NCBI GenBank assembly: GCA_963827165.1
Contig: CAWGZR010000005.1
Coordinates: 480,001-544,000 of the forward strand
Source: Candidatus Bathyarchaeota archaeon
GTDB lineage: Archaea; Thermoproteota; Bathyarchaeia; Bathyarchaeales; Bathycorpusculaceae
Direction: 5' to 3'
DNA length: 64,000 nt
Program-made: the position numbers and the translations under genes
The notes under the pieces: generated by a model
The model's input: only the letters and a program-made list of their open reading frames with translations
Databases searched by the model: none
Told to the model about the DNA's origin: nothing
Shown: in pieces, positions 1 through 64,000 of the stretch
Position numbering within the stretch: the stretch's first letter is position 1
Layout: the number at the start of each line of letters is the position of its first letter

Positions 1-557
1 CGCAAAATCCTAACAAGCAAAAAATACAGCCGGTTACTTTCATCGTCCCGCGCAATAACGTTCTTGGCCAATTCAACGTCCCCGTAAACAAAAGAGTTTG
101 CCGCATCACGAATCATCCCTGCAACGATGGCGTAGTTTCGCTGCAGTATTTTTTCTGGCGAAGTAGAAGGCTGCTGCTGCATTAGACTGTGAAGCGAAAT
201 TTTTGAGCTGGTTTCCTCGAAAATCTCTAATCCGGAAAGAGAGCTTGCAGTCGATTTGACAATGGCCCTAGCCGCGGAATCGATTCTGTCTTTTGCTTCA
301 ATGTCAATTGTGTCGTAGCCTAGAAGGTATCGGCCAACAATCTCTCGTCCAAGATTCGGACCGACAGTTAAAGTAACAGTTCGGGTTGGGGGTTCAGCGT
401 CATATTCGGAGTCAACGATGAGTTTTCCGTCGTTGGTTATGTCTATACAGACTAGAGCGCCTTTTTTGAGCCCTTTCTTTTTAGCCCAATCTCTTGGTAA
501 GCAAACGAAAAATGTGCCTGTGGGCGTTTGTTGGATCTTGCGTAGATCAGCCGTTAA
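1..557 (-). CDS. Phosphate uptake regulator, AbrB + PhoU domains (3' end runs off the window)
   Basis: Manual translation LTADLRKIQQTPTGTFFVCLPRDWAKKKGLKKG (AbrB-like) ... GDVELAKNVIARDDESNRLYFLLVRIL (PhoU). No in-frame ATG/GTG/TTG at the N-terminus. Confidence 0.85.
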
Positions 558-787
558 GATACCTCACAGATGATATAACACATCTAAACTACGGTTCAAT
601 TATATAAATTAATTTAGTTTTGACTAATCAATGGCGAAAAGAAGAGAGGCCGAAGGCGGGTTTCTATAGGTAAAAAGCCTCTGAAGCAGAACTTAAGCAA
701 ATACCCCCTTAGAACGAAAAACGGTAAATAAGTCATAGACATAACAGGGTAAACATAAAGCTGTTCGAACCGGAGACCAAGCGAAGA

Positions 788-2368
788 ATGATGAGTGGGC
801 AGGAAAAACTTCAAAGAGCAATCCAAGCAACAATCGCGGCTGGGTACCAGTTAGACAGCGAAGCGTTTGAGTTTCTGAGCCAAAACGCAGAAACGACCGA
901 TCCAGTAGGCATAATGGACATAGCCCTTCAAAGGCTTTCTGACCTGCAAGAAAAACCATTTTTCATAGACAAGGTTTTCCTGGAAACTCTGGTTCAGCAG
1001 CTCACAGTTCCAACAATTACAACCAGAGAACCCGAACCCGAGCCGCAACAAAGCACAGTTGAGCAACCGCCTTCGCAGGTAATAGATCAAACTGGCTCAG
1101 CTGAAGGCAGGTTTTACCCTTACGCCAAAGACATAAAGGCCGAAATCGCGATTCTAGAAGACGCAACAGGCAAGCTTAGCTCTAACGGAACCATTGATGA
1201 GTACCTTCTGTATTTTCAAGATAGGTTTAGGCGGCTGGAGCATTTGCTAAGGCAAAGAATAGATGTGAGAGCGGCAACGCCGATACTTGAAGCATTAAAG
1301 TCTCCTGCAAAAACAAAACTCAAAATAATCTGCATGGTAAGCGAGAAAAGAGATTCAAAAAACCATATCGTTCTTTCAGTGGAAGACCTTCAAGGAACCG
1401 CCACCGTTTTGATTCCTCAAAAAGCCCCAGAAGATGTCCGAAAAAAAGCCCTGATGCTGTTGCCCGACACAGTTGTATGCTTAGCAGTAATCAAAACGCG
1501 TACCAATCTTTTCCTTGCAGAGGATATTATTTTTCCAGAAATTGGGAAAAAAACTCAGCAGAGAGCGCAAGAACCAATCTACGTTGTTTTAACTTCGGAC
1601 CTTCATATCGGGAGCACCAAATTTGAAAAGCAAGCTTTCAGGCGGTTCATCCTGTGGCTCAGGGGGAAATATGGGGACGAGCAAATGAGGGAGATAGCGG
1701 GCAGGGTAAAGTACCTCCTGATTGCAGGAGATATAGTTGACGGAGTCGGAGTGTATCCGGGGCAAGCAAAAGAATTATCGATAAGAGATGTTCATAAACA
1801 ATACGACTTCGCATTCAAATACCTCGAAAAAATCCCTAGCTACATCGAAGTAATTATATCTCCAGGCAACCATGACGCAGCGCGAAAAGCCTTGCCTCAG
1901 CCAGCAATAGCTGAAGGCTACTTGAAGGGTATGCAGGGAAAAAGCAACATCCGCTCCGTCGGCAGCCCATGCTTGCTCAGTTTACACGGGGTTGAGGTTT
2001 TGATGTACCATGGTCGTAGCTTAGACGACATTATCGGTGTAGTGCCGGGGATGGATCATGATCATCCCGAAAAAGCGATGAAGCTTCTCATGCAGAGTCG
2101 ACATTTGGCTCCTGCATATGGAGGAAAAACCATGCTTTCCCCCGAAAACCGTGACTATCTAGTTATTGATAGGGTACCAGACATCTTTCACGCAGGGCAC
2201 ATTCACGTGTTAGGCTATTGCAATTACCGTGGGGTGCTCGTCGTTAATTCGGGCGGCTGGCAGGAACAAACCGATTACATGGAAAAGCTGGGGTTAGTTC
2301 CTACACCTGGAAAGGTTCCAGTGGTGAACCTGCAAACGCTTGAAACCACAGTGCTTTCTTTTCTTTAG
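788..2368 (+). CDS. polB: DNA polymerase D small subunit DP1 (proofreading exonuclease)
   Basis: OB fold plus calcineurin-like motifs SDLHIGS, GDIVDG, PGNHDA, YHGRS, HAGHIH. Confidence 0.97.
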   Translation: MMSGQEKLQRAIQATIAAGYQLDSEAFEFLSQNAETTDPVGIMDIALQRLSDLQEKPFFIDKVFLETLVQQLTVPTITTREPEPEPQQSTVEQPPSQVIDQTGSAEGRFYPYAKDIKAEIAILEDATGKLSSNGTIDEYLLYFQDRFRRLEHLLRQRIDVRAATPILEALKSPAKTKLKIICMVSEKRDSKNHIVLSVEDLQGTATVLIPQKAPEDVRKKALMLLPDTVVCLAVIKTRTNLFLAEDIIFPEIGKKTQQRAQEPIYVVLTSDLHIGSTKFEKQAFRRFILWLRGKYGDEQMREIAGRVKYLLIAGDIVDGVGVYPGQAKELSIRDVHKQYDFAFKYLEKIPSYIEVIISPGNHDAARKALPQPAIAEGYLKGMQGKSNIRSVGSPCLLSLHGVEVLMYHGRSLDDIIGVVPGMDHDHPEKAMKLLMQSRHLAPAYGGKTMLSPENRDYLVIDRVPDIFHAGHIHVLGYCNYRGVLVVNSGGWQEQTDYMEKLGLVPTPGKVPVVNLQTLETTVLSFL

Positions 2369-2382
2369 AAGCCTTGTTCCCT

Positions 2383-3631
2383 TCATAGCTGAGCGTTGGT
2401 TTTGCGGGTTGCTTGTGGAGAATAATTGATCAGTTGGCTAAAACGAGCGTCGTCTGTGAATACGTCTCGAATGAGGCTTCTTGAAATTTCAAGTCTGATT
2501 TTTTTGGTTCTGCCGTACCTACCCATGCTAACGACCTTGGCATTCACAAGGCCCATCGAGTCAAGCTCATTTATCAGGGTGCCTAACCGACGCTGAGTCA
2601 GAAGACCAGCGCCGAATTCGCCGCACAACTCATTGTAAACGTCGTAAATTTCACCGGTTGTGGCGTTTGGCTTGTTTAGATGGTAAACACTTAGAAGCAC
2701 AAGTTTTGAGTGAAGCGTCAAGTTTTTGAGAGCTTCCACCACACGATTATGCTCAATATGTTTTTCTGCTAAACGTACATGTTCCTCTGTGATCGTAGCG
2801 GCACCCTGGCGTTCAGCAACCTCGCCTGCCACACGAAGCAGATCCAGAGCTCGACGTGCGTCTCCGTGCTCAGCAGCAGCCAAAGCCGAGCAGACACTCA
2901 GGGCTGGCTCAGTCAAAACGTTCTCGCGAAAAGACAGTTTAGAACGTTCCGAAAGAATGTTTCTAAGTTCCGCCGCGTCGTACGGTCTGAAAACCAATTC
3001 TTCCTCACTAAGTGAGCTGAAAACCCGGGGATCCAAGAACTCTTTCAACCGAAGGTCATTTGAAATGCCGATAATTGAAACTCGACTTTTCTTTAGTGTT
3101 TCATTTATTCGGGTTAGCTCATACATGAAAGCGTCTCCCTGATCTTTTATCAAGGCGTCGATTTCGTCAAGCACAATTATGAAAATGATTTTAGAAGAGT
3201 CAAGGCCTGCTCTGAACCTGTCAAAGACTTCTCCAACCGACAAACCCGTGAAAGGAATTGTCATACCTACACTTTGACTTAGAGCCGCGAAAACCCGGTA
3301 TTCTGAACCGGTCATTCTGCAATTTATGTAACAGAATTTTACCTAGGGAACCGTACTCTTTTGCCTTAAACTCAAGATGGCTCAAAACATGTTTGGCAAC
3401 TGCTGTTTTACCTGTGCCTGTTTTTCCGTAGATAAAAATGTTAGAGCATCTTGCATTTTTCAGAACTGGAGCAACCGTTTGACCCAGCAACTTTATTTGC
3501 TCCTCTCTATGGGGTAGCTTCTCAGGAACGTAATCGGTCCTAAGCACTTCTCGATCTTTGAATAATTTGACCCCATTCACGAAGCTTTCAAACACTTCAT
3601 CTAACACATTTGGATTCGCCATTCTCCCCAC
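2383..3631 (-). CDS. cdc6: Orc1/Cdc6 replication initiator, split by one frameshift near 3342 (probable assembly error)
   Basis: ORF 3221..3631 has LPHREEQI and Walker A GKTGTGKT; ORF 2383..3315 has Walker B IIVLDEID, GDARRALDLL and the wHTH SMGRYGRT. Removing one base restores EYGSLVKFCYINCRMTGSEY. Confidence 0.95.
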
Positions 3632-3659
3632 TTCCCCATTTTCAGAGGTACAACCGATA

Positions 3660-3684
3660 GTTCGAGTGGAACAGATAAAGGATG
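3660..3684 (+). repeat. ORB-like box
   Basis: GTTCGAGTGGAACAGATAAAGGATG resembles the TTCCAGTGGAAAC ORB core. Confidence 0.65.
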
Positions 3685-3770
3685 CAGTACAAAAAACTGG
3701 TGGTGAAGCACAACAATCCTAAAAAACCATGATGAGACTGCATCACAAGCGGATAAATCTACGTTGACAC

Positions 3771-3794
3771 ACACCCCAAAGTTTCTACTGGAAA
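3771..3794 (-). repeat. ORB box with G-string
   Basis: Minus strand TTTCCAGTAGAAACTTTGGGGTGT, left of the DUE. Confidence 0.85.
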
Positions 3795-3956
3795 AAATTA
3801 AGACGAGAAAGAAAAAACTAATAATTATAATATTTATTATATATACTCTGAGTAATAAGTTGTAAATTAGTATATTAAGAATAATGATTTAGAATTTTAA
3901 ATAGAAAATCTACAAAAATTTTAAGAAATATTTTGAGATTCCGCCTCGCCAAAATG

Positions 3957-3982
3957 CGTCGACAGGAAATGCAGGGGTGTGT
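3957..3982 (+). repeat. ORB box with G-string, inverted relative to 3771-3794
   Basis: CGTCGACAGGAAATGCAGGGGTGTGT, right of the DUE. Confidence 0.75.
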
Positions 3983-4091
3983 CTTCTTGGATCAAATTAT
4001 GGAAAAATCTTTGAAAAACCATGGAGATTGACCATTTTCATCATGACCTGGGGAAACTTGGTTTAAGAAGTCTAATTACAAAAATCTTCTC

Positions 4092-4409
4092 TTCACAAAC
4101 CCTTTTTCCGTTCACAAAACTGTGAATACGTGTGAAATAGCATTGAATTTGTCGCTTAATTGCCTTTGTTTTCTCTAAAATTACCTTGTTTCTGTCTTTT
4201 TACAGTGAACAAGGCACCCCTACGCTTCCTCTGGAAAAGCAGAACCGAGCAGTAACAACAATCTTTCAGCCATTTGACTTTCATGTGAAGTCAGTTATGT
4301 TCAATAGAATGAAGATCTAACGTCTTTACCAGAAATAAGCTCACAATCAGTTTTTCTTTTCACTGCTTTCACCATAACAGCTATAAGGTGTGAAGTGTAA
4401 AGTTGTGAA
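4092..4409. repeat. Cluster of TGTGAA/TTCACA hexamers
   Basis: Perfect copies at 4092, 4111, 4121, 4131, 4284, 4389, 4404; near-copies at 4204, 4340, 4359, 4368. Confidence 0.75.
4215..4237 (-). repeat. ORB box with G-string
   Basis: Minus strand TTTCCAGAGGAAGCGTAGGGGTG. Confidence 0.8.
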
Positions 4410-4429
4410 CTCCTTAAGGTGTGCGCCTG

Positions 4430-4861
4430 ATGCCAGCTCGAAAAATGCGCGTGGAGCTGTTTGATAACGATGGCAACCGATACACCATCGCATTCGAGGG
4501 TCAAGTGACCCGAGACAAAGCTCTACGACTCTTAGACCTCGTGGAACTCCTAGGCGGCGCGCCAAGCGAAAACCCTTCATCAAACCCAAGTTCTTCAATC
4601 ACAAATGGGTTGCCTTCGCGTTTCGATAAGGTCCAGTTAGTGATTCAAAAGAGCTTCCCGTTGATTTGGTTTTCTTCCAAGGATATCCAATCTGTTTACG
4701 AGCAAGATCTTAAAGAGCCGATAGGCCTAAGCACCGTATCAACTTACCTTTCAAGAATGGCCGTCAAAGGCATGCTGCTGAGAACCGGCGGATCCAACAA
4801 TCTGAAGTACAGAAGCGCACCAAACATCCCTCAAGCAACTCTAAGACAAACCATAAAGTAG
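4430..4861 (+). CDS. Origin-adjacent protein A: small N-terminal domain, S/N/P linker, C-terminal winged-helix domain
   Basis: AAGGTG SD before ATG 4430; C-terminal FSSKDIQSVYEQDLKEPIGLSTVSTYLSRMAVKGMLLRTG is wHTH-like. Confidence 0.8.
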   Translation: MPARKMRVELFDNDGNRYTIAFEGQVTRDKALRLLDLVELLGGAPSENPSSNPSSSITNGLPSRFDKVQLVIQKSFPLIWFSSKDIQSVYEQDLKEPIGLSTVSTYLSRMAVKGMLLRTGGSNNLKYRSAPNIPQATLRQTIK

Positions 4862-4871
4862 ACGAACGAAT

Positions 4872-5663
4872 TTAGGTTGCGGGTGTTTCTTCGGTTTTCT
4901 TTAACAGCTTTTCCATCTCAGATTTGATTGTGTACTTGAAGGGTATTTTTCCGGCTTCGCGCTCAACGTAGCCGCCCTCGTAGAGTTTTTTCATCAGTCT
5001 CGCAGTGTGCTCTCTGCTTAGATGTACTTGCTCCTTTATTTCAGGCGCAGTTTTGGGTCCTTCCGAAGATAGTTTCTCCAGCACTATTATCTCCGTTTCT
5101 GTTAGGGCGGCCATTGCTTTATCGCGTTTGATTGGCATAACTGGCATAAGGGTTTCAACTTGGACTTCTGGAGGAGCGGACAACTTTTGGATTTGTTCTT
5201 CGAATCCAATGATCTTTACTTTCACTGCTTCTTGGGCCGCTTCGATGTCTTGGATCTTTGTTTCCAAACCCGCTAAACCCGACAGAATGCTTGTACTAGT
5301 CAGTTTAAGGCTTTGCGACACAACATTGACTTGTCCTTCTATAGGCGTTAGCCTCTTCTCTAAATTGTCCGCTTTTTTTATGCCTTCGTCAGCCCTGGCA
5401 AAGTTTCCCTCTATCTTGAAGGCGACCAGGTCTATTTTCTCTGCTTCACGCTTGAGTTCCCTGTGAAAGCTCATGACAATGTCTTCAACAGTGTTCTTAG
5501 CTTTCTCATATTCCCGTTGTGCCTTGCGTATCTGATTGTAATATTCAGCTGAAGTTGCAACTGTAACTGATGCTAAAGCAGCTAAGATTACAAGCGTGAG
5601 GTCAATCGTGATTTGCCACCCCTGTGACGCATTCGTGACATCGTCGGTTGCATCACACATCAC
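4872..5663 (-). CDS. Origin-adjacent protein B: N-terminal TM helix, long coiled coil, C-terminal MarR-like wHTH
   Basis: Hydrophobic IDLTLVILAALASVTVATSA; heptad-rich middle; LTETEIIVLEKLSSEGPKTAPEIKEQVHLSREHTARLMKKLYEGGYVER. Start codon uncertain. Confidence 0.82.
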   Translation of the reverse strand: MMCDATDDVTNASQGWQITIDLTLVILAALASVTVATSAEYYNQIRKAQREYEKAKNTVEDIVMSFHRELKREAEKIDLVAFKIEGNFARADEGIKKADNLEKRLTPIEGQVNVVSQSLKLTSTSILSGLAGLETKIQDIEAAQEAVKVKIIGFEEQIQKLSAPPEVQVETLMPVMPIKRDKAMAALTETEIIVLEKLSSEGPKTAPEIKEQVHLSREHTARLMKKLYEGGYVEREAGKIPFKYTIKSEMEKLLKKTEETPAT

Positions 5664-5895
5664 AATTCTCCATGGACTTTTTAAGGTTTGTGGTAATGCG
5701 AGTGCGTGTTTGATATGATATCACACATCACGTTTAATTTTCTTCTACGAACGCCTTAGGATACGCCCTGTGGATCTCCTTACTTTAAGCCTATTTTCTA
5801 ATTCCAACGTTCAAGAAGCCTGATTCATTTTAGCTTCTTAGCCTTCCTCTTCTTGCGTAGAAAACTGTAGAAAATGCGTGATTTGTGACGTCACA
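5607..5895. repeat. Cluster of YGTGAY/RTCACR hexamers
   Basis: Copies at 5607, 5623, 5634, 5652, 5659, 5720, 5727, 5877, 5884, 5890; ATCACACATCAC twice (5652, 5720); palindrome TGTGACGTCACA at 5884-5895. Confidence 0.75.
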
Positions 5896-6370
5896 TTAAC
5901 GATTCTGATGGACTAGAAAGCCGTTTTAGGCTCGTTTCTAGCTCATGTCGTATGATTTCTATTACCTTTAGATGGTCTTTTAGTTCTTCTTCCTTACCTG
6001 GCATGTCTTGATGTGCCTCCAGATATTCGTGCAATTTATTGGCTATTTCGAGATACGGGTCAAGGGTTGTGCTCTCAAACACGCCCAAATACCCTAGAAG
6101 TAATACCGTATAGATCGATTTTATGACGTTTTCTTTGGACTGTCGTAGTGTCCTGTTAAACGATCCGCGACTTATTTTAGCCTTGGTTAGCCTTAAATTG
6201 GCTTTTTCATCGTATTTTAGCTGTTTGCCTGATAAATTCTCGGCTAAAACATCAATTAGGAGAGTTTCGAGCTGAGTTTTTGTCAATTGGCTGTTTTTCG
6301 CGAGTATTTGGACAATGGGATCGTTTAGTGCCCCGTTTAGCCACGCTTGTACGCCGTCTTTTAGCTTCAA
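5891..6370 (-). CDS. Origin-adjacent protein C: helical hypothetical protein with possible HTH and a hydrophobic helix
   Basis: GGAGG SD before TTG; LTKTQLETLL...ISRGSFNRTLRQSKENVIKSIYTVLLLGYLGVF. Confidence 0.78.
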   Translation of the reverse strand: MKLKDGVQAWLNGALNDPIVQILAKNSQLTKTQLETLLIDVLAENLSGKQLKYDEKANLRLTKAKISRGSFNRTLRQSKENVIKSIYTVLLLGYLGVFESTTLDPYLEIANKLHEYLEAHQDMPGKEEELKDHLKVIEIIRHELETSLKRLSSPSESLM

Positions 6371-6657
6371 ACTTAACGTTCCTCCGTATACTTCAATGAA
6401 TACATTTTTGTATACTGGCTCAAGTTTTTAAGTGTTTGTGGGCGAAAAAGTTGTTAATTGGGCAACGTAACGCCTAGAAATTTACCTAAAAAACGTAAAT
6501 AAGGAATTATCAAAGGTTCTTTTATGAATTAGCCATGAGAATGGCGTATTTACAAAATAGCGGCAAAAGCAATTGAACTCTTGGCGGAGAACTTTACCGT
6601 ATTTTACACAAAAGTTGATAGTTTTTCCCTGAGCATTTTTGTTTGAATCATCCAAAA

Positions 6658-6839
6658 GTCACACATTCACGGATCTAGTGGTTATTTGTCAATGCTGTTT
6701 GAGCTTTCCAACCCATTTCTTGGCGATTCACTTTCATGTGATGGGTGTGACGTCATTGATCACGCTGCGTCACTGTGATTTATACCCATGAAAGAGCTAA
6801 TGTCACATGATTCTATGGAACGCGTGATGCCTCTGTGAT
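6658..6839. repeat. Cluster of YGTGAY/RTCACR hexamers
   Basis: Copies at 6658, 6737, 6746, 6759, 6774, 6802, 6823, 6834; near-copies at 6666, 6727, 6769. Confidence 0.75.
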
Positions 6840-6863
6840 TCGGAGATCTTGCAGGCGAATGCC

Positions 6864-7697
6864 TTAGAAGAGTTCTGAGTATTCTTTTAGTTTGTCGAAA
6901 AGTTCAGGTCTCAGGTCTCTTAGAGTCGGAATGAATGTTTCTGCGCTTTTCAGGTCGCTGTAATCTACTTCGCATGTTACAAAGTCTTCCTCGTCGTATT
7001 TTGCCTTTGCCAAGAGGTCTCCATTTGGACTGACAAGCCTGCTTCCTCCCCAGAATTGAAGGCCATCTTGAACTCCTGCAAGATTCACGTAGGCTACGTA
7101 CGATGTGTTTTCGATTGCTCTAGCGCAGGTTAAGGTTTCAAAGTAGCTTCTGCGAACTGCAGGAGACGCAGAAATGCAAACCATTAGTTGTGCACCTTTC
7201 AGTCGGGTGAGTCTGAGCACTTCTGGGAAGAAAATGTCGTAACAAATGCATAAGCCAATGTTGCCGATGTCTGTTTGAAACGCTGCTGTTTGGTAGCCGG
7301 GGCGAAAATACCTTTTTTCCTCGAAGACGCTGTGAGTCGGTAGGTACATTTTGCGGTATTTTCCGATTAGTCCTTTGGGGCCGACAAAGACGGCGGTGTT
7401 AAAGAGTGTTGCTTGGGTTTTTTCACTCAGCTCAGGCATTCCGAAAATCAGGTGCATTCCTGTTTTTTTGGCAAGCGTTTCAGCCTTCGCAACTGCTGGT
7501 CCAGGAATAGTTTCCGCCATTTCGTAGGCTTGGTCATGAATAACATAACCTGTTAACGACATTTCTGGGAAAATAGCTAGGTCTGCCCCTTGCTCACTGG
7601 CCTTAACGGTTAATTTCTCTATTTTCTGAAAGTTCGCATCTTTATCCTCTCGCCTACTGCTTATCTGGGCAAGGGCAACCTTGATTTTGTCTTTCAT
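6864..7697 (-). CDS. Carbon-nitrogen hydrolase (nitrilase superfamily), probable glutaminase partner of NadE
   Basis: E-K-C triad motifs FPEM, YRKMYLP, CICYD; immediately downstream of nadE. Confidence 0.9.
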   Translation of the reverse strand: MKDKIKVALAQISSRREDKDANFQKIEKLTVKASEQGADLAIFPEMSLTGYVIHDQAYEMAETIPGPAVAKAETLAKKTGMHLIFGMPELSEKTQATLFNTAVFVGPKGLIGKYRKMYLPTHSVFEEKRYFRPGYQTAAFQTDIGNIGLCICYDIFFPEVLRLTRLKGAQLMVCISASPAVRRSYFETLTCARAIENTSYVAYVNLAGVQDGLQFWGGSRLVSPNGDLLAKAKYDEEDFVTCEVDYSDLKSAETFIPTLRDLRPELFDKLKEYSELF

Positions 7698-7708
7698 TTG
7701 CTTTCCCT

Positions 7709-8551
7709 TCAATACATGTTTCTCGGAAGCCTAAAATCTGTTCCTACCGATCTAAAGCCTATTTTAGGCGCAATGGGCATTCTTCGTTTATGTTCATTTC
7801 TTAGCCATCTACGTTTTACGGCTTCGACAACAGATTTTTCTAAGGCAAGCTGATCGGCAATTTCCTGAGTTGTCATGAACCGCTCTAAGCCGAAGAGAAT
7901 TAGATCTAGGGTTTCGTATTTCATGCCGAGTTCCGTTTCAGCCATTTGCGAGGGCCAAAGCGCTGGCGTGGATGGTTTTAACGCAAGCTCTTTTTGGATT
8001 CCCATGTGAAGGGCGAGTTTGCGAACCTGTGTTTTGTATAGATCCATAATTGGTGTTATGTCCGCGGCTGCATCCCCCCACTTAGTGAAGTAACCCATCA
8101 TCGTTTCCGACTTATCCGAGCTGCCGCATACAATCTTGTTGAATTTGTTCGCGTAGTAGTAGAGATATATCATTCGGGTTCTTGCCTTGATGTTTCCTTT
8201 GCAGAGATTGTCCTTTGGGTCAAAAACTGGAATTTGCTCGTAGAAACTCTTCGTAACCTTGGTGATGTCGCAGACGCTGGTTTCTATTTGAAATTGGTCT
8301 GCAACGGCTTTGGCGTCGTTGATGTCTTTTTGGCTGAAGTTTTCCTCTTCAGGAAGCATAAGTGCTGAGACGTTTTTTCCACCTACTGCGAGACTTGAAA
8401 GTGCAGCTATCGTGCCGCTGTCGATTCCGCCGGACAAACCGAGGACGATCCCTTCGGCTCCGGCGTTTTCAACGTATTCTTTGATAAAGCGGCAGATTCT
8501 TGTTTGTGTTTCTGAAAAGTTGATGTCGAAGACGGAAGGCGTAAGTTTCAA
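7709..8551 (-). CDS. nadE: NAD+ synthetase
   Basis: LGLSGGIDS PP-loop, GNIKARTRM, GYFTKWGD, DLYKTQV, NEHKRRMP. Confidence 0.96.
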   Translation of the reverse strand: MKLTPSVFDINFSETQTRICRFIKEYVENAGAEGIVLGLSGGIDSGTIAALSSLAVGGKNVSALMLPEEENFSQKDINDAKAVADQFQIETSVCDITKVTKSFYEQIPVFDPKDNLCKGNIKARTRMIYLYYYANKFNKIVCGSSDKSETMMGYFTKWGDAAADITPIMDLYKTQVRKLALHMGIQKELALKPSTPALWPSQMAETELGMKYETLDLILFGLERFMTTQEIADQLALEKSVVEAVKRRWLRNEHKRRMPIAPKIGFRSVGTDFRLPRNMY

Positions 8552-8650
8552 TCGGCTTCACCAGCCACTATACTCTTGGTTTGTAGGCAAGTATTTAAGG
8601 ACAGGCATAAATATTACTGAACAATACCCTCGATTTGAAGGCTGTTATGA

Positions 8651-8920
8651 TTGGGTCGAAGAAGAAAGAAAGTTGTTCATATTCCAAAGAAACGTTTACC
8701 AAAATTCTTTTCCTGTCCCAAATGCGGGAAAGAAACAGTTAAGGTTGACATTTCCAGAGAGGAAGGCGGTCACGCTGTTGCTCAATGTAGTGGCTGTGGG
8801 CTGAAGGAGGAATTTCCAGTTAAGCAAGCTCAAGGCGAAGTTGACGTTTACTGCATGCTAACCGATCGAGTTTACGGTTCCGGCAAGAGAGCGCCGTTGC
8901 CAAACTTAAAGAAAGAGTAA
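8651..8920 (+). CDS. elf1: Transcription elongation factor Elf1
   Basis: MGRRRKK...LPKFFSCPKCG...CSGCG...VDVYC. Confidence 0.9.
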   Translation: MGRRRKKVVHIPKKRLPKFFSCPKCGKETVKVDISREEGGHAVAQCSGCGLKEEFPVKQAQGEVDVYCMLTDRVYGSGKRAPLPNLKKE

Positions 8921-8936
8921 TCGAAGGATTATCGGC

Positions 8937-9689
8937 ATGCTTGGGTCTATCGAAAAATACTTGCTCGAAAAAATAAAGGCTGAAGGCTCCATTCATCTAA
9001 CACTTATAGATCCAGAGAAAGTTACAGCCCAAGATGCTTCATGCATCGCAGAAAACTCCAAAAACAGTGGAACAGCTGCCATAATGATTGGAGGCTCAAC
9101 ATTTATCTCCCAAGCTCACCTCGACGACGTCGTCAAAGCAATCAAGACCCGCGTAAGCATTCCAACAATACTTTTCCCAAATAATGTGACTGGTATAAGT
9201 TGTCACGCAGACGCCATATGGTTCATGTCACTTCTAAACTCGGTTGACCCTTACTTTCTTATCGGCGCCCAAATCTTGGGAGCTCCGCTTGTTAAGAAAT
9301 ACGGTTTGGAACCTTTGTCCATGGGGTACATAATTGTTGGTGAAGGAGGAACAGCAGGTATCGTGGGAAAAGCAATATCTGTGCCCTACAACAAGCCGGA
9401 GCTTGCGGCGGCCCATGCGTTAGCCGGGCAATATCTCGGTATGCGTTTCATTTATCTTGAAGGCGGTTCAGGAGCGAAGAACCCAGTGCCTCCTGAGATG
9501 ATTCAGGCAGTCAAGCATGTGATTGAAATACCTCTCATCGTAGGCGGCGGGATCAAAACTAAAGAACAAGCAATAGCCGCTGCTTCTGCAGGCGCCGACA
9601 TCATAGTCACGGGCAACGTTACTGAGACAGCAGATTCTAAACAGAGAGTCGCTGAAATCATAGCGGCAATAAAAAACATCAAGGCTTAA
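8937..9689 (+). CDS. Geranylgeranylglyceryl phosphate synthase
   Basis: LTLIDPEK, IMIGGS, ILFPNN, YLEGGSGA, VGGGI, IVTGN. Confidence 0.93.
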   Translation: MLGSIEKYLLEKIKAEGSIHLTLIDPEKVTAQDASCIAENSKNSGTAAIMIGGSTFISQAHLDDVVKAIKTRVSIPTILFPNNVTGISCHADAIWFMSLLNSVDPYFLIGAQILGAPLVKKYGLEPLSMGYIIVGEGGTAGIVGKAISVPYNKPELAAAHALAGQYLGMRFIYLEGGSGAKNPVPPEMIQAVKHVIEIPLIVGGGIKTKEQAIAAASAGADIIVTGNVTETADSKQRVAEIIAAIKNIKA

Positions 9690-9780
9690 ACGTCTGCAGT
9701 TTGTTTTCTTGATTTTCTGGTTTGTTTTTAGAAAAGCAAAATAACCCATCAGGATATATCTTGCCGAGGGAAGCTGCACT

Positions 9781-12700
9781 TTGAACATTAGCAAGGGCTA
9801 TCGAAGCTACGTTGATGCAATGGAAAACGAGCTGAAGCACTTGTATTCAATAAGCGACAGCGCAAGATCCTTGGGATTAGATCCCGCCGTGAAAACGGAA
9901 TGCATCATCGCCCAAGACATCGCTGACCTAGTGGAAGGGCTAGTGGGACCCAAGCAAGTGGCGTTAAGCATCAGAGAATTAAGCACAAAGATGCAGCGTG
10001 AAGAAATAGCCTTCAAAGTGGCTGAAGAAATCGTCCAGGGCAAATTCGGCACAACGGACCCCGAGAAACTAGCTGAACAAGCGATTAGGACAGCCCTCGC
10101 AATCTTCACCGAAGGGTTGACCGCAGCGCCTATTCAAGGCATCGCCCAAGTGAAGATTAAAACCAACGCCGATCGCACCCGCTACCTTGCCATTTACTTC
10201 GCTGGCCCAATTCGTTCGGCAGGCGGAACCGACCAGGCGTTAACTTTGGTTGTAGGAGACTTCGTGAGACAACAGCTCGCGTTGGACAGGTATAAGCCCA
10301 CGGATGAAGAAATCTCCCGATTCACCGAGGAGCTTAGGCTGTATGAACGGTCAGTAGGCCGGTTCCAATATCACATTCCCGACGACGAGTTAAGAAAAGC
10401 CCTCAACTTGATTCCGGTTGAATGCACGGGCACCGAATCCGACCCGGTTGAAGTGTCTTCCTATCGGAATCTTCCGCGAGTTGAAACGAACAGGGTGAGA
10501 GGGGGCGCCTTGAGAGTTGTTAACGATGGAATAGTAGGGAGAGCCCAAAAAGTCTATGTAATTATCAACAAAGTAGGTCTTCAGGGTTGGGATTGGCTTA
10601 AAGAGTTTAAGAAGAAATCTGAGAAGAAGTCAGGCGGCTTCATGGATGATGTGATCGCTGGGCGACCTATCTTTGCTTTTCCTTCCCGTCGTGGTGGATT
10701 CAGACTTCGATATGGCAGGTCGCGGAACACGGGCTTGTCAGCCGTCGGCATTCATCCTGCGACGATGCTAGTGCTTGAAAACTTTTTGGCGGCGGGAACC
10801 CAGATGCGACTTGAGCTTCCTGGGAAAGGTTGCGTTACCTTACCTGTGGATTCAATTGAACCTCCAGTTGTCTTGCTCAAAGACAACTCGGTTGTCATGG
10901 TTACAATGAGCAATTTTTCCGATGTTAAGGGTAAAATCCAGAAAATCCTGTTCTTAGGCGACATTCTCATCAGTTTCGGAGACTTCCTTTACTCGAACAA
11001 GAGTCTTCCTCCATCAGGGTACGTTGAAGAATGGTGGACAAAAGATCTCCATAGCCAAATTAAAAGCAGGTTCACATCTGACATATCAAAAGCCGCTGAA
11101 GCCGCTCAAGTTTCCAGGGAAAAAATCAAAGGTTTTCTGGACGACCCATTCATAAACAAGCCGTCGGCTAAAGAAGCAATTCTTCTCAGCCTTAATCTAA
11201 ATGTTCCCTTGCATCCCAGTTTCACCTTCTTCTGGTCAAACTTAACCGCTCTTCAAGAAGTTGAAGCGCTAAGAAACTGGTTGGATTCCACTGAAACAGT
11301 TGTTACCCAAGGGATAATTTGTAGCATCGTCGGCGAGTTCAATCATGAAGTCGTGGCGATGTTGAGGAAGATTTTTGCTCCACACAAAATAGTTAACGGC
11401 AAAATCGTTCTGGAAGGAGAAAACGCTACGGCTCTGGCTTTCAGTCTCGGCTACGGGACCACGAGAACGGTCGATGTTTCTCAACCCATCTGCTTGGCGG
11501 AAGTGATCAGCAGGCTTGCTGGAGTGCAGGTTAAGGATAAGGCTCCAACCTACGTTGGCGGACGCATGGGACGACCTGAAAAAGCTAAGCGACGCGAGAT
11601 GAAACCTCTGGTCCACGTTCTTTTCCCCGTGAGTTTAGCCGGCGGCACGCACCGTGACCTTTTAGAGGCTGCAAAGCAGGACCACGTTTTTGTTGAAATG
11701 GTGAGGCGCAAGTGCCTCAACTGCAAAAGTTACACGCGAAGGATAAAATGCCCAAATTGCGGCGGCGAAACCGTAGAGGAGAAATGTTGCCCAAGATGTG
11801 GAAAACCATTGAAAGACAACCCTTGCCCAACCTGCAAGGCAGAACCGGTCGACTTCCAACGCCAATCAGTTAACTTCAGAGAGTTGGTTGATAGTGCCTG
11901 CAAATCGCTTGGCTATTCAGCTCCAAAACAGTTGCGTGGTGTCAAGGGTTTAACCAACCTTAACAAAACCCCTGAAATCATCGAGAAGGGTATTTTGCGA
12001 GCAAAATACGAGTTGTCCGTTTACAAGGACGGAACGATTCGTTTTGACGGCACAAACGCTCCGCTAACCCATTTTACTCCTGCAGAAGTTGGAGTTCCGG
12101 TTGAAAAAATAAAACAGTTAGGTTACGATTACGACACGCATGGTTTGCCACTGACAGATCCCAATCAGGTCTGTGAACTCAGGATCCAGGATGTTGTAAT
12201 CCCTTGGAAAGCGGGCGAATACTTCCTGCAGATCGCGGCTTTCATTGATGACTTATTGATCAGAGTCTACAAACTCCCCCCTTACTACAACGTAAAGAAG
12301 CCAGAGGATCTCGTCGGACAGCTCATTTTCGGTTTAGCTCCCCATACATGTGCATGCATTTTGGGGCGTGTCGTCGGATACACAGATCGAAACGTGATTT
12401 ATGCCCATCCAATCTGGCACTCAGCTAAACGCCGTGACTGCGACGGCGATGAAGACGCCATAATGCTTGCCCTTGACACGCTTCTGAATTTTTCCCGCGT
12501 CTACTTGCCCGCTCAAATAGGCGGAATCATGGATGCGCCGATACTCCTAATTCCGTTTGTCAACACCAAAGAGGTTCAAAGGCAAGCACACGACTTTGAC
12601 GTCGACCAAACTTATCCGGTAGAGTTCTACCTAAAAACTTGTGATAAAAGCGAAGCTGGACCCGTAAGCTCGATTATGGATGTCATTAGCCACAGACTTG

Positions 12701-13194
12701 GAACCGAAGCCCAGTACGAAGGTTTCCAGTACACGACACCAGTAACCAACATAAACATCGGCAATGCAAACAGCTCCTACAAAGAATTCAAGTCTATGGC
12801 AGACAAACTTAACAAGCAGCTGGAGCTTGGGGAAAGAATAGATGCTGTGGACGTTAAACGTGTAGCGCTAAAAGTTTTAACAACCCACCTCATCAGGGAC
12901 ATAGCGGGGAACTTGAGGGCTTTCTCAACCCAGTCATTTAGGTGCAAGTCATGCAACAAAAAGTTTCGCCGATTGCCGCTTAAAGGAAAATGCTCGTTCT
13001 GCGGCGGAAAACTCACTCTCACCGTTTACCAGGGGAACATTGAGAAATATTTGGTAGCTGCTCAGCAACTCGTTGATAAATACGGTTTACCTACCTACTA
13101 CACCCAGCGCATGGTTCTCATAAAAGAAGAAATAGCTTCCATGTTCGACAACAAAAAGCCTAAACAAGCCAAACTTTTCGATTTCGGTAGCTAA
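9781..13194 (+). CDS. polC: DNA polymerase D large subunit DP2 (no intein seen)
   Basis: YFAGPIRSAGGT, FRLRYGRSRNTG, GGRMGRPEKAK, catalytic KRRDCDGDED, Zn clusters. Confidence 0.98.
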   Translation: MNISKGYRSYVDAMENELKHLYSISDSARSLGLDPAVKTECIIAQDIADLVEGLVGPKQVALSIRELSTKMQREEIAFKVAEEIVQGKFGTTDPEKLAEQAIRTALAIFTEGLTAAPIQGIAQVKIKTNADRTRYLAIYFAGPIRSAGGTDQALTLVVGDFVRQQLALDRYKPTDEEISRFTEELRLYERSVGRFQYHIPDDELRKALNLIPVECTGTESDPVEVSSYRNLPRVETNRVRGGALRVVNDGIVGRAQKVYVIINKVGLQGWDWLKEFKKKSEKKSGGFMDDVIAGRPIFAFPSRRGGFRLRYGRSRNTGLSAVGIHPATMLVLENFLAAGTQMRLELPGKGCVTLPVDSIEPPVVLLKDNSVVMVTMSNFSDVKGKIQKILFLGDILISFGDFLYSNKSLPPSGYVEEWWTKDLHSQIKSRFTSDISKAAEAAQVSREKIKGFLDDPFINKPSAKEAILLSLNLNVPLHPSFTFFWSNLTALQEVEALRNWLDSTETVVTQGIICSIVGEFNHEVVAMLRKIFAPHKIVNGKIVLEGENATALAFSLGYGTTRTVDVSQPICLAEVISRLAGVQVKDKAPTYVGGRMGRPEKAKRREMKPLVHVLFPVSLAGGTHRDLLEAAKQDHVFVEMVRRKCLNCKSYTRRIKCPNCGGETVEEKCCPRCGKPLKDNPCPTCKAEPVDFQRQSVNFRELVDSACKSLGYSAPKQLRGVKGLTNLNKTPEIIEKGILRAKYELSVYKDGTIRFDGTNAPLTHFTPAEVGVPVEKIKQLGYDYDTHGLPLTDPNQVCELRIQDVVIPWKAGEYFLQIAAFIDDLLIRVYKLPPYYNVKKPEDLVGQLIFGLAPHTCACILGRVVGYTDRNVIYAHPIWHSAKRRDCDGDEDAIMLALDTLLNFSRVYLPAQIGGIMDAPILLIPFVNTKEVQRQAHDFDVDQTYPVEFYLKTCDKSEAGPVSSIMDVISHRLGTEAQYEGFQYTTPVTNINIGNANSSYKEFKSMADKLNKQLELGERIDAVDVKRVALKVLTTHLIRDIAGNLRAFSTQSFRCKSCNKKFRRLPLKGKCSFCGGKLTLTVYQGNIEKYLVAAQQLVDKYGLPTYYTQRMVLIKEEIASMFDNKKPKQAKLFDFGS

Positions 13195-13236
13195 AGCTTT
13201 TCAACCCAAACCGCTGAGTAATCTAACGGTGACTCT

Positions 13237-13488
13237 GTGCATCCCAACGCTTACCTAAAAAACGTGAGAAACGTGAAATGCGGCCTTAATGCAAGGAGCA
13301 AAATTATAGAAACTTTAGAGGCTAAGCCAAGCGATGCAGCAAGAATATCGAAGGCGGAAGCTCTTTCCTACAATGTCGTAATGCACCATCTTCGACTTCT
13401 TAAAAATGAAGGCATCGTTACTAGAAAAGGGCGAAGACCATATTACTGGTCAGCTACTGGTTTGGGGCAGAAACGCTTGCCGGGTTAG
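13237..13488 (+). CDS. ArsR-like winged-helix protein
   Basis: LSYNVVMHHLRLLKNEGIVTRKG. Confidence 0.75.
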   Translation: MHPNAYLKNVRNVKCGLNARSKIIETLEAKPSDAARISKAEALSYNVVMHHLRLLKNEGIVTRKGRRPYYWSATGLGQKRLPG

Positions 13489-13775
13489 AACGTGCATTGG
13501 CATGGTGACTGTTGACATTTTGGGCATTTGTGATTGTACTTGTTTATGGCTGCACGCTCAAGGTCGATTCCCATTATATTCGCGAGAGAAGCAAGCCATG
13601 CGATTACGTCTGCGAACTCTTTCTCGGTGGCTTCCCTGTCTGTTCCTTTTTTCAGCTCTTCCCCCAACTCCCCAACCTCGTCGACGAGCCAGTTAAAGGT
13701 ACCTTCTGCCCCGCGTTCAGAGTCTCTTTTGAAATACAGCTGACGCATCATCTGTTGGAATTCACTTATCTGCAT
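13485..13775 (-). CDS. MazG-like nucleotide pyrophosphohydrolase with C-terminal Cys cluster
   Basis: WLVDEVGELGEEL...EKEFADVIAWLASLAN, KCPKCQQSPCQC. Confidence 0.9.
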   Translation of the reverse strand: MQISEFQQMMRQLYFKRDSERGAEGTFNWLVDEVGELGEELKKGTDREATEKEFADVIAWLASLANIMGIDLERAAINKYNHKCPKCQQSPCQCTF

Positions 13776-13910
13776 AAACTCCACGGGTTTTAGAGGTTAA
13801 TCGAAGCGGAGTTTAAACATTTCTAACCCAAAGCGAAGCGAATGTTTTCAATCGGCAGCCTGCACAACATTAATTAATGTTTACGGTTACATGAGATGGC
13901 AGGGATAATC

Positions 13911-14084
13911 GTGAGTAGTAGAAGGAAAAAGAAAGATACTGGCCCAATGCCTGCAGCAAGCGCAGGGTTGCTCAGATTCTTCGAGGAAGAAACTGAAGGA
14001 ATAAAAATGAGGCCTGAGCTGCTTGTGATTTTCTCGGTTTCACTGATTGTCCTATCAGTGCTGGCTAAAGTGTTCTTTCCCTAA
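13911..14084 (+). CDS. secG: Preprotein translocase subunit Sec61beta/SecG
   Basis: PAASAGLLRFFEEETEGIKMRPE followed by one TM helix. Confidence 0.9.
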   Translation: MSSRRKKKDTGPMPAASAGLLRFFEEETEGIKMRPELLVIFSVSLIVLSVLAKVFFP

Positions 14085-14093
14085 ATGCTTACT

Positions 14094-14390
14094 TCACCGT
14101 CTCGGTGTGGTAGCGTGCAGAACTTCTATTCTTTGAACTGAATTTAGATGCAGAAAAATCTCGCTTCTTTCTTCTCGACTTGTAATCTGCGGAATAGGCT
14201 GTGCAATTGTTGATCTCAAGACGATGGCTTCCGCTTCGGAAAGCCAGATTCCTGAGGGGTCATGGGTGACCGCGGCTAAGGTGCCCTCGAAGCCGTACGC
14301 TGGGTCTATGATTACCCTGATTTTTTTGCCCACATTCCGCTCCAACATGTGAAATATCGAAGGGGGCAAGTCACGTTCTGACATGGCCAT
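14094..14390 (-). CDS. Sm/Lsm-fold protein
   Basis: LERNVGKKIRVII...FEGTLAAV...IWLSEA...EIFLHLNSVQRIEV matches the Sm1/Sm2 pattern. Confidence 0.65.
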   Translation of the reverse strand: MAMSERDLPPSIFHMLERNVGKKIRVIIDPAYGFEGTLAAVTHDPSGIWLSEAEAIVLRSTIAQPIPQITSREERSEIFLHLNSVQRIEVLHATTPRR

Positions 14391-14641
14391 CGCAAACTAA
14401 TATGTTAGTCAAGCTAAAGATAAAACAATTACCCCGTGACGTAATGTTCATTTTTTAGTTTTAGGAGTGGAAAGAACTGTTTTCCCCTTAAGCTTTGCCT
14501 GTTACATGGTCAAAACAACCGTTGACTCAGCAAACAATTGCCGAAAAAGTTTAATTCATGCACTAGTAGGATCGGCTCAAGTTGACTAAATTTTAATAAG
14601 GCTCATCGCTTCCATAAGAGACTCAACCCTGGGCTGATGAC

Positions 14642-16447
14642 ATGGAAGACAACAACTCGCTAAACCGTTCTATAGACGACGCAAAGAGACATTACTCATC
14701 GATGTTTGCCCTTCCATCGCTAAAAAAGACACTCGTAGCTGTTGCGGTTGTCTGCTTTGTTACTGGACTGTTGACTTACGCTGTTCCCTCTCAAGGTTTA
14801 ATTGGCGCCTTCCTTCTTGCTCTTTCGCTTTTTGCATTAACGGTTACTGCAGATTTGTTAGTGAGCAAACTCATTCTTAGTAAAGACCCGATTTTCTCTC
14901 TTCGGCGTATTGATGGTCTTTCGTTGGTTGGAATGGTGTTTTGGTTAATCTTCATACTGATTGGCGTCGCCTTGGGTTCCCAGTTCGGTTGGCAACTTTG
15001 GGAAAAGTTCGCCCTAATCGGTTTCGCCGCAATTGTTACCCTTCGAATCATTGTGTTTATGGCAACTTCCGAGGCGGATATGTGGCGGAAGGGATTATCC
15101 GTTTTGCTTCAGCCGGCGTTGTGCTTGGCTCCTTTCGTTGTCCTTTGGGTTTCAAGCGGTTTCTCACTTTTGCATGTTCTGCCCTTCATAGTTCTCTGTC
15201 CAATAGTCGCGATGCTGACAGCATTATTGTTCTTTTACCCAATTGAGCGTTTGGGCAGAGCATACTCCATTTCCTCAATTCCCCTCTTCAAAGCCTTCAT
15301 AGCCAACTGGGTAACCGGCGCCTACGCACCTCTTGAAAAATTCTTAGAAGATATGGGTAAAGACACTGATATCGAAGTTAACCTCCTAAAGTTTGAATCT
15401 TCCAACCCCAAAGCCGCCATTATAGTTCCATTCGTTCATCCTGGGCCATTCAAGAACATCGGCAGCAGCCTTTTGCCTTCAATGCTGAAGCATGACTTTC
15501 AGAAAGAATACAACTGCGAAGCTTGCACCCCCCTGGGTATTTTGGGGCATGAACGCGACTTGGCTTCACAAGCCCAGAATAGAAAAATCGTCTCTCAAGT
15601 GATATCTTCTGCAATGTTTAAGGCATCGGCTTATTTGGCGTCGCCTTTTGTGCGGGTTTCTCAAGGAGTTGCATCGGCTTCATCTCAAATCTTCGGGGAC
15701 ACGGTCTTTCTCAGTTTCACACTTGCTCCAGAAACAACGGAAGATCTTCCTCAAGACTTAGGCCGAATTGTGAGCGAAGAAGCGGCAAAATATGGGTTAA
15801 AACACGCTATAGTAGTTAATGCTCATAATAGCATCACAGACATTGTTGACGTTGAAGCGCATTTGGACTCCCTCCGGGCTGTGGCTTTAAAATGTCTTCA
15901 GGAAGCAACGGCACAGCCGACCAGCCAGTTCCAGGTAGGTGCCGCTAGCGTTTACCCCTCAGAATTCTCTTTAAAGTCAGGAATGGGAAGCGGAGGAATC
16001 ACCGCGATAGTCATTGAAGTGCAGAATCAGAAAACTGTTTATGTCGTAATTGACGGCAACAACATGGTTTCTGGTTTGCGAGAGAAGCTTCTTGCCGCTT
16101 TGGGCTCGGCTGGTTTTAATGAGAGCGAAATTCTTACGACGGACACCCACGCCGTAAGCGGAAATGAACCTGGGCGTCGAGGTTACCACCCTGTTGGGGA
16201 AACTATGGATCAGGAGCTACTGAAAAGTTTCATTGTTGAGGTCGCAAAGAAGGCAGAGAAAAACTTGGAGCCTTCAACTGCGGGCAGCGTGCAGTTCGTC
16301 GTTCCAAAAGTGAGAGCCATCGGGGAAGAGCGGTTGAAATCAATGACCACTCTTGTTCATCGCGCAATTCAAAAAGTCAAACAAACACTTGTTCCCATCT
16401 TCGGATTGGAAGGGCTAATCCTGATCTTGATTCTAATATTTCTATAA
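14642..16447 (+). CDS. DUF2070 family membrane protein
   Basis: N-terminal multi-TM region; VHPGPF..GSS, GHERD, NAHNS, DGNNM, TTDTH. Confidence 0.88.
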   Translation: MEDNNSLNRSIDDAKRHYSSMFALPSLKKTLVAVAVVCFVTGLLTYAVPSQGLIGAFLLALSLFALTVTADLLVSKLILSKDPIFSLRRIDGLSLVGMVFWLIFILIGVALGSQFGWQLWEKFALIGFAAIVTLRIIVFMATSEADMWRKGLSVLLQPALCLAPFVVLWVSSGFSLLHVLPFIVLCPIVAMLTALLFFYPIERLGRAYSISSIPLFKAFIANWVTGAYAPLEKFLEDMGKDTDIEVNLLKFESSNPKAAIIVPFVHPGPFKNIGSSLLPSMLKHDFQKEYNCEACTPLGILGHERDLASQAQNRKIVSQVISSAMFKASAYLASPFVRVSQGVASASSQIFGDTVFLSFTLAPETTEDLPQDLGRIVSEEAAKYGLKHAIVVNAHNSITDIVDVEAHLDSLRAVALKCLQEATAQPTSQFQVGAASVYPSEFSLKSGMGSGGITAIVIEVQNQKTVYVVIDGNNMVSGLREKLLAALGSAGFNESEILTTDTHAVSGNEPGRRGYHPVGETMDQELLKSFIVEVAKKAEKNLEPSTAGSVQFVVPKVRAIGEERLKSMTTLVHRAIQKVKQTLVPIFGLEGLILILILIFL

Positions 16448-16525
16448 TCAAAATTCTGCTTTTCATTGTGGCTAAAGGTTAATATTGCGTGTCCACTAGT
16501 CTTTTCTGCTGGAGTTTTCTCCAAA

Positions 16526-17860
16526 ATGTTTTATCCAAAAATTGTTGTTTCTCCACCTGGCCCAAAGGCTAGAGAGCTCGTTCAGAAGGATGAAGAGTTT
16601 GTTTCCCCATCTTACTTGCGGTATTACCCACTTTGTATTGACTCAGCCGACGATTGCATAGTTAAAGACGTCGATGGAAACGAGTACATCGACCTTAACG
16701 CGGGCATAGCCTGCATGAACGTTGGCCACTGTCATCCCCGCGTGGTAGACGCAATAAGAAACCAATCTAGCCGCTTCTTGCATTACTCGAATACAGACTT
16801 CTACTACAAAGAAGCAATCAACCTTGCAGAAAAACTTTCGGAAATCGCCCCTGGCGAATCGAAGAAGAAAACGTTTTTTGGCAACAGCGGCACCGAAGCC
16901 GTTGAAGCTGCAGTTAAACTTGCCAGGTGGCACACTCGAAAACCTCTGTTCATTGGTTTCATCGGCGGTTTCCACGGTCGAACGATGGGTTCGCTGGCGT
17001 TCACCGCCAGCAAAGCAGTGCAAAGACAATCTTTCTTCCCTATGATGCCTGGCGTAGCCCACGTTCCCTACCCATACTGCTACCGTTGCCCATTCAAGCT
17101 AACGCGCCCAAATTGCAACTATTGGTGCGCCGACTTTATAGAAGAGCAAGTGCTGCACAAGTATATGCCTCCAGAAGATGTGGCAGCGATTCTTTTTGAG
17201 CCCATCCAAGGAGAAGGTGGCTACGTGGTTCCTCCAACCGAGTTTTTCCAGAAACTCAAAAAAATCAGTGATGAATACGGGATTCTACTTATTGACGATG
17301 AGGTGCAGTCTGGTATTGGCAGAACGGGTAAGTGGTTTGCCATCGAACATTGGGGGGTCGAGCCTGACATTATCTGCTGTGCTAAGGCTTTAGCTTCTGG
17401 CTTACCCATTGGAGCAGCCGTCGCAAAGGCATCTATCATGGATTGGACGGCAGGTTCGCACGCAAGCACTTTCGGCGGAAACCCCGTAGCCTGCGCCGCA
17501 GCCCTTGCAGTGTTAGGTGTCATAAAAGATGAGCACTTGCTGGATAATGCTAACAGACAAGGCGATTACCTAAAAAAGCGGCTTGAAGACTTCGGAAAAA
17601 CCAATGGAATAGTTGGGGATGTACGCGGAAAAGGATTGATGGTCGGCGTGGAACTCGTTGAGGATAAGGAAACAAGAAAACCTGCACCGAAGAAAGCCAC
17701 CGAAGTCATGTTACGTTCATGGAAACGGGGAGTGGCAGTTGTCACCTGCGGGGTTTCAACTTTGAGAATAGCTCCACCCCTAACCATACAGACCGACCTT
17801 CTCGACCCGGCCCTGGCTATCATTGAGGATACAATCACCGAAGTGGCAAAAGAAAACTGA
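16526..17860 (+). CDS. Class III PLP aminotransferase (acetylornithine/4-aminobutyrate family)
   Basis: GNSGTEAVE, FHGRT, EPIQGEGG, DEVQSGIGRTG, AKALASG, STFGGNP. Confidence 0.93.
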   Translation: MFYPKIVVSPPGPKARELVQKDEEFVSPSYLRYYPLCIDSADDCIVKDVDGNEYIDLNAGIACMNVGHCHPRVVDAIRNQSSRFLHYSNTDFYYKEAINLAEKLSEIAPGESKKKTFFGNSGTEAVEAAVKLARWHTRKPLFIGFIGGFHGRTMGSLAFTASKAVQRQSFFPMMPGVAHVPYPYCYRCPFKLTRPNCNYWCADFIEEQVLHKYMPPEDVAAILFEPIQGEGGYVVPPTEFFQKLKKISDEYGILLIDDEVQSGIGRTGKWFAIEHWGVEPDIICCAKALASGLPIGAAVAKASIMDWTAGSHASTFGGNPVACAAALAVLGVIKDEHLLDNANRQGDYLKKRLEDFGKTNGIVGDVRGKGLMVGVELVEDKETRKPAPKKATEVMLRSWKRGVAVVTCGVSTLRIAPPLTIQTDLLDPALAIIEDTITEVAKEN

Positions 17861-17863
17861 TCC

Positions 17864-18415
17864 CTATCTGTTAACGTTTCTGACAGTTCTTCGAGGTTTT
17901 CTCTTAAGTTGTGTACCGCAGATCAGGCACTCTTTTGAGGTGCAGTTGGAGGGATACTCTTTGTGACAGGCTGGACAGTATCTTATCCACTCCAAAAGAC
18001 GTTTGATGCCGAAAGTGGCAAGCGCCAAGAATTCAATCCCCACCTGCGTCGCAACGTTCTGGATTGAATAGTCATCGGTGACGATTTGAGGAATAAACCC
18101 TTCAGCTTTGAACTCAAGCGCCAACGCTAAAAGTTCGGTGTCCGCCTTCGACAAAAGATGGGAGTCGCCGAGTTTAGTTGCAGAAATCTTTGTTTTATTC
18201 AGAAATTCTGTGCTTGGGGCTTTGACTTTGAGTCTGCCGCTTTCAATGGCTGCCCTAAACCGCGTGCAAATCATCGAGTTTCTTATGATTTCTTCTTCCA
18301 CGCTAGGAACAGTTACTTGGTCCTCGCTTGAAGCAAAGGGGTCAAAACCTGCCAAAAAAGCAGACGTATCAAGAACTACGATCCTTCTGCATTGATTTCC
18401 TGTTGGAGTTGTCAT
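17864..18415 (-). CDS. nob1: Nob1 rRNA-processing endonuclease (PIN + Zn ribbon)
   Basis: VLDTSAF, LSKADTELLALA, TDDYSIQNVA, CPAC...CLICG. Confidence 0.92.
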   Translation of the reverse strand: MTTPTGNQCRRIVVLDTSAFLAGFDPFASSEDQVTVPSVEEEIIRNSMICTRFRAAIESGRLKVKAPSTEFLNKTKISATKLGDSHLLSKADTELLALALEFKAEGFIPQIVTDDYSIQNVATQVGIEFLALATFGIKRLLEWIRYCPACHKEYPSNCTSKECLICGTQLKRKPRRTVRNVNR

Positions 18416-19266
18416 TGTGTTCCCTTAAACAGCAAGCGGCATCTTAACCGGTCATAAAAGTCGGCTTCAAACCTGATGAACGAGGTTACATTCTTCGATA
18501 CGGTGACTTTCAGCATTGGCTCCTCGCTGCCCACGACTTTACGGTATTTACCATCGATTGAGACCAACACTTCTTTGGGCTTGAAAACTTTGAATGTGGC
18601 GGTTGCCTCTGCGGGCAGAACAAGCGAGGGAAAAGCAGTTAACGGGCAGATGGGTGTAATAATAAAAGCGTTTGCCCCTGCATCCAAAACGGGTCCTCCC
18701 GCGGAAAGAGAATACCCCGTGGAGCCCGTTTGCGTCGCAATGATCAACCCGTCTGCTTGGCATTTGAGAATGGGTTTTCCATCCTTGCATATTTGACAGG
18801 AAAGAATACTCGATGGTTCGCCAGCCGAAATGACCACGTCGTTTAAAGCATCTGGAAAATGTTCATTCCCTGCAGCAACCGATAATTTCACGCATTTTTC
18901 CGTTTTGTATTCATCCTTCAAAATCTTATCCACTGCATCGCGTGCATTTTCAGGCTCCACCTCGGTTAAAAATCCTCTTTCACCCATGTTAACGGTCAAG
19001 ATCGGGGGCTCGGGTTTGGGAACTGTGATGCAGGTGCGCAATATTGTCCCGTCCCCGCCGATTGTTATTATGAAATCCGTTTGCATTTTTGAGAGAGAAA
19101 TCATCTCGGCATTCGCCGGCAGTTTGACCTTTCCCGCTAAAGTGTCTTCCAAATAAACTTTCAACCCTTTATTAGAAATATGCTCTGCAAGTTCCTCTGC
19201 AAGCTTTAAAGCTGCCTTCTTATCGTAGCGAGCAACCAGCCCCACAGTTGTGAACACTAAATCCAC
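18412..19266 (-). CDS. nadK: NAD(+) kinase
   Basis: GGDGTIL, GFLTE, LNDVV, DGLIIATQTGSTGYSLSAGGP. Confidence 0.94.
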   Translation of the reverse strand: MDLVFTTVGLVARYDKKAALKLAEELAEHISNKGLKVYLEDTLAGKVKLPANAEMISLSKMQTDFIITIGGDGTILRTCITVPKPEPPILTVNMGERGFLTEVEPENARDAVDKILKDEYKTEKCVKLSVAAGNEHFPDALNDVVISAGEPSSILSCQICKDGKPILKCQADGLIIATQTGSTGYSLSAGGPVLDAGANAFIITPICPLTAFPSLVLPAEATATFKVFKPKEVLVSIDGKYRKVVGSEEPMLKVTVSKNVTSFIRFEADFYDRLRCRLLFKGTQ

Positions 19267-19354
19267 GGCTCAGTAAAATAGCGTTCTCCACACTATGTAT
19301 TAAGCTTTTAAGATTACTCTTGCCGTTTCACCGCATTTCATTTTGCAGTTTTTG

Positions 19355-20155
19355 TTATCCTACTCGGAATGCTCTCATTGAAATTGAACCATGCTGAAAA
19401 CCTTCATGGATAAATTCCAATTTCTCGTTCTTTTGGAGTCCAATCACATAAATCATTGGAAGATAGTGATCTAGTGTGGGCACCGCGTAAATTGCTTCTT
19501 TACCGAGCCTGAGGTAGTCGATGAGGTGACCATGGTTACTTGAAACCAGAGATTGCTTGATTTCATTGTCAAACTTCACTGCCCATTCAACGGGGTCAGC
19601 GTCGATGTCAAAATCGATAAGCCCCAAGTTATGGACGATGTTTCCGCTTCCGATTATAAGCACCCCTTTTTCTCTTAGGGGCGCAAGCTCCGAAGCTAAC
19701 TTGTAATGAAACTCCAAAGGTTTCGGGTTCCAATTGTTATAAGGTGAGTAATCTAAACTCATCTCAAAAACAGGAATATTCGCTAGAGGGTACATATGTT
19801 TCAAGACGGCCCAAGCGGCATGATCCAAACCCCAGTCTCCACATTTTACTTGAGTTGACCTTACCAATTTGATTGTTGCTTCGGCGTCTTCGCTTGAGCC
19901 AGGGGCTGGGTAGTTTAGTCGGTACAGTTCATCTGGAAAACCATAGAAGTCGTAGATGGTCTTTGGTTTGTTGACGCATGTGACGTAGGTGCCGTTTGTT
20001 AGCCAGTGAGCTGATATTACAAGTATTGCTCGTGGCTTAGGGAGCTCTTTCGCAAGTTTGGCTATGCTTTTGGTATAGCTGTTGTCCAAAACTATGTTCA
20101 TGGGTGAACCATGCCCGATGAATAGAACTGGCATTTTTCCAAATGGTTTTGCCAC
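19355..20155 (-). CDS. LigB-type extradiol ring-cleavage dioxygenase (DODA/YgiD family)
   Basis: FIGHGSPM, ISAHW, YDFYGFP, WGLDHAAW, GSGNIVHNL, PTLDHYLP. Confidence 0.92.
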   Translation of the reverse strand: MAKPFGKMPVLFIGHGSPMNIVLDNSYTKSIAKLAKELPKPRAILVISAHWLTNGTYVTCVNKPKTIYDFYGFPDELYRLNYPAPGSSEDAEATIKLVRSTQVKCGDWGLDHAAWAVLKHMYPLANIPVFEMSLDYSPYNNWNPKPLEFHYKLASELAPLREKGVLIIGSGNIVHNLGLIDFDIDADPVEWAVKFDNEIKQSLVSSNHGHLIDYLRLGKEAIYAVPTLDHYLPMIYVIGLQKNEKLEFIHEGFQHGSISMRAFRVG

Positions 20156-20208
20156 TGTATCGACCTCAACAACACATTATGTTGAAGAACACTTTGTTCG
20201 GGCAAGAT

Positions 20209-20481
20209 TTATTTTTTTATTTTATTCGGAAAAACATTTTGATCTGCTTGTTCTTCAATCATCATCAACGTTAAGGTGGATAAAACCCCATTGGTGCTTC
20301 TGACTTTGCCCGTCACGATACCTTTCAGCTGTTCAGCCGTTTCTGCTTTGACCCTTATTATAAGGTCGTAAACCCCGTAGGAAACGTAGGCTTCTTCAAC
20401 AGCTTCGATGGCTTTGAGGTGTTGTAGCACATCTGCTTCCGAGCTGGGAGCGACGTTAAGGAATATGAATGCGCGTACCAT
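20209..20481 (-). CDS. Lrp/AsnC ligand-binding (RAM) domain protein
   Basis: MVRAFIFLNV...VEEAYVSYGVYDLIIRV...VLSTLTLM. Confidence 0.88.
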   Translation of the reverse strand: MVRAFIFLNVAPSSEADVLQHLKAIEAVEEAYVSYGVYDLIIRVKAETAEQLKGIVTGKVRSTNGVLSTLTLMMIEEQADQNVFPNKIKK

Positions 20482-20816
20482 AATTACATCTCAACGTTAT
20501 GTTCAACCAATCATGTCGAAGCTAAAAATGTTGCGCATGAAGCCCAACAAATAGATATTTTCATTAAGTTGGGCGTAGTTTGCACGAGTCAGAATCAATG
20601 GATAAAGTCAAAATGAGACTGAGTGTCAAGCATAATTGAGATTAATCAGGTTGGCGCTAATAGATGTTAACCTTAAAAAGCAAAGATTTTTTTGAATCTA
20701 ACATATAATTCTACAAACGATTTGTAAGCTTTTCTCTTTTTCAACTCTTCCAATGTGTCTAGTTAAAGGGCCAAGATTAAGGCGAAATTCCCCGCCACGT
20801 CGAATGGGAAAGCAGA

Positions 20817-21037
20817 TGGTTAATGAATGCCTCTTGCGGTCGGCCGTTTCAAGCCCAGGAGATCAAAAAGGAAGAACTATATGCTTACGAGTTCCAAGAA
20901 CCCGGAAATCGGGAAAGCTCAGTCGGGGGTACGCGGAAAACTTCCGGGTCACCTACAAATGCGAAAACTGCGGTCATGAATGGACAGAAGTAAATGAAAA
21001 AGCTCTCCATGATCATTTGAAACCTCCTAAACTCTAA
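20817..21037 (+). pseudogene. Frameshifted small Zn-ribbon protein
   Basis: Across frames: MVNEC..CGRPFQAQEIKKEEL ... FRVTYKCENCGHEWTEV, giving two CxxC pairs if two indels are allowed. Confidence 0.4.
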
Positions 21038-21091
21038 ACTGCATGTTTGTCTTTGAACATTTCTTTTGGCGTTTAATTAGCATCGATGGCG

Positions 21092-21853
21092 TTATGATGC
21101 CATTTTATTAAGTGACCATAATCCCCATAAGAACACAAGGAATGCAAGTGCACCGGTGATGACAAAGCCCTCTATAACTCCGATGCTTTGAAAGTTCCCA
21201 GCAAAGAGCGAGCGTGTAGCGTTAACTGCATATGAGAACGGGTTAATCTTCGCTACGTCTTGCAGCCAGATTGGCGCAAGTGCGAGAGGAAGTATAATTC
21301 CCGATAGCAAAGAGACAGGCAATGTTATCGTGTTTAATGTGGGAGCAAGGGCGTCCTCAATTTTGTAAATAAGAGCGAAACCGTACGAAATAGATGCCAT
21401 AGTGAATCCGATTAAAGCGTACAGGACAAGCGAGAGTGAGAAACCGTAAACATTTACATTTAGCCCAAATGGAATGGCAACTAGCGTAATGAGGACGCAT
21501 TGAAGAAGAAGGATGACTGCATCCCTCAGAACCCTGCCTAAGAGGATGGCCGGTCGTTTCGCTGGGGTGACTAAAAAGCGTTCTATAACTCCACTTCTAA
21601 TATCGTCAATAAGTGAAAATCCTACGAAGGCGGTTCCAAAGAGCGCTTGAAGGACTAAGAGTCCAGGAATGAAGACGTCAACTGCTTTTCCCGCTGGAAT
21701 GCCCGGAACTCCGCCTAGTCCATTTAGTAGTGGCATAAACAAAAGCAGGTACATTAAGGGTTGGAACATGCTTACGAAAACAAAAACTGGGCTGCGAAGG
21801 GTGTGTTGCATGTTGCGGATAAACATTAGTTTGGTGTCGCGTAAAAGAGTCAT
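21092..21853 (-). CDS. ABC-2 type exporter permease (DrrB-like)
   Basis: Six-TM pattern, FIPGLLV, GVIERFLVTP, NPFSYAVNATR. Confidence 0.92.
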   Translation of the reverse strand: MTLLRDTKLMFIRNMQHTLRSPVFVFVSMFQPLMYLLLFMPLLNGLGGVPGIPAGKAVDVFIPGLLVLQALFGTAFVGFSLIDDIRSGVIERFLVTPAKRPAILLGRVLRDAVILLLQCVLITLVAIPFGLNVNVYGFSLSLVLYALIGFTMASISYGFALIYKIEDALAPTLNTITLPVSLLSGIILPLALAPIWLQDVAKINPFSYAVNATRSLFAGNFQSIGVIEGFVITGALAFLVFLWGLWSLNKMAS

Positions 21854-22818
21854 TTTATTGTATCCTCCCTGAGTGAACGTCCCGTGTACTTAAGAAAAAC
21901 ATCATCTAAACTTGGTCTAGACAATGTCACACCTTGCGCTTCCAAGCCGTTTGCGTCGAGGGACCGGAGAAGCTCAGGCATAATTCTCTCTCCGTCTTTA
22001 ACAGTGAGATGCACGGCATTATTCTTAGTTAGAATTTTTTCCACCTTAACTTTCTCAGTTAATAAAGTTTCGGACTTGCGAGCGGTCTCCTCAGACGCGA
22101 AAGTAAATACGATCGTGTCGCCACCGACGGAGCTTTTCAATTCGCTAGGCGTTCCAGTTACGACGATTTTCCCATTATCTATTATCGCTATTATGTCGCA
22201 GAGCTTGTCAGCTTCATCCATGTACTGAGTCGTCAAAAAGATGGTGACTCCCGCCTCTTTCAACTTTCTTATTTCTCCCCATAGATACGCTCTGCTTTGA
22301 GGGTCAAGACCTGTCGTAGGTTCATCAAGAAGAAGCAGCTGAGGATGGTGAATCATGCCAAGAGCAATATCTAGTCGGCGCTTTTGGCCGCCTGAATAGG
22401 ATTGGGCTGGTCTCGCTATGAATGAGCTCATCTGGAAACGCTCAATGAATTCGGAGGCATACTTCTTGGCAGTTAAATCATCTAAACCATAAAGTTGAGC
22501 TTGCAGGACCAGGTTCTCAAGCCCTGTGGACGACAGGTCTGCCCCTCCAGCTTGACTGACACAGCCAATGTTCTGCCTAATCTCTTCCTGTTGCGCCGCC
22601 AAGTTGTATCCGAGAACTTTGGCTTCCCCGCCAGTGGGACACAGCAATGTAGAAAGCATTTTTTGAGTGGTGGATTTGCCAGCGCCGTTTGGACCCAGAA
22701 AACCGAAGATTTCCCCTTTCTTGACGCTTAGATCTATGCCTTTAACGGCTTCTACCTCTTTTTTTCCACCTCTACCCTTAGAAATGAAAGTCTTCCTAAG
22801 CCCCATCGTTTGAATCAC
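21850..22818 (-). CDS. ABC exporter ATP-binding protein (DrrA-like)
   Basis: GPNGAGKST, YSGGQKRR, LLDEPTTGLD, PSLDDVFL. Confidence 0.95.
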   Translation of the reverse strand: MIQTMGLRKTFISKGRGGKKEVEAVKGIDLSVKKGEIFGFLGPNGAGKSTTQKMLSTLLCPTGGEAKVLGYNLAAQQEEIRQNIGCVSQAGGADLSSTGLENLVLQAQLYGLDDLTAKKYASEFIERFQMSSFIARPAQSYSGGQKRRLDIALGMIHHPQLLLLDEPTTGLDPQSRAYLWGEIRKLKEAGVTIFLTTQYMDEADKLCDIIAIIDNGKIVVTGTPSELKSSVGGDTIVFTFASEETARKSETLLTEKVKVEKILTKNNAVHLTVKDGERIMPELLRSLDANGLEAQGVTLSRPSLDDVFLKYTGRSLREDTIK

Positions 22819-23026
22819 AAAATCTTCCGTCGTCTTAAGTCACCTGTTAATAGTTGTCAAGCAAACCTTCCTCAGCCCCATACAAAACATCTATTTAAGA
22901 ATTTGTTGCGTGTTCTTGAGTTGTAAAATCTAAAAGTTTTGCGGAGACATTGAAAACTTAATAAATATCTATATATGGCTCTTATTCAGAATGCTTTGAG
23001 TAGAAATAGTTACTATTGGTGAGTGT

Positions 23027-23422
23027 ATGAGTAAACCTGTTGACGTCGGAGAATTACGCGTTGGCGGCTATATGATGATTGAAGGCGAACCCTGCCGCAT
23101 TGTTGACATCGCCAAATCTAAACCGGGAAAACACGGATCCGCAAAAGCCAGAATTGTGGCAATAGGTGTGTTTGACAAGCAGAAGCGACAGTTCGTTAAG
23201 CCAGTTGATCTCGGCGCAGAAGTTCCGATAATTGATAAGAGGGCTGGTCAAGTTTTCGCTGTTAATCCGACTGGGATACAGATTATGGACCTGGAAACTT
23301 ACGAGTACATCGACGCTCCCTTCCCAGATGAGGAAGAAGTCCCCAAAGCCAAGCTTGTTGCCGGCACCGAAATCGAATACTGGAAAATATTGGGCAGAGT
23401 AAAAATCGTCCGAGCCAAATAA
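23027..23422 (+). CDS. eif5a: Translation factor aIF5A
   Basis: SKPGKHGSAKARI hypusine motif. Confidence 0.97.
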   Translation: MSKPVDVGELRVGGYMMIEGEPCRIVDIAKSKPGKHGSAKARIVAIGVFDKQKRQFVKPVDLGAEVPIIDKRAGQVFAVNPTGIQIMDLETYEYIDAPFPDEEEVPKAKLVAGTEIEYWKILGRVKIVRAK

Positions 23423-23671
23423 ATTAGCTGACGATTTTTCTTTTCTTCCGAAATATTAATTTTACATTTATTTCCTGTTGGCATGCATGTTGAAAAGCAT
23501 CAATTCAACATACAAAAGTGTGCGTGCTGATTTAATGTCGGGGTAGTTTGTTTCGTAATTAGAAACCTATTGGTGCATCTTTTGGATCAGAGGTAGAATG
23601 TGCATTTCAAACAGGATGGAAAAAGGGTCAAGCGGTGAATTTGTGGTCAGAAACCATCACAAAAATGGGTT

Positions 23672-23869
23672 TTAGCTCCACCATTTCCAATCAAGCCATC
23701 TAAAAGCGACGTAGAGCGCCAGAAGAATTAGTCCCCAACTTAACGCGACACCTGAAATGACTAATGCAATGTTGTGAAGGTAAGTGTAAAAGGCCCACAT
23801 GTCAAAAACAGCTGGACCGAAAAGAAGCAAAAAGAAGATTGCCGCATGAATTAAACGCTCAGTATTCAA
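23672..23869 (-). CDS. Small two-TM membrane protein
   Basis: AGGTG SD before TTG; two hydrophobic helices. Confidence 0.5.
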   Translation of the reverse strand: MNTERLIHAAIFFLLLFGPAVFDMWAFYTYLHNIALVISGVALSWGLILLALYVAFRWLDWKWWS

Positions 23870-23955
23870 CCGCTAACACCTAACCACTGATATGTGTCCC
23901 TGCTTGTTAAAAGATTTTTCATCAACGTTTATTTTCCAGATGAAGCTTTTTTAAG

Positions 23956-24025
23956 TGAAGCCAATGATGCATGAAGAGCCGTCTGAATAGTGAAGAACAA
24001 ATAATATGGGGAAACTGAGGCTTCA
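23956..24025 (+). ncRNA. C/D-box methylation guide sRNA
   Basis: 7-bp terminal stem TGAAGCC/GGCTTCA; C box ATGATGC 23964; D' CTGA 23983; C' GTGAAGA 23990; D CTGA 24015; D' guide GAAGAGCCG complementary to conserved 23S CGGCUCUUC. Confidence 0.75.
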
Positions 24026-24130
24026 AACCAAACGGCATCTAATATGTGGTTGATTTAGGTGTTTTCTTGAGGTTTACGCTGCAATATTTATCTAAAGGAA
24101 CCGCAGCTTGATTATGACTGAGAGACTCCG

Positions 24131-25483
24131 ATGTCACTTGACAAATTAAGTTCTTCCTTAACCGACGCCATAAAGAAGCTTTTCAAGGCAGGTGTAGTGG
24201 ACGAAGCCACAGTGAAGGAACTTGTCCGCGACATACAGAGGGCGCTTCTTCAAGCCGACGTTAACGTCCAACTTGTCCTAGATATCTCCAAACGAATAGA
24301 AGATCGCGCCTTAAAAGAGAAAGTTCCACCAGGAATCTCAAGACGCGAACATATCATAAAAGTAGTGTATGAAGAACTCACGCGCTTCGTAGGCGACAAA
24401 CCCGTCCCTATCAAGATGGAGCCCGGCAAAAGGAAAATAATAATGCTCGTAGGGATCCAAGGTTCTGGCAAAACCACGCAAGCATCCAAACTTGCACGGT
24501 ACTACCAGAAAAGAGGCCTAAAACCCGCCTTGATTTGCGCTGACACTTATCGTCCAGGCGCTTTTGCTCAGCTTCAGCAACTGGCAAACAGAATAAACAT
24601 GCCTATTTACGGAGATATCACGTGCAAAGACCCAGTGAAAGTTGTCCGTGAAGGGCTAAAACAATTCGTTGGCAAAGACCTAATAATCGTTGATACAGCG
24701 GGCAGACACAAAGAGGAAAAAGATCTAATCAAAGAGATGAAGGATCTGGAGAAAAACATCAAGCCTGACGAAGTTATAATGGTTATCGACGGAACAATTG
24801 GTCAGCAAGCACTTATTCAAGCAAAAACGTTCCATGAAGCAACACCCATCGGCGCAATCATCGTCACTAAACTCGACGGCTCCTCACGCGGCGGCGGGGC
24901 GTTGTCAGCGGTTGCTGCAACAGGCGCACCCATAAAGTTCATCGGGACAGGTGAAAAAATCGAAGATATCGAGCCGTTTATTCCCTCCCGTTTTGTCGGT
25001 CGACTCTTGGGTATGGGCGATCTAGAAACGCTGCTGGAAAAGGTACATGACGCCGAAATCAAAGTGCCTCAGAAGAAAGCTAAAGAAATCCTCAGCGGCA
25101 AATTCACTTTAACAGACATGTACGAACAGTTCCAAGCGGTCAAAAAAATGGGGCCATTCAGCAAAGTGCTCAAAATGCTTCCAGGCATGTCTTCTGCAAA
25201 TGTGCCGCAAGAAATGCTCAACACAGCCGAAGGTCGTCTTGAAAAATGGGGCGTCATAATTCAATCGATGACGCCTCAAGAACGGGAAAACCCAAAACTG
25301 CTTAACTCGTCAAGGGCAAAGCGTGTGGCGCACGGTTCAGGAGCAACCGAAAAAGAAGTCAAGGAACTTCTTAAGCAATACGTTATGATGCGTAAAATGC
25401 TAAAGATGATGAAACGCAAGAAGAAATTGCCATTTGGACTCGGTGGCCAAGGCGGCATGCCCGCGAATTTTCCAGTAGGCTAA
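24131..25483 (+). CDS. srp54: Signal recognition particle protein SRP54
   Basis: [25 protein letters not shown], Met-rich M domain. Confidence 0.98.
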
Positions 25484-25488
25484 GCGAC

Positions 25489-26820
25489 ATGGGTGTTCTT
25501 GAAAAAGCGCTTGAACTTCTTAGCAAATACCCCCTTTGCGACCACTGCCTTGGCAGACAATTCGCGTTGTTGGGGTACTGCATGGAAAACAACTTTAGGG
25601 GCTCAGCCCTTAAAGTCACATTAATCTTGCAAGCATCCGACCTTGCAAAAGAAGGTAATCCAGACGGCGTCAAGCGACTTAAAATCTTGGCGGGCAATGG
25701 ATTTTCAAAGGAAGCAAAAGAAACACTGCGACATCTCAAAAAGCGTGTCGCAAAAGTCTCCGATGACACAAAATGCTTTCTCTGCGAAGGAAAATTCGAG
25801 CTTCTTGATGAGTTAACTGAGAAATCTGTTGCCTCCATGCTGGGCTATGAATTTACTACGTTTTTAGTGGGAATCGAGCTGCCGGTAAAGGTTGAGGAAC
25901 GCGAAGACGAGTTCAAAGCTGCCTTAAACCTTGGCTACGGCGAAAGCATAAAGCATGAATTTGGACGCCTATTCGGCAAGTCCATTGCGTCCTGTACCGG
26001 TAAAGAAGCAGAATACTTGAAACCCGACTTAGTCGCGGTAATTAATCCTTTCAAGGAAACGGTTCAGCTTCAAGTTAACCCTCTTTTTGTCGCTGGCAGA
26101 TACCGCAAACTAGTACGCGACATTCCACAGTCGAAATGGTTCTGCTCAAGCTGCCGCGGAAAAGGCTGCGCGAAATGCGGTGGAACTGGAAAACTCTACC
26201 CTGAATCGGTTGAGGAATTATCTTCCGCTCCTTTGATGGAAGCAACTAAAGGTGAAAAAACAGCGTTTCATGCTTCAGGTCGCGAAGATATCGACGCTAG
26301 GATGCTAGGAACTGGACGACCCTTCGTTATCGAAATTTCAAGACCCAGAAAACGTTTTTTTGACTTAAAGGAAATTGAAAATAAAATCAATGCTGACGCC
26401 ACGGGGAAGGTCCAAGTTTCGCGGTTACGGTTCGCCAGCAAGGACGTGGTTAGGCGCCTCAAGAAAGGCGAATGTTCGCAAAAAAAGTATCGTTTGTTAG
26501 CGGAGTTTGAAAAAGAGGTTTCTGAAGAGGACTTGCACATGTTGCAAGAGAAGCTTAGCGGTGCTTTAATCAAGCAACAAACGCCTCTTCGCGTCGTGCA
26601 TAGAAGGGCGGATTTGATCCGAGAAAGGTACATATATAAGTTTAAAGTTAGGAAGGTGTCGCTTAAGAGGGCTCTGTTTGAAATTTATTGCCAGGGCGGC
26701 CTCTACGTTAAAGAATTGGTGTCTGGAGATGAAGGAAGAACAAACCCAAACGTTTCGGATCTGCTTGGAAACAGAGCGAAGACGCTTAAGCTTGACGTTT
26801 TAAAAGTCATGGTGGAATAA
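25489..26820 (+). CDS. pus10: tRNA pseudouridine(54/55) synthase Pus10
   Basis: LCDHCLGRQF, GRYRKLVRDIPQ, FHASGREDIDARMLG, GGLYVKELVSGD. Confidence 0.95.
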   Translation: MGVLEKALELLSKYPLCDHCLGRQFALLGYCMENNFRGSALKVTLILQASDLAKEGNPDGVKRLKILAGNGFSKEAKETLRHLKKRVAKVSDDTKCFLCEGKFELLDELTEKSVASMLGYEFTTFLVGIELPVKVEEREDEFKAALNLGYGESIKHEFGRLFGKSIASCTGKEAEYLKPDLVAVINPFKETVQLQVNPLFVAGRYRKLVRDIPQSKWFCSSCRGKGCAKCGGTGKLYPESVEELSSAPLMEATKGEKTAFHASGREDIDARMLGTGRPFVIEISRPRKRFFDLKEIENKINADATGKVQVSRLRFASKDVVRRLKKGECSQKKYRLLAEFEKEVSEEDLHMLQEKLSGALIKQQTPLRVVHRRADLIRERYIYKFKVRKVSLKRALFEIYCQGGLYVKELVSGDEGRTNPNVSDLLGNRAKTLKLDVLKVMVE

Positions 26821-26838
26821 TTAAAAGGTGAAATTTGG

Positions 26839-27144
26839 ATGAGAGGTTCAAAAGGTTATTATGCTGGTACTCGCAGCCTGCTGAGAAAGCCAATCAGGGA
26901 AAGAGGAAAACCAAAAATTAGAAAGATACTCCAGGACTATCCGTCTGGGTCACAAGTGATAATAAAGATGGATTCCAGCACACAGAAGAGTATGCCTCAT
27001 AAACGTTTCCATGGGAAGATAGGGACAGTTAAAGAAAAGCGTGGCCGAGGGTACGTTATTACAGTACCGCAAGGAAACAGCATCAAAGAAATAATTGTTC
27101 GCAGCGAGCATTTAGAACCCTATATGGGTAGTGGAACAGAATGA
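26839..27144 (+). CDS. rpl21e: 50S ribosomal protein L21e
   Basis: MPHKRFHGKIG, IIVRSEHL. Confidence 0.96.
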   Translation: MRGSKGYYAGTRSLLRKPIRERGKPKIRKILQDYPSGSQVIIKMDSSTQKSMPHKRFHGKIGTVKEKRGRGYVITVPQGNSIKEIIVRSEHLEPYMGSGTE

Positions 27145-27479
27145 GTAAAAGAGAAGTAAGCGAAAGCCGATTAACGTTGCCGCAAGTCAAGAAACTTTTA
27201 GAAACGATAGGTGAGGAAAACCTAGACCAGTTTCAACGGCGAACGCTGGATTACGTGAACAAGTTTTCTAAAGCTGATTCTGAGAAGGCGGAAGAGCTCT
27301 TGCAGATTCTTGTGAAGGAATACGAGATTGATGAGGCTGAAGCGATCCAGATCATAAATTGCATGCCTGAAACAGTTGATGAGCTGCGCGTTTTCTTAGC
27401 TGGCGGTCGGAAGATTATAGAAACCACGAAATTGCGGGCAATCGTTGACTTGTTGAATGAGAATAGGACTTTGAAGTAG
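27141..27479 (+). CDS. rpo4: RNA polymerase subunit Rpo4 (RpoF)
   Basis: QRRTLDYVNKFSK, IINCMPETVDELRVFL; conserved rpl21e-rpo4-DUF655-rsmA order. Confidence 0.92.
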   Translation: MSKREVSESRLTLPQVKKLLETIGEENLDQFQRRTLDYVNKFSKADSEKAEELLQILVKEYEIDEAEAIQIINCMPETVDELRVFLAGGRKIIETTKLRAIVDLLNENRTLK

Positions 27480-27542
27480 CCTAAAACGGCTAAGTATTTT
27501 TAAGCAGATAAGCACAATTACCTATAGGCTTAGTGACTACTA

Positions 27543-28109
27543 ATGGAAAAGCGGTATGAAGAGTACGCTTACGTACTAGATTTCCTGTCCCACGGCAAAC
27601 CGGGTTTCCGTCCAACCGGGCGTGCGGGTTACAGAGCGGGCGCTTTGATTCAATCTGTCGGCGAAGAATTTTTTACACTTTTAGAGGCTTTGGTTAAGGA
27701 GGGTCTAATGCTAAAGCCCGGTGACCGCGTTTATGTTGGGAAAGATTCACGTTCAGAGGTTACTTACATTATTGGGAGAGTCAGTTACGAAGAGTTGACT
27801 GCATCGGCCAAGGCGGAGCTTCCAAGCGTGATAAACCGCATTGTGCTCAACAGGGAGAAATGGTTTGTGAACTTTTTCAACACCGCGCGGGCAGTCACCC
27901 CCCGCATGCACGCTTTGGAACTGGTGCCTGGAATCGGAAAAAAATACATGTGGCAAGTTATCAACGAAAGAACACGCAAGCCCTTCGAAAGTTTTGAAGA
28001 CCTGCAGAAGCGAACTGAGCTGCCTAACCCCGTAAAATTGATTACAAAGCGGGTTATGGAAGAACTTGAAGGCGACAGCAAATATCGCCTTTTCACGCGG
28101 GCGCAGTAA
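27543..28109 (+). CDS. DUF655 family OB-fold/HhH protein
   Basis: EEYAYVLDFL, GEEFFTLLE, RMHALELVPGIGKK. Confidence 0.92.
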   Translation: MEKRYEEYAYVLDFLSHGKPGFRPTGRAGYRAGALIQSVGEEFFTLLEALVKEGLMLKPGDRVYVGKDSRSEVTYIIGRVSYEELTASAKAELPSVINRIVLNREKWFVNFFNTARAVTPRMHALELVPGIGKKYMWQVINERTRKPFESFEDLQKRTELPNPVKLITKRVMEELEGDSKYRLFTRAQ

Positions 28110-28119
28110 GGCAAAACTG

Positions 28120-28935
28120 ATGAGCCTTGAAGAGACGAAGCAACTGCTTCGAAATCACCGAATCGTCCCTAACAAGCTTCTTGGGCAACACTTCATGGTT
28201 GAACCCGTAATCTACAGCAAGCTGTGCACTTATGCCACTTGATTTTTCTGATGTTGTGTTGGATGCTGGGGCAGGCTTCGGTTTTTTAAGCTGTTTCTTA
28301 GCTGACAAGTGCAAAGCTGTAATTGCAGTTGAAAAAGACCCGAAAGTGGCAGCGGTACTTCACGTTCAACTCAAAGACTTTGACAATGTGACGGTTGTAG
28401 AAGGGGATGTCTTGAAGACTGAGTTACCACAATTTAATAAGGTAATAGCAATTCCTCCATACTGCCTCTCTACCCATCTTGTAACGTGGCTTGTCGAACG
28501 AAAATTAGATTGCGCAATTATCATTATCCAGAAAGAATTCGCTGAGAAGCTAGTGCCTCGGCGGGAAACGAGGATTACGGCTGGTTAACTGTCCAAACTT
28601 ACTTGCACTCAGAGGCTCAGCTCTTGGACTCCATTCCCAAAGAAATGTTTTTCCCCGAGCCAAAAGTTGACTCCGTAATTGTTCGGCTAAAGCCTTGGAT
28701 TAAAAGCCCATTCGAAGTAAGGGACGAAGTCTTCTTCAAGAAAGTTACAAAATGGCTTTTCACTCAACGCAACAAAAAGTTATGCAAAGCAATTGTTCCG
28801 TTTTTGAAAACCAACTTAAATTTGAGCAAACAAGAGGCGGGAAATTAGCTGCCACATTACCCTTTCATGATAAGCGCCCAAGAGAGCTGACGCCTGAACT
28901 GTTTCGGAGAATTAGCCAATGCAATCCCCCGTTAA
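28120..28935 (+). CDS. rsmA: 16S rRNA adenine dimethyltransferase RsmA/KsgA, broken by about four indels
   Basis: NKLLGQHFMV, VLDAGAGFGFL, VEGDVLK, IQKEFAEKL, FFPEPKVDS, ELTPE across frames; shifts near 28235, 28555, 28840, 28903. Confidence 0.85.
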
Positions 28936-29535
28936 AAGAATACATTTTAACAATTACGTTTTTGACGTTTCTGAAAACGTTTACGAGCCTGCTGAGGATT
29001 CTTTTCTTTTCGCTGAAAATCTCGAAGTAAGACAAGGAGCGAAAGTGCTGGATGTCGGCGCCGGCTGTGGCATCCTTGGCGTGCTCGCAGCGGAAAACGC
29101 AGCTTCAGTCCTTGCTGTTGACTTAAATCCATTTGCTCTTCGTTGTGCAAAAGAAAACTCCGTGCTCAATAAACAAGACGACAAAATAGCTTTCCTGCAA
29201 GCTGACCTGCTTACTGCTTTTGACGCGAAAGCAAAATTTGATTTAATCCTCTTCAACGCACCCTACCTTCCAGCAGAGGAGTACGAAACTGAAACTTGGA
29301 TAGGACGTTCTTGGGCAGGGGGAATCAACGGACGACAAGTTATTGACCGTTTTATTTGCCAAGTTCAACCCCACCTGACGACAAGCGGTCAAGTTCTTAT
29401 TAATGCAATCGACGCTCGCGGATGTTGAAGAGACAATACGTGAATTCGGCAAGAACAAGACTGGATGCGAGAGTCAAGGCGGAACTTAGCCTTCCCTTCT
29501 TTGAAACTCTGGTTCTCATTAAAGCAGAAAACTGA
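28919..29535 (+). CDS. HemK2/MTQ2-family methyltransferase, two C-terminal indels
   Basis: VYEPAEDSFL, LDVGAGCG, FNAPYLP, WAGGINGR; alternative frames give MQSTLADVEE and LPFFETLVLIKAEN*. Confidence 0.85.
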
Positions 29536-29606
29536 GCCCCTGGTTTGTTTCGCCTGTGAAAAGCAAATTAAGGGTGTTGCGCATTGGTTACTTTGGTGAT
29601 TTCAGC

Positions 29607-29936
29607 ATGACAATTTGGTTTTACGTTAAGACAAACGATGATCCAAAAGTTGTGGGAGAAGTCGTGTGTGCCTTCAATTTTGAGCAAGGGGAGCACCCGC
29701 AGGATCAATATTCTTGGCTTTTGGAGCCTGGCAGAGATGAGCCTGGCTACTGGGAAATCAAAGGAAAATATGCAGTTCTAAAAGACCTCACTGAAATCGG
29801 CATCGTTTACAGGATTGGCGATAGTGTGGTTTTCGCGGAAATAGAAGATTACTTATCACCTGATTTTGCCGACCCTCTCATAACCAAATACGGGTTCGAC
29901 AACGTTAAGTGGATAGTTGTTCCGGGAAGACGATAA
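29607..29936 (+). CDS. Hypothetical protein
   Basis: GGTGA SD before ATG; 109-aa globular-looking ORF. Confidence 0.7.
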   Translation: MTIWFYVKTNDDPKVVGEVVCAFNFEQGEHPQDQYSWLLEPGRDEPGYWEIKGKYAVLKDLTEIGIVYRIGDSVVFAEIEDYLSPDFADPLITKYGFDNVKWIVVPGRR

Positions 29937-29989
29937 TATCGCTTATCACTTTTTTTGCTCCAGTTGCTTTACTTTACATGGGATTGCTT

Positions 29990-30450
29990 TGTCGTTAAGA
30001 GAACGACTGCTCTAGGACAACTAGCGAGACTCTAAATAGTATGATTACACCACCCAGAATTGAAACCACAATGTTAGCTGCTGGCTCTGGGTAAGGTGAT
30101 TTTCATGGTCGCAAGGATGTCAGCATGTAAGCTGCACCAAACCAGAAGATCAAGTCTCCAACGGTTTGGGCTGTTCTGCGTATTCGAGAATCGTTTGCAA
30201 GATGTATTGCTAAAATCAAGGGTTCTAAAATCACGATGCCTAATGGGAACTGAAAAGCTGCTGAATAGACTGCTGTGTAGGTGGCAAGCATGGCTGGCGC
30301 AGGTAGTTGGATTCGGGTGTTCAGTTTTGCCGTATTCCTTTAGAAGTGTGCGGAGGATTTTTTCTTGGGCTTCTTGAGGGTTCTTCAGAGATTCATACCC
30401 TGGACCAATTATTGCCTGAAGGAGACCGAGACCATTTCCGTCAATTGAAA
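29990..30450 (-). pseudogene. Degenerate remnant: GH3-like N-terminus joined to fragments of a membrane protein
   Basis: LLQAIIGPGYESLKNPQEAQEKILRTLLKEYGKTE, then frameshifted hydrophobic segments (AQTVGDLIFWFGAAY; ILGGVIILFRVSLV). Confidence 0.45.
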
Positions 30451-30570
30451 TTATCGTCTGCCTTTATAAAATGATTCAGGCTCCGATATATGTAATTTTT
30501 GAAAATTTTAAAATGGAAAAAAATGACGCTTTACGATATTATTTCCCCTAATTGAAAGACGCTGGGCAGA

Positions 30571-31071
30571 TTATTGCTTGTCGTACTTTTCAACTTCATT
30601 GTTTACAATCGTTAAGTCAACGCATCCCTGTTTGAACAATTCTATTGTGTCAGCATCGGCATGGTAGCGTTTTTCGCAAACTACGCGCTTTATTCCCGCA
30701 TTAATTATCATCATCGCGCATGTCCGACACGGCGTCATTTTGCAGAAAAGAGTCGCCCCCTCAAGTGGTATCCCGAACCGTGCTGCTTGAATTATCGCGT
30801 TTTGTTCTGCATGAAGAGTGCGAACGCAATGTTGGGTTTCATTGCCGTTGTTGTCAAAAACTTTGCGCATGTCGTGGCCTGCTTCGTCGCAATGGGGCAA
30901 ACCGGAAGGAGCGCCGACATATCCCGTAGTCATGATTCGTTTGTCTTTAACAATTACGCAGCCGCTTCTTCCACGGTCGCATGTTGCGCGCCTGGCAACG
31001 GCTTCGCATAAGTCTAAGAAGTATCTATCCCAGTTAGGTCTTGAATTGGTCTCCAACGTTTTCAGCCTCAA
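30571..31071 (-). CDS. dCMP deaminase family protein
   Basis: RPNWDRYF, RATCDR, TGYVG, HAEQNAI, PCRTC. Confidence 0.93.
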   Translation of the reverse strand: MRLKTLETNSRPNWDRYFLDLCEAVARRATCDRGRSGCVIVKDKRIMTTGYVGAPSGLPHCDEAGHDMRKVFDNNGNETQHCVRTLHAEQNAIIQAARFGIPLEGATLFCKMTPCRTCAMMIINAGIKRVVCEKRYHADADTIELFKQGCVDLTIVNNEVEKYDKQ

Positions 31072-31250
31072 ACAGTTTTAGAGAACTATCACTACTTAAC
31101 GAATTAATAAATTATGTTACCCCTCTTTCAATGATAATTGGCGCATAGTCCATTTTGATGTCTGCAAGTTCAGTTTTGGAAAATGTGTCTCGTTGAATAT
31201 TCCTTCAGTTTTAGTGACCGTCCATTTTTTTGAAGTTCATTGGAGACAAG

Positions 31251-31320
31251 GGACGTTAAAGGACTTTTGTAGACTTTAATAGACTTTAGTAGACGTTAGT
31301 AGACTTTTAGGGACGGATGC
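31251..31320 (+). repeat. 10-bp tandem array, 7 units, consensus AGACKTTAGT
   Basis: GGACGTTAAA GGACTTTTGT AGACTTTAAT AGACTTTAGT AGACGTTAGT AGACTTTTAG GGACGGATGC. Confidence 0.85.
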
Positions 31321-31456
31321 TGCAGAATATTTTAGCCCGGTTGCAAAAAAGCAACCCAAAACGTAAAGAACAGTTTTTTCCAGTTCTAAATAGAAAACCT
31401 TTGGCAGCCATTCCATAAATAAGACACGTTTAATCGTGCCTTTTTACTGGAAAACT

Positions 31457-32752
31457 TTATTTTTGGTAGACGTGAATTTCTCTGCCAATCTTATGACGCT
31501 CGTCGATTTCAACCAAGGAATGAAGACCCGTTAATGCTTCAACCGCCTCCATCTCCACCGGAAACATTTCTTTTGAAAAGGGCTTTACTAGTCTGAATCC
31601 AAGGCTCTCAAGTTTGCTCCCGATTGGCATGGTCACCGCTTGCCCTGAGCGTGTAGCAATGTACGGTGTCACAACCACCAATCGCCCGCCTTCCTTAAGC
31701 ACTCGGAAAGCTCCCTCAACGAAACCAGAAAATAACGGCTCAAGCTTTTGAATAATCTTTACCGCGTAGGGTCCGGTAGGCACCTGACGCAGCGCGGGAC
31801 CTAAATCTGGTTCGGTAACAATGCAGTCAACCATTTCTTGACCGATTTTCTGTGTAAGCTTGCTAACTTCGCCCTGCACGACCCTGAAATCAGCGCCTTC
31901 AAGATTATACTCTCTTGTAAGCCACTCTAGATTTTCGGTAGCTGCTTTTACACACCAAGAATTCGCGTCAACGCCCACAACCTTCGCCCTCCCCAATAAC
32001 GCTTCCTGAAGAATTGTGCCAACTCCGCAGAAAGGGTCAAGCAAAACTTTTCCAGGCGTGCAGGCGGACAAGTTGACCATTATGCGTGCTATTCTAGGCG
32101 GCATGGCAAAGATTCTTCTCTCGTTAGGCTTGCCGACATCTCTTTCTTGGAATTCGAATGGATTGTGAACGCCAACTGTAGTTCCTGCCCAAGTTTGTTG
32201 CTTGCCTATGCACAGTAGCACTTCCGATTGATTCTCAACTAGCTTCTTCTTTATCACTTCGACATGGCTTAGTTGCGGTAGCCCTCTGTCTTTTGAGAAA
32301 CCCATGAATTTTGATTTCTTTCCGAAAACAGCCAACTCATCCTTAACTGTGCTTCCGACAAATCTCTGGATACCCCCGGACAGGGAACGTAGGTTGCTGT
32401 CAGAACTGTAGATGCTTACTCCGAAAAACACCCTATCAGAAGACTTATTCATCGCTTCAGCTAAACCGCTTGAATCCAATGCAGCAACTATCTGCGACTG
32501 GGCTTTTTTGTTTTTTTCAAAAAAAGCTTGCCTTGCAAGTTGCGTCGGAAACTCTGTTTTTTCTTCACCAATTTTTATCGTTCCTCCCAAATCTTCTATG
32601 GATAAGCTTGAGTCTCGTTTTAAGTCAATAGCAAAAAATTCTTTGGAAAAAAAATTTACGCTGAACTTTATTTCCTTGGCGTTTAGGTAAGCGGCTATTT
32701 CGGCTAGGGAAAGTTTCCAGTTTTTTCCTGAAATGAACAGTTTTGTTAGCAT
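31457..32752 (-). CDS. Trm11-like SAM-dependent (RNA) methyltransferase
   Basis: MPPRIARIMVNL, LLDPFCGVGTILQEA, GVDAN, IVTEPDLGP. Confidence 0.82.
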   Translation of the reverse strand: MLTKLFISGKNWKLSLAEIAAYLNAKEIKFSVNFFSKEFFAIDLKRDSSLSIEDLGGTIKIGEEKTEFPTQLARQAFFEKNKKAQSQIVAALDSSGLAEAMNKSSDRVFFGVSIYSSDSNLRSLSGGIQRFVGSTVKDELAVFGKKSKFMGFSKDRGLPQLSHVEVIKKKLVENQSEVLLCIGKQQTWAGTTVGVHNPFEFQERDVGKPNERRIFAMPPRIARIMVNLSACTPGKVLLDPFCGVGTILQEALLGRAKVVGVDANSWCVKAATENLEWLTREYNLEGADFRVVQGEVSKLTQKIGQEMVDCIVTEPDLGPALRQVPTGPYAVKIIQKLEPLFSGFVEGAFRVLKEGGRLVVVTPYIATRSGQAVTMPIGSKLESLGFRLVKPFSKEMFPVEMEAVEALTGLHSLVEIDERHKIGREIHVYQK

Positions 32753-32918
32753 CGGTTAATGAAAAAGTTAACTAAGTATATAAGAAATCGCGCGCTTTTC
32801 AACCAGAATGTCACTCTAATGTAAATGATCATACGTCAGAAATTTACGGAATTGTTAAGCTTGGACTTACAAATCGTTTAAATACCGCTGGATGAGTTAG
32901 CTAAAAAGGGATATTTGC

Positions 32919-33467
32919 ATGCACGCGCGAAATTATAGGCACGTGAAGAACCGAGCGTACACACGCAAAGAATACGCTAGAGGTTTTCCGCCGCCAAAAA
33001 TTGTGAAATTTACCATGGGTGATACTAAAGCAACTTTTGAAATCCAAGGTCAACTTATAGCCGATGAACGTGCTCAGATACGCCACAGTGCTTTAGAAGC
33101 GGCGCGCGTAGCTACAAACCGCGTTCTAACTGACAAACTCATTAATGATTACCTTATGGTTGTTCATCCATACCCACACATAATTCTCAGGGAAAACAAG
33201 ATGATTTTCGGCGCTCACGCTGACCGACTACAGCAAGGCATGAGACGATCCTTCGGAACAGCGATCGGAACGGCAGCAAAGGTAGAGGTGGGTCAACCCA
33301 TCATAACCGTCAAGGTAAAAGCCGGAGCTGCGGAAACAGCCAAAGAATCCCTTAAAAGAGGCAGCGCAAAACTTCCCATCCCCTGCAAGATAGTTATCTC
33401 CAAGATTGAAGCTTCTCCAGAATTAGCCGAGACCGAGAAGGAACAACCGGAGACGGAGACAACTTGA
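32919..33467 (+). CDS. rpl10e: 50S ribosomal protein L10e (uL16)
   Basis: IRHSALEAARV, YPHIILRENKM, ADRLQQGMRRSFG. Confidence 0.97.
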   Translation: MHARNYRHVKNRAYTRKEYARGFPPPKIVKFTMGDTKATFEIQGQLIADERAQIRHSALEAARVATNRVLTDKLINDYLMVVHPYPHIILRENKMIFGAHADRLQQGMRRSFGTAIGTAAKVEVGQPIITVKVKAGAAETAKESLKRGSAKLPIPCKIVISKIEASPELAETEKEQPETETT

Positions 33468-35893
33468 GCGAAAAAGGGAAAGAACTGGTTTTATGGTTTG
33501 ACGATGTAAGAAACACTGATGTCCATTTGGTCGGCGGCAAAAACGCCAGCCTCGGCGAAATGATCCATGCAGGATTGCCTGTCCCTCCCGGTTTTGCGGT
33601 AACTGCTTATTCTTATGAAAAGTATATTCAGGAAAAAAACATAGCTGAGCAAATTTATAAAATAATAAATGAAACTGTAACGAACCCGAATGACCCCAAG
33701 CAGTACGATGTGGCATCCAAAAAAATACGTGAACTCATCGAAAAAACTCCAATGCCAAAAGACATCGAGACCGCGATAAGATCCGCTTACAAAGATCTGA
33801 ACCAACGGCTTGAATTAAGAGATACTTTTGTTGCGGTTCGATCAAGCGCGACAGCAGAAGATTTGCCTGACGCATCTTTTGCAGGTCAACAAGAAACTTA
33901 CCTGAACGTTAAAGGCGCCGAAGATCTTGTGGCCAAGGTAGTAAAGTGTTGGTCAAGCCTATTTACTCCCCGAGCAATCTTTTACCGTAACGAAAAAGGC
34001 TTTCCACACGAGAAGGTTTTCATAAGCGTCGGTGTCCAAAAAATGGTCAATTCTGGCTGTGCCGGAGTGATGTTTACCATAAACCCCGTCACTGGAAACC
34101 AAGGCGAAATCGTTATCGAAGGCAACTATGGTCTGGGGGAAACCGTGGTCTCAGGTGCTGTTAATCCTGATGACTTTGTTATCGACAAAGCTTCGGTCTC
34201 CATTAAAGAACGAAGAATCTCCAAAAAAACTGTTGAGTACATTCGTGATCCAAAGACAGGCAAAACTGTTCACTTGGAAGTCCCGACGGATAAGCAGAAA
34301 ACAACCTGTATGTCTGATGAAGAGATCTTGACTCTTTCACAACTTGCTAAGAGGATCGAAGGACACTACAAAAAACCGATGGATATTGAATGGGCAATAG
34401 ATCAAGACTTGTCTTTTCCCGAGAACGTGTTCATAGTTCAAGCTCGTCCAGAAACCGTTTGGAGTTCAAAAATAATGGATACACCCGTTACGGCTGAGCA
34501 AAACCCACATGCAACATTAAAGGTGGTTGTAAGGGGTATTTCTGCGGGAAGAAGAGGATACGGCGTAGGTAAAGCAAAAGTTGTTCTTAACCCCGACGAC
34601 GCAAACAAAGAAATGACTAAAGGTGACATTCTCGTAACAGGAATGACTGACCCCGATTTTGTTCCATTCATGAAGATGGCAAGTGCGATAGTCACTGACA
34701 AAGGCGGAATCACATCTCACGCGGCAATTGTAAGCCGAGAACTAAGCATCCCCTGTGTAGTCGGCACCGAAAACGCTACTGAAATCATGAAAACAGGGCA
34801 GGAATATACTGTAGATTCAGTGAACGGCCTAATCTATGAAGGCGTAATGCCTCAAGCCGTTCAGCAAACGCCTGCAGCAAACGGCTCACCAGTCGTGGCC
34901 CAAGCAGACGTCGCTCCAGTAACTGCCACCAGAATCTACATGAACCTGGGAACTCCCGAGATGATTGAACAATACAAGAACCTGCCTTTCGAAGGCATAG
35001 GATTGATGCGGACCGAATTCATCTTGGCTAGTGCTATAGGTAAGCACCCGATGGCGTTTGTGGATGAAGGTCAAAGCCAGCAGTTTGTCGATAAACTTGC
35101 TGAGGGAGTAGCCACTGTCGCTCGAGTTATCCAGCCTAAACCGGTTGTGGTACGCTTTAGTGATTTTAAAACTAACGAGTACCGGGGATTGAAAGGCGGA
35201 GATAAGTACGAGATAGTTGAGGAAAACCCGATGTTGGGCTGGAGAGGATGCAGCCGCTACATAAGCAAATGGTACATCCAAGCATTCCGCCTCGAATGCC
35301 AAGCCATCAAGAAATGCCGCACTGAGTGGGGACTCAAAAATGTTTACGTTATGCTTCCTATGGTCCGCACTCTTTGGGAAGCCAGAAAAGTCCTTGAAAT
35401 CATGAAGGAAGAAGGGTTAGAGCGCTCAAAGGACTTCAAAGTTTGGTTCATGGCTGAAACACCGTCAATCGCGATAATGGCTGACGAATTTTCCAAGTTG
35501 GTTGATGGCTTCTCCATTGGTTCAAACGATATGACTCAGGGTATACTGATGATTGACCGCGACTCCGAACGTTTGGGACAAATGGGCTACTTTGACGAAA
35601 GAGACCCAGCGGTAAAAAGAATACTTGCGCATCTAATCAAAGTCGCTCATGAAAACGGATGCACGGTGTCAATCTGTGGCGAAGGGCCCTCAAATCTTCC
35701 AGACTTCGCGGAGTTCCTCGTCCGAGCAGGAATCGACAGCCTATCAGTAAATAACGATGCAGTCGTAGCAACTAGAAAACACATTGCGAGTGTGGAACAA
35801 AGAATAATTCTTGAACGTCTCGCGGAACAAGCAGCCTTGGCCCGCGGACAACCACTCAAGAAACCGGTGCAAGACTGGGAATGGCCACGTTAA
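33464..35893 (+). CDS. ppsA: Phosphoenolpyruvate synthase
   Basis: VGGKNASLGEM, RSSATAEDL, SFAGQQETY, GGITSHAAIVSRE, ENPMLGWRG, SIGSNDMTQ. Confidence 0.97.
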   Translation: MSEKGKELVLWFDDVRNTDVHLVGGKNASLGEMIHAGLPVPPGFAVTAYSYEKYIQEKNIAEQIYKIINETVTNPNDPKQYDVASKKIRELIEKTPMPKDIETAIRSAYKDLNQRLELRDTFVAVRSSATAEDLPDASFAGQQETYLNVKGAEDLVAKVVKCWSSLFTPRAIFYRNEKGFPHEKVFISVGVQKMVNSGCAGVMFTINPVTGNQGEIVIEGNYGLGETVVSGAVNPDDFVIDKASVSIKERRISKKTVEYIRDPKTGKTVHLEVPTDKQKTTCMSDEEILTLSQLAKRIEGHYKKPMDIEWAIDQDLSFPENVFIVQARPETVWSSKIMDTPVTAEQNPHATLKVVVRGISAGRRGYGVGKAKVVLNPDDANKEMTKGDILVTGMTDPDFVPFMKMASAIVTDKGGITSHAAIVSRELSIPCVVGTENATEIMKTGQEYTVDSVNGLIYEGVMPQAVQQTPAANGSPVVAQADVAPVTATRIYMNLGTPEMIEQYKNLPFEGIGLMRTEFILASAIGKHPMAFVDEGQSQQFVDKLAEGVATVARVIQPKPVVVRFSDFKTNEYRGLKGGDKYEIVEENPMLGWRGCSRYISKWYIQAFRLECQAIKKCRTEWGLKNVYVMLPMVRTLWEARKVLEIMKEEGLERSKDFKVWFMAETPSIAIMADEFSKLVDGFSIGSNDMTQGILMIDRDSERLGQMGYFDERDPAVKRILAHLIKVAHENGCTVSICGEGPSNLPDFAEFLVRAGIDSLSVNNDAVVATRKHIASVEQRIILERLAEQAALARGQPLKKPVQDWEWPR

Positions 35894-35966
35894 CGTAAAA
35901 GGCAACAAACGCATCCTATCTTCACTTTTTTGGTTTTCTTTTTCGTCAGTGATTGGAGTAAGCACT

Positions 35967-36968
35967 ATGAATGGTTTTGATTTTGAAGAGGCGCGATTAA
36001 AGCAGGAAATAGCAAAGCATGGGGCCAAGCGGGTTATGCTTCAGTTGCCCGAAGGATTAAAACCTGAAGGTCCGCGAATAGCTGAAATTATTGAGACTAC
36101 TGGTGCACTTCCGATAATTTCCGCTGACCCATGTTATGGCGCTTGCGACATAGCGGTCAAAGAAGCAGAGGCTCTAGGAGTGGATCTAATTGTACATTTT
36201 GGGCACTCGAAAATGCTTTCGAACGAACGGGTTCCGACAGTTTACTTCGAAGCAAGAGAATCAATATCCATAGAGAACGCTGTGGAACAGGCACTACCGC
36301 TTCTTAGCAAATACGCCGCGATAGGTTTAGCAACTACGGTGCAGCATTTGGAAGCCGTAGCCCAAGCCAAAGCGATCTTGGTCAGCGCTGGAAAAACCGT
36401 TTTTGTCGGCGACAGCGGACAGACGCCTTATCCTGGACAGGTACTCGGCTGCAACTACAGCAACGTGAAATCAATCTCACATAAAGTAGATGCTTTCCTG
36501 TTCATAGGCGGTGGCTTGTTTCATGCACTAGGCATAGCCCTGAACACTTCTAAACCAACCGTAATTGCTGATCCATACGATAACAGAGCTTTCTCAATTG
36601 ATGATGACGCTCAAAAAATCATAAAACAACGCTGGGCAAGCATTGAAGAAGCGCTAAACGCAACAAAATTCGGCATTCTCATCAGCTTGAAACCTGGGCA
36701 AAAGAGGATTGATCAAGCAATAGAAGTTAGTGCGTTGGCGCATAAACATGGGATTGCCGCGTTCTTTTTGGCTGCAAAGGAAATTACACCTGAAACATTG
36801 ATAGCGTTCCCCTCCATTGACGCATATGTCAACACAGCTTGCCCCAGAATCAGTCTTGATGCCCCAGGTAAGTTTTCCAAGCCAGTGTTAACGATTAACG
36901 AGTTTTTGGTTGTGGTTGGTGAGTCTTCATGGGAGAGCATGCTCAAAAAAGGATTATTCGAAAACTAG
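35967..36968 (+). CDS. dph2: Diphthamide biosynthesis enzyme Dph2
   Basis: QLPEGLK, PCYGACD, HFGHS, GQVLGC, TACPRI. Confidence 0.95.
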   Translation: MNGFDFEEARLKQEIAKHGAKRVMLQLPEGLKPEGPRIAEIIETTGALPIISADPCYGACDIAVKEAEALGVDLIVHFGHSKMLSNERVPTVYFEARESISIENAVEQALPLLSKYAAIGLATTVQHLEAVAQAKAILVSAGKTVFVGDSGQTPYPGQVLGCNYSNVKSISHKVDAFLFIGGGLFHALGIALNTSKPTVIADPYDNRAFSIDDDAQKIIKQRWASIEEALNATKFGILISLKPGQKRIDQAIEVSALAHKHGIAAFFLAAKEITPETLIAFPSIDAYVNTACPRISLDAPGKFSKPVLTINEFLVVVGESSWESMLKKGLFEN

Positions 36969-37630
36969 ATTTAGAGCGGTTTCTCTCAAAGATTGAAGTT
37001 CAACCCTCTCCCCAAGCCCACCTAGAACAGTACACCATTTCAGAACCCGTTGCCTCAACTATGCTTTACATTGCTTCATACGCAAACAACGATATTATAG
37101 GGAAGGCAGTTCTGGATTTAGGCTGTGGGACAGGCAGGCTTTCGTTAGGGGCAGCCTACCTTGGAGCTCGAGAAGTCGTCGGCGTCGACATCGACAAACG
37201 TGCCATTGAAACTGCTTCAGAAAATCTGCGAAAAGTCGGATTGAAAGGAAACGTTCAATGGGTCATCGGAGACATCGACTCGGTCGCAGGCAGATTTGAC
37301 ACCGTCTTGCAGAATCCGCCTTTCGGGGTGCAAACTCGCGAAGCCGACCGGGCATTCTTGGTCAAGGCCTTAGAATCGGGAAATTTCGTTTACTCCCTCC
37401 ATAACCACCCTGAAACCGACAGTCAACTGGTTAGGCAGCTTAAAGCAAGCGGCGATTTCTTGCAGATTCAGCCTTCCCCATTTCTGGAGCGGTTCGTCGC
37501 TAACCATGATGGGGTTGTCAAAGCCGTTTATGCTATGCTTATGACGATTCCGCGACTCTTTGATTTCCACACGAAAGCCAAACACGATTTTATCGTTGAC
37601 TTGTACGTGATTGAGTCATCAAAACGTTAA
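36929..37630 (+). CDS. METTL5-family methyltransferase
   Basis: LEQYT, LDLGCGTGRL, QNPPFG, FHTK. Confidence 0.9.
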   Translation: MGEHAQKRIIRKLDLERFLSKIEVQPSPQAHLEQYTISEPVASTMLYIASYANNDIIGKAVLDLGCGTGRLSLGAAYLGAREVVGVDIDKRAIETASENLRKVGLKGNVQWVIGDIDSVAGRFDTVLQNPPFGVQTREADRAFLVKALESGNFVYSLHNHPETDSQLVRQLKASGDFLQIQPSPFLERFVANHDGVVKAVYAMLMTIPRLFDFHTKAKHDFIVDLYVIESSKR

Positions 37631-37761
37631 CAAATTTTGGAGCTTTCTGTCTGGAATTTACGTGATATATTAATCAAAAGGTTTATTGATAAGGTTGGAA
37701 ACTAAGCATATGCATTTATCTTGCAACGGTTTAGTTTATTTAACATACAAGGGAAACTGTC

Positions 37762-38343
37762 ATGAGTCTAAAGTCACCTCAACAAAAAAGTGGTCATTTA
37801 GTTGTGCCCGGCGAACGTTTAGGGGTTATAGAAGAGTTCGTTCCAGACTCGGGAACATACGTTAAAGACGGCGTCATTTACTCAAAAATTGTGGGGCGCA
37901 AACTGGTTGATTTGCAGAGCCGACGTGTTTCTGTTTACCCGGCAGCTGAGGGCGCGGTTGTGCCAAAGGTTTCCGGTGTAGTTTTGGGTCAAGTAGGTAA
38001 TGCTCAATCCGACAACGTTTTGGTTAAGATATTCAAGGTGGGAAACAAAAAGATTTCAGGCGAGTTCGGTGGCATTCTACACATTTCCGACGTCTCCGAC
38101 AGGTATGTCACCTCAATGAATGATGTTTGCAAGCCAGGAGACATCGTCAGAGCGAAAGTTATCAGCGAAAAAAACCGCGTATTCCATTTAACAACAAACG
38201 ACAAAAACTTGGGCATAATAGATGCATTCTGCTCCCGATGCGGAAGTCTTCTCGAGCCAGACAGATACGAGCTGCACTGTCCAAAATGCGGTAACATCGA
38301 AAAACGTAAATTAGCCCCTGATTACGGAAAAGAAGCGCTTTAG
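37762..38343 (+). CDS. csl4: Exosome RNA-binding protein Csl4
   Basis: VVPGERLGVIEEF, S1 domain, CSRCG...CPKCGNIEKRKLA. Confidence 0.95.
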   Translation: MSLKSPQQKSGHLVVPGERLGVIEEFVPDSGTYVKDGVIYSKIVGRKLVDLQSRRVSVYPAAEGAVVPKVSGVVLGQVGNAQSDNVLVKIFKVGNKKISGEFGGILHISDVSDRYVTSMNDVCKPGDIVRAKVISEKNRVFHLTTNDKNLGIIDAFCSRCGSLLEPDRYELHCPKCGNIEKRKLAPDYGKEAL

Positions 38344-38359
38344 TGAGGATTGAATCAGG

Positions 38360-38641
38360 TTGAAAATTAACATTGTCAAAAAATCCGGAAACGAGTTAAA
38401 AATAGAAATCGTCGGCGGAACTCACGGACTATGCAATTTATTGGCGAAGCGTCTTTTAGAAGACAAAACGGTCGAGTTTGCAGGCTATGATGTACCTCAT
38501 CCTTTGGCGTCAAGTCCTATTATCTACATCAGGATGAAGGGAAAAACCGCGCCTGAAGAAGCCTTAGTTAGAGCAGTTGATAAAGTTCGAGAAGCAAACG
38601 ATGCTTTCAGCAAAGAGCTAGACCGAGTTATCAAAGCATAG
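38360..38641 (+). CDS. rpoL: RNA polymerase subunit Rpo11 (RpoL)
   Basis: HGLCNLL, FAGYDVPHPL. Confidence 0.93.
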   Translation: MKINIVKKSGNELKIEIVGGTHGLCNLLAKRLLEDKTVEFAGYDVPHPLASSPIIYIRMKGKTAPEEALVRAVDKVREANDAFSKELDRVIKA

Positions 38642-38819
38642 TTCCCGTCAGCTCGATCTCTTAAGCTTTTTGCATCCATGGTGGTGTGTCTCGTTCTTTC
38701 TCAGAATGTCCTGGCGGCAGTCTTTCCGTCTGGATATTGAATTATTTTGTTGTTGAGAATCCGATTTTTGTTTTAGCTTAAAAGGGAAAATACCTATTAA
38801 TTTAGGTTCAGGGAAGCTT

Positions 38820-39398
38820 TTGGAGCCAAAAAAATTTCGAATAATAAAACCTGAAATCCGCATTCTTGGCGTAGATGATGGCAGATTTGTTCCTCACACA
38901 AAAGGAGAGGTGATTGTTGTGGGCGTTGTTTTTCGAGGTGGCTACTCCCTTGACGGCGTTATGCATACTCACGTGGCAATTGACGGTTTCGATGCAACCG
39001 AACAGTTGGCCTCAATGATTAACAGTTCTCCCCACTGCAAACAGCTCCGTTTGATAATGCTTAACGGGATAACGCTTGGCGGCTTCAACGTTGTAGACAT
39101 CAAAAAGCTCCATTTAGATACCAAACTTCCCCTAATCGCAATAACCCCTGAAAAACCTGATTTAGAATCAGTCCACAAAGCTCTATTAAATTTGCCGAGA
39201 AGCGAAGAACGTTGGAAAATTGTCCTATCAGCCGGCGAAATCCATGAAGTTGTTTGTTCGGGTAAGAAGATTTACATGGAGTTAGTTGGGATTTCACTAA
39301 CCGACGCTGAAGAAATCGTTGAACTAACTTTGAAGAACAGTAGTCTCCCCGAACCGCTTCGAGTCGCGCACCTTATCGCCTCAGGGGTCAGTCTCTGA
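38820..39398 (+). CDS. DUF99 family (endonuclease V-like) protein
   Basis: RILGVDDG, DGFDAT, GITLGGFNVVD, PEPLRVAHLIA. Confidence 0.9.
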   Translation: MEPKKFRIIKPEIRILGVDDGRFVPHTKGEVIVVGVVFRGGYSLDGVMHTHVAIDGFDATEQLASMINSSPHCKQLRLIMLNGITLGGFNVVDIKKLHLDTKLPLIAITPEKPDLESVHKALLNLPRSEERWKIVLSAGEIHEVVCSGKKIYMELVGISLTDAEEIVELTLKNSSLPEPLRVAHLIASGVSL

Positions 39399-39479
39399 AC
39401 TTGCGTGATTTAGAAAAGGTTTAAAAGGTACATTGCTAAGGGAATCAAAAACGGACACGAATATTGGAGTTCGGGAAAT

Positions 39480-39830
39480 ATGGAATTTTGCCCAAAATGC
39501 GGTTCTCGTCTTGAACCAAAGAAATCGAAGACTGGTAAAGAGGCTTCCTTAATTCTCGCGTGCCCAAAATGCGGATACAAAAAGCCCGAAGTCGGCGAAA
39601 AAGTTGAAGTGACTCCGAAGGTTATCCAGCATTCGCCACAGCAATTCGTCGCTGTCATCGGGAAAGAAGAGCAGAAATTAAGCACGTTGCCAACCGTCAG
39701 AATCGAATGTCCAAGATGCGGAAACAACACCGCTTATGTCTGGCAAGTGCAGACGCGAGGCGCAGATGAATCTTCAACCCAGTTCCTGCGTTGCACCAAA
39801 TGCAATTATACATTCCGAGAATACAGCTAA
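39480..39830 (+). CDS. tfs: Transcription factor S
   Basis: MEFCPKCG, CPRCGN, QTRGADE, CTKCNYTFREY. Confidence 0.95.
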   Translation: MEFCPKCGSRLEPKKSKTGKEASLILACPKCGYKKPEVGEKVEVTPKVIQHSPQQFVAVIGKEEQKLSTLPTVRIECPRCGNNTAYVWQVQTRGADESSTQFLRCTKCNYTFREYS

Positions 39831-40213
39831 GAACTCTTTTTCAATTTCCCATTGGGTAGGATTGTTTCGCTAAATTATTTGCTCTGATTCTTTACGAGGT
39901 TTTTTATGGATCTCGAAACCTACGTATTCGGGTATCTGCATCCAAAGCTTCGCTAAACTCTTCTAGTTTATTGAGGAATTGTATTGACTTTTCGAAATAT
40001 GCTTTGCCTATCTGTCGGGAGCTTTGAGAGTAAACAACAAATTCAAAGAAGTCATAAACAGGTCAATCTTCGTTGTGAGTTCTTGTCAAAATCCCTTTCT
40101 TCATGCCAATAGGTTGTTTTTGGGTTGGACAACGGCAATTTTTATTAGCTAAAAGCGTAATCACAAGCTATATAACATTACGGTAATATGCAATATCGAG
40201 GAAGAGAAGCAAC

Positions 40214-40969
40214 ATGTTCAAGCTTAAAGTCTCCGATGCTAAACTTTTAAGAGACATGGCTACAGCCATCTCAATCCTAGTTGACGAAGCAACCTTCAAA
40301 ATCGACCCCGAAGGCATGAAACTTCGAGCCATGGACCCATCTCGCGTGGCCATGATTGATTTTGAATGGCCGAAATCCATCTTTCAAGAATATATCTCCA
40401 CAGAACCTGCCAAAGTATGCTTAAACATAAGTGAACTGCTTAAACTCCTCAAACGCGCAGGAAAAGACGAGGCAGTAGAATTGTCTCTTGACGACAAAAC
40501 CGGCAGGTTACTCGTAACAATAACTGGCAAATATGATAGAAACTTCACGATGCCCACCTTGGAAGCCTCAGAGGAAGAAGTTCCCACTCCAAAAATAACC
40601 TTCAACGTTAAAGCCAAAACCACAACTCAAGGCTTAAGCCAAGCGATAGAAGACGCGCAATTGGTAAGCGACCATGTGCGCATCGAAGCAGAACCCGAAA
40701 AACTCACACTAAGCGCTTCGGGCGACTTGATGGGTGCGACCATAACTCTGCAGAAAGGCACCGATTCCTTACTTGATTTGGAAGTCAAAGAAAATGCGAA
40801 AGCAACTTTCAGCCTAAGTTACCTATCAGAAATCATTAAAGCAGCTTCCGCGACATCCGAGATAGCTACCCTTGAATTCTCAACCGATATGCCTGTGAAA
40901 ATAGATTTTCAGCAGACAAAAGAAGGAAAATTGACTTTCTTCCTGGCGCCAAGAATAGAAACCGAATAA
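40214..40969 (+). CDS. pcn: PCNA sliding clamp
   Basis: RAMDPSRVAMI, FSLSYL, FFLAPRIE. Confidence 0.97.
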   Translation: MFKLKVSDAKLLRDMATAISILVDEATFKIDPEGMKLRAMDPSRVAMIDFEWPKSIFQEYISTEPAKVCLNISELLKLLKRAGKDEAVELSLDDKTGRLLVTITGKYDRNFTMPTLEASEEEVPTPKITFNVKAKTTTQGLSQAIEDAQLVSDHVRIEAEPEKLTLSASGDLMGATITLQKGTDSLLDLEVKENAKATFSLSYLSEIIKAASATSEIATLEFSTDMPVKIDFQQTKEGKLTFFLAPRIETE

Positions 40970-40970
40970 C

Positions 40971-42009
40971 GTGACTGAGTTGCAAGTTGAATCGGCGGGA
41001 TTCACCAAGAATGATTTGGCAAAATATCCTTTTTTAAAAGAAACTGCCGAGTACATTAAGCCCCTAAACCTGCAAATAGACGATCTTAGCAAGCATGGGG
41101 ACAGAGTTAGTTAAGCGGGCGGAAGAAAGAGTCAACGAAGCATTAATTGACAGGCGAATAACACGAAACGCGAAAAGACTGGACGTCGAAATCCCCTCGT
41201 TCCCGCTTGCGCTGCTAATTGTCATCGCAACCGAAAACTCATTCATAAAGAAAAGATACGCTTTAGCTGAGTCTAAGCAAGCATCCAGCGACTTAGGTTT
41301 AGAGCCTAAGGAAAAAATCCTCAAGGTTGCTCGAGATTTTGGTTGGAAAATAAACCTCGCTAAGGAAAAAGCTGATTCACCTTTGGAGTTTTCCATCAGC
41401 TTCACTGATTACCTGAGAAATTCAGCGCACCTGCATGATAAAAAGTGGAAGTTAACCAACAGCATATTGTCTCATGGCAACGTTTATCTAAACAAGAAAG
41501 ACGCCGTAAGGCTACTGGAGGAAGAAATCCGAAGACGAGTTGAAAAAAGGCTGGAGGTCAAACTGCAAAAGTGCCCGCTTGAATTAGGGTTGATTGCTGA
41601 ACGAGTGAAAAAACTCGCTTCGGAAGTCATTGGAGCGATGGAAACCGAAGAGATGCCCAAAATCGTTGTTCAATCAGCTTATCCCCCCTGCATAATGGCT
41701 TTGCTTGAAACCGCAAAGTCAAATCATCATCTGTCGCATATTGAGAGGTTTACTTTGGTTTCTTTTCTGGTAAACATTGGACTGTCGTCAGAGAACGTGA
41801 ATGAATTATTCAAAACCTTCTCAGATTACAATGAAAGATTAACCAGGTACCAGGTTGAGCATATTGCGGGTGAAAGAGGCTCCGCGACAAGGTACACTCC
41901 CCCTCAATGCTCGCTGTTGCAAACGCATAATGTGTGCAAGAACAGGGACGACTTGTGCCGCCGCATCTATCATCCACTTGCATATTACAAACGGAAGCAA
42001 AAGGCTTGA
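40971..42009 (+). CDS. priL: DNA primase large subunit, frameshift near 41090
   Basis: GTG 40971 gives FTKNDLAKYPFL in another frame; main ORF has YPPCI, HIERFTL, YQVEHIAG, YTPPQC, HPLAYY. Confidence 0.92.
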
Positions 42010-42070
42010 TTCACAAATATTTGCTTAAGATTTATATGTGCACCTCGCCTAGAGTGAGACTTAGATTCGT

Positions 42071-42814
42071 ATGAATTATCAATTAATTGGAAATGCAGTT
42101 CCCGACGCAGAGATCGGAGTTCTTTTACCAACGTATCGGGAAGCTGAAAATATCTCCAGATTAATTGATGACATCGAGAGCCTAAAGCTTAACAGTTTAA
42201 TCCTCGTCATCGACGATTCGAGCCCTGATGAAACAGCTAAAATCGTGCAAGGAAAGCAGAGCAAATATGGAAACATCCAGCTATGTGTGCGCCCTAAAAA
42301 AAGCGGGTTAGGGACAGCGATAACGGACGGCTTCAAGTTTTTCTTAAACCAAAAGTCGCCTCCAAAATACATTGTCACAATGGACGCTGACTACTCTCAT
42401 AACCCCAAAGATATCCCCCAGCTTGTTTCAATTATGACAGAAACTGATTGCGGAATAGCAATCGGTAGCAGATACATCAAGGGCGGACGAATAGAAAATT
42501 GGCCTTTTACCAGAAAAATAATCAGCCGCACCGCCAACTTCATAGCTAAATTTTCCCTCGGGTTGAAACCTCGCGACTGCACCAGCGGCTTCCGATGTTA
42601 CTCTACAAAGTTTCTGAATGCAACCATCGGCAATTTGCATAGCCACACTTACGAAATCCAAATAGAAACCATAAGGCAAGCCCATTTGAGAAACTTCAAC
42701 GTCTGCGAAACCCCCATTTTATTCGTTAACAGAAAAAACGGAAAATCCAAGTTAAGTTGGACTGAAATCCATAGCTACATTACTTACACTTTAAAGGCAA
42801 TTCTGCATTCCTAA
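42071..42814 (+). CDS. GT2 polyprenol-phosphate glycosyltransferase (DPM1-like)
   Basis: LPTYREAENI, IDDSSPDET, GLGTA, MDADYSH, GSRY, DCTSGFR. Confidence 0.92.
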   Translation: MNYQLIGNAVPDAEIGVLLPTYREAENISRLIDDIESLKLNSLILVIDDSSPDETAKIVQGKQSKYGNIQLCVRPKKSGLGTAITDGFKFFLNQKSPPKYIVTMDADYSHNPKDIPQLVSIMTETDCGIAIGSRYIKGGRIENWPFTRKIISRTANFIAKFSLGLKPRDCTSGFRCYSTKFLNATIGNLHSHTYEIQIETIRQAHLRNFNVCETPILFVNRKNGKSKLSWTEIHSYITYTLKAILHS

Positions 42815-42889
42815 GTCTATAAGAGTCTTTTTGTGCGTTAAGCTATATTACTATATGTTGGTAGCTCTTAGCTATAGGCGACATGATTG

Positions 42890-44567
42890 GTGAAGCACTC
42901 AGCCACAAAGATTCTTCTTTTTGCGGCTATCCTTTTCATAGCTCTAAGCATTATTCTTTCAACGGTCAGCTTATACACAGTTCCTGTTGAAGGTGGGGTT
43001 CAAACCCGCGCTCTAATCAATGATACTTTCCAGTTATCTCCCAACGAAACCTTCAGACAAGGGGCTAGGATCTTTCTACGGCGGCGAAAACATAACCATT
43101 GAAGTGCAGTCGTCCCCCTCATTCCAGAAAAACTTCTCGTTAATGCTTCCCCTCTCAAACGACATTCTTTTTATCAAAACTGGGATATCCTATAATTCCA
43201 CCCAACCGGATTTCACCTACTCTTTTCTTGCAAGCCCAGATTATTATGACGCCGTTTTCACTTCCGCATCAGCACCCGGGACGATCCATCTACAAGTATT
43301 CGAGCAAAAGCCAAAAGTTGCTTACCCGTATTCGTGGCTAAATGAACCCTCAGAAATACTGTTCATAGCAAGTTTGGTTGCGGCAATCCTGCTGGCTTTG
43401 AAAATGGTCTTGTCCAAGCCTTCGTTCGTTGAGACAAAAACAACAGTTATCCCCTCTCTAAACAAGAAAGCCCGGCGAATACTTCTAGCACTTATTTTGT
43501 TCGGCTTGGTAGTATGGCTTATAATTCTCGCGGTCAATTCAAATCCCCTTGCAACATTTGAAAACTGGTACACTGACAACGCCCGGGACTCCTACGTTGC
43601 TGGTTTATTTCTTAAAGATGGTTTCTCAGTTTTCAGTCAACCCTTAGCTAAACTTGCAAGCCTCGACATCTCAAACTACAAATACGTAACTTGGCCACAA
43701 ATGCCACACCTGTACCCACTGGGCAGCGTCTTACTCTTCCTGCCTTTCGGCGTACTAATCCAAAGAGGCGTAGACCCAACGATTCTGTTTAAAATTGAAA
43801 TAGCTGTGTTCTTGGTGTTTGCGTCAGCCAGTGCTTACTTTTTCCTTCGGGTTTTCTTGAAGAAAGACATGACTTTGATCCTTAAGCTTCTCGGCGTTTA
43901 CATAGTGTACGTTACCCTGGTGGCTTACGCGGCTGACGGCATGTTTGAGTCAGTGGCTTTTCTATTTGCCCTTTTCGCGATATACATGTTCATAACCGAA
44001 CGTTACGACTACTTTTTGTTGCTTGTCACAGTTTCAACGTTTTTCAAATACGAAGCCGCCATATTTCTATTCCCCCTAATCCTCGTCGGCATAGTAAAAC
44101 TCATCCAGAAAAATAAATTGCAAAGTCTGCTGAGAAACAAAGCTGTTGTCGCCGCCATGGCGCTCGGGTCCATAAGCATCTTCACCGCTTACCTGAGTGC
44201 CCCCTACCTAATGTCAGGAGGACCTCAATTGATTATGAATGGCATAAACGCTTTCTCATCCAACACACATATCGTTTGGGTTGACCAATCTTTCTTTGTC
44301 CTTCTAACTCTTGGAGTGACCGTTAGTTACGCGCTCTATATGCTTAACAAAAATGTTCTTCTTTCCCTTTCTGCTCTTTTCCTTCTTCTGCCAAGTTTCA
44401 TGATGCCTTACTTCCAAAACTGGTATTTGCCCTTCATTTTTATGTACGCACTTATTCCGCAGCAGAAAAAAGAGCTCAACGTAACAGTGTTCTGGCTGGG
44501 CTTCATGATTGTTCTGCTGGCTTTTTCAGGAACCAATTTCCAGTTGCTTATCCAATATTTCCACTAA
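42890..44567 (+). CDS. Multi-TM membrane protein, possible GT-C-type glycosyltransferase; frameshift in the G run at 43061-43064
   Basis: N-terminal TM plus soluble domain, then WYTDNARD, HLYPLGSVLLFLP and many TM helices; follows the GT2 gene. Confidence 0.65.
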
Positions 44568-44641
44568 ATCAATCCTCGGCAACGGTACACAAATAAATTC
44601 ATGCGCATAATCAATATACCTGTAGAAATTGAGGCGGGGAC

Positions 44642-45871
44642 TTGGAGGCTTCTAGGGATTTCGTTTACCAAAAATTCTGCGAGTACTACCGGAACCCCTC
44701 GAACGTGATTCCTGCCCCGATTTTTGCTGAGCAGAGAGAATTCGGCTATCTGATGTTTAAAGAACGGTTTATGGTTAGGCATAAACGATTCAGCAGCATC
44801 GATAGCTTAAGGTCTGCTCTTAACCAGACTGTTCCATCAGACGTTTACCATTCATGCGCTTACTATGAAAACCCAGATTTCGACATGGACAAAAAAGGCT
44901 GGTTAGGCGCCGACTTGGTATTTGACATAGATGCGGACCACATTCCGAGCGGCTGCAACAAGATCCATGATGAATTCGTCTGCGCCAAATGCGGCTTCAG
45001 CGGAAGAGGTATAACCCCCGAAGTCTGCCCAGCATGCGAAGGAACAAAATTCGCAACTAAAACATGGCCTTGCGAACTCTGCATTCAAGCTGCCAGAGAA
45101 GAGACAGCCAAACTGATTGATATGTTAAACAACGACTTCGGTTTTTCATTAGACGAATTGCACGTGTTTTTTTCTGGGCACAGAGGATACCACGTTCATG
45201 TAGAAGATAAAGCCGTGCGTTCGCTGGATGCTATGGCGCGAAAAGAAATAGTCGATTACGTTATTGGATTGGGCTTAACCGTTTTGGATAGAGATTCCCC
45301 CGAGAAACGGGGAAGAAGGAAGCAGAGCTCCAAAAAATTTAATTTGCATAACTTCGGCTGGAACAAGCGCCTTAAAACTGGCATGGAAAATTTTCTGGCG
45401 AGCGCAACCAAAGATGACTTGAAAAATGCGGGTTTAAGGAATGCGGCGCTTTTAAAAAATAAGGACGCGATTATTAAGCGAGCTATTAATGATGGACGAT
45501 GGGAAAGCATTAACGACGTCAAATTTCAGACCTGGCTTAAACTTGCCCAATACGTGAAAGATTTGCAATCAGCAAAGATTGACACAGTTGTAACTACAGA
45601 TGTTCACCGCTTGATCAGGATGAATGGCACCCTGCATGGCAAGACAGGACTAAGAAAGGTGGAGTTTCCGGCGAAAAACCTGCAGGATTTTGATCCGTTC
45701 AGTGGAGCAGTAGCTTTTAAAAAGGGTGAAGTGAAAGTGTTGGTCTCTGACGGTCCGGAGTTCAAGATGGGCGGGGAAACGTTTGGTCCATACAGGGACG
45801 AAACTAAAGAGTTGCCTATTGCAGCGGCAGTTATGCTCATCTGCAAAGGACGGGCCACGGTGACAAATTAA
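44642..45871 (+). CDS. priS: DNA primase small subunit
   Basis: QREFG, LVFDIDAD, FSGHRGYH, DTVVTTDVHRLIR, LHGKTG; Cys-rich insertion. Confidence 0.96.
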   Translation: MEASRDFVYQKFCEYYRNPSNVIPAPIFAEQREFGYLMFKERFMVRHKRFSSIDSLRSALNQTVPSDVYHSCAYYENPDFDMDKKGWLGADLVFDIDADHIPSGCNKIHDEFVCAKCGFSGRGITPEVCPACEGTKFATKTWPCELCIQAAREETAKLIDMLNNDFGFSLDELHVFFSGHRGYHVHVEDKAVRSLDAMARKEIVDYVIGLGLTVLDRDSPEKRGRRKQSSKKFNLHNFGWNKRLKTGMENFLASATKDDLKNAGLRNAALLKNKDAIIKRAINDGRWESINDVKFQTWLKLAQYVKDLQSAKIDTVVTTDVHRLIRMNGTLHGKTGLRKVEFPAKNLQDFDPFSGAVAFKKGEVKVLVSDGPEFKMGGETFGPYRDETKELPIAAAVMLICKGRATVTN

Positions 45872-46476
45872 TGTATAACGAACTTTACAATGCATGGCGA
45901 AGAGAAGTAAGCGAGGTGCCGCTTGCGAGTTTGTCGCGCGACTTCTACGCCAAGATCGCTGATTACTTAAAACGCATTCGCGAACAGGACGGGCTGTCCG
46001 ATAAAAAATCAGTAAAAGTAAGCCTGCTCGCCCGTGAAGGCCAGAACGTGACGCTTATGCTTGAACAACTGCTCAGAGCAAGATACAAAAAGCTGCTCAA
46101 AACAATTAGCCAAAACCAAACGGTGCCTAGTGAAATGTTAACGGCTGAAGAAGCCAAGATGTGCGAGAGCTTCGTGGCCTTCGCAAGCGCATACCAAAAG
46201 TTTACGCAGGACCTCTTACAAGGAGAAATCAGCCGAAGAATCATCCAAACCGCCCAAACTACCACTCAAGCAACAGCCCAAACCGAACCTAAAGCGGAAG
46301 TTGAAACTATTCATAGTCGGGTGAGTTTGAGGTTTGTTAGGGGAATTCCAGCTATTATGGGTGCAGACATGAAATCATATGGCCCGTTTCTAGTAGAGGA
46401 TGTTGCTTCGCTGCCTGCTGACAACGCTAAGATTTTAGTTAAGCAGGGTTTAGCGGTGCAGGTTGAAGTTTCTTAA
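45871..46476 (+). CDS. gins15: GINS subunit Gins15/Gins51
   Basis: Helical A domain, C-terminal B domain IPAIMGADMKSYGPF...LPADNAKILVKQG; follows priS. Confidence 0.88.
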   Translation: MYNELYNAWRREVSEVPLASLSRDFYAKIADYLKRIREQDGLSDKKSVKVSLLAREGQNVTLMLEQLLRARYKKLLKTISQNQTVPSEMLTAEEAKMCESFVAFASAYQKFTQDLLQGEISRRIIQTAQTTTQATAQTEPKAEVETIHSRVSLRFVRGIPAIMGADMKSYGPFLVEDVASLPADNAKILVKQGLAVQVEVS

Positions 46477-47546
46477 GGGTTGCATCCGCTTTCCCAATTT
46501 TTATTTTGCGCCACAAGCCTTGGCTTGCGAAAATGATAAGCGGGTAAGACACAATCCATATTATCGAGTAAAGCGGTCCGTAATAGAAGTGGAACATCTG
46601 CACCTGGTTTGATTCTACACCGTACTGCATGCCGATGTTGAAAATGGTAACAATTCTTAGTACATTTATGAAGTATGTGACGACTACGCCAACCGCAAAG
46701 TACCCCACTTTAGCCTTCCATGAGATATGTATCTGCTGAAGAAACACTATAAACTACCGCTGTGAAAATCAGGAAGCTTTCGATGCCAGCGCAGGGCCAA
46801 GCGATCGAGAATTTAGCGGTTCCCAGTGGCCCTGTGGCTTGAAGGGTTGGCATCCCACTCACTGTGGTCATGGAAGTGACGCATCCCATCCAATTCAGGG
46901 TTTTAGCGGCAAGTGTAGCCGTTGTCGGAACCAATATTTGGAAGGGTGTAAACTCGCCGTAGGGAAAAACGTTGTCGATAGTGTAAATTACTCCTACTAA
47001 TGCGGCGAATATTCCCGGCAAAGCAAGATCTGACAAGCCTTTTCTCCCGAAATAGAACAGTGCGATTGCGCAAAAGAGAGCTGAAAAAACCAAGTACTCA
47101 ATCGACAACGGCATAGTATCATAGAATGCGACTCCGCTATGCAAAGACCAGTTTGCTATGGCGCCGTTTAACCCAACATAGTACTCGGAAACTACGTAGA
47201 CAGTGGGAAGCAGTAACGCCAAGGCCAAAGCTGCGAGCTTTCCTGCACTTTGTCTGTTTATTTTTGGTTTGAAGGTATCCCAGTTGAGGATGAACTCTAG
47301 CGCCACGAGCCAGACGAAGAAAAGTTGGAACGTTCTGCCTTTCCACATTAACTGAAAAGACGCTTGAGGAGTGACTTGAAGGTACGGATCAGCGGGGTTA
47401 AGGATGAAAAGCAAAGCCATCGGGACAGCGAAAGCAATCAATGGTAAAAGCTTTACAATGGCGTCTGAGTTAGTTTCTTTTGGAAAACTCTGCATGGCTG
47501 CATCCTGCATGTACATAACGTTAAAAACATTCAGTTTAAAAAACAA
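46439..47546 (-). CDS. Exosortase/archaeosortase family protein (thaumarchaeosortase-like); frameshift near 46752
   Basis: WKGRTF, catalytic IAWPCAGIES, NVLRI, FHFYYG; multi-TM. Confidence 0.85.
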
Positions 47547-47699
47547 TGTGCCTTCCTCCCAAAGTTCAGACTATCAAACAAACAATGCAGAAACCAATCG
47601 GAGTCGTCGCTGTCGTTTGATTCATCCGGCGACTCATATTTTTGGCCGAAAGGCGAAAAAGTATAAGAATGCGTATGTTCCTTCTATGCAAAGCTGGTA

Positions 47700-47984
47700 G
47701 TGAAGAACGTGAACGTTCCTAAAGAAGTCAAGACTTACTGTCCCAAATGCAAAATTCATCAAATTCACAGTGTAACACTTTACAAAGCTGGAAAGCGTAG
47801 AGCTCTGGCTCACGGTGAACGAGCACACGCAAGAGAAAAAGAAGGTTATGGCGGGCAAAAATATGCGCTTCAAAGAGAATTCGCCAAAACAACCAAGAAA
47901 CAAACCCTGCGCCTCAAGTGCAAAGTTTGCAATTACATGAGGCATAAAGACGGTATTCGTCTGAGAAAATTAAATATACAGTAA
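47700..47984 (+). CDS. rpl44e: 50S ribosomal protein L44e (eL42)
   Basis: TYCPKC, GYGGQK, KTTKK, LKCKVC. Confidence 0.96.
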   Translation: MKNVNVPKEVKTYCPKCKIHQIHSVTLYKAGKRRALAHGERAHAREKEGYGGQKYALQREFAKTTKKQTLRLKCKVCNYMRHKDGIRLRKLNIQ

Positions 47985-48005
47985 TTTGTGGAGAGAAAAA
48001 AAGTC

Positions 48006-48203
48006 ATGTCTGAATGGAGTAAACTTATCCCAAAACCGCGAAGCGTCTTCCTCAGAGTTAAATGCTCAAAATGCGGAAATGAACAGTTGGTTTTCAGCAA
48101 CGCTGTTAACAAAATCACCTGCAACGTGTGTGGAGAAACGCTTGCTGAGCCCACTGGCGGACGAGCAAAGATTAATGGTGACGTGCAAGCCGTTCTCGAG
48201 TAA
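48006..48203 (+). CDS. rps27e: 30S ribosomal protein S27e
   Basis: FLRVKCSKCGNEQLVF, CNVCG, PTGGRA. Confidence 0.96.
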   Translation: MSEWSKLIPKPRSVFLRVKCSKCGNEQLVFSNAVNKITCNVCGETLAEPTGGRAKINGDVQAVLE

Positions 48204-48218
48204 GGGATGACGAAATTA

Positions 48219-48377
48219 ATGGCTGAGCGTAAGCCCGAGTGGCCTAAAGCCGGCGACCCGCTTATCGGAATGGTAAAGACAGTCACGGATTATGGCGCCT
48301 GCGCTCAAGTCTACGAATACACTCAACGCGGGATACTTCGTGCCTCAGGGCAAGGCACTTTTAGAAGGGAAAAATAA
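48219..48377 (+). pseudogene. eif2a: Translation initiation factor aIF2-alpha remnant (52 codons)
   Basis: MAERKPEWPKAGDPLIGMVKTVTDYGACAQVYEYTQRGILRAS-GQGTFRREK*; start of the S1 domain, at the canonical position between rps27e and nop10. Confidence 0.85.
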
Positions 48378-48545
48378 TTGGTCTGGCAACTTCGCAAATG
48401 CGTAAACTGCAGCAAATACACTTTGAAAAAAACCAGTTGCCCCTATTGTGGTGGACCTGTTAGGATTCCGCATCCAGCCAAGTTTTCCCCCGATGATAAA
48501 TACCTGAAGTATCGTATGGCAATGAAAAGGAGCAAAGATGCATGA
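48378..48545 (+). CDS. nop10: H/ACA RNP protein Nop10
   Basis: Manual translation MVWQLRKCVNCSKYTLKKTSCPYCGGPVRIPHPAKFSPDDKYLKYR. Confidence 0.95.
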   Translation: MVWQLRKCVNCSKYTLKKTSCPYCGGPVRIPHPAKFSPDDKYLKYRMAMKRSKDA

Positions 48546-49312
48546 AAGAAACTTACCTTAAGCAGTTTGCTGAGATTCACCCGAACAATCCGATTCTTAT
48601 TGAAGGCCTCCCCGGACTTGGGCTAGTGGGCAAAATCGCATTGCGTTACATGATTAAACAGCTAAGACCCCAAAAAGTAGCTTACCTCTACTCACCCCAT
48701 TTCCCATATTTCGTCTTAGTCAACAAGAAAGGAAATGTTCGCCTCCTAAGGGGCGTATTTTATTACTACAAAAACCCCAACGGAAACGACTTAATCCTTT
48801 TCACGGGCGACAGCCAATCCCAAACAATCGAAGGACAGTACGAAATCGCCGATCAAATCCTCAACTTCTCAGAAAAACACAACGTAAAAACAATCGCGAC
48901 AATCGGTGGCTACCGAATGGAACCCACAGAAAAACCCAAAGTCTTCATCGCGGCAACATCGCAAGAAATCCTTGATAAAGCCATCAACGCAGGTGCAACA
49001 CTTAGCACCTCAGGAAGCCCCATCGTTGGAACAGCAGGATTGATACTTGGCCTAGCAAAATTCAAAAAAATAGATGCCCTTTGCTTATTGGGCGAGACAC
49101 GTGGCTACCTTCCCGACCCGCTTTCGGCAAAAAGTGTACTTGAAGTTTTAAAATCTACGTTTAACTTCGACTTAGACCTTAAAGGATTAGACGAGGAAAT
49201 TGCTCGGGCAGAAACAATGGTTAACCGGCTCCAGCAGATAGAAGAGAAACGTGCCCTTGAAGCTGAACAAACAAGAAAAGAAGACGACAAAAAAACAACC
49301 TACATTTCCTAA
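48542..49312 (+). CDS. PAC2-family proteasome assembly chaperone
   Basis: IEGLPGLGLVGKI, GDSQ, TIGGY, LLGETRGYLPDP. Confidence 0.92.
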   Translation: MKETYLKQFAEIHPNNPILIEGLPGLGLVGKIALRYMIKQLRPQKVAYLYSPHFPYFVLVNKKGNVRLLRGVFYYYKNPNGNDLILFTGDSQSQTIEGQYEIADQILNFSEKHNVKTIATIGGYRMEPTEKPKVFIAATSQEILDKAINAGATLSTSGSPIVGTAGLILGLAKFKKIDALCLLGETRGYLPDPLSAKSVLEVLKSTFNFDLDLKGLDEEIARAETMVNRLQQIEEKRALEAEQTRKEDDKKTTYIS

Positions 49313-49378
49313 ATCAAAAATTTCCTAGATATATCCGCGGTTTTTTGGGTTGTCGTCCCTCCGCTGAAAGGTGAAAAC

Positions 49379-49495
49379 ATGGGGGGAACTGAATTTTGGG
49401 CATTGGATAAAGGCAAAGGAATTTGGGCGTTTTTTAGAGCTCTGATCAATTACGCGATCTTTGATTATTTCAGGTTTTGTGCCGGCAACAGCTAA
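49379..49495 (+). CDS. Putative 38-aa small protein
   Basis: TATA-like GATATAT at about 49328; AGGTGA SD 4 nt before ATG. Confidence 0.3.
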   Translation: MGGTEFWALDKGKGIWAFFRALINYAIFDYFRFCAGNS

Positions 49496-49527
49496 GACTG
49501 GCCGTCATTGCATCTTACGGCGTGCGC

Positions 49528-51564
49528 CTATGTTTTCTTCAGGCATCCTTCCCTTGGCTCATAGATCGTTCCTTCACGGAGCAATTGGCTTATCATCCGT
49601 TCAACTTCGCCCCTGGGAATCTTGCTCTTCGTTTCCAGCTCGTTTACAAGGGCTTCTTTCTCAACAATGCCTGTCACCTTCTCCATGTTCATAAGAGTCG
49701 ATAGCACAATGGAGAGTCTGTCACGGATGCTTTTAGGTCTGCCAGTCATTATCAAGTCAATATCCATCTTGTACGAGGACAAGTCGATCCCGACTTCTTC
49801 TAAAGACTTCTTCATTATAGCGATAGCTGCCCCTGCATCTTCAGCAGTTACTTCCCGACGCAGAGCTACCTTTGCCCGGGCTTCCGAGATACGAACAAGC
49901 GACTCAAGCTGGCGAGCAGTAATTGCCACTGGTGAGCCTTCGGTTTCGCTTGCCGAACGCATGGCTAAGTAAAAGTCGCTAAGCTGCTTTAACGCCTCTT
50001 CGGAAAGCACAGGTTTGATACCCTTCGCGTAACTGACGTACTTGCGCAGCAACTCCGCATCAACCTGAGCCTCAACGGGGCTCACTCCCCTACGATGAAT
50101 CTCCAAAATGTGCTTGGACATTCTGCTATCAGATTCCTTGTTAGGAACGTCGCGAAGCACGAAAATCAAGTCAAAACGCGAAAGAATAGTTACGGGCAAC
50201 GGAACGTTTTCAGCTACGGTACGATTTGGTTCATACCTGCCCAACGACGGGTTAGCAGCTGCCAATACAGCGGTCCGCGCGTTTAAGGTGGCGACGATGC
50301 CACCTTTCGCAACCGAAACCGTATGCTGCTCCATAGCCTCGTGGATGGCGACACGATCTTCAGGACGCATTTTGTCCATTTCGTCAATGCAGGCTATTCC
50401 TTTGTCGGCGAGCACCAAGGCTCCTGCCTCCAAACTCATGCTTCCGCCTTTCTCCCGCACGACAGCGGCCGTCAAGCCCGCGGCTGTTGTTCCTCTTCCA
50501 GAAGTGTATAGTCCACGGGGCGCTATTCTGGCTACGTATTGGAGAAGCTGCGATTTGGCGGTTCCAGGGTCTCCGATTAGCAGGATGTTGGGTTCTCCCC
50601 TTATGCTTACGTCAGGTAGAGTTTTAGACACCCCGCCAAAGAGCAAATACATTATTGCTTCTTTGATGTGTTCGTAGCCGAAAATTGAGGGTGCTATTGA
50701 ATCCCTGATTTTCCTGTGCACCCACGGGTCTTTCGACAAGGCGAGAATTTTTTCTTCCTCTTCAGGAGTCGGTGGAGAAGTTTCAGGTTCTTTGCCGAGC
50801 AATTCGACGGAGTTAGCGTCGAGTTGAAGGATAAAAGTTCGAAGTTTTCCCATTCCCATGAGCGAAGGCGCGAAAGCATGCACTATGCCGACTATGGAAA
50901 CGTGGTCTCCTGGTCTGGCAACATCGACGATATCGTCACCTATAGTTTTGACAGCTAGTGTCCGTGGTAGTTGTCCAGGAGGAAGGTCTTCGGGTTTTTC
51001 TTGAAGTCGCAGGTCTTGTGAGTCTATGAATGTTGAGTCTTCTTGTGCGAATTCGAAGGGGCCATCTCTTCCACAGTCTGGCGCCTCGCAGACGGATGGC
51101 GCTTTAAGAAATTGCCCTGTTTGCTCTACCCTATTCATGGTTCCGCAGCGTTTGCATTTGAATGCTCCTACAAGAACCATGGGTCTGACAGGCGTAGCTC
51201 GCACAACTATGCCTTCAACCATGACGAGCTTAGACATTTGTCTTGAGCCGAGTTTTCTAAGCTGTTCCTTGCCCAGAAGCTGCACGATTCTTATGACGAT
51301 TTTCTCTATTTTTTCAGCGTGCTCAGAATCTTCAATTCGCAGCTGTTCATAAGCGCCTTTTCCCGCATGTTGGAGATACTCTTCAGGTCTATTAAGCACC
51401 TGTTCCGCGAGCGCTTGGTCGAACCCGTAGAGTTCTTCAAAATCGATCATTATCGAGTTTTTCCCAGTGATTGCTAACTGAGCGATTCTCTGACGGTACT
51501 TATCCCTCTTGAAAAACTCTTGAAAACGCTGCTGCGGATCCACAGTCAACTGCTCATTAGCCAT
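49528..51564 (-). CDS. mcm: MCM replicative helicase
   Basis: GDPGTAKSQLL, GLTAAV, IDEMDKM, AANP, SRFD, TARQLESL. Confidence 0.98.
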   Translation of the reverse strand: MANEQLTVDPQQRFQEFFKRDKYRQRIAQLAITGKNSIMIDFEELYGFDQALAEQVLNRPEEYLQHAGKGAYEQLRIEDSEHAEKIEKIVIRIVQLLGKEQLRKLGSRQMSKLVMVEGIVVRATPVRPMVLVGAFKCKRCGTMNRVEQTGQFLKAPSVCEAPDCGRDGPFEFAQEDSTFIDSQDLRLQEKPEDLPPGQLPRTLAVKTIGDDIVDVARPGDHVSIVGIVHAFAPSLMGMGKLRTFILQLDANSVELLGKEPETSPPTPEEEEKILALSKDPWVHRKIRDSIAPSIFGYEHIKEAIMYLLFGGVSKTLPDVSIRGEPNILLIGDPGTAKSQLLQYVARIAPRGLYTSGRGTTAAGLTAAVVREKGGSMSLEAGALVLADKGIACIDEMDKMRPEDRVAIHEAMEQHTVSVAKGGIVATLNARTAVLAAANPSLGRYEPNRTVAENVPLPVTILSRFDLIFVLRDVPNKESDSRMSKHILEIHRRGVSPVEAQVDAELLRKYVSYAKGIKPVLSEEALKQLSDFYLAMRSASETEGSPVAITARQLESLVRISEARAKVALRREVTAEDAGAAIAIMKKSLEEVGIDLSSYKMDIDLIMTGRPKSIRDRLSIVLSTLMNMEKVTGIVEKEALVNELETKSKIPRGEVERMISQLLREGTIYEPREGCLKKT

Positions 51565-51566
51565 CT

Positions 51567-52118
51567 TTACTTTTCACCTTCCATATCCAAAATCTTGGCT
51601 TTCCACTCAGAAATTATCTTTACAAGCTGCTCATAGAGGATTTTTTCTTCGCTGGAGAGCTTTTTAAGAACCTGTTCCCCCTGCCCAGGTGCGGAGGAAA
51701 GAGCGACGATTTTTTTCAGCCGGGAATTCACAATGTCTTTTGCCAGATACTGAGTTTTTTGGTACTCATTTATTTTTTCCGGTTGGGTTGCTTCTCGTTT
51801 TAGTGTTGCTAAGTAGCGTCTTAACTTGGGGTAGAAGTCGTCCGGTAAATCGCTGATTTGCCCAGGAATCTGCACGCCCTCCTTCCACTGGACCTTAAAC
51901 AGTTTCGTTGAGTCCAACATGTCGTCCTCGCGGAAATGAACCATTCCAGCGTTTGCCAAATCTTTGGCGACCCAAAAATAGACTTCATATTCATTTCCCT
52001 CATCAAATGGTCCAACCGTCAAACCGGCAAGTTTAATCTCGGGGCAGTTTCTGTTAGCGACAACTCTAACGAATGAGTTTTCATAACAGAAATCTAATGT
52101 GCAAATTTGTCCCGCCAA
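51567..52118 (-). CDS. gins23: GINS subunit Gins23
   Basis: N-terminal B domain (VYFWVAKDL), LPDDFY, SRLKKIV, LSSEEKILY; directly upstream of mcm. Confidence 0.85.
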   Translation of the reverse strand: MAGQICTLDFCYENSFVRVVANRNCPEIKLAGLTVGPFDEGNEYEVYFWVAKDLANAGMVHFREDDMLDSTKLFKVQWKEGVQIPGQISDLPDDFYPKLRRYLATLKREATQPEKINEYQKTQYLAKDIVNSRLKKIVALSSAPGQGEQVLKKLSSEEKILYEQLVKIISEWKAKILDMEGEK

Positions 52119-52291
52119 TTTTCCGCTCTCCCTGTCTAATAGTTTACCCCTTTGTGGGGTTCAAGACATATAGCGGAAGTAGTTTTAAGGTTTCCTACAA
52201 AATAGAATCGACAGGGAGAAGCCGGCATGAAGCTGGTTACCATCCAAACGCTGCATTCTTCTTGAAGACAACGATCCCGCGGCAACTAAAT

Positions 52292-53542
52292 TTACGGCCA
52301 TAGTCCCAATGTTTTTATTGCGTTTGCGACTCTGCCGACTCCAAGCATCAACGCTCCAGTTCGCATGTCACTTTCTTCCCTCTCCGCTAAGGCAACGACG
52401 TCGTTGAAGGCTTTAGTCATTTTTTCTTCAAGCTTGTTGTTAACCGTTTCCAGCGTCCATTGCTCACGCGTCAGGTTTTGGACCCATTCAAAATAGCTAA
52501 CTGTTACGCCACCGCTGTTAGCGAGTATGTCGGGTATGAGGCAAATCCCTTTTTCGTAAAGAACTTTGTCCGCTTCAGGTGTAGTCGGTCCGTTTGCAGC
52601 TTCAGCCACCATTTTGGCCTTTATTTTGTCTGCGTTTTTGCAGGTAATTTGGTTTTCAAGTGCCGCTGGGATGAGCACATCGCAAGGCAACTCTAAAAGT
52701 TCCTCGTTGGTTATGTTTTTTGAATCTTTGAAGTTTTGAACTGACCCAGTTTTTTCTTTGTGGGCTAAAACTTCTGGGATGTTTAAGCCGTTTTGGGCGT
52801 AGATGCCTCCTGTGGAGTCGCTGACAGTTACTACTTTGGCGCCTACTTCTTGAGCTGCCGCAGCTGCGTGGTAGCCTACGTTGCCAAAGCCCTGAATTGC
52901 TATCGAGGCGTTTTTGAGTCTAATGCCATTGTTTTCTGAGGCTTGCTTGACGCAGTGGATTACGCCTCTACCGGTGGCTTCGGTTCTTCCCCATGAACCG
53001 CCAATTTCGATTGGTTTGCCGGTGGCGCTTTCTGGGATGCTGTAGCCTTTGAGTTGGCTGTATGTGTCCATCACCCAAGCCATTGTCTGTGCGTCAGTGT
53101 ACATGTCAGGCGCGGGGATGTCTCGGTGAGGACCCAAATACTCAGCGATTAAACTGACGTACCTTCTGGTTAACCGCTCAAGCTCGTGGCGGCTCATTTT
53201 TTTGGTGTCTACAACTACGCCGCCTTTTGCCCCGCCGAACGGAATGTTCGCGATGGCACATTTCCAAGTCATTAACATCGCCAAAGCCGTGACGTCGTCA
53301 ATGGTAACGTTTGGGCTGTAGCGGATTCCACCCTTGAATGGTCCGCGTGCATCCCAATGCTGGACTCGGACGCCGCTGAAGACCCCGACGACACCGTTGT
53401 CCATACGGATGTCGATGCTGACGCTTATGGACCGTTTCGGTAAACTTAGCATCCGACATATGCCTGGGTCTAACTCTAATTTTCTGGTTGCAAGTTTAAG
53501 TTGAGATAACGCTACGTTTAACGTTGCATGTTCTTCCGCCAT
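52292..53542 (-). CDS. gdhA: Glutamate dehydrogenase
   Basis: GPFKGGIRY, MTWKCA, FGGAKGG, IPAPD, QGFGNVG, EAANGP, NSGGVTVSYFEW. Confidence 0.95.
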   Translation of the reverse strand: MAEEHATLNVALSQLKLATRKLELDPGICRMLSLPKRSISVSIDIRMDNGVVGVFSGVRVQHWDARGPFKGGIRYSPNVTIDDVTALAMLMTWKCAIANIPFGGAKGGVVVDTKKMSRHELERLTRRYVSLIAEYLGPHRDIPAPDMYTDAQTMAWVMDTYSQLKGYSIPESATGKPIEIGGSWGRTEATGRGVIHCVKQASENNGIRLKNASIAIQGFGNVGYHAAAAAQEVGAKVVTVSDSTGGIYAQNGLNIPEVLAHKEKTGSVQNFKDSKNITNEELLELPCDVLIPAALENQITCKNADKIKAKMVAEAANGPTTPEADKVLYEKGICLIPDILANSGGVTVSYFEWVQNLTREQWTLETVNNKLEEKMTKAFNDVVALAEREESDMRTGALMLGVGRVANAIKTLGLWP

Positions 53543-53720
53543 AAAATCTCGCCTTGTACAAGAATTGTTAATCGGGAATGGCTAGTTAAAATTTGCCTTC
53601 GCGTTTTTTTGTGGGTTTGGTTGATGCTTTTGTATACCGTTTTCTGTTGCGCGGCTGGAATTTTTCTTTGTGTTTTGGGTTGCTTTTTTAGTTTGGGGCT
53701 TGATTTAGCTGTAGGTTGCA

Positions 53721-53790
53721 TACAGAAAAGTATAGACAAGAAGAGAAAAGAACAGAAACGTATGAAAAAGTATGGAAACGTAAAGGAAAG
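53721..53790 (+). repeat. Degenerate 10-bp tandem array, 7 units, consensus TAYRGAAAMG
   Basis: TACAGAAAAG TATAGACAAG AAGAGAAAAG AACAGAAACG TATGAAAAAG TATGGAAACG TAAAGGAAAG. Confidence 0.65.
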
Positions 53791-53811
53791 AATAAAAAAA
53801 TGTGTCAACCG

Positions 53812-54102
53812 CTATGATGATTCTTTTCCGAAGATTTCCAGGAAACCCTTCATTTTCCAGTAGGTATCCAAGAATTCCAAGCCGCGTGGCGTCGCAAAAT
53901 AAAGGGATTGATCCTCTGCAGTGAGTTTTCGGGTCAACCCGTAACTGCTAAGATCCTCCAAAATCTTCCGCAAGCGGTCAACGGGGACGCCTACTCCATA
54001 GGAGACACGGGTGATTTTGCCGCCTTCAGGGTAACGAATGAGAACCTCAAGCACTTGCGCGTACAGGTCTGTTCTTGAACGCTTCGTTTCTCGGTCTCTC
54101 AT
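53812..54102 (-). CDS. Small archaeal winged-helix regulator
   Basis: RSRTDLYAQVL, ITRVSYGVGV, YFATPRGLEFL. Confidence 0.82.
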   Translation of the reverse strand: MRDRETKRSRTDLYAQVLEVLIRYPEGGKITRVSYGVGVPVDRLRKILEDLSSYGLTRKLTAEDQSLYFATPRGLEFLDTYWKMKGFLEIFGKESS

Positions 54103-54127
54103 GGCTTTTGCATCTCCAGAACAACAG

Positions 54128-55435
54128 TTAAAATGGTGGGTTCGGAAGAGTTTCTACCTTTTTAGGTGCTTCGCTCACAGCTGCTCCAAAATCCATCTTA
54201 AGGTCGCCTGTATAAGTTACTTGTTCTGCAGCTGAACCCTGCTCCAGCTTTACCGTATCAGCGAATATCCGTCCAACTCTGCACATCGGGCCAATAACTG
54301 CTTCAGCCGCGTATATGTCATCGACTCTAGCAACTGCTCCTGCAGCAGCCCACTTCGCCGCCCAATTAGCTCCCCAACCGCCATAGCTTAAATCTGCGCT
54401 TTTGCCAACTTCAACACGTTCGCCGATCAATAATCCCTCAAATCGGCTGCCATTGCGGACAGTAACCACCTTGGCTTTCAGCCCCTGCTTAGCTTGGGTT
54501 TTGCCGCTGATATCCGCCACTTCTTTGACCAATATTCTGTTTGCTTCAAGCCTTCCGCCAATGTGCAGATTTGTACTTTCAAAATTGCCTGATATTTCAA
54601 CTACTCCGTAGCCCTCAAGACTATCAGAAACAAACAGTGAACCACTCACCTCAAATTTTCCGCCGACCTCAACTTTTTGTGCGTGACAATCGCCGCGTAT
54701 TTCAATAACTCCACCCGCTTCAATGATGGCACAGTTTATGCTTCCATCAACCTCAAGCTTTCCAAAAGTTGAAATCTTCCGCCCTTTGCATCCAGCAGGC
54801 AGCGAGCCTTTGCCATATACTAATAGTTCCCCGAATTCAAGTGGTAACTTGCTGAGAAATTTTCCGCCGACTCGAATGTTGCCTGTTATGGATCCACCGC
54901 CAACTTCAACTTCTCCACCCACATTAAGATCGCCTAATTTTACTGTTCCAGGTGCAACTACCTTACCGCCGACGTCAACACTTGAAGCTTCAAACATGTT
55001 TTGGATGTCTGCACGTCCGCCAACGCGGATTCTTTCGCATTTGATGGCGCCAGCTTCTATTTTTCCACCCACATCAATGTTTTCTGCGGTGATTGCGCCC
55101 GTGACCTCCACTGAGTGGCTTACGTTGAGTTGTTTATGAACTGCCAAGTTGCCAGTCATCTCCAGTTTTCCTACGTATCTAGCTGTTAGTTCAAGTCGCG
55201 CCCTGTTGGATTGCGAACTTACTTCTTTTGTTTTTGAAAAAAACATTTTGGATTCTAATGAATCGCATTCGAGGTCACAGTTCACGTATGCTTTGCCTTC
55301 AAGATAGACGCTTCCGGTTACTACGACGTTTTTGCCATTGCTGGCTTGAATTGTTGCGTTGTTGCCGACTCTGAGTTCACCGTCGACTCTGTCGAGAGTT
55401 GCGGTTTGTCCGCGTGGGATATGTAAATCTGACAT
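54128..55435 (-). CDS. Bactofilin-like (polymer-forming cytoskeletal) beta-helix repeat protein
   Basis: About 16-17-aa repeats with V/I-x-VGG-x-V/I-x-V-x-G throughout; no TM helix or signal peptide. Confidence 0.7.
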   Translation of the reverse strand: MSDLHIPRGQTATLDRVDGELRVGNNATIQASNGKNVVVTGSVYLEGKAYVNCDLECDSLESKMFFSKTKEVSSQSNRARLELTARYVGKLEMTGNLAVHKQLNVSHSVEVTGAITAENIDVGGKIEAGAIKCERIRVGGRADIQNMFEASSVDVGGKVVAPGTVKLGDLNVGGEVEVGGGSITGNIRVGGKFLSKLPLEFGELLVYGKGSLPAGCKGRKISTFGKLEVDGSINCAIIEAGGVIEIRGDCHAQKVEVGGKFEVSGSLFVSDSLEGYGVVEISGNFESTNLHIGGRLEANRILVKEVADISGKTQAKQGLKAKVVTVRNGSRFEGLLIGERVEVGKSADLSYGGWGANWAAKWAAAGAVARVDDIYAAEAVIGPMCRVGRIFADTVKLEQGSAAEQVTYTGDLKMDFGAAVSEAPKKVETLPNPPF

Positions 55436-55508
55436 GGTTTCTAGTTCATCGCCTTTGCTTTTAAGGGTAATTCACTTTGCGTTTCTACCACTCACACCTT
55501 ATCTCCTT

Positions 55509-56369
55509 TTATTCTGCCTTCAAAGCTTTTTGAGCAATAAAGTATCCAATCGCTGCAAGTGCAACTGTGAAGACAACTAAGTATATCATGTTTCCAGCTA
55601 ACGTGGAGATTTGTCCTGCGGTGAAATTGCCGTTCACTATGAGTAATCTGCAAGTTTCGACGGCTTTCGTTATTGGATTAACTTCTGCGATGCGTTTGAG
55701 CCACGATGGGAATGTTGCTAGCGGAAACATTGAGCTGCTCATGAATACCAACGGGAACGCGAGGAAGTTAATTATGGCGACAAGCGAATCAACCTGTTTT
55801 ACTGAGAAGGCGACTGCTGTAAATAGGCAGCCGAAGGCAAATGTCACGAGCCCCAGCGCAGCAAAAATGCCCAACAAGTTCAAGACGCCAAAACCTGCTC
55901 CTACCCGCAAACCGTTTGGAAGCACTACTGCAACGATAAATGTCAAGACTGCTATGAACATTGCTTTAACAAAGTTTTGTAAAGTTCCCGAGAAGAATAT
56001 CGAAGCTCTTGAAATTGGTGCACTCAGCAAAGAATTGAGATAACCCAGTTGCCTATCGAGAACTATGTCGATGCCACCATAAGCCATGTTGATTATCACG
56101 ATTAATGCAATTATTCCCGCCGTTAGGAAAGTTATGTAGTTTGCTGCTCCGCCAAAAGCCGAGCTCATAGCCGATTTGATCTGTACAATCAGAGCAGGCG
56201 ACAGAGCAGTCCCTCCGATACTTGTCGGAACAAGGTTGACCGGGTTAAATGAGCTACCGAAAAGCGCCAACCAAAATACTGACATGAATAGTCCGGGCAT
56301 GATGGCGGCGGGGTTGCGAATCCACTTCTTGAGTGACCTGGCTGTCAGAGCTAAAGTGTCGGCGAACAT
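55509..56369 (-). CDS. ABC-2 type exporter permease
   Basis: YITFLTAGII, DRQLGYLNSLLSAP, NPITKAVE. Confidence 0.92.
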   Translation of the reverse strand: MFADTLALTARSLKKWIRNPAAIMPGLFMSVFWLALFGSSFNPVNLVPTSIGGTALSPALIVQIKSAMSSAFGGAANYITFLTAGIIALIVIINMAYGGIDIVLDRQLGYLNSLLSAPISRASIFFSGTLQNFVKAMFIAVLTFIVAVVLPNGLRVGAGFGVLNLLGIFAALGLVTFAFGCLFTAVAFSVKQVDSLVAIINFLAFPLVFMSSSMFPLATFPSWLKRIAEVNPITKAVETCRLLIVNGNFTAGQISTLAGNMIYLVVFTVALAAIGYFIAQKALKAE

Positions 56370-57371
56370 TTACTTCATCCTCTCGATAAGGACTCGCTGG
56401 CCATAGGAATCCCCGTTTGCTGCCCCGTCACGCATTGTGTTGCCTGTGATTTGCAGGAAAACTTGATCAAGTGTCGGTTTAGTCAAGGTTATGTCGGAAA
56501 TCTTGAGTCCACTATTAGTAACTGCCTCCACTATTGTCGGAAGAGCATCGGTTCTTCCCAGTTTAATCCTGTAAGTTCCACCTTCCTTTTCAACATCAGT
56601 TACGTCTTGGATCATGCGAAGCGTGGATGATATATCGGTTCCATCGGTAAGTTGAAGTATTAATATGGTGCCGCCGAGTTTGTTCTTCAGTTCCGATGGG
56701 TTGCCCGACACTTTGATAACGCCCGTGTCGATTATTGCGATTCTGTCGCACAACGAGTCGGCTTCTTCCAGGTAATGTGTCGTCATAAATATGGTTATGC
56801 CATTTTCACGGTTAAGTTGCCGGATGTAAGCCCACATTTTCTGCCTTGTCTGAATATCCAACCCAAGCGTCGGTTCGTCCAAAAACAGGATTTTCGGCTC
56901 ATGAATAAGGCCCATCGCCAACTGCAACCGTCTACGCATTCCGCCCGAGTAAGTTTTAACCTGCCTTTGCGCGGCGCTTTCAAGTTCCAGAAGCTTCAGC
57001 AAATCTTGAGCCTTCCGACGGGCTGTGTCATTTGGGACATGGTGAAGTTTGGCTGAGAGCCGCAGGTTTTCTATGCCTTTGAGTTCGTCGTCTGCTGTGA
57101 GTTCCTGCGGTACGATGCCTATGATTTTGCGGACTGATGCTGCTTTACTATTTATGTCATATCCAGCTACGGTTGCTTTCCCTGAAGTTATTGTTGCTAA
57201 GGTTGTAAGCATCTTGATGGTTGTTGTTTTTCCAGCGCCGTTAGGACCCAGAAAACCGAACAGTTCTCCTTCTTCCACCGAAAAAGAAATGTTATCAACA
57301 GCCTTGACTGATTTTTTATAGATTTTGGTGAGGCCTTCAGCCTCGATTATTTTATTTTTCATTCGATTCAC
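56370..57371 (-). CDS. ABC exporter ATP-binding protein (DrrA-like)
   Basis: GPNGAGKTT, YSGGMRRR, FLDEPTLGLD, TTHYLEEA, PTLDQVFL. Confidence 0.95.
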   Translation of the reverse strand: MNRMKNKIIEAEGLTKIYKKSVKAVDNISFSVEEGELFGFLGPNGAGKTTTIKMLTTLATITSGKATVAGYDINSKAASVRKIIGIVPQELTADDELKGIENLRLSAKLHHVPNDTARRKAQDLLKLLELESAAQRQVKTYSGGMRRRLQLAMGLIHEPKILFLDEPTLGLDIQTRQKMWAYIRQLNRENGITIFMTTHYLEEADSLCDRIAIIDTGVIKVSGNPSELKNKLGGTILILQLTDGTDISSTLRMIQDVTDVEKEGGTYRIKLGRTDALPTIVEAVTNSGLKISDITLTKPTLDQVFLQITGNTMRDGAANGDSYGQRVLIERMK

Positions 57372-57634
57372 TTCTTTGTTGGTAGATCGTGGAATCTCAA
57401 TAAATAGTCAGTTCACAACTGGTAAACACAAAAAGTGCTCACAATATGTGAGTATCGCGTAGGTTGAGCGAATCTTTTGAGAAAAGGCGCTTTCAAAAAT
57501 AGAAATTTCGGCATTGCCCTAATGACTACGGTAATGTGAAACCTAAAATCGATTAATTAGTAAAGCCGAACACGTTAAACCATTCTGACCCCTGGCAGTG
57601 AACTTCACGTGGTCCGCTTGCAAAAGCGGCTATA

Positions 57635-57979
57635 TCAAAATTTTTCTAGGGATTCTCCCAATTGTTTTCTGGTCCTCAGACAGTGTGGACAGACGCAGCT
57701 GAGGGGAAGGTTTTTGGTTGCGCATAAGTCGAGATATTTGCAGTCGGCGCACGGGAATTCTTTGCCACATCGGATGCAGCTTTGAAGAAAAACCACTTCC
57801 GTACCCAATATGCCCGCGAGCGTGTCAATGAGTTTCTCTATGTTGTTGCAGTCCTTTATGGAGAAAAGCCCTCGTTCCCGATTGTAGTCTAGCCCCAGAT
57901 TCATTAAGGTGACAAATTTGTCTCTGTCCACTCTTGGAAGCTTGAACCCCTTTGGATTTAAAACAGTCGTCATAAACAA
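57635..57979 (-). CDS. Hypothetical protein with C-terminal Cys-rich Zn-binding domain
   Basis: CIRC, CADC, C, CVCPHC; overlaps no other gene and follows rfcL. Confidence 0.75.
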   Translation of the reverse strand: MFMTTVLNPKGFKLPRVDRDKFVTLMNLGLDYNRERGLFSIKDCNNIEKLIDTLAGILGTEVVFLQSCIRCGKEFPCADCKYLDLCATKNLPLSCVCPHCLRTRKQLGESLEKF

Positions 57980-57987
57980 GTCTCCAA

Positions 57988-59226
57988 TTAGTACTTGTTC
58001 ATTTTGGCGAGAAAATCTACTTCTTCAGGCGTGAACTTGAACCATTCGGCGAGCGCGCTTGATTTTTGTTGTTGAAGCAATGTTTTGATGTAGGGAACGA
58101 AGTCGTGTTTAGCTTTCGAGTGGGAAACGTGGCATTGAGCTCCTATTTTGGCGCAAATGGCGTCAAGCATTGATCTTTTGCCTTTGGTCCAAAACAAAGT
58201 GATGATGCGTATAGGCGGCGTGATCAATTCAAATGCCTGGTACGACTCAGGCGCGACTGAAGCCGCTTGAGCCATGGAATTGTAGAAATACCTTAGAAGA
58301 TGCCAATTTTCTGTGCCGACCCGTCCCCGGTAAACGTCGGCTTGCGAGACGAAATTGTAGGCTGCGGCAAGCTCATCTGGGTTTCTGTAACGTTTGGGGA
58401 GGTTGTCGCTTACCGACATCAAAAACTCGTCATAATCGACATTTGAGCGGAAAAGGAGGTCAGAGGCTTCGGAAAGGGCTTTTGCTGAAAAGAACCCTCG
58501 AAGTGTTTCGTCCATGCTGATGTCTCTGTTTCTTGAGCTAAGTGCCATGGTGTCCTGAAGGGTTAAAACATGGTTTTCTTCGCTGAGGCTTTGCAAATCG
58601 TTTATAGCTGATCGTACGTCGCCCCTGCTGTTTTGGGCTATGTGCTCTAGCGCTTCAAAATCCGCTTTTACATGTTCAAGCAGACAGATCTTCTGAAGTA
58701 GAGTGATAAGGAGAGGTATTCTTATTTGTTGAAAGCGTATTAGAAAGCAAACTTTTTTGAGCGGTCTGAGTTTGTCGACTTCTGGGTCGTTTGCCGCCAT
58801 GATGACTGGTACTTGGGATTTCTCAACGATTTCTATTATGGCGCTGACTCCGCCTCTGTCTTCGTTTCCTGCTATGCCGTCGACCTCGTCGAGGAATAAA
58901 ATATTGCCTTTGCACTGTGTTGACTTTGAGAAGGAGTCTAAGGCGACGTAGGATGTGGCGGGTTTTGCGACGGCGTTGATGGCTTTTTCTGACCGAGTGT
59001 CGCTGGCGTTCATCTCAATTATTGTGAACCCGAACTCTCTAGCAGCCGCATTAACCATTGCTGTTTTCCCGACTCCAGGCGGCCCATAAAGAAGGACGGC
59101 TTTCTTTTTGCTTCTGCTTTTGCCTTTTAGCCAGTCGATGAACGCAGCTTTCGCTTCTTCATTGCCCACTATATCCTCTATTTTTTGAGGACGGTATTTT
59201 TCTACCCATAAAATGTCATTTTTCAT
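57988..59226 (-). CDS. rfcL: Replication factor C large subunit
   Basis: WVEKYRP, GPPGVGKT, EMNASDTR, DEVDG, GDVRSAINDL. Confidence 0.95.
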   Translation of the reverse strand: MKNDILWVEKYRPQKIEDIVGNEEAKAAFIDWLKGKSRSKKKAVLLYGPPGVGKTAMVNAAAREFGFTIIEMNASDTRSEKAINAVAKPATSYVALDSFSKSTQCKGNILFLDEVDGIAGNEDRGGVSAIIEIVEKSQVPVIMAANDPEVDKLRPLKKVCFLIRFQQIRIPLLITLLQKICLLEHVKADFEALEHIAQNSRGDVRSAINDLQSLSEENHVLTLQDTMALSSRNRDISMDETLRGFFSAKALSEASDLLFRSNVDYDEFLMSVSDNLPKRYRNPDELAAAYNFVSQADVYRGRVGTENWHLLRYFYNSMAQAASVAPESYQAFELITPPIRIITLFWTKGKRSMLDAICAKIGAQCHVSHSKAKHDFVPYIKTLLQQQKSSALAEWFKFTPEEVDFLAKMNKY

Positions 59227-60220
59227 AGGTTTCCATGATGCCTCTGCCAAATTTGGCGAATTGCGCTAGCAGTGCGCTCAGCTGTATGTCGCTGTTGGCG
59301 CCTTGGGTAAGGCGGTAATCATACTCGCCAATTATGTTTGAGATTTCTGCTTTCTGCTCAGGAGTCAAATCTGACATTTTGAAAATTTCCCTTAGTACCT
59401 GCTTTATTATTTCTGAGCCCGAGAACCCGTAGGAACCCATTATTTCATACATTTTCTTTCTCGCTTCCATGAAGTCGCCGAACAAGGCTTTTCTAATCAT
59501 CTGCTGAACTTGCGCTGGGCTAGCTTCTCCTGTCACCAACGACACGGTTTTCTCATCTACCACTCCCTCCCTGTAGGAAGCTGCCGTCTGCAACGTGTTA
59601 ATCGCGTGCCTAAGGTCGCCTTCTGAGAAATCCACTATTCTTTCAGCTGCTTCCGCCGACAGGTCAACTTTTTCTCTTTTAGCTATGCACAGAAGTTGTT
59701 CTTTCATCGCTCGCTTATCAAGCCTTGAAAAACGGAAGATTGCGCACCGGCTCTGTATGGGCTCGATTATTTTGCTTGATTGGTTGCAGATGAGAATGAA
59801 CCTTGATGTGCGCGAACCCGTCTCCATTATTCTTCTAAGAGCGGTTTGGGCTGGACCTGTCATCTGGTCGCACTCGTCCAGGATGATTAAGGAGAAGGGC
59901 ACGTTTTCGAACCCTGAGCGGCTGTAGCGTGAGAAATCCTTTATTCTTTCTCGAACTGTGTCGATGCCTCTTTCATCAGATGCGTTAAGCTCAAGGGTGA
60001 AGCTTTTCCAATTAGGTCCGAAAAGTTCGTGTGCGATACAGATAGCAAGGGTGGTTTTGCCTGTGCCTGGTATGCCTGCGAACATTAGGTGGGGCATGGT
60101 TTTGGGATTTTTCATGAAAGCTTTGAGGCTCTCAACTATGTCGCGTAAGTCCACGACTTCGTTGAGGTTTTTCGGTCGGTACTTTTCGACCCACATCAAT
60201 GCTTCTTCGTTAGTTGCCAT
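59216..60220 (-). CDS. rfcS: Replication factor C small subunit
   Basis: WVEKYRP, GIPGTGKTT, ELNASDERGID, DECD, IQSRC. Confidence 0.96.
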   Translation of the reverse strand: MATNEEALMWVEKYRPKNLNEVVDLRDIVESLKAFMKNPKTMPHLMFAGIPGTGKTTLAICIAHELFGPNWKSFTLELNASDERGIDTVRERIKDFSRYSRSGFENVPFSLIILDECDQMTGPAQTALRRIMETGSRTSRFILICNQSSKIIEPIQSRCAIFRFSRLDKRAMKEQLLCIAKREKVDLSAEAAERIVDFSEGDLRHAINTLQTAASYREGVVDEKTVSLVTGEASPAQVQQMIRKALFGDFMEARKKMYEIMGSYGFSGSEIIKQVLREIFKMSDLTPEQKAEISNIIGEYDYRLTQGANSDIQLSALLAQFAKFGRGIMETYEK

Positions 60221-60329
60221 TAAGTGAACACCTTTCACAGTAAATTATAACAATAAGAGGTTAGGAGTTACCCATTTAAGTTTTCCCCAGTCGCTCCCAC
60301 TTTGTCGGGCAAGGACATTTGAGTCTAAG

Positions 60330-60662
60330 TTAGCCGATTTTGCTGCCTTCGGCCATATCTTTCTCGGGCATGAGCACCGAAACGTGATCTTCACTATCTC
60401 CAGCAGCCAAAATCATGCATTGCGATTCAACGCCCGCTAACATCCTCCTCTGCAAGTTTAAGAGGAAAACGCATTTTTTGCCGACCAATTCTTCAGGCGC
60501 ATAATACTTTAACAGCCCTGCGACAGCCTGCCTTTTTTCTGTCCCGAAGTCGACGATAATTTTGATGAGTTTTTTTGAGTTAGGAATAGGCAACGCTTCA
60601 ATTACTTTTCCTATTCGCAGGTCAAGTTTCTGGAATTCGGCAAACGATACTTCTTCAGTCAA
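60330..60662 (-). CDS. Stand-alone tRNA-binding OB-fold protein (MetRS C-terminal/Trbp111/CsaA family)
   Basis: FQKLDLRIGKV, RQAVAGL, LVGK, NL..R.LAGVESQCMILAA. Confidence 0.9.
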   Translation of the reverse strand: MTEEVSFAEFQKLDLRIGKVIEALPIPNSKKLIKIIVDFGTEKRQAVAGLLKYYAPEELVGKKCVFLLNLQRRMLAGVESQCMILAAGDSEDHVSVLMPEKDMAEGSKIG

Positions 60663-60685
60663 ATGGGTCACACACAAACGATAGT

Positions 60686-61375
60686 TCACTTTTCAGCGAT
60701 ATTTACTTTACTTTCAGAAATCAACCTGTTTCTCTCTATCGTCGCTAACTTGTGAGCTTGCAGGGTCGGCGCTGGAACTCGCATTTTGGATGTATGCATA
60801 ACGATCTTGATGGCTGATTCAAGGGAAATCATGTTTCCGACGCTGACAAAAATCGGTTTTGAACCTTGCTTCGTGCATACGACTGCCCCGACAACTTCGT
60901 TTTTGTCAACCAAAAATGTTTGACCCTCCCGCTCCACTGAGTCACCTATTAAGCGGCTTTTCGCCGCGCCAATCGTTGGTTTCCCCATAGCGAGTCCAAG
61001 GTGGCTGGCGAATCCACACCTGAACGGGTGAGCCCAGCCCTGCGCGTCGACTATAAAGACGTCGGGTTGAATCTTCAGTTTCTTAATAGCTGCGATCGCA
61101 GGTGGGATTTCTCTGAAGGCAAGCAACGTTGGGATGTAGGGCATTTTCACTGGGCATGTTGCAACTTGGGATTCCAAAAGGCTCAGCGATTGGTAATCCA
61201 AAACCGCTACAGCTCCAACGCCAACTCCGCCAACATATGAAACGTCTATGCCCGCGACCGTTTTGATTTGTTCTGGCAACTTGTCTTCCAGAATTATTTT
61301 TTTTGATAGGCAAACCTGGATTTTGCGAGCTTTTTTCACTGAGAAATTCTTCGTTAGCTTGTGTGGCTGACTCAA
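60686..61375 (-). CDS. nfi: Endonuclease V
   Basis: AGIDVSY, PYIPTLLAFRE, DAQGWAHP, GFASHLG, IGAAKS. Confidence 0.93.
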   Translation of the reverse strand: MSQPHKLTKNFSVKKARKIQVCLSKKIILEDKLPEQIKTVAGIDVSYVGGVGVGAVAVLDYQSLSLLESQVATCPVKMPYIPTLLAFREIPPAIAAIKKLKIQPDVFIVDAQGWAHPFRCGFASHLGLAMGKPTIGAAKSRLIGDSVEREGQTFLVDKNEVVGAVVCTKQGSKPIFVSVGNMISLESAIKIVMHTSKMRVPAPTLQAHKLATIERNRLISESKVNIAEK

Positions 61376-62043
61376 ACTTTAGCCTTTCGCGGTTGGCGTT
61401 TGGCTGATGGTTTAGATGGCTCAAACTTCCTCAGGTAATCTTCAAGAGATTTTCTGCGAACTTCAACGGTTATGTCGCCGCGTGTGGTTTCGATTATTCT
61501 TCGAGCAATGTCGGACTTATGCCGAAGTCCTGGAACAAGCATGTACGCTTCATCTAAAGCAAGAAGTTGAATGAAGACTTGGTCCATGATTTGGAGGCAT
61601 TCTTCGCCTTTTCTGACTTCGCCCTCACGCAAGTTATCAAGGGCTAAACGCCTGTACTCACCAATTACATCTGCTAATCCAAGCACATAATCGGTTGAGG
61701 GCACGTTGATTTCAGCTGGAGTAACGAAACGGGACTCCTTAAGCAACGCAAAAAAGATTCGTGCTTCCGAATACTCCTGAAGCGCCGCGCTAAACATGCC
61801 GCCGTAGATGATTTCTGGACAATCTTCTGATAAGCGCTGGAGGTTAGAGATTTTCTCTTTCGCCTCGGCGATGAGTTTTTCAGCTTCCTCATATTTTTTC
61901 TGGTGGATTAGAAGTATAGCTTGTTTGGAGAGGCTCGTTGCTTTGCGCATGCTTTCATGGGTTTCTTCGCGGATCTTATTTTTCTGCATGAGCTCGTTTT
62001 TTACTTCTTGGAGAATACTTTCCAGATTGGACAAGGGCATCAT
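61372..62043 (-). CDS. Translin/TRAX (C3PO-like) family protein
   Basis: ALQEYSEA, DYVLGLADVIGEYRR, GLRHKSD. Confidence 0.88.
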   Translation of the reverse strand: MMPLSNLESILQEVKNELMQKNKIREETHESMRKATSLSKQAILLIHQKKYEEAEKLIAEAKEKISNLQRLSEDCPEIIYGGMFSAALQEYSEARIFFALLKESRFVTPAEINVPSTDYVLGLADVIGEYRRLALDNLREGEVRKGEECLQIMDQVFIQLLALDEAYMLVPGLRHKSDIARRIIETTRGDITVEVRRKSLEDYLRKFEPSKPSAKRQPRKAKV

Positions 62044-62105
62044 CAGAATATCTTGAATTGTTTCGAGGTTTATTTCAATTTCTTTAAAGAACGCTGGCGT
62101 GGCGC

Positions 62106-62288
62106 TTAAGCGTCTGGCCATTTCTCAATTAACACTTTGGTATCCCCTAAAGCGAAGCTTACTTTGACAAATCTTGAATCGGTTATTTTGAATGGGGACA
62201 TGCTGTCTTCCGCTAGGTCTTTAGGCAGATAAACCATGTATTTGCCATCCTTTCTCCGGAACAGGCGTTCCTTTCCTTCACTAACCAT
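62106..62288 (-). CDS. Small AbrB-like protein
   Basis: MVSEGKERLFRRKDGKYMVYLPKDLAEDSMSPF, a swapped-hairpin-like pattern. Confidence 0.6.
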   Translation of the reverse strand: MVSEGKERLFRRKDGKYMVYLPKDLAEDSMSPFKITDSRFVKVSFALGDTKVLIEKWPDA

Positions 62289-62413
62289 ACATATAACCGC
62301 TTGGCCGTTAACTTATTTGGCAAAAAATAACTATTCAAGCTTTATCCGCTGATTTTTTCCGTCAAACATTTGTTTGGATGCAAAATGCTATGTTTAGGTG
62401 TCGCTTAGACCAC

Positions 62414-63376
62414 TCAAACTTTGATTGGCTTCTTCAGTTTGCTCAGCAACACGACTCTGCTTTCAGGTGCTTCGTCAATAACCATGTAGCCAGTTTTCTC
62501 TGCCAGATGCTTAGCAAAATCCAGAACTTCAATGTGCATGGGCATGCGTTCAAAGCTTAAGCGCAGGTTTGAGAAGCCAATATGCATGTATGCTTTTGTT
62601 TCGATATAGGTAGGGTTTGCTTTCTCGACAAGTTTAGCGTACTCATCCACGCAATTCATGTTTAGCTTTTTTACTAAAGTCGTCCGCAAAACCGTTGGGC
62701 ACTTAAAACTCTGCAGCAAACCGAGCGTTTCGTTGAGTTTTGACCATGCGCCTGGGAACTCCGGTCGGCAAACCCGTTTGTATATTTGCTCGTTTGGCGC
62801 GCAAAGTGAAACGTAGAGTTGGGTGGGTTCTTGGCTGAGTTTTGAAAGTTTGGCTGGAAGTGTTCCATTGGTTACGAGGAAGGTGGTTAAGCCTTTATTG
62901 TGGAAAGCATGGATTAGCTCACCCAGAGGTTCATAAAGCGTCGGTTCCCCCGTTAAGCTTATGGCAACCTGCTTAGGCGTGAGCGCTTCTTGAAATTTGC
63001 GCCAGTTCGCTTTTTCATTGCCCTTGTAACCTGTCAAAATTTTTTCTTGCGCCTTGAAGCAACCTTCAACAATAGTTTCAGGCGAGTCTACTTTTGGGAT
63101 TTTTGTTTCATCCCATGTGACCTGCAAATCTCCGCTTTGCGCTCTCCAACAGAACAGGCATTGCTGGGTACAGTAGTAAAGGCTGGGAGTCATTTGGATG
63201 CATCTGTGTGACTTTATGCCATAAAACTTCTGTTTATAACAGGGTCGATCGTTGATTATGGATTCGTAGAGCCATTTGCACCTTTTGACGGCTGAATGGC
63301 TTCCTACCAAATGGTATTTTTGTTTTCTTAGGGCGCTGGAAAGCGCGGCTGCAGGGTTTTCGTCCACTTCTTCCAC
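62414..63376 (-). CDS. taw1: Radical SAM 4-demethylwyosine synthase Taw1/TYW1
   Basis: HSAVKRCKW, CYKQKFYGIKSHRCIQMTP, CTQQCLFCWR, SLTGEPTLY. Confidence 0.96.
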   Translation of the reverse strand: MEEVDENPAAALSSALRKQKYHLVGSHSAVKRCKWLYESIINDRPCYKQKFYGIKSHRCIQMTPSLYYCTQQCLFCWRAQSGDLQVTWDETKIPKVDSPETIVEGCFKAQEKILTGYKGNEKANWRKFQEALTPKQVAISLTGEPTLYEPLGELIHAFHNKGLTTFLVTNGTLPAKLSKLSQEPTQLYVSLCAPNEQIYKRVCRPEFPGAWSKLNETLGLLQSFKCPTVLRTTLVKKLNMNCVDEYAKLVEKANPTYIETKAYMHIGFSNLRLSFERMPMHIEVLDFAKHLAEKTGYMVIDEAPESRVVLLSKLKKPIKV

Positions 63377-63583
63377 CGAAATTTAGATACAGATAGCTGC
63401 TTCATTCTTTTAAAAATCATGTTTCCGATGTTCACTTTGAGCTTGGACGTTTCCAGCATGATTTTGATTCGGCATCGTGGTTTTTTTGCGGGCGGTTTAA
63501 ATGGCAAAGTTTAAAATCCTCTCTTAATTAATCATGAGGCAATTACAGAAGAGAGTATCTATATTTCGGGAGAGTAGAGTGGT

Positions 63584-64000
63584 TTGAATAAGAAGATTGT
63601 CGCGGTTACCATCTTAGCATTTATGTTCTTAGCAGTAGCTATTGCGCCCTTCGTCAATGTTCATGGACAAGGCAGTCAACTTGGGGTAAGCATAATACAA
63701 GTTGTTCCAGCATCTGAGGCGAACTCGCTTGTCCAAACACCCAGCGTCTACAACGGTTCGTCTGGTCAAATCTACAATGTTAAAGGGACAATTTACCTGA
63801 GCAACAGCACCTACAATATAATAATGGGAGAAACGATTGTGGCAAGCGGCACAGCCGACGGTTTCTACGTTAATACCAACTTTACTGTTCCCCAACTTCC
63901 AGGCGGAGACTACAACTTCCTAATTGAAGACATCAAGGAAGGAAACCTAAACTCCACCGGCTCAACTCCTGCACAATTTTTGATTACACCTGGCTACACC
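63584..64000 (+). CDS. Secreted or cell-surface protein with Ig-like beta-rich region (partial)
   Basis: Manual translation MNKKIVAVTILAFMFLAVAIAPFVNVHG (signal peptide), open to the window end, several N-x-S/T sequons. Confidence 0.8.
   Translation, partial: MNKKIVAVTILAFMFLAVAIAPFVNVHGQGSQLGVSIIQVVPASEANSLVQTPSVYNGSSGQIYNVKGTIYLSNSTYNIIMGETIVASGTADGFYVNTNFTVPQLPGGDYNFLIEDIKEGNLNSTGSTPAQFLITPGYT

Follow-up and report, generated by a model that had tools for sequence, protein, structure and literature searches.

What has become of the gene for aIF2-alpha at this locus, and why does a short open reading frame still stand in its place? The sequence-only reading, made from the letters of the window (the whole stretch of 64,000 nucleotides analysed here), had given the gene order as rpl44e-rps27e-aIF2alpha-nop10-PAC2, and both the sequence and the Pfam matches agree with that order (Table 1). 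The place of the aIF2-alpha gene is held by a mini-ORF of 52 codons, which encodes the peptide MAERKPEWPKAGDPLIGMVKTVTDYGACAQVYEYTQRGILRAS-GQGTFRREK and ends at a TAA (48375-48377). A search for known RNA families across 47500-49500 gave no match at E <= 1.

Table 1. Genes, motifs and remnant segments of the rpl44e to PAC2 block, in window positions.
Feature	Position	Strand	Remarks
rpl44e	47700..47984	+	first gene of the conserved block; Pfam Ribosomal_L44, 1.6e-24
rps27e (65 aa)	48006..48203	+	Pfam Ribosomal_S27e, 1.3e-21
GGGATGA, Shine-Dalgarno-like motif	48204..48210	+	8 nt upstream of the mini-ORF ATG; in-frame ATG at 48207
Vestigial aIF2-alpha (type B) mini-ORF	48219..48377	+	52 codons and TAA
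Mini-ORF part from aIF2-alpha codons 1-43 (start of the S1 domain), decayed	48219..48347	+	47% identity to the type A paralogue
Mini-ORF part from the last nine codons and the stop (GQGTFRREK, stop)	48348..48377	+	two-block alignment
AGAAGGGA block	48363..48370	+	8-15 nt upstream of the nop10 start; near-constant among relatives
Stop-start junction TAA/TTG	48375..48380	+	mini-ORF stop directly followed by the nop10 start, frame shared
nop10 (55 aa, TTG start)	48378..48545	+	Pfam Nop10p, 3.3e-24
PAC2-family gene	48542..49312	+	Pfam PAC2, 1.4e-44; its ATG overlaps the nop10 stop (ATGA)

The mini-ORF descends from an aIF2-alpha gene. Its residues 1-43 align with residues 1-43 of the full-length aIF2-alpha encoded by the same genome (20 of the 43 are identical, E = 4e-12), and its tail resembles the native C-terminus, GHGSFKREK. 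When the full-length gene in the operon of G088, a close relative, is taken as the reference, a two-block model, each block ungapped, matches 131 of the 159 nucleotides and implies one deletion of 627 nt, which removed the 209 codons 44-252, i.e., nucleotides 130-756 of the reference gene, and with them the EIF_2_alpha domain and the gamma-binding C-terminal domain. The deletion junction lies at 48347/48348, inside the interval of 48345-48350 that had been estimated by eye, and the alignments also confirm the earlier description of about 43 S1-domain codons fused in frame to the native C-terminus GQGTFRREK and its stop. Compared with a canonical archaeal aIF2-alpha (Pfam S1 and EIF_2_alpha, about 260 aa), the first 43 and the last nine codons of the remnant are homologous, whereas S1 is largely missing and domains 2 and 3 are missing entirely, and because of these losses the remnant cannot be a functional alpha subunit.

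The part that was retained has decayed as well. The mini-ORF peptide matches no Pfam family at E <= 1, including S1 (PF00575), a profile of 74 positions of which the 43 retained residues cover only a part, and a whole-genome profile search with PF07541 (EIF_2_alpha) gave no match in the window part of contig C5. Over these 43 codons, the remnant in the window's genome (G000) differs from the sister remnants by 17-21 nonsynonymous changes, compared with about 7 among the sisters themselves. Likewise, dN is 0.19-0.25 between G000 and either G047 or G060 and 0.07 between G047 and G060; the pairwise values give an estimate of dN ~0.19 and dS ~0.35 for the G000 branch. The pairwise omega of intact operon genes is 0.03-0.04. 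The impression, gained from the letters alone, that the retained part is decayed is thus borne out by the Pfam silence and by the excess of nonsynonymous differences in G000. Given that the genome also encodes an intact paralogue (see below), that essential parts have been lost and that the constraint on the protein is relaxed, the remnant is a pseudogene of a duplicated gene.

The junction in the mini-ORF is not an artefact. A check of sequence support across it had been recommended, and when run on assembled contigs, rather than raw reads, it returned the truncated form twice. One 2259-nt contig of run X1, which may be the source sample, spans 47927-49312 with two differences and no gap, and run X2, from another study, has two overlapping contigs (47996-48330 and 48316-48491) with one difference, which is synonymous. 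Remnants are also present at the same place in 61 other genomes of the genus. These genomes and the contigs from two studies support the original preference for real pseudogenisation over misassembly.

The alpha subunit itself is encoded elsewhere. A genome-wide search for aIF2-alpha, which had also been suggested, was run with the EIF_2_alpha profile on the whole G000 genome and gave a single match that passed the cut-off; it is on contig C7 (86.5 bits, 3.2e-24). The gene, G000:C7:12974-13759, encodes 262 aa in an uninterrupted frame and has both domains, S1 (5.5e-11) and EIF_2_alpha (5e-24, above the curated cut-off). A protein of about 260 aa with S1, EIF_2_alpha and an open frame is what is expected of a functional aIF2-alpha. 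The marker Pfam families for aIF2-beta and aIF2-gamma have one match each in G000. We refer to the gene on C7 as type A and to the operon copy as type B.

The intact two-domain gene on C7 rules out an alpha-less aIF2 in this organism, which was one of the two alternatives offered at the start, and the finding is thereby settled as a paralogue replacement. The other alternative, that the gene had relocated, is right insofar as an intact copy lies elsewhere; it was not a simple move, however, and one paralogue took over from the other after what appears to have been a duplication within the genus. Contig C7 belongs with the window's contig because the groupings of A, the neighbours of A and the relatives with both loci on one contig all agree. 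The A gene of G000 groups with the A genes of G047 and G060, as do the operon flanks; the neighbours of A that are common to these three genomes are L35Ae, a zinc-finger ORF, an 82-aa ORF and a 116-aa ORF; and A and the remnant are on one contig in G047 (C1), G052 (C4), G041, G001 and G002.

The history of the two copies can be followed in the genus, which consists of soil and peat Bathyarchaeia. The genus comprises 120 genomes, and the operon region was recovered for 116 of them; G106, G116, G119 and G121 were excluded, as none of them gave a PAC2 match at the chosen threshold. In the outgroup (other families of the order), ten genomes have a single aIF2-alpha between rps27e and nop10, and an eleventh locus starts inside aIF2-alpha, directly upstream of nop10 and PAC2. 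Therefore, the ten loci indicate that type B occupies the ancestral site. A tree built from 88 proteins has A (45 rows, SH-aLRT 100) and B (33 rows, SH-aLRT 92) as sisters inside the genus, and A and B together are split from the outgroups with a support of 99. The stem of A is long (0.26 vs. 0.083), and in this tree, which came from a quick search with a simple model, the root relative to that stem is insecure. This one quick gene tree suggests that the gene was duplicated either inside the genus or in a close relative.

Comparison with sister genomes, another of the checks first suggested, was carried through for all 116 genomes. Full-length B is present in 54, of which 29 have a second full-length match elsewhere (type A) and 25 have B only. 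The remaining 62 have a B remnant, and 55 of these have an A match at E <= 1e-40, five of them fragmentary or interrupted (G096, G123, G125, G113 and G128). The seven remnant genomes with no A match (G094, G011, G063, G101, G033, G104 and G129) are all <=88% complete. An aIF2-alpha is found in every one of the 73 genus genomes with at least 90% completeness and at most 5% contamination. On the flank tree, the full-length and remnant states require seven changes, six of which are forced by well-supported branches, and therefore B was lost at least 6-7 times. A was lost repeatedly too; for example, G108, which is near the G000 clade, has B only. The A tree and the flank tree do not fully match (e.g., G065), and therefore a transfer of A between species is possible. 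G056 has two full-length type A copies (C9:18371-19156 and C8:27505-28290, 77-78% identical to the query), which point either to another round of duplication or to a mixed bin (the contamination is given as 6).

The shapes of the 62 remnants display a pattern that was not expected. From the rps27e stop to the nop10 start, they span 59-300 nt (120 nt in G016, for example). In 48 genomes, an ORF that starts at the ancestral ATG and begins ATGGCTGAGCG... ends 0, +1 or -2 nt from the nop10 start. In three others (G124, G109 and G105), an ORF with an end of the same kind starts at another ATG, which is in frame with the ancestral start in G124 and G109 and out of frame with it in G105. In total, 51 of the 62 remnants have a start-to-stop ORF that reaches the nop10 junction, and the other 11 either end off the junction or lack the start codon. 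Seven of the latter (G004, G031, G043, G114, G056, G112 and G090) end at a TAG 13 nt upstream of nop10, two (G060 and G059) end 28 nt inside nop10, and one (G080) has a new stop 5 nt upstream of it; in G077, ATA replaces ATG and there is no canonical start. The in-frame ORFs range from 14 codons (G049, MAERKPNSTFRREK and a stop) to 94 codons (G092).

The remnants were sorted by junction and clade into 25 deletion classes, which were drawn by eye from alignments and are not fully independent. In 22 of the 25, the ancestral frame runs unbroken from start to stop in one member or more, and four of the 22 also contain frameshifted members. The clade of eight species that includes G000 has six deletions, of 501, 510, 543, 573, 594 and 627 nt, all of which are multiples of three. 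The in-frame join had been taken as a sign of pseudogenisation; the gene is indeed a pseudogene, but the start-to-stop frame is itself recurrent and apparently selected across the 62 remnants.

Some loci have more complicated patterns. The same 681-nt junction (...AY[AP]/F[RG]RE[KN], a 34-codon ORF) is present in G016 and in G013, G120, G111 and G117, which are in two separate clades of the flank tree; either deletion recurred at the same 2-nt microhomology or the locus was exchanged between species. G100 (C13:102801-103583) and G065 (C1:666998-667780) have a full-length B with internal frameshifts and stops. The start and the end of these two genes are still in the same frame, and the internal stops would end translation hundreds of nucleotides before nop10. 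The two genes represent either early stages of decay or assembly errors; the neighbouring PAC2 gene of G065 has six stops, and so this assembly may be error-prone. Frameshifts in neighbouring genes also mark the assemblies of G035, G063, G040 and G071 as error-prone.

The elements around the two starts bear on why the remnants have this form. The nop10 start is TTG in most genomes. The block AGAAGGGA is found in 59 of the 61 genomes inspected, regardless of whether B is full-length or a remnant, and its variants are AGAGGGGG in G041 and GGAAGGGA in G057. The 3' end of the 16S rRNA is GGATCACCTCCT, and the duplex between AGAAGGGA and this tail is weak (-4.1 kcal/mol). Because AGAAGGGA is conserved, it may serve as a weak Shine-Dalgarno site, and some de novo initiation of nop10 is possible. 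At the other end of the remnant, the rps27e stop is followed in many relatives by GGGATGA, or by GAGATGA in another clade, and the GGGATGA of the window is presumably a ribosome-binding site. The mini-ORF and nop10 are on the same strand with stop and start in contact (TAA/TTG in G000), and a B stop that abuts the nop10 start, overlaps it by 1 nt or is spaced 1 nt from it occurs in full-length and remnant genomes alike.

We propose that type A supplies the alpha subunit and that the 52-codon remainder would have no function as a protein. The nop10 gene, with its TTG start and weak Shine-Dalgarno match, would owe its translation chiefly to ribosomes that have just terminated at the adjoining upstream stop codon, in other words to termination-reinitiation. 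The only deletions tolerated in B would then be those that keep its ribosome-binding site and start, an open frame, the last codons and the stop against nop10, and the interior of the mini-ORF would be a free spacer that drifts. Since the remnants keep the entry site and the open frame and end at the next start, the 52-codon ORF can be read as a vestigial coupling ORF, and we consider it probable, from the comparison of genomes, that it has been kept for the translational coupling of nop10. There is also a reasonable case that nop10 depends on ribosomes delivered from the upstream ORF, and such a dependence would explain why natural "non-polar scar" deletions seem to have been produced repeatedly, in frame and down to 14 codons. 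A gene that has become dispensable within a coupled operon could then not be excised cleanly, and its start and stop would have to stay. The frame kept in 22 of the 25 classes and the avoidance of nonsense variants (see below) give this dependence indirect support.

The distances fit what has been reported for cultured organisms. In Haloferax volcanii, reinitiation is down 40-60% at a spacing of 13/14 nt and is about zero at 22-23 nt, and in E. coli an upstream gene needed to contribute no more than its final 15 nt (PMC10666635). The commonest failure among the remnants, the stop 13 nt upstream, thus has a spacing at which that study still saw partial coupling. RNA structure that might mask the nop10 start was also considered; the fold of 48340-48440 is no better than that of shuffled sequences (z = 0.40), which is neutral for reinitiation and speaks against coupling of the unfolding type. 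The contigs of an RNA run (X16) are 90-99% alike and none of them lies on 48186-48455; all but one are <95% alike, and so they are taken to come from relatives. Against coupling stand the 11 of 62 remnants that do not comply, the internal stops of G100 and G065, and the AGAAGGGA block that nop10 has of its own.

Termination-reinitiation has to be weighed against a neutral pseudogene, a reading that we regard as unlikely. In that case B would just decay, its 3' end would be conserved only because the ribosome-binding site of nop10 lies in it, the frame bias would come from microhomology and ancestry, and translation of the remnant would be irrelevant. The conservation of AGAAGGGA with or without an intact B is consistent with this, and so are the exceptions (10 of the 62 remnants end off the nop10 start, one has no start codon and two full-length B genes have internal stops). 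The null for an in-frame deletion is 1/3 if the frame is free; however, microhomology pairs in these genes are in codon phase in 40-54% of cases and not in 33%, which also favours plain decay, and the nulls become 0.40, 0.45 and 0.50 for microhomology of at least 2, 4 and 5 nt, respectively. The probability of at least 22 of 25 classes in frame is 2e-8, 1e-5 and 8e-5 at nulls of 1/3, 0.45 and 0.50, so that even the two higher nulls count against neutrality; if the four mixed classes are taken as failures (18/25), the values are 9e-5, 6e-3 and 2e-2, the last of which leaves neutrality some room, and all of these P values are only indicative because the classes were drawn by eye and nested deletions share history.

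Among 174 unique interior variants in seven classes, 8.3 nonsense changes would be expected under random substitution and none was seen (P = 2.4e-4), which argues against a neutral pseudogene, as does the same architecture in at least 6-7 separate losses. The first five and the last six codons have a pS of 0-0.15, below that of the flanking synonymous sites (0.08-0.44); the start and the first codons are thus conserved too, and a ribosome-binding site for nop10 cannot explain this. The interior dN/dS within classes is about 0.3-9.4 (six classes, noisy), and that of the flanking rps27e and nop10 is 0.03-0.12. Taken together, these substitution patterns indicate that the constraint acts on being translated and on both ends, and not on the peptide.

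The same signals, an open frame and a retained start, would be predicted if the open ORF served to keep ribosomes on the operon mRNA, either as protection from RNase or to avoid polarity on nop10-PAC2, with reinitiation beside the point. The nine genomes in which out-of-frame variants ending -13 to +28 nt from the nop10 start persist are in its favour. Such a cover for the mRNA does not need the exact abutment (0, +1 or -2 nt) seen in 51 of the 62 genomes, though, and this abutment fits the steep distance dependence of reinitiation (PMC10666635); we therefore think this explanation improbable. It is very hard to believe that the mini-ORF encodes a functional micropeptide, such as a residual S1-like RNA-binding fragment: it is conserved as an ORF in most genomes, but its length varies from 14 to 94 codons, its interiors are very unlike between deletion classes and have a dN/dS far above that of the flanking genes, and the G000 peptide, with 43 residues that are part of the S1 profile, lacks a Pfam match. 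Finally, a 14-contig assembly that is 94.5% complete with 3.9% contamination could in principle conceal a real full-length gene at this place or a truly alpha-less aIF2, but with the junction covered by contigs of runs from two studies, remnants in 62 genomes at the same place, an intact A on C7 with neighbours as in G047 and G060, and A and remnant on one contig in relatives, there is next to no likelihood of either.

Translational coupling, reciprocal loss of paralogues and the decay of pseudogenes are all known already, and the vestigial coupling ORF proposed here resembles each of them in part. Where termination-reinitiation has been described in archaeal and bacterial systems (Huber et al. 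2023, PMC10666635; review PMC12548453), the coupled genes are also co-directional, and the stop of one and the start of the next share 1 nt, touch, or have 1 nt between them (TAGTG, TAATTG). Little more than the 3' end of the upstream gene is needed there, with a steep effect of distance (PMC10666635), and the remnants keep these elements. The difference is that the upstream ORF would here be the vestige of a lost gene with no role as a protein; moreover, the known cases rest on reporter assays, whereas the evidence here is comparative, from repeated natural deletions in an uncultured organism.

A second resemblance is to the engineered in-frame "scar" deletions of the Keio collection, in which the start is kept, a short in-frame peptide is left with the native end of the gene, and the downstream genes are undisturbed. 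The scar design of the original Keio paper reportedly keeps the last six codons. The remnants differ from Keio-style scars in that they are natural, repeated, 14-94 codons long and archaeal. The scar peptide has 34 residues, and polar effects are named as a concern, in a preprint (bioRxiv 10.1101/2022.02.16.479736). As in the reciprocal loss of duplicated genes, there was one duplication, after which some lineages lost one copy and some the other, with relaxed constraint on the copy being lost; what differs is that the gene is a core initiation factor in a conserved archaeal block and that the lost copy was trimmed to a constrained ORF and not erased. Full-text literature searches, with most subscription journals outside their scope, did not turn up any account of natural gene remnants that persist as coupling ORFs, and neither "pseudogene" nor "vestig" occurs in the text of the 2025 review PMC12548453. 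A search by title, with incomplete coverage of the literature, found no report of aIF2-alpha paralogues in Bathyarchaeia.

The paralogue replacement, as the question was posed, is ordinary, and the recurrent in-frame trimming is the part worth following. It amounts to an experiment that nature has replicated (over at least 6-7 independent losses, in 25 classes and 62 genomes) on a redundant gene upstream of an essential one, and it documents the reciprocal sorting of two core initiation-factor paralogues within one genus. The remnant pattern in these uncultured Bathyarchaeia matches the reporter results on termination-reinitiation in Haloferax and E. coli, and it suggests that obligatory coupling might be detected from genomes only. 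If the coupling interpretation is true, start-to-stop vestigial mini-ORFs would be a general comparative-genomic read-out of obligatory coupling in unculturable organisms, and such gene fossils would account for some of the "conserved small ORFs" found in operons. For annotation, it follows that such short conserved ORFs should be taken neither for micropeptide genes nor for assembly errors.

A few other observations were made along the way. Ten alignment positions set A apart from B. The Trp in SEISSSW(I/V)RNIRDF, a loop that we take to be the counterpart of the Ser51 loop of eukaryotic eIF2-alpha, is present in all ten outgroups and in at least 90% of the B genes. At residues 48-49 of type A, Arg replaces this Trp and the Ser before it is changed to Ala in at least 90% of the 45 A genes; in addition, type A has Trp in place of Tyr231. 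A functional shift of type A is possible. Directly downstream of type A in G000 is a 116-codon ORF (L001:1929-2279), the ATG of which overlaps the A stop. By tblastn, this ORF is immediately 3' of A in 32 of the 45 type A loci; it has no Pfam family and no usable match in the ESM Atlas, and possibly the relocated factor has acquired in it a new partner within its operon. Lastly, a PAC2-family paralogue outside of the window (G000:C5:164711-165388, ~36% identity) is matched across one in-frame stop, TAG. A stop in this paralogue is also present in many relatives, as TAA, TAG or TGA, and it could reflect two adjacent genes, a recurrent break or read-through.
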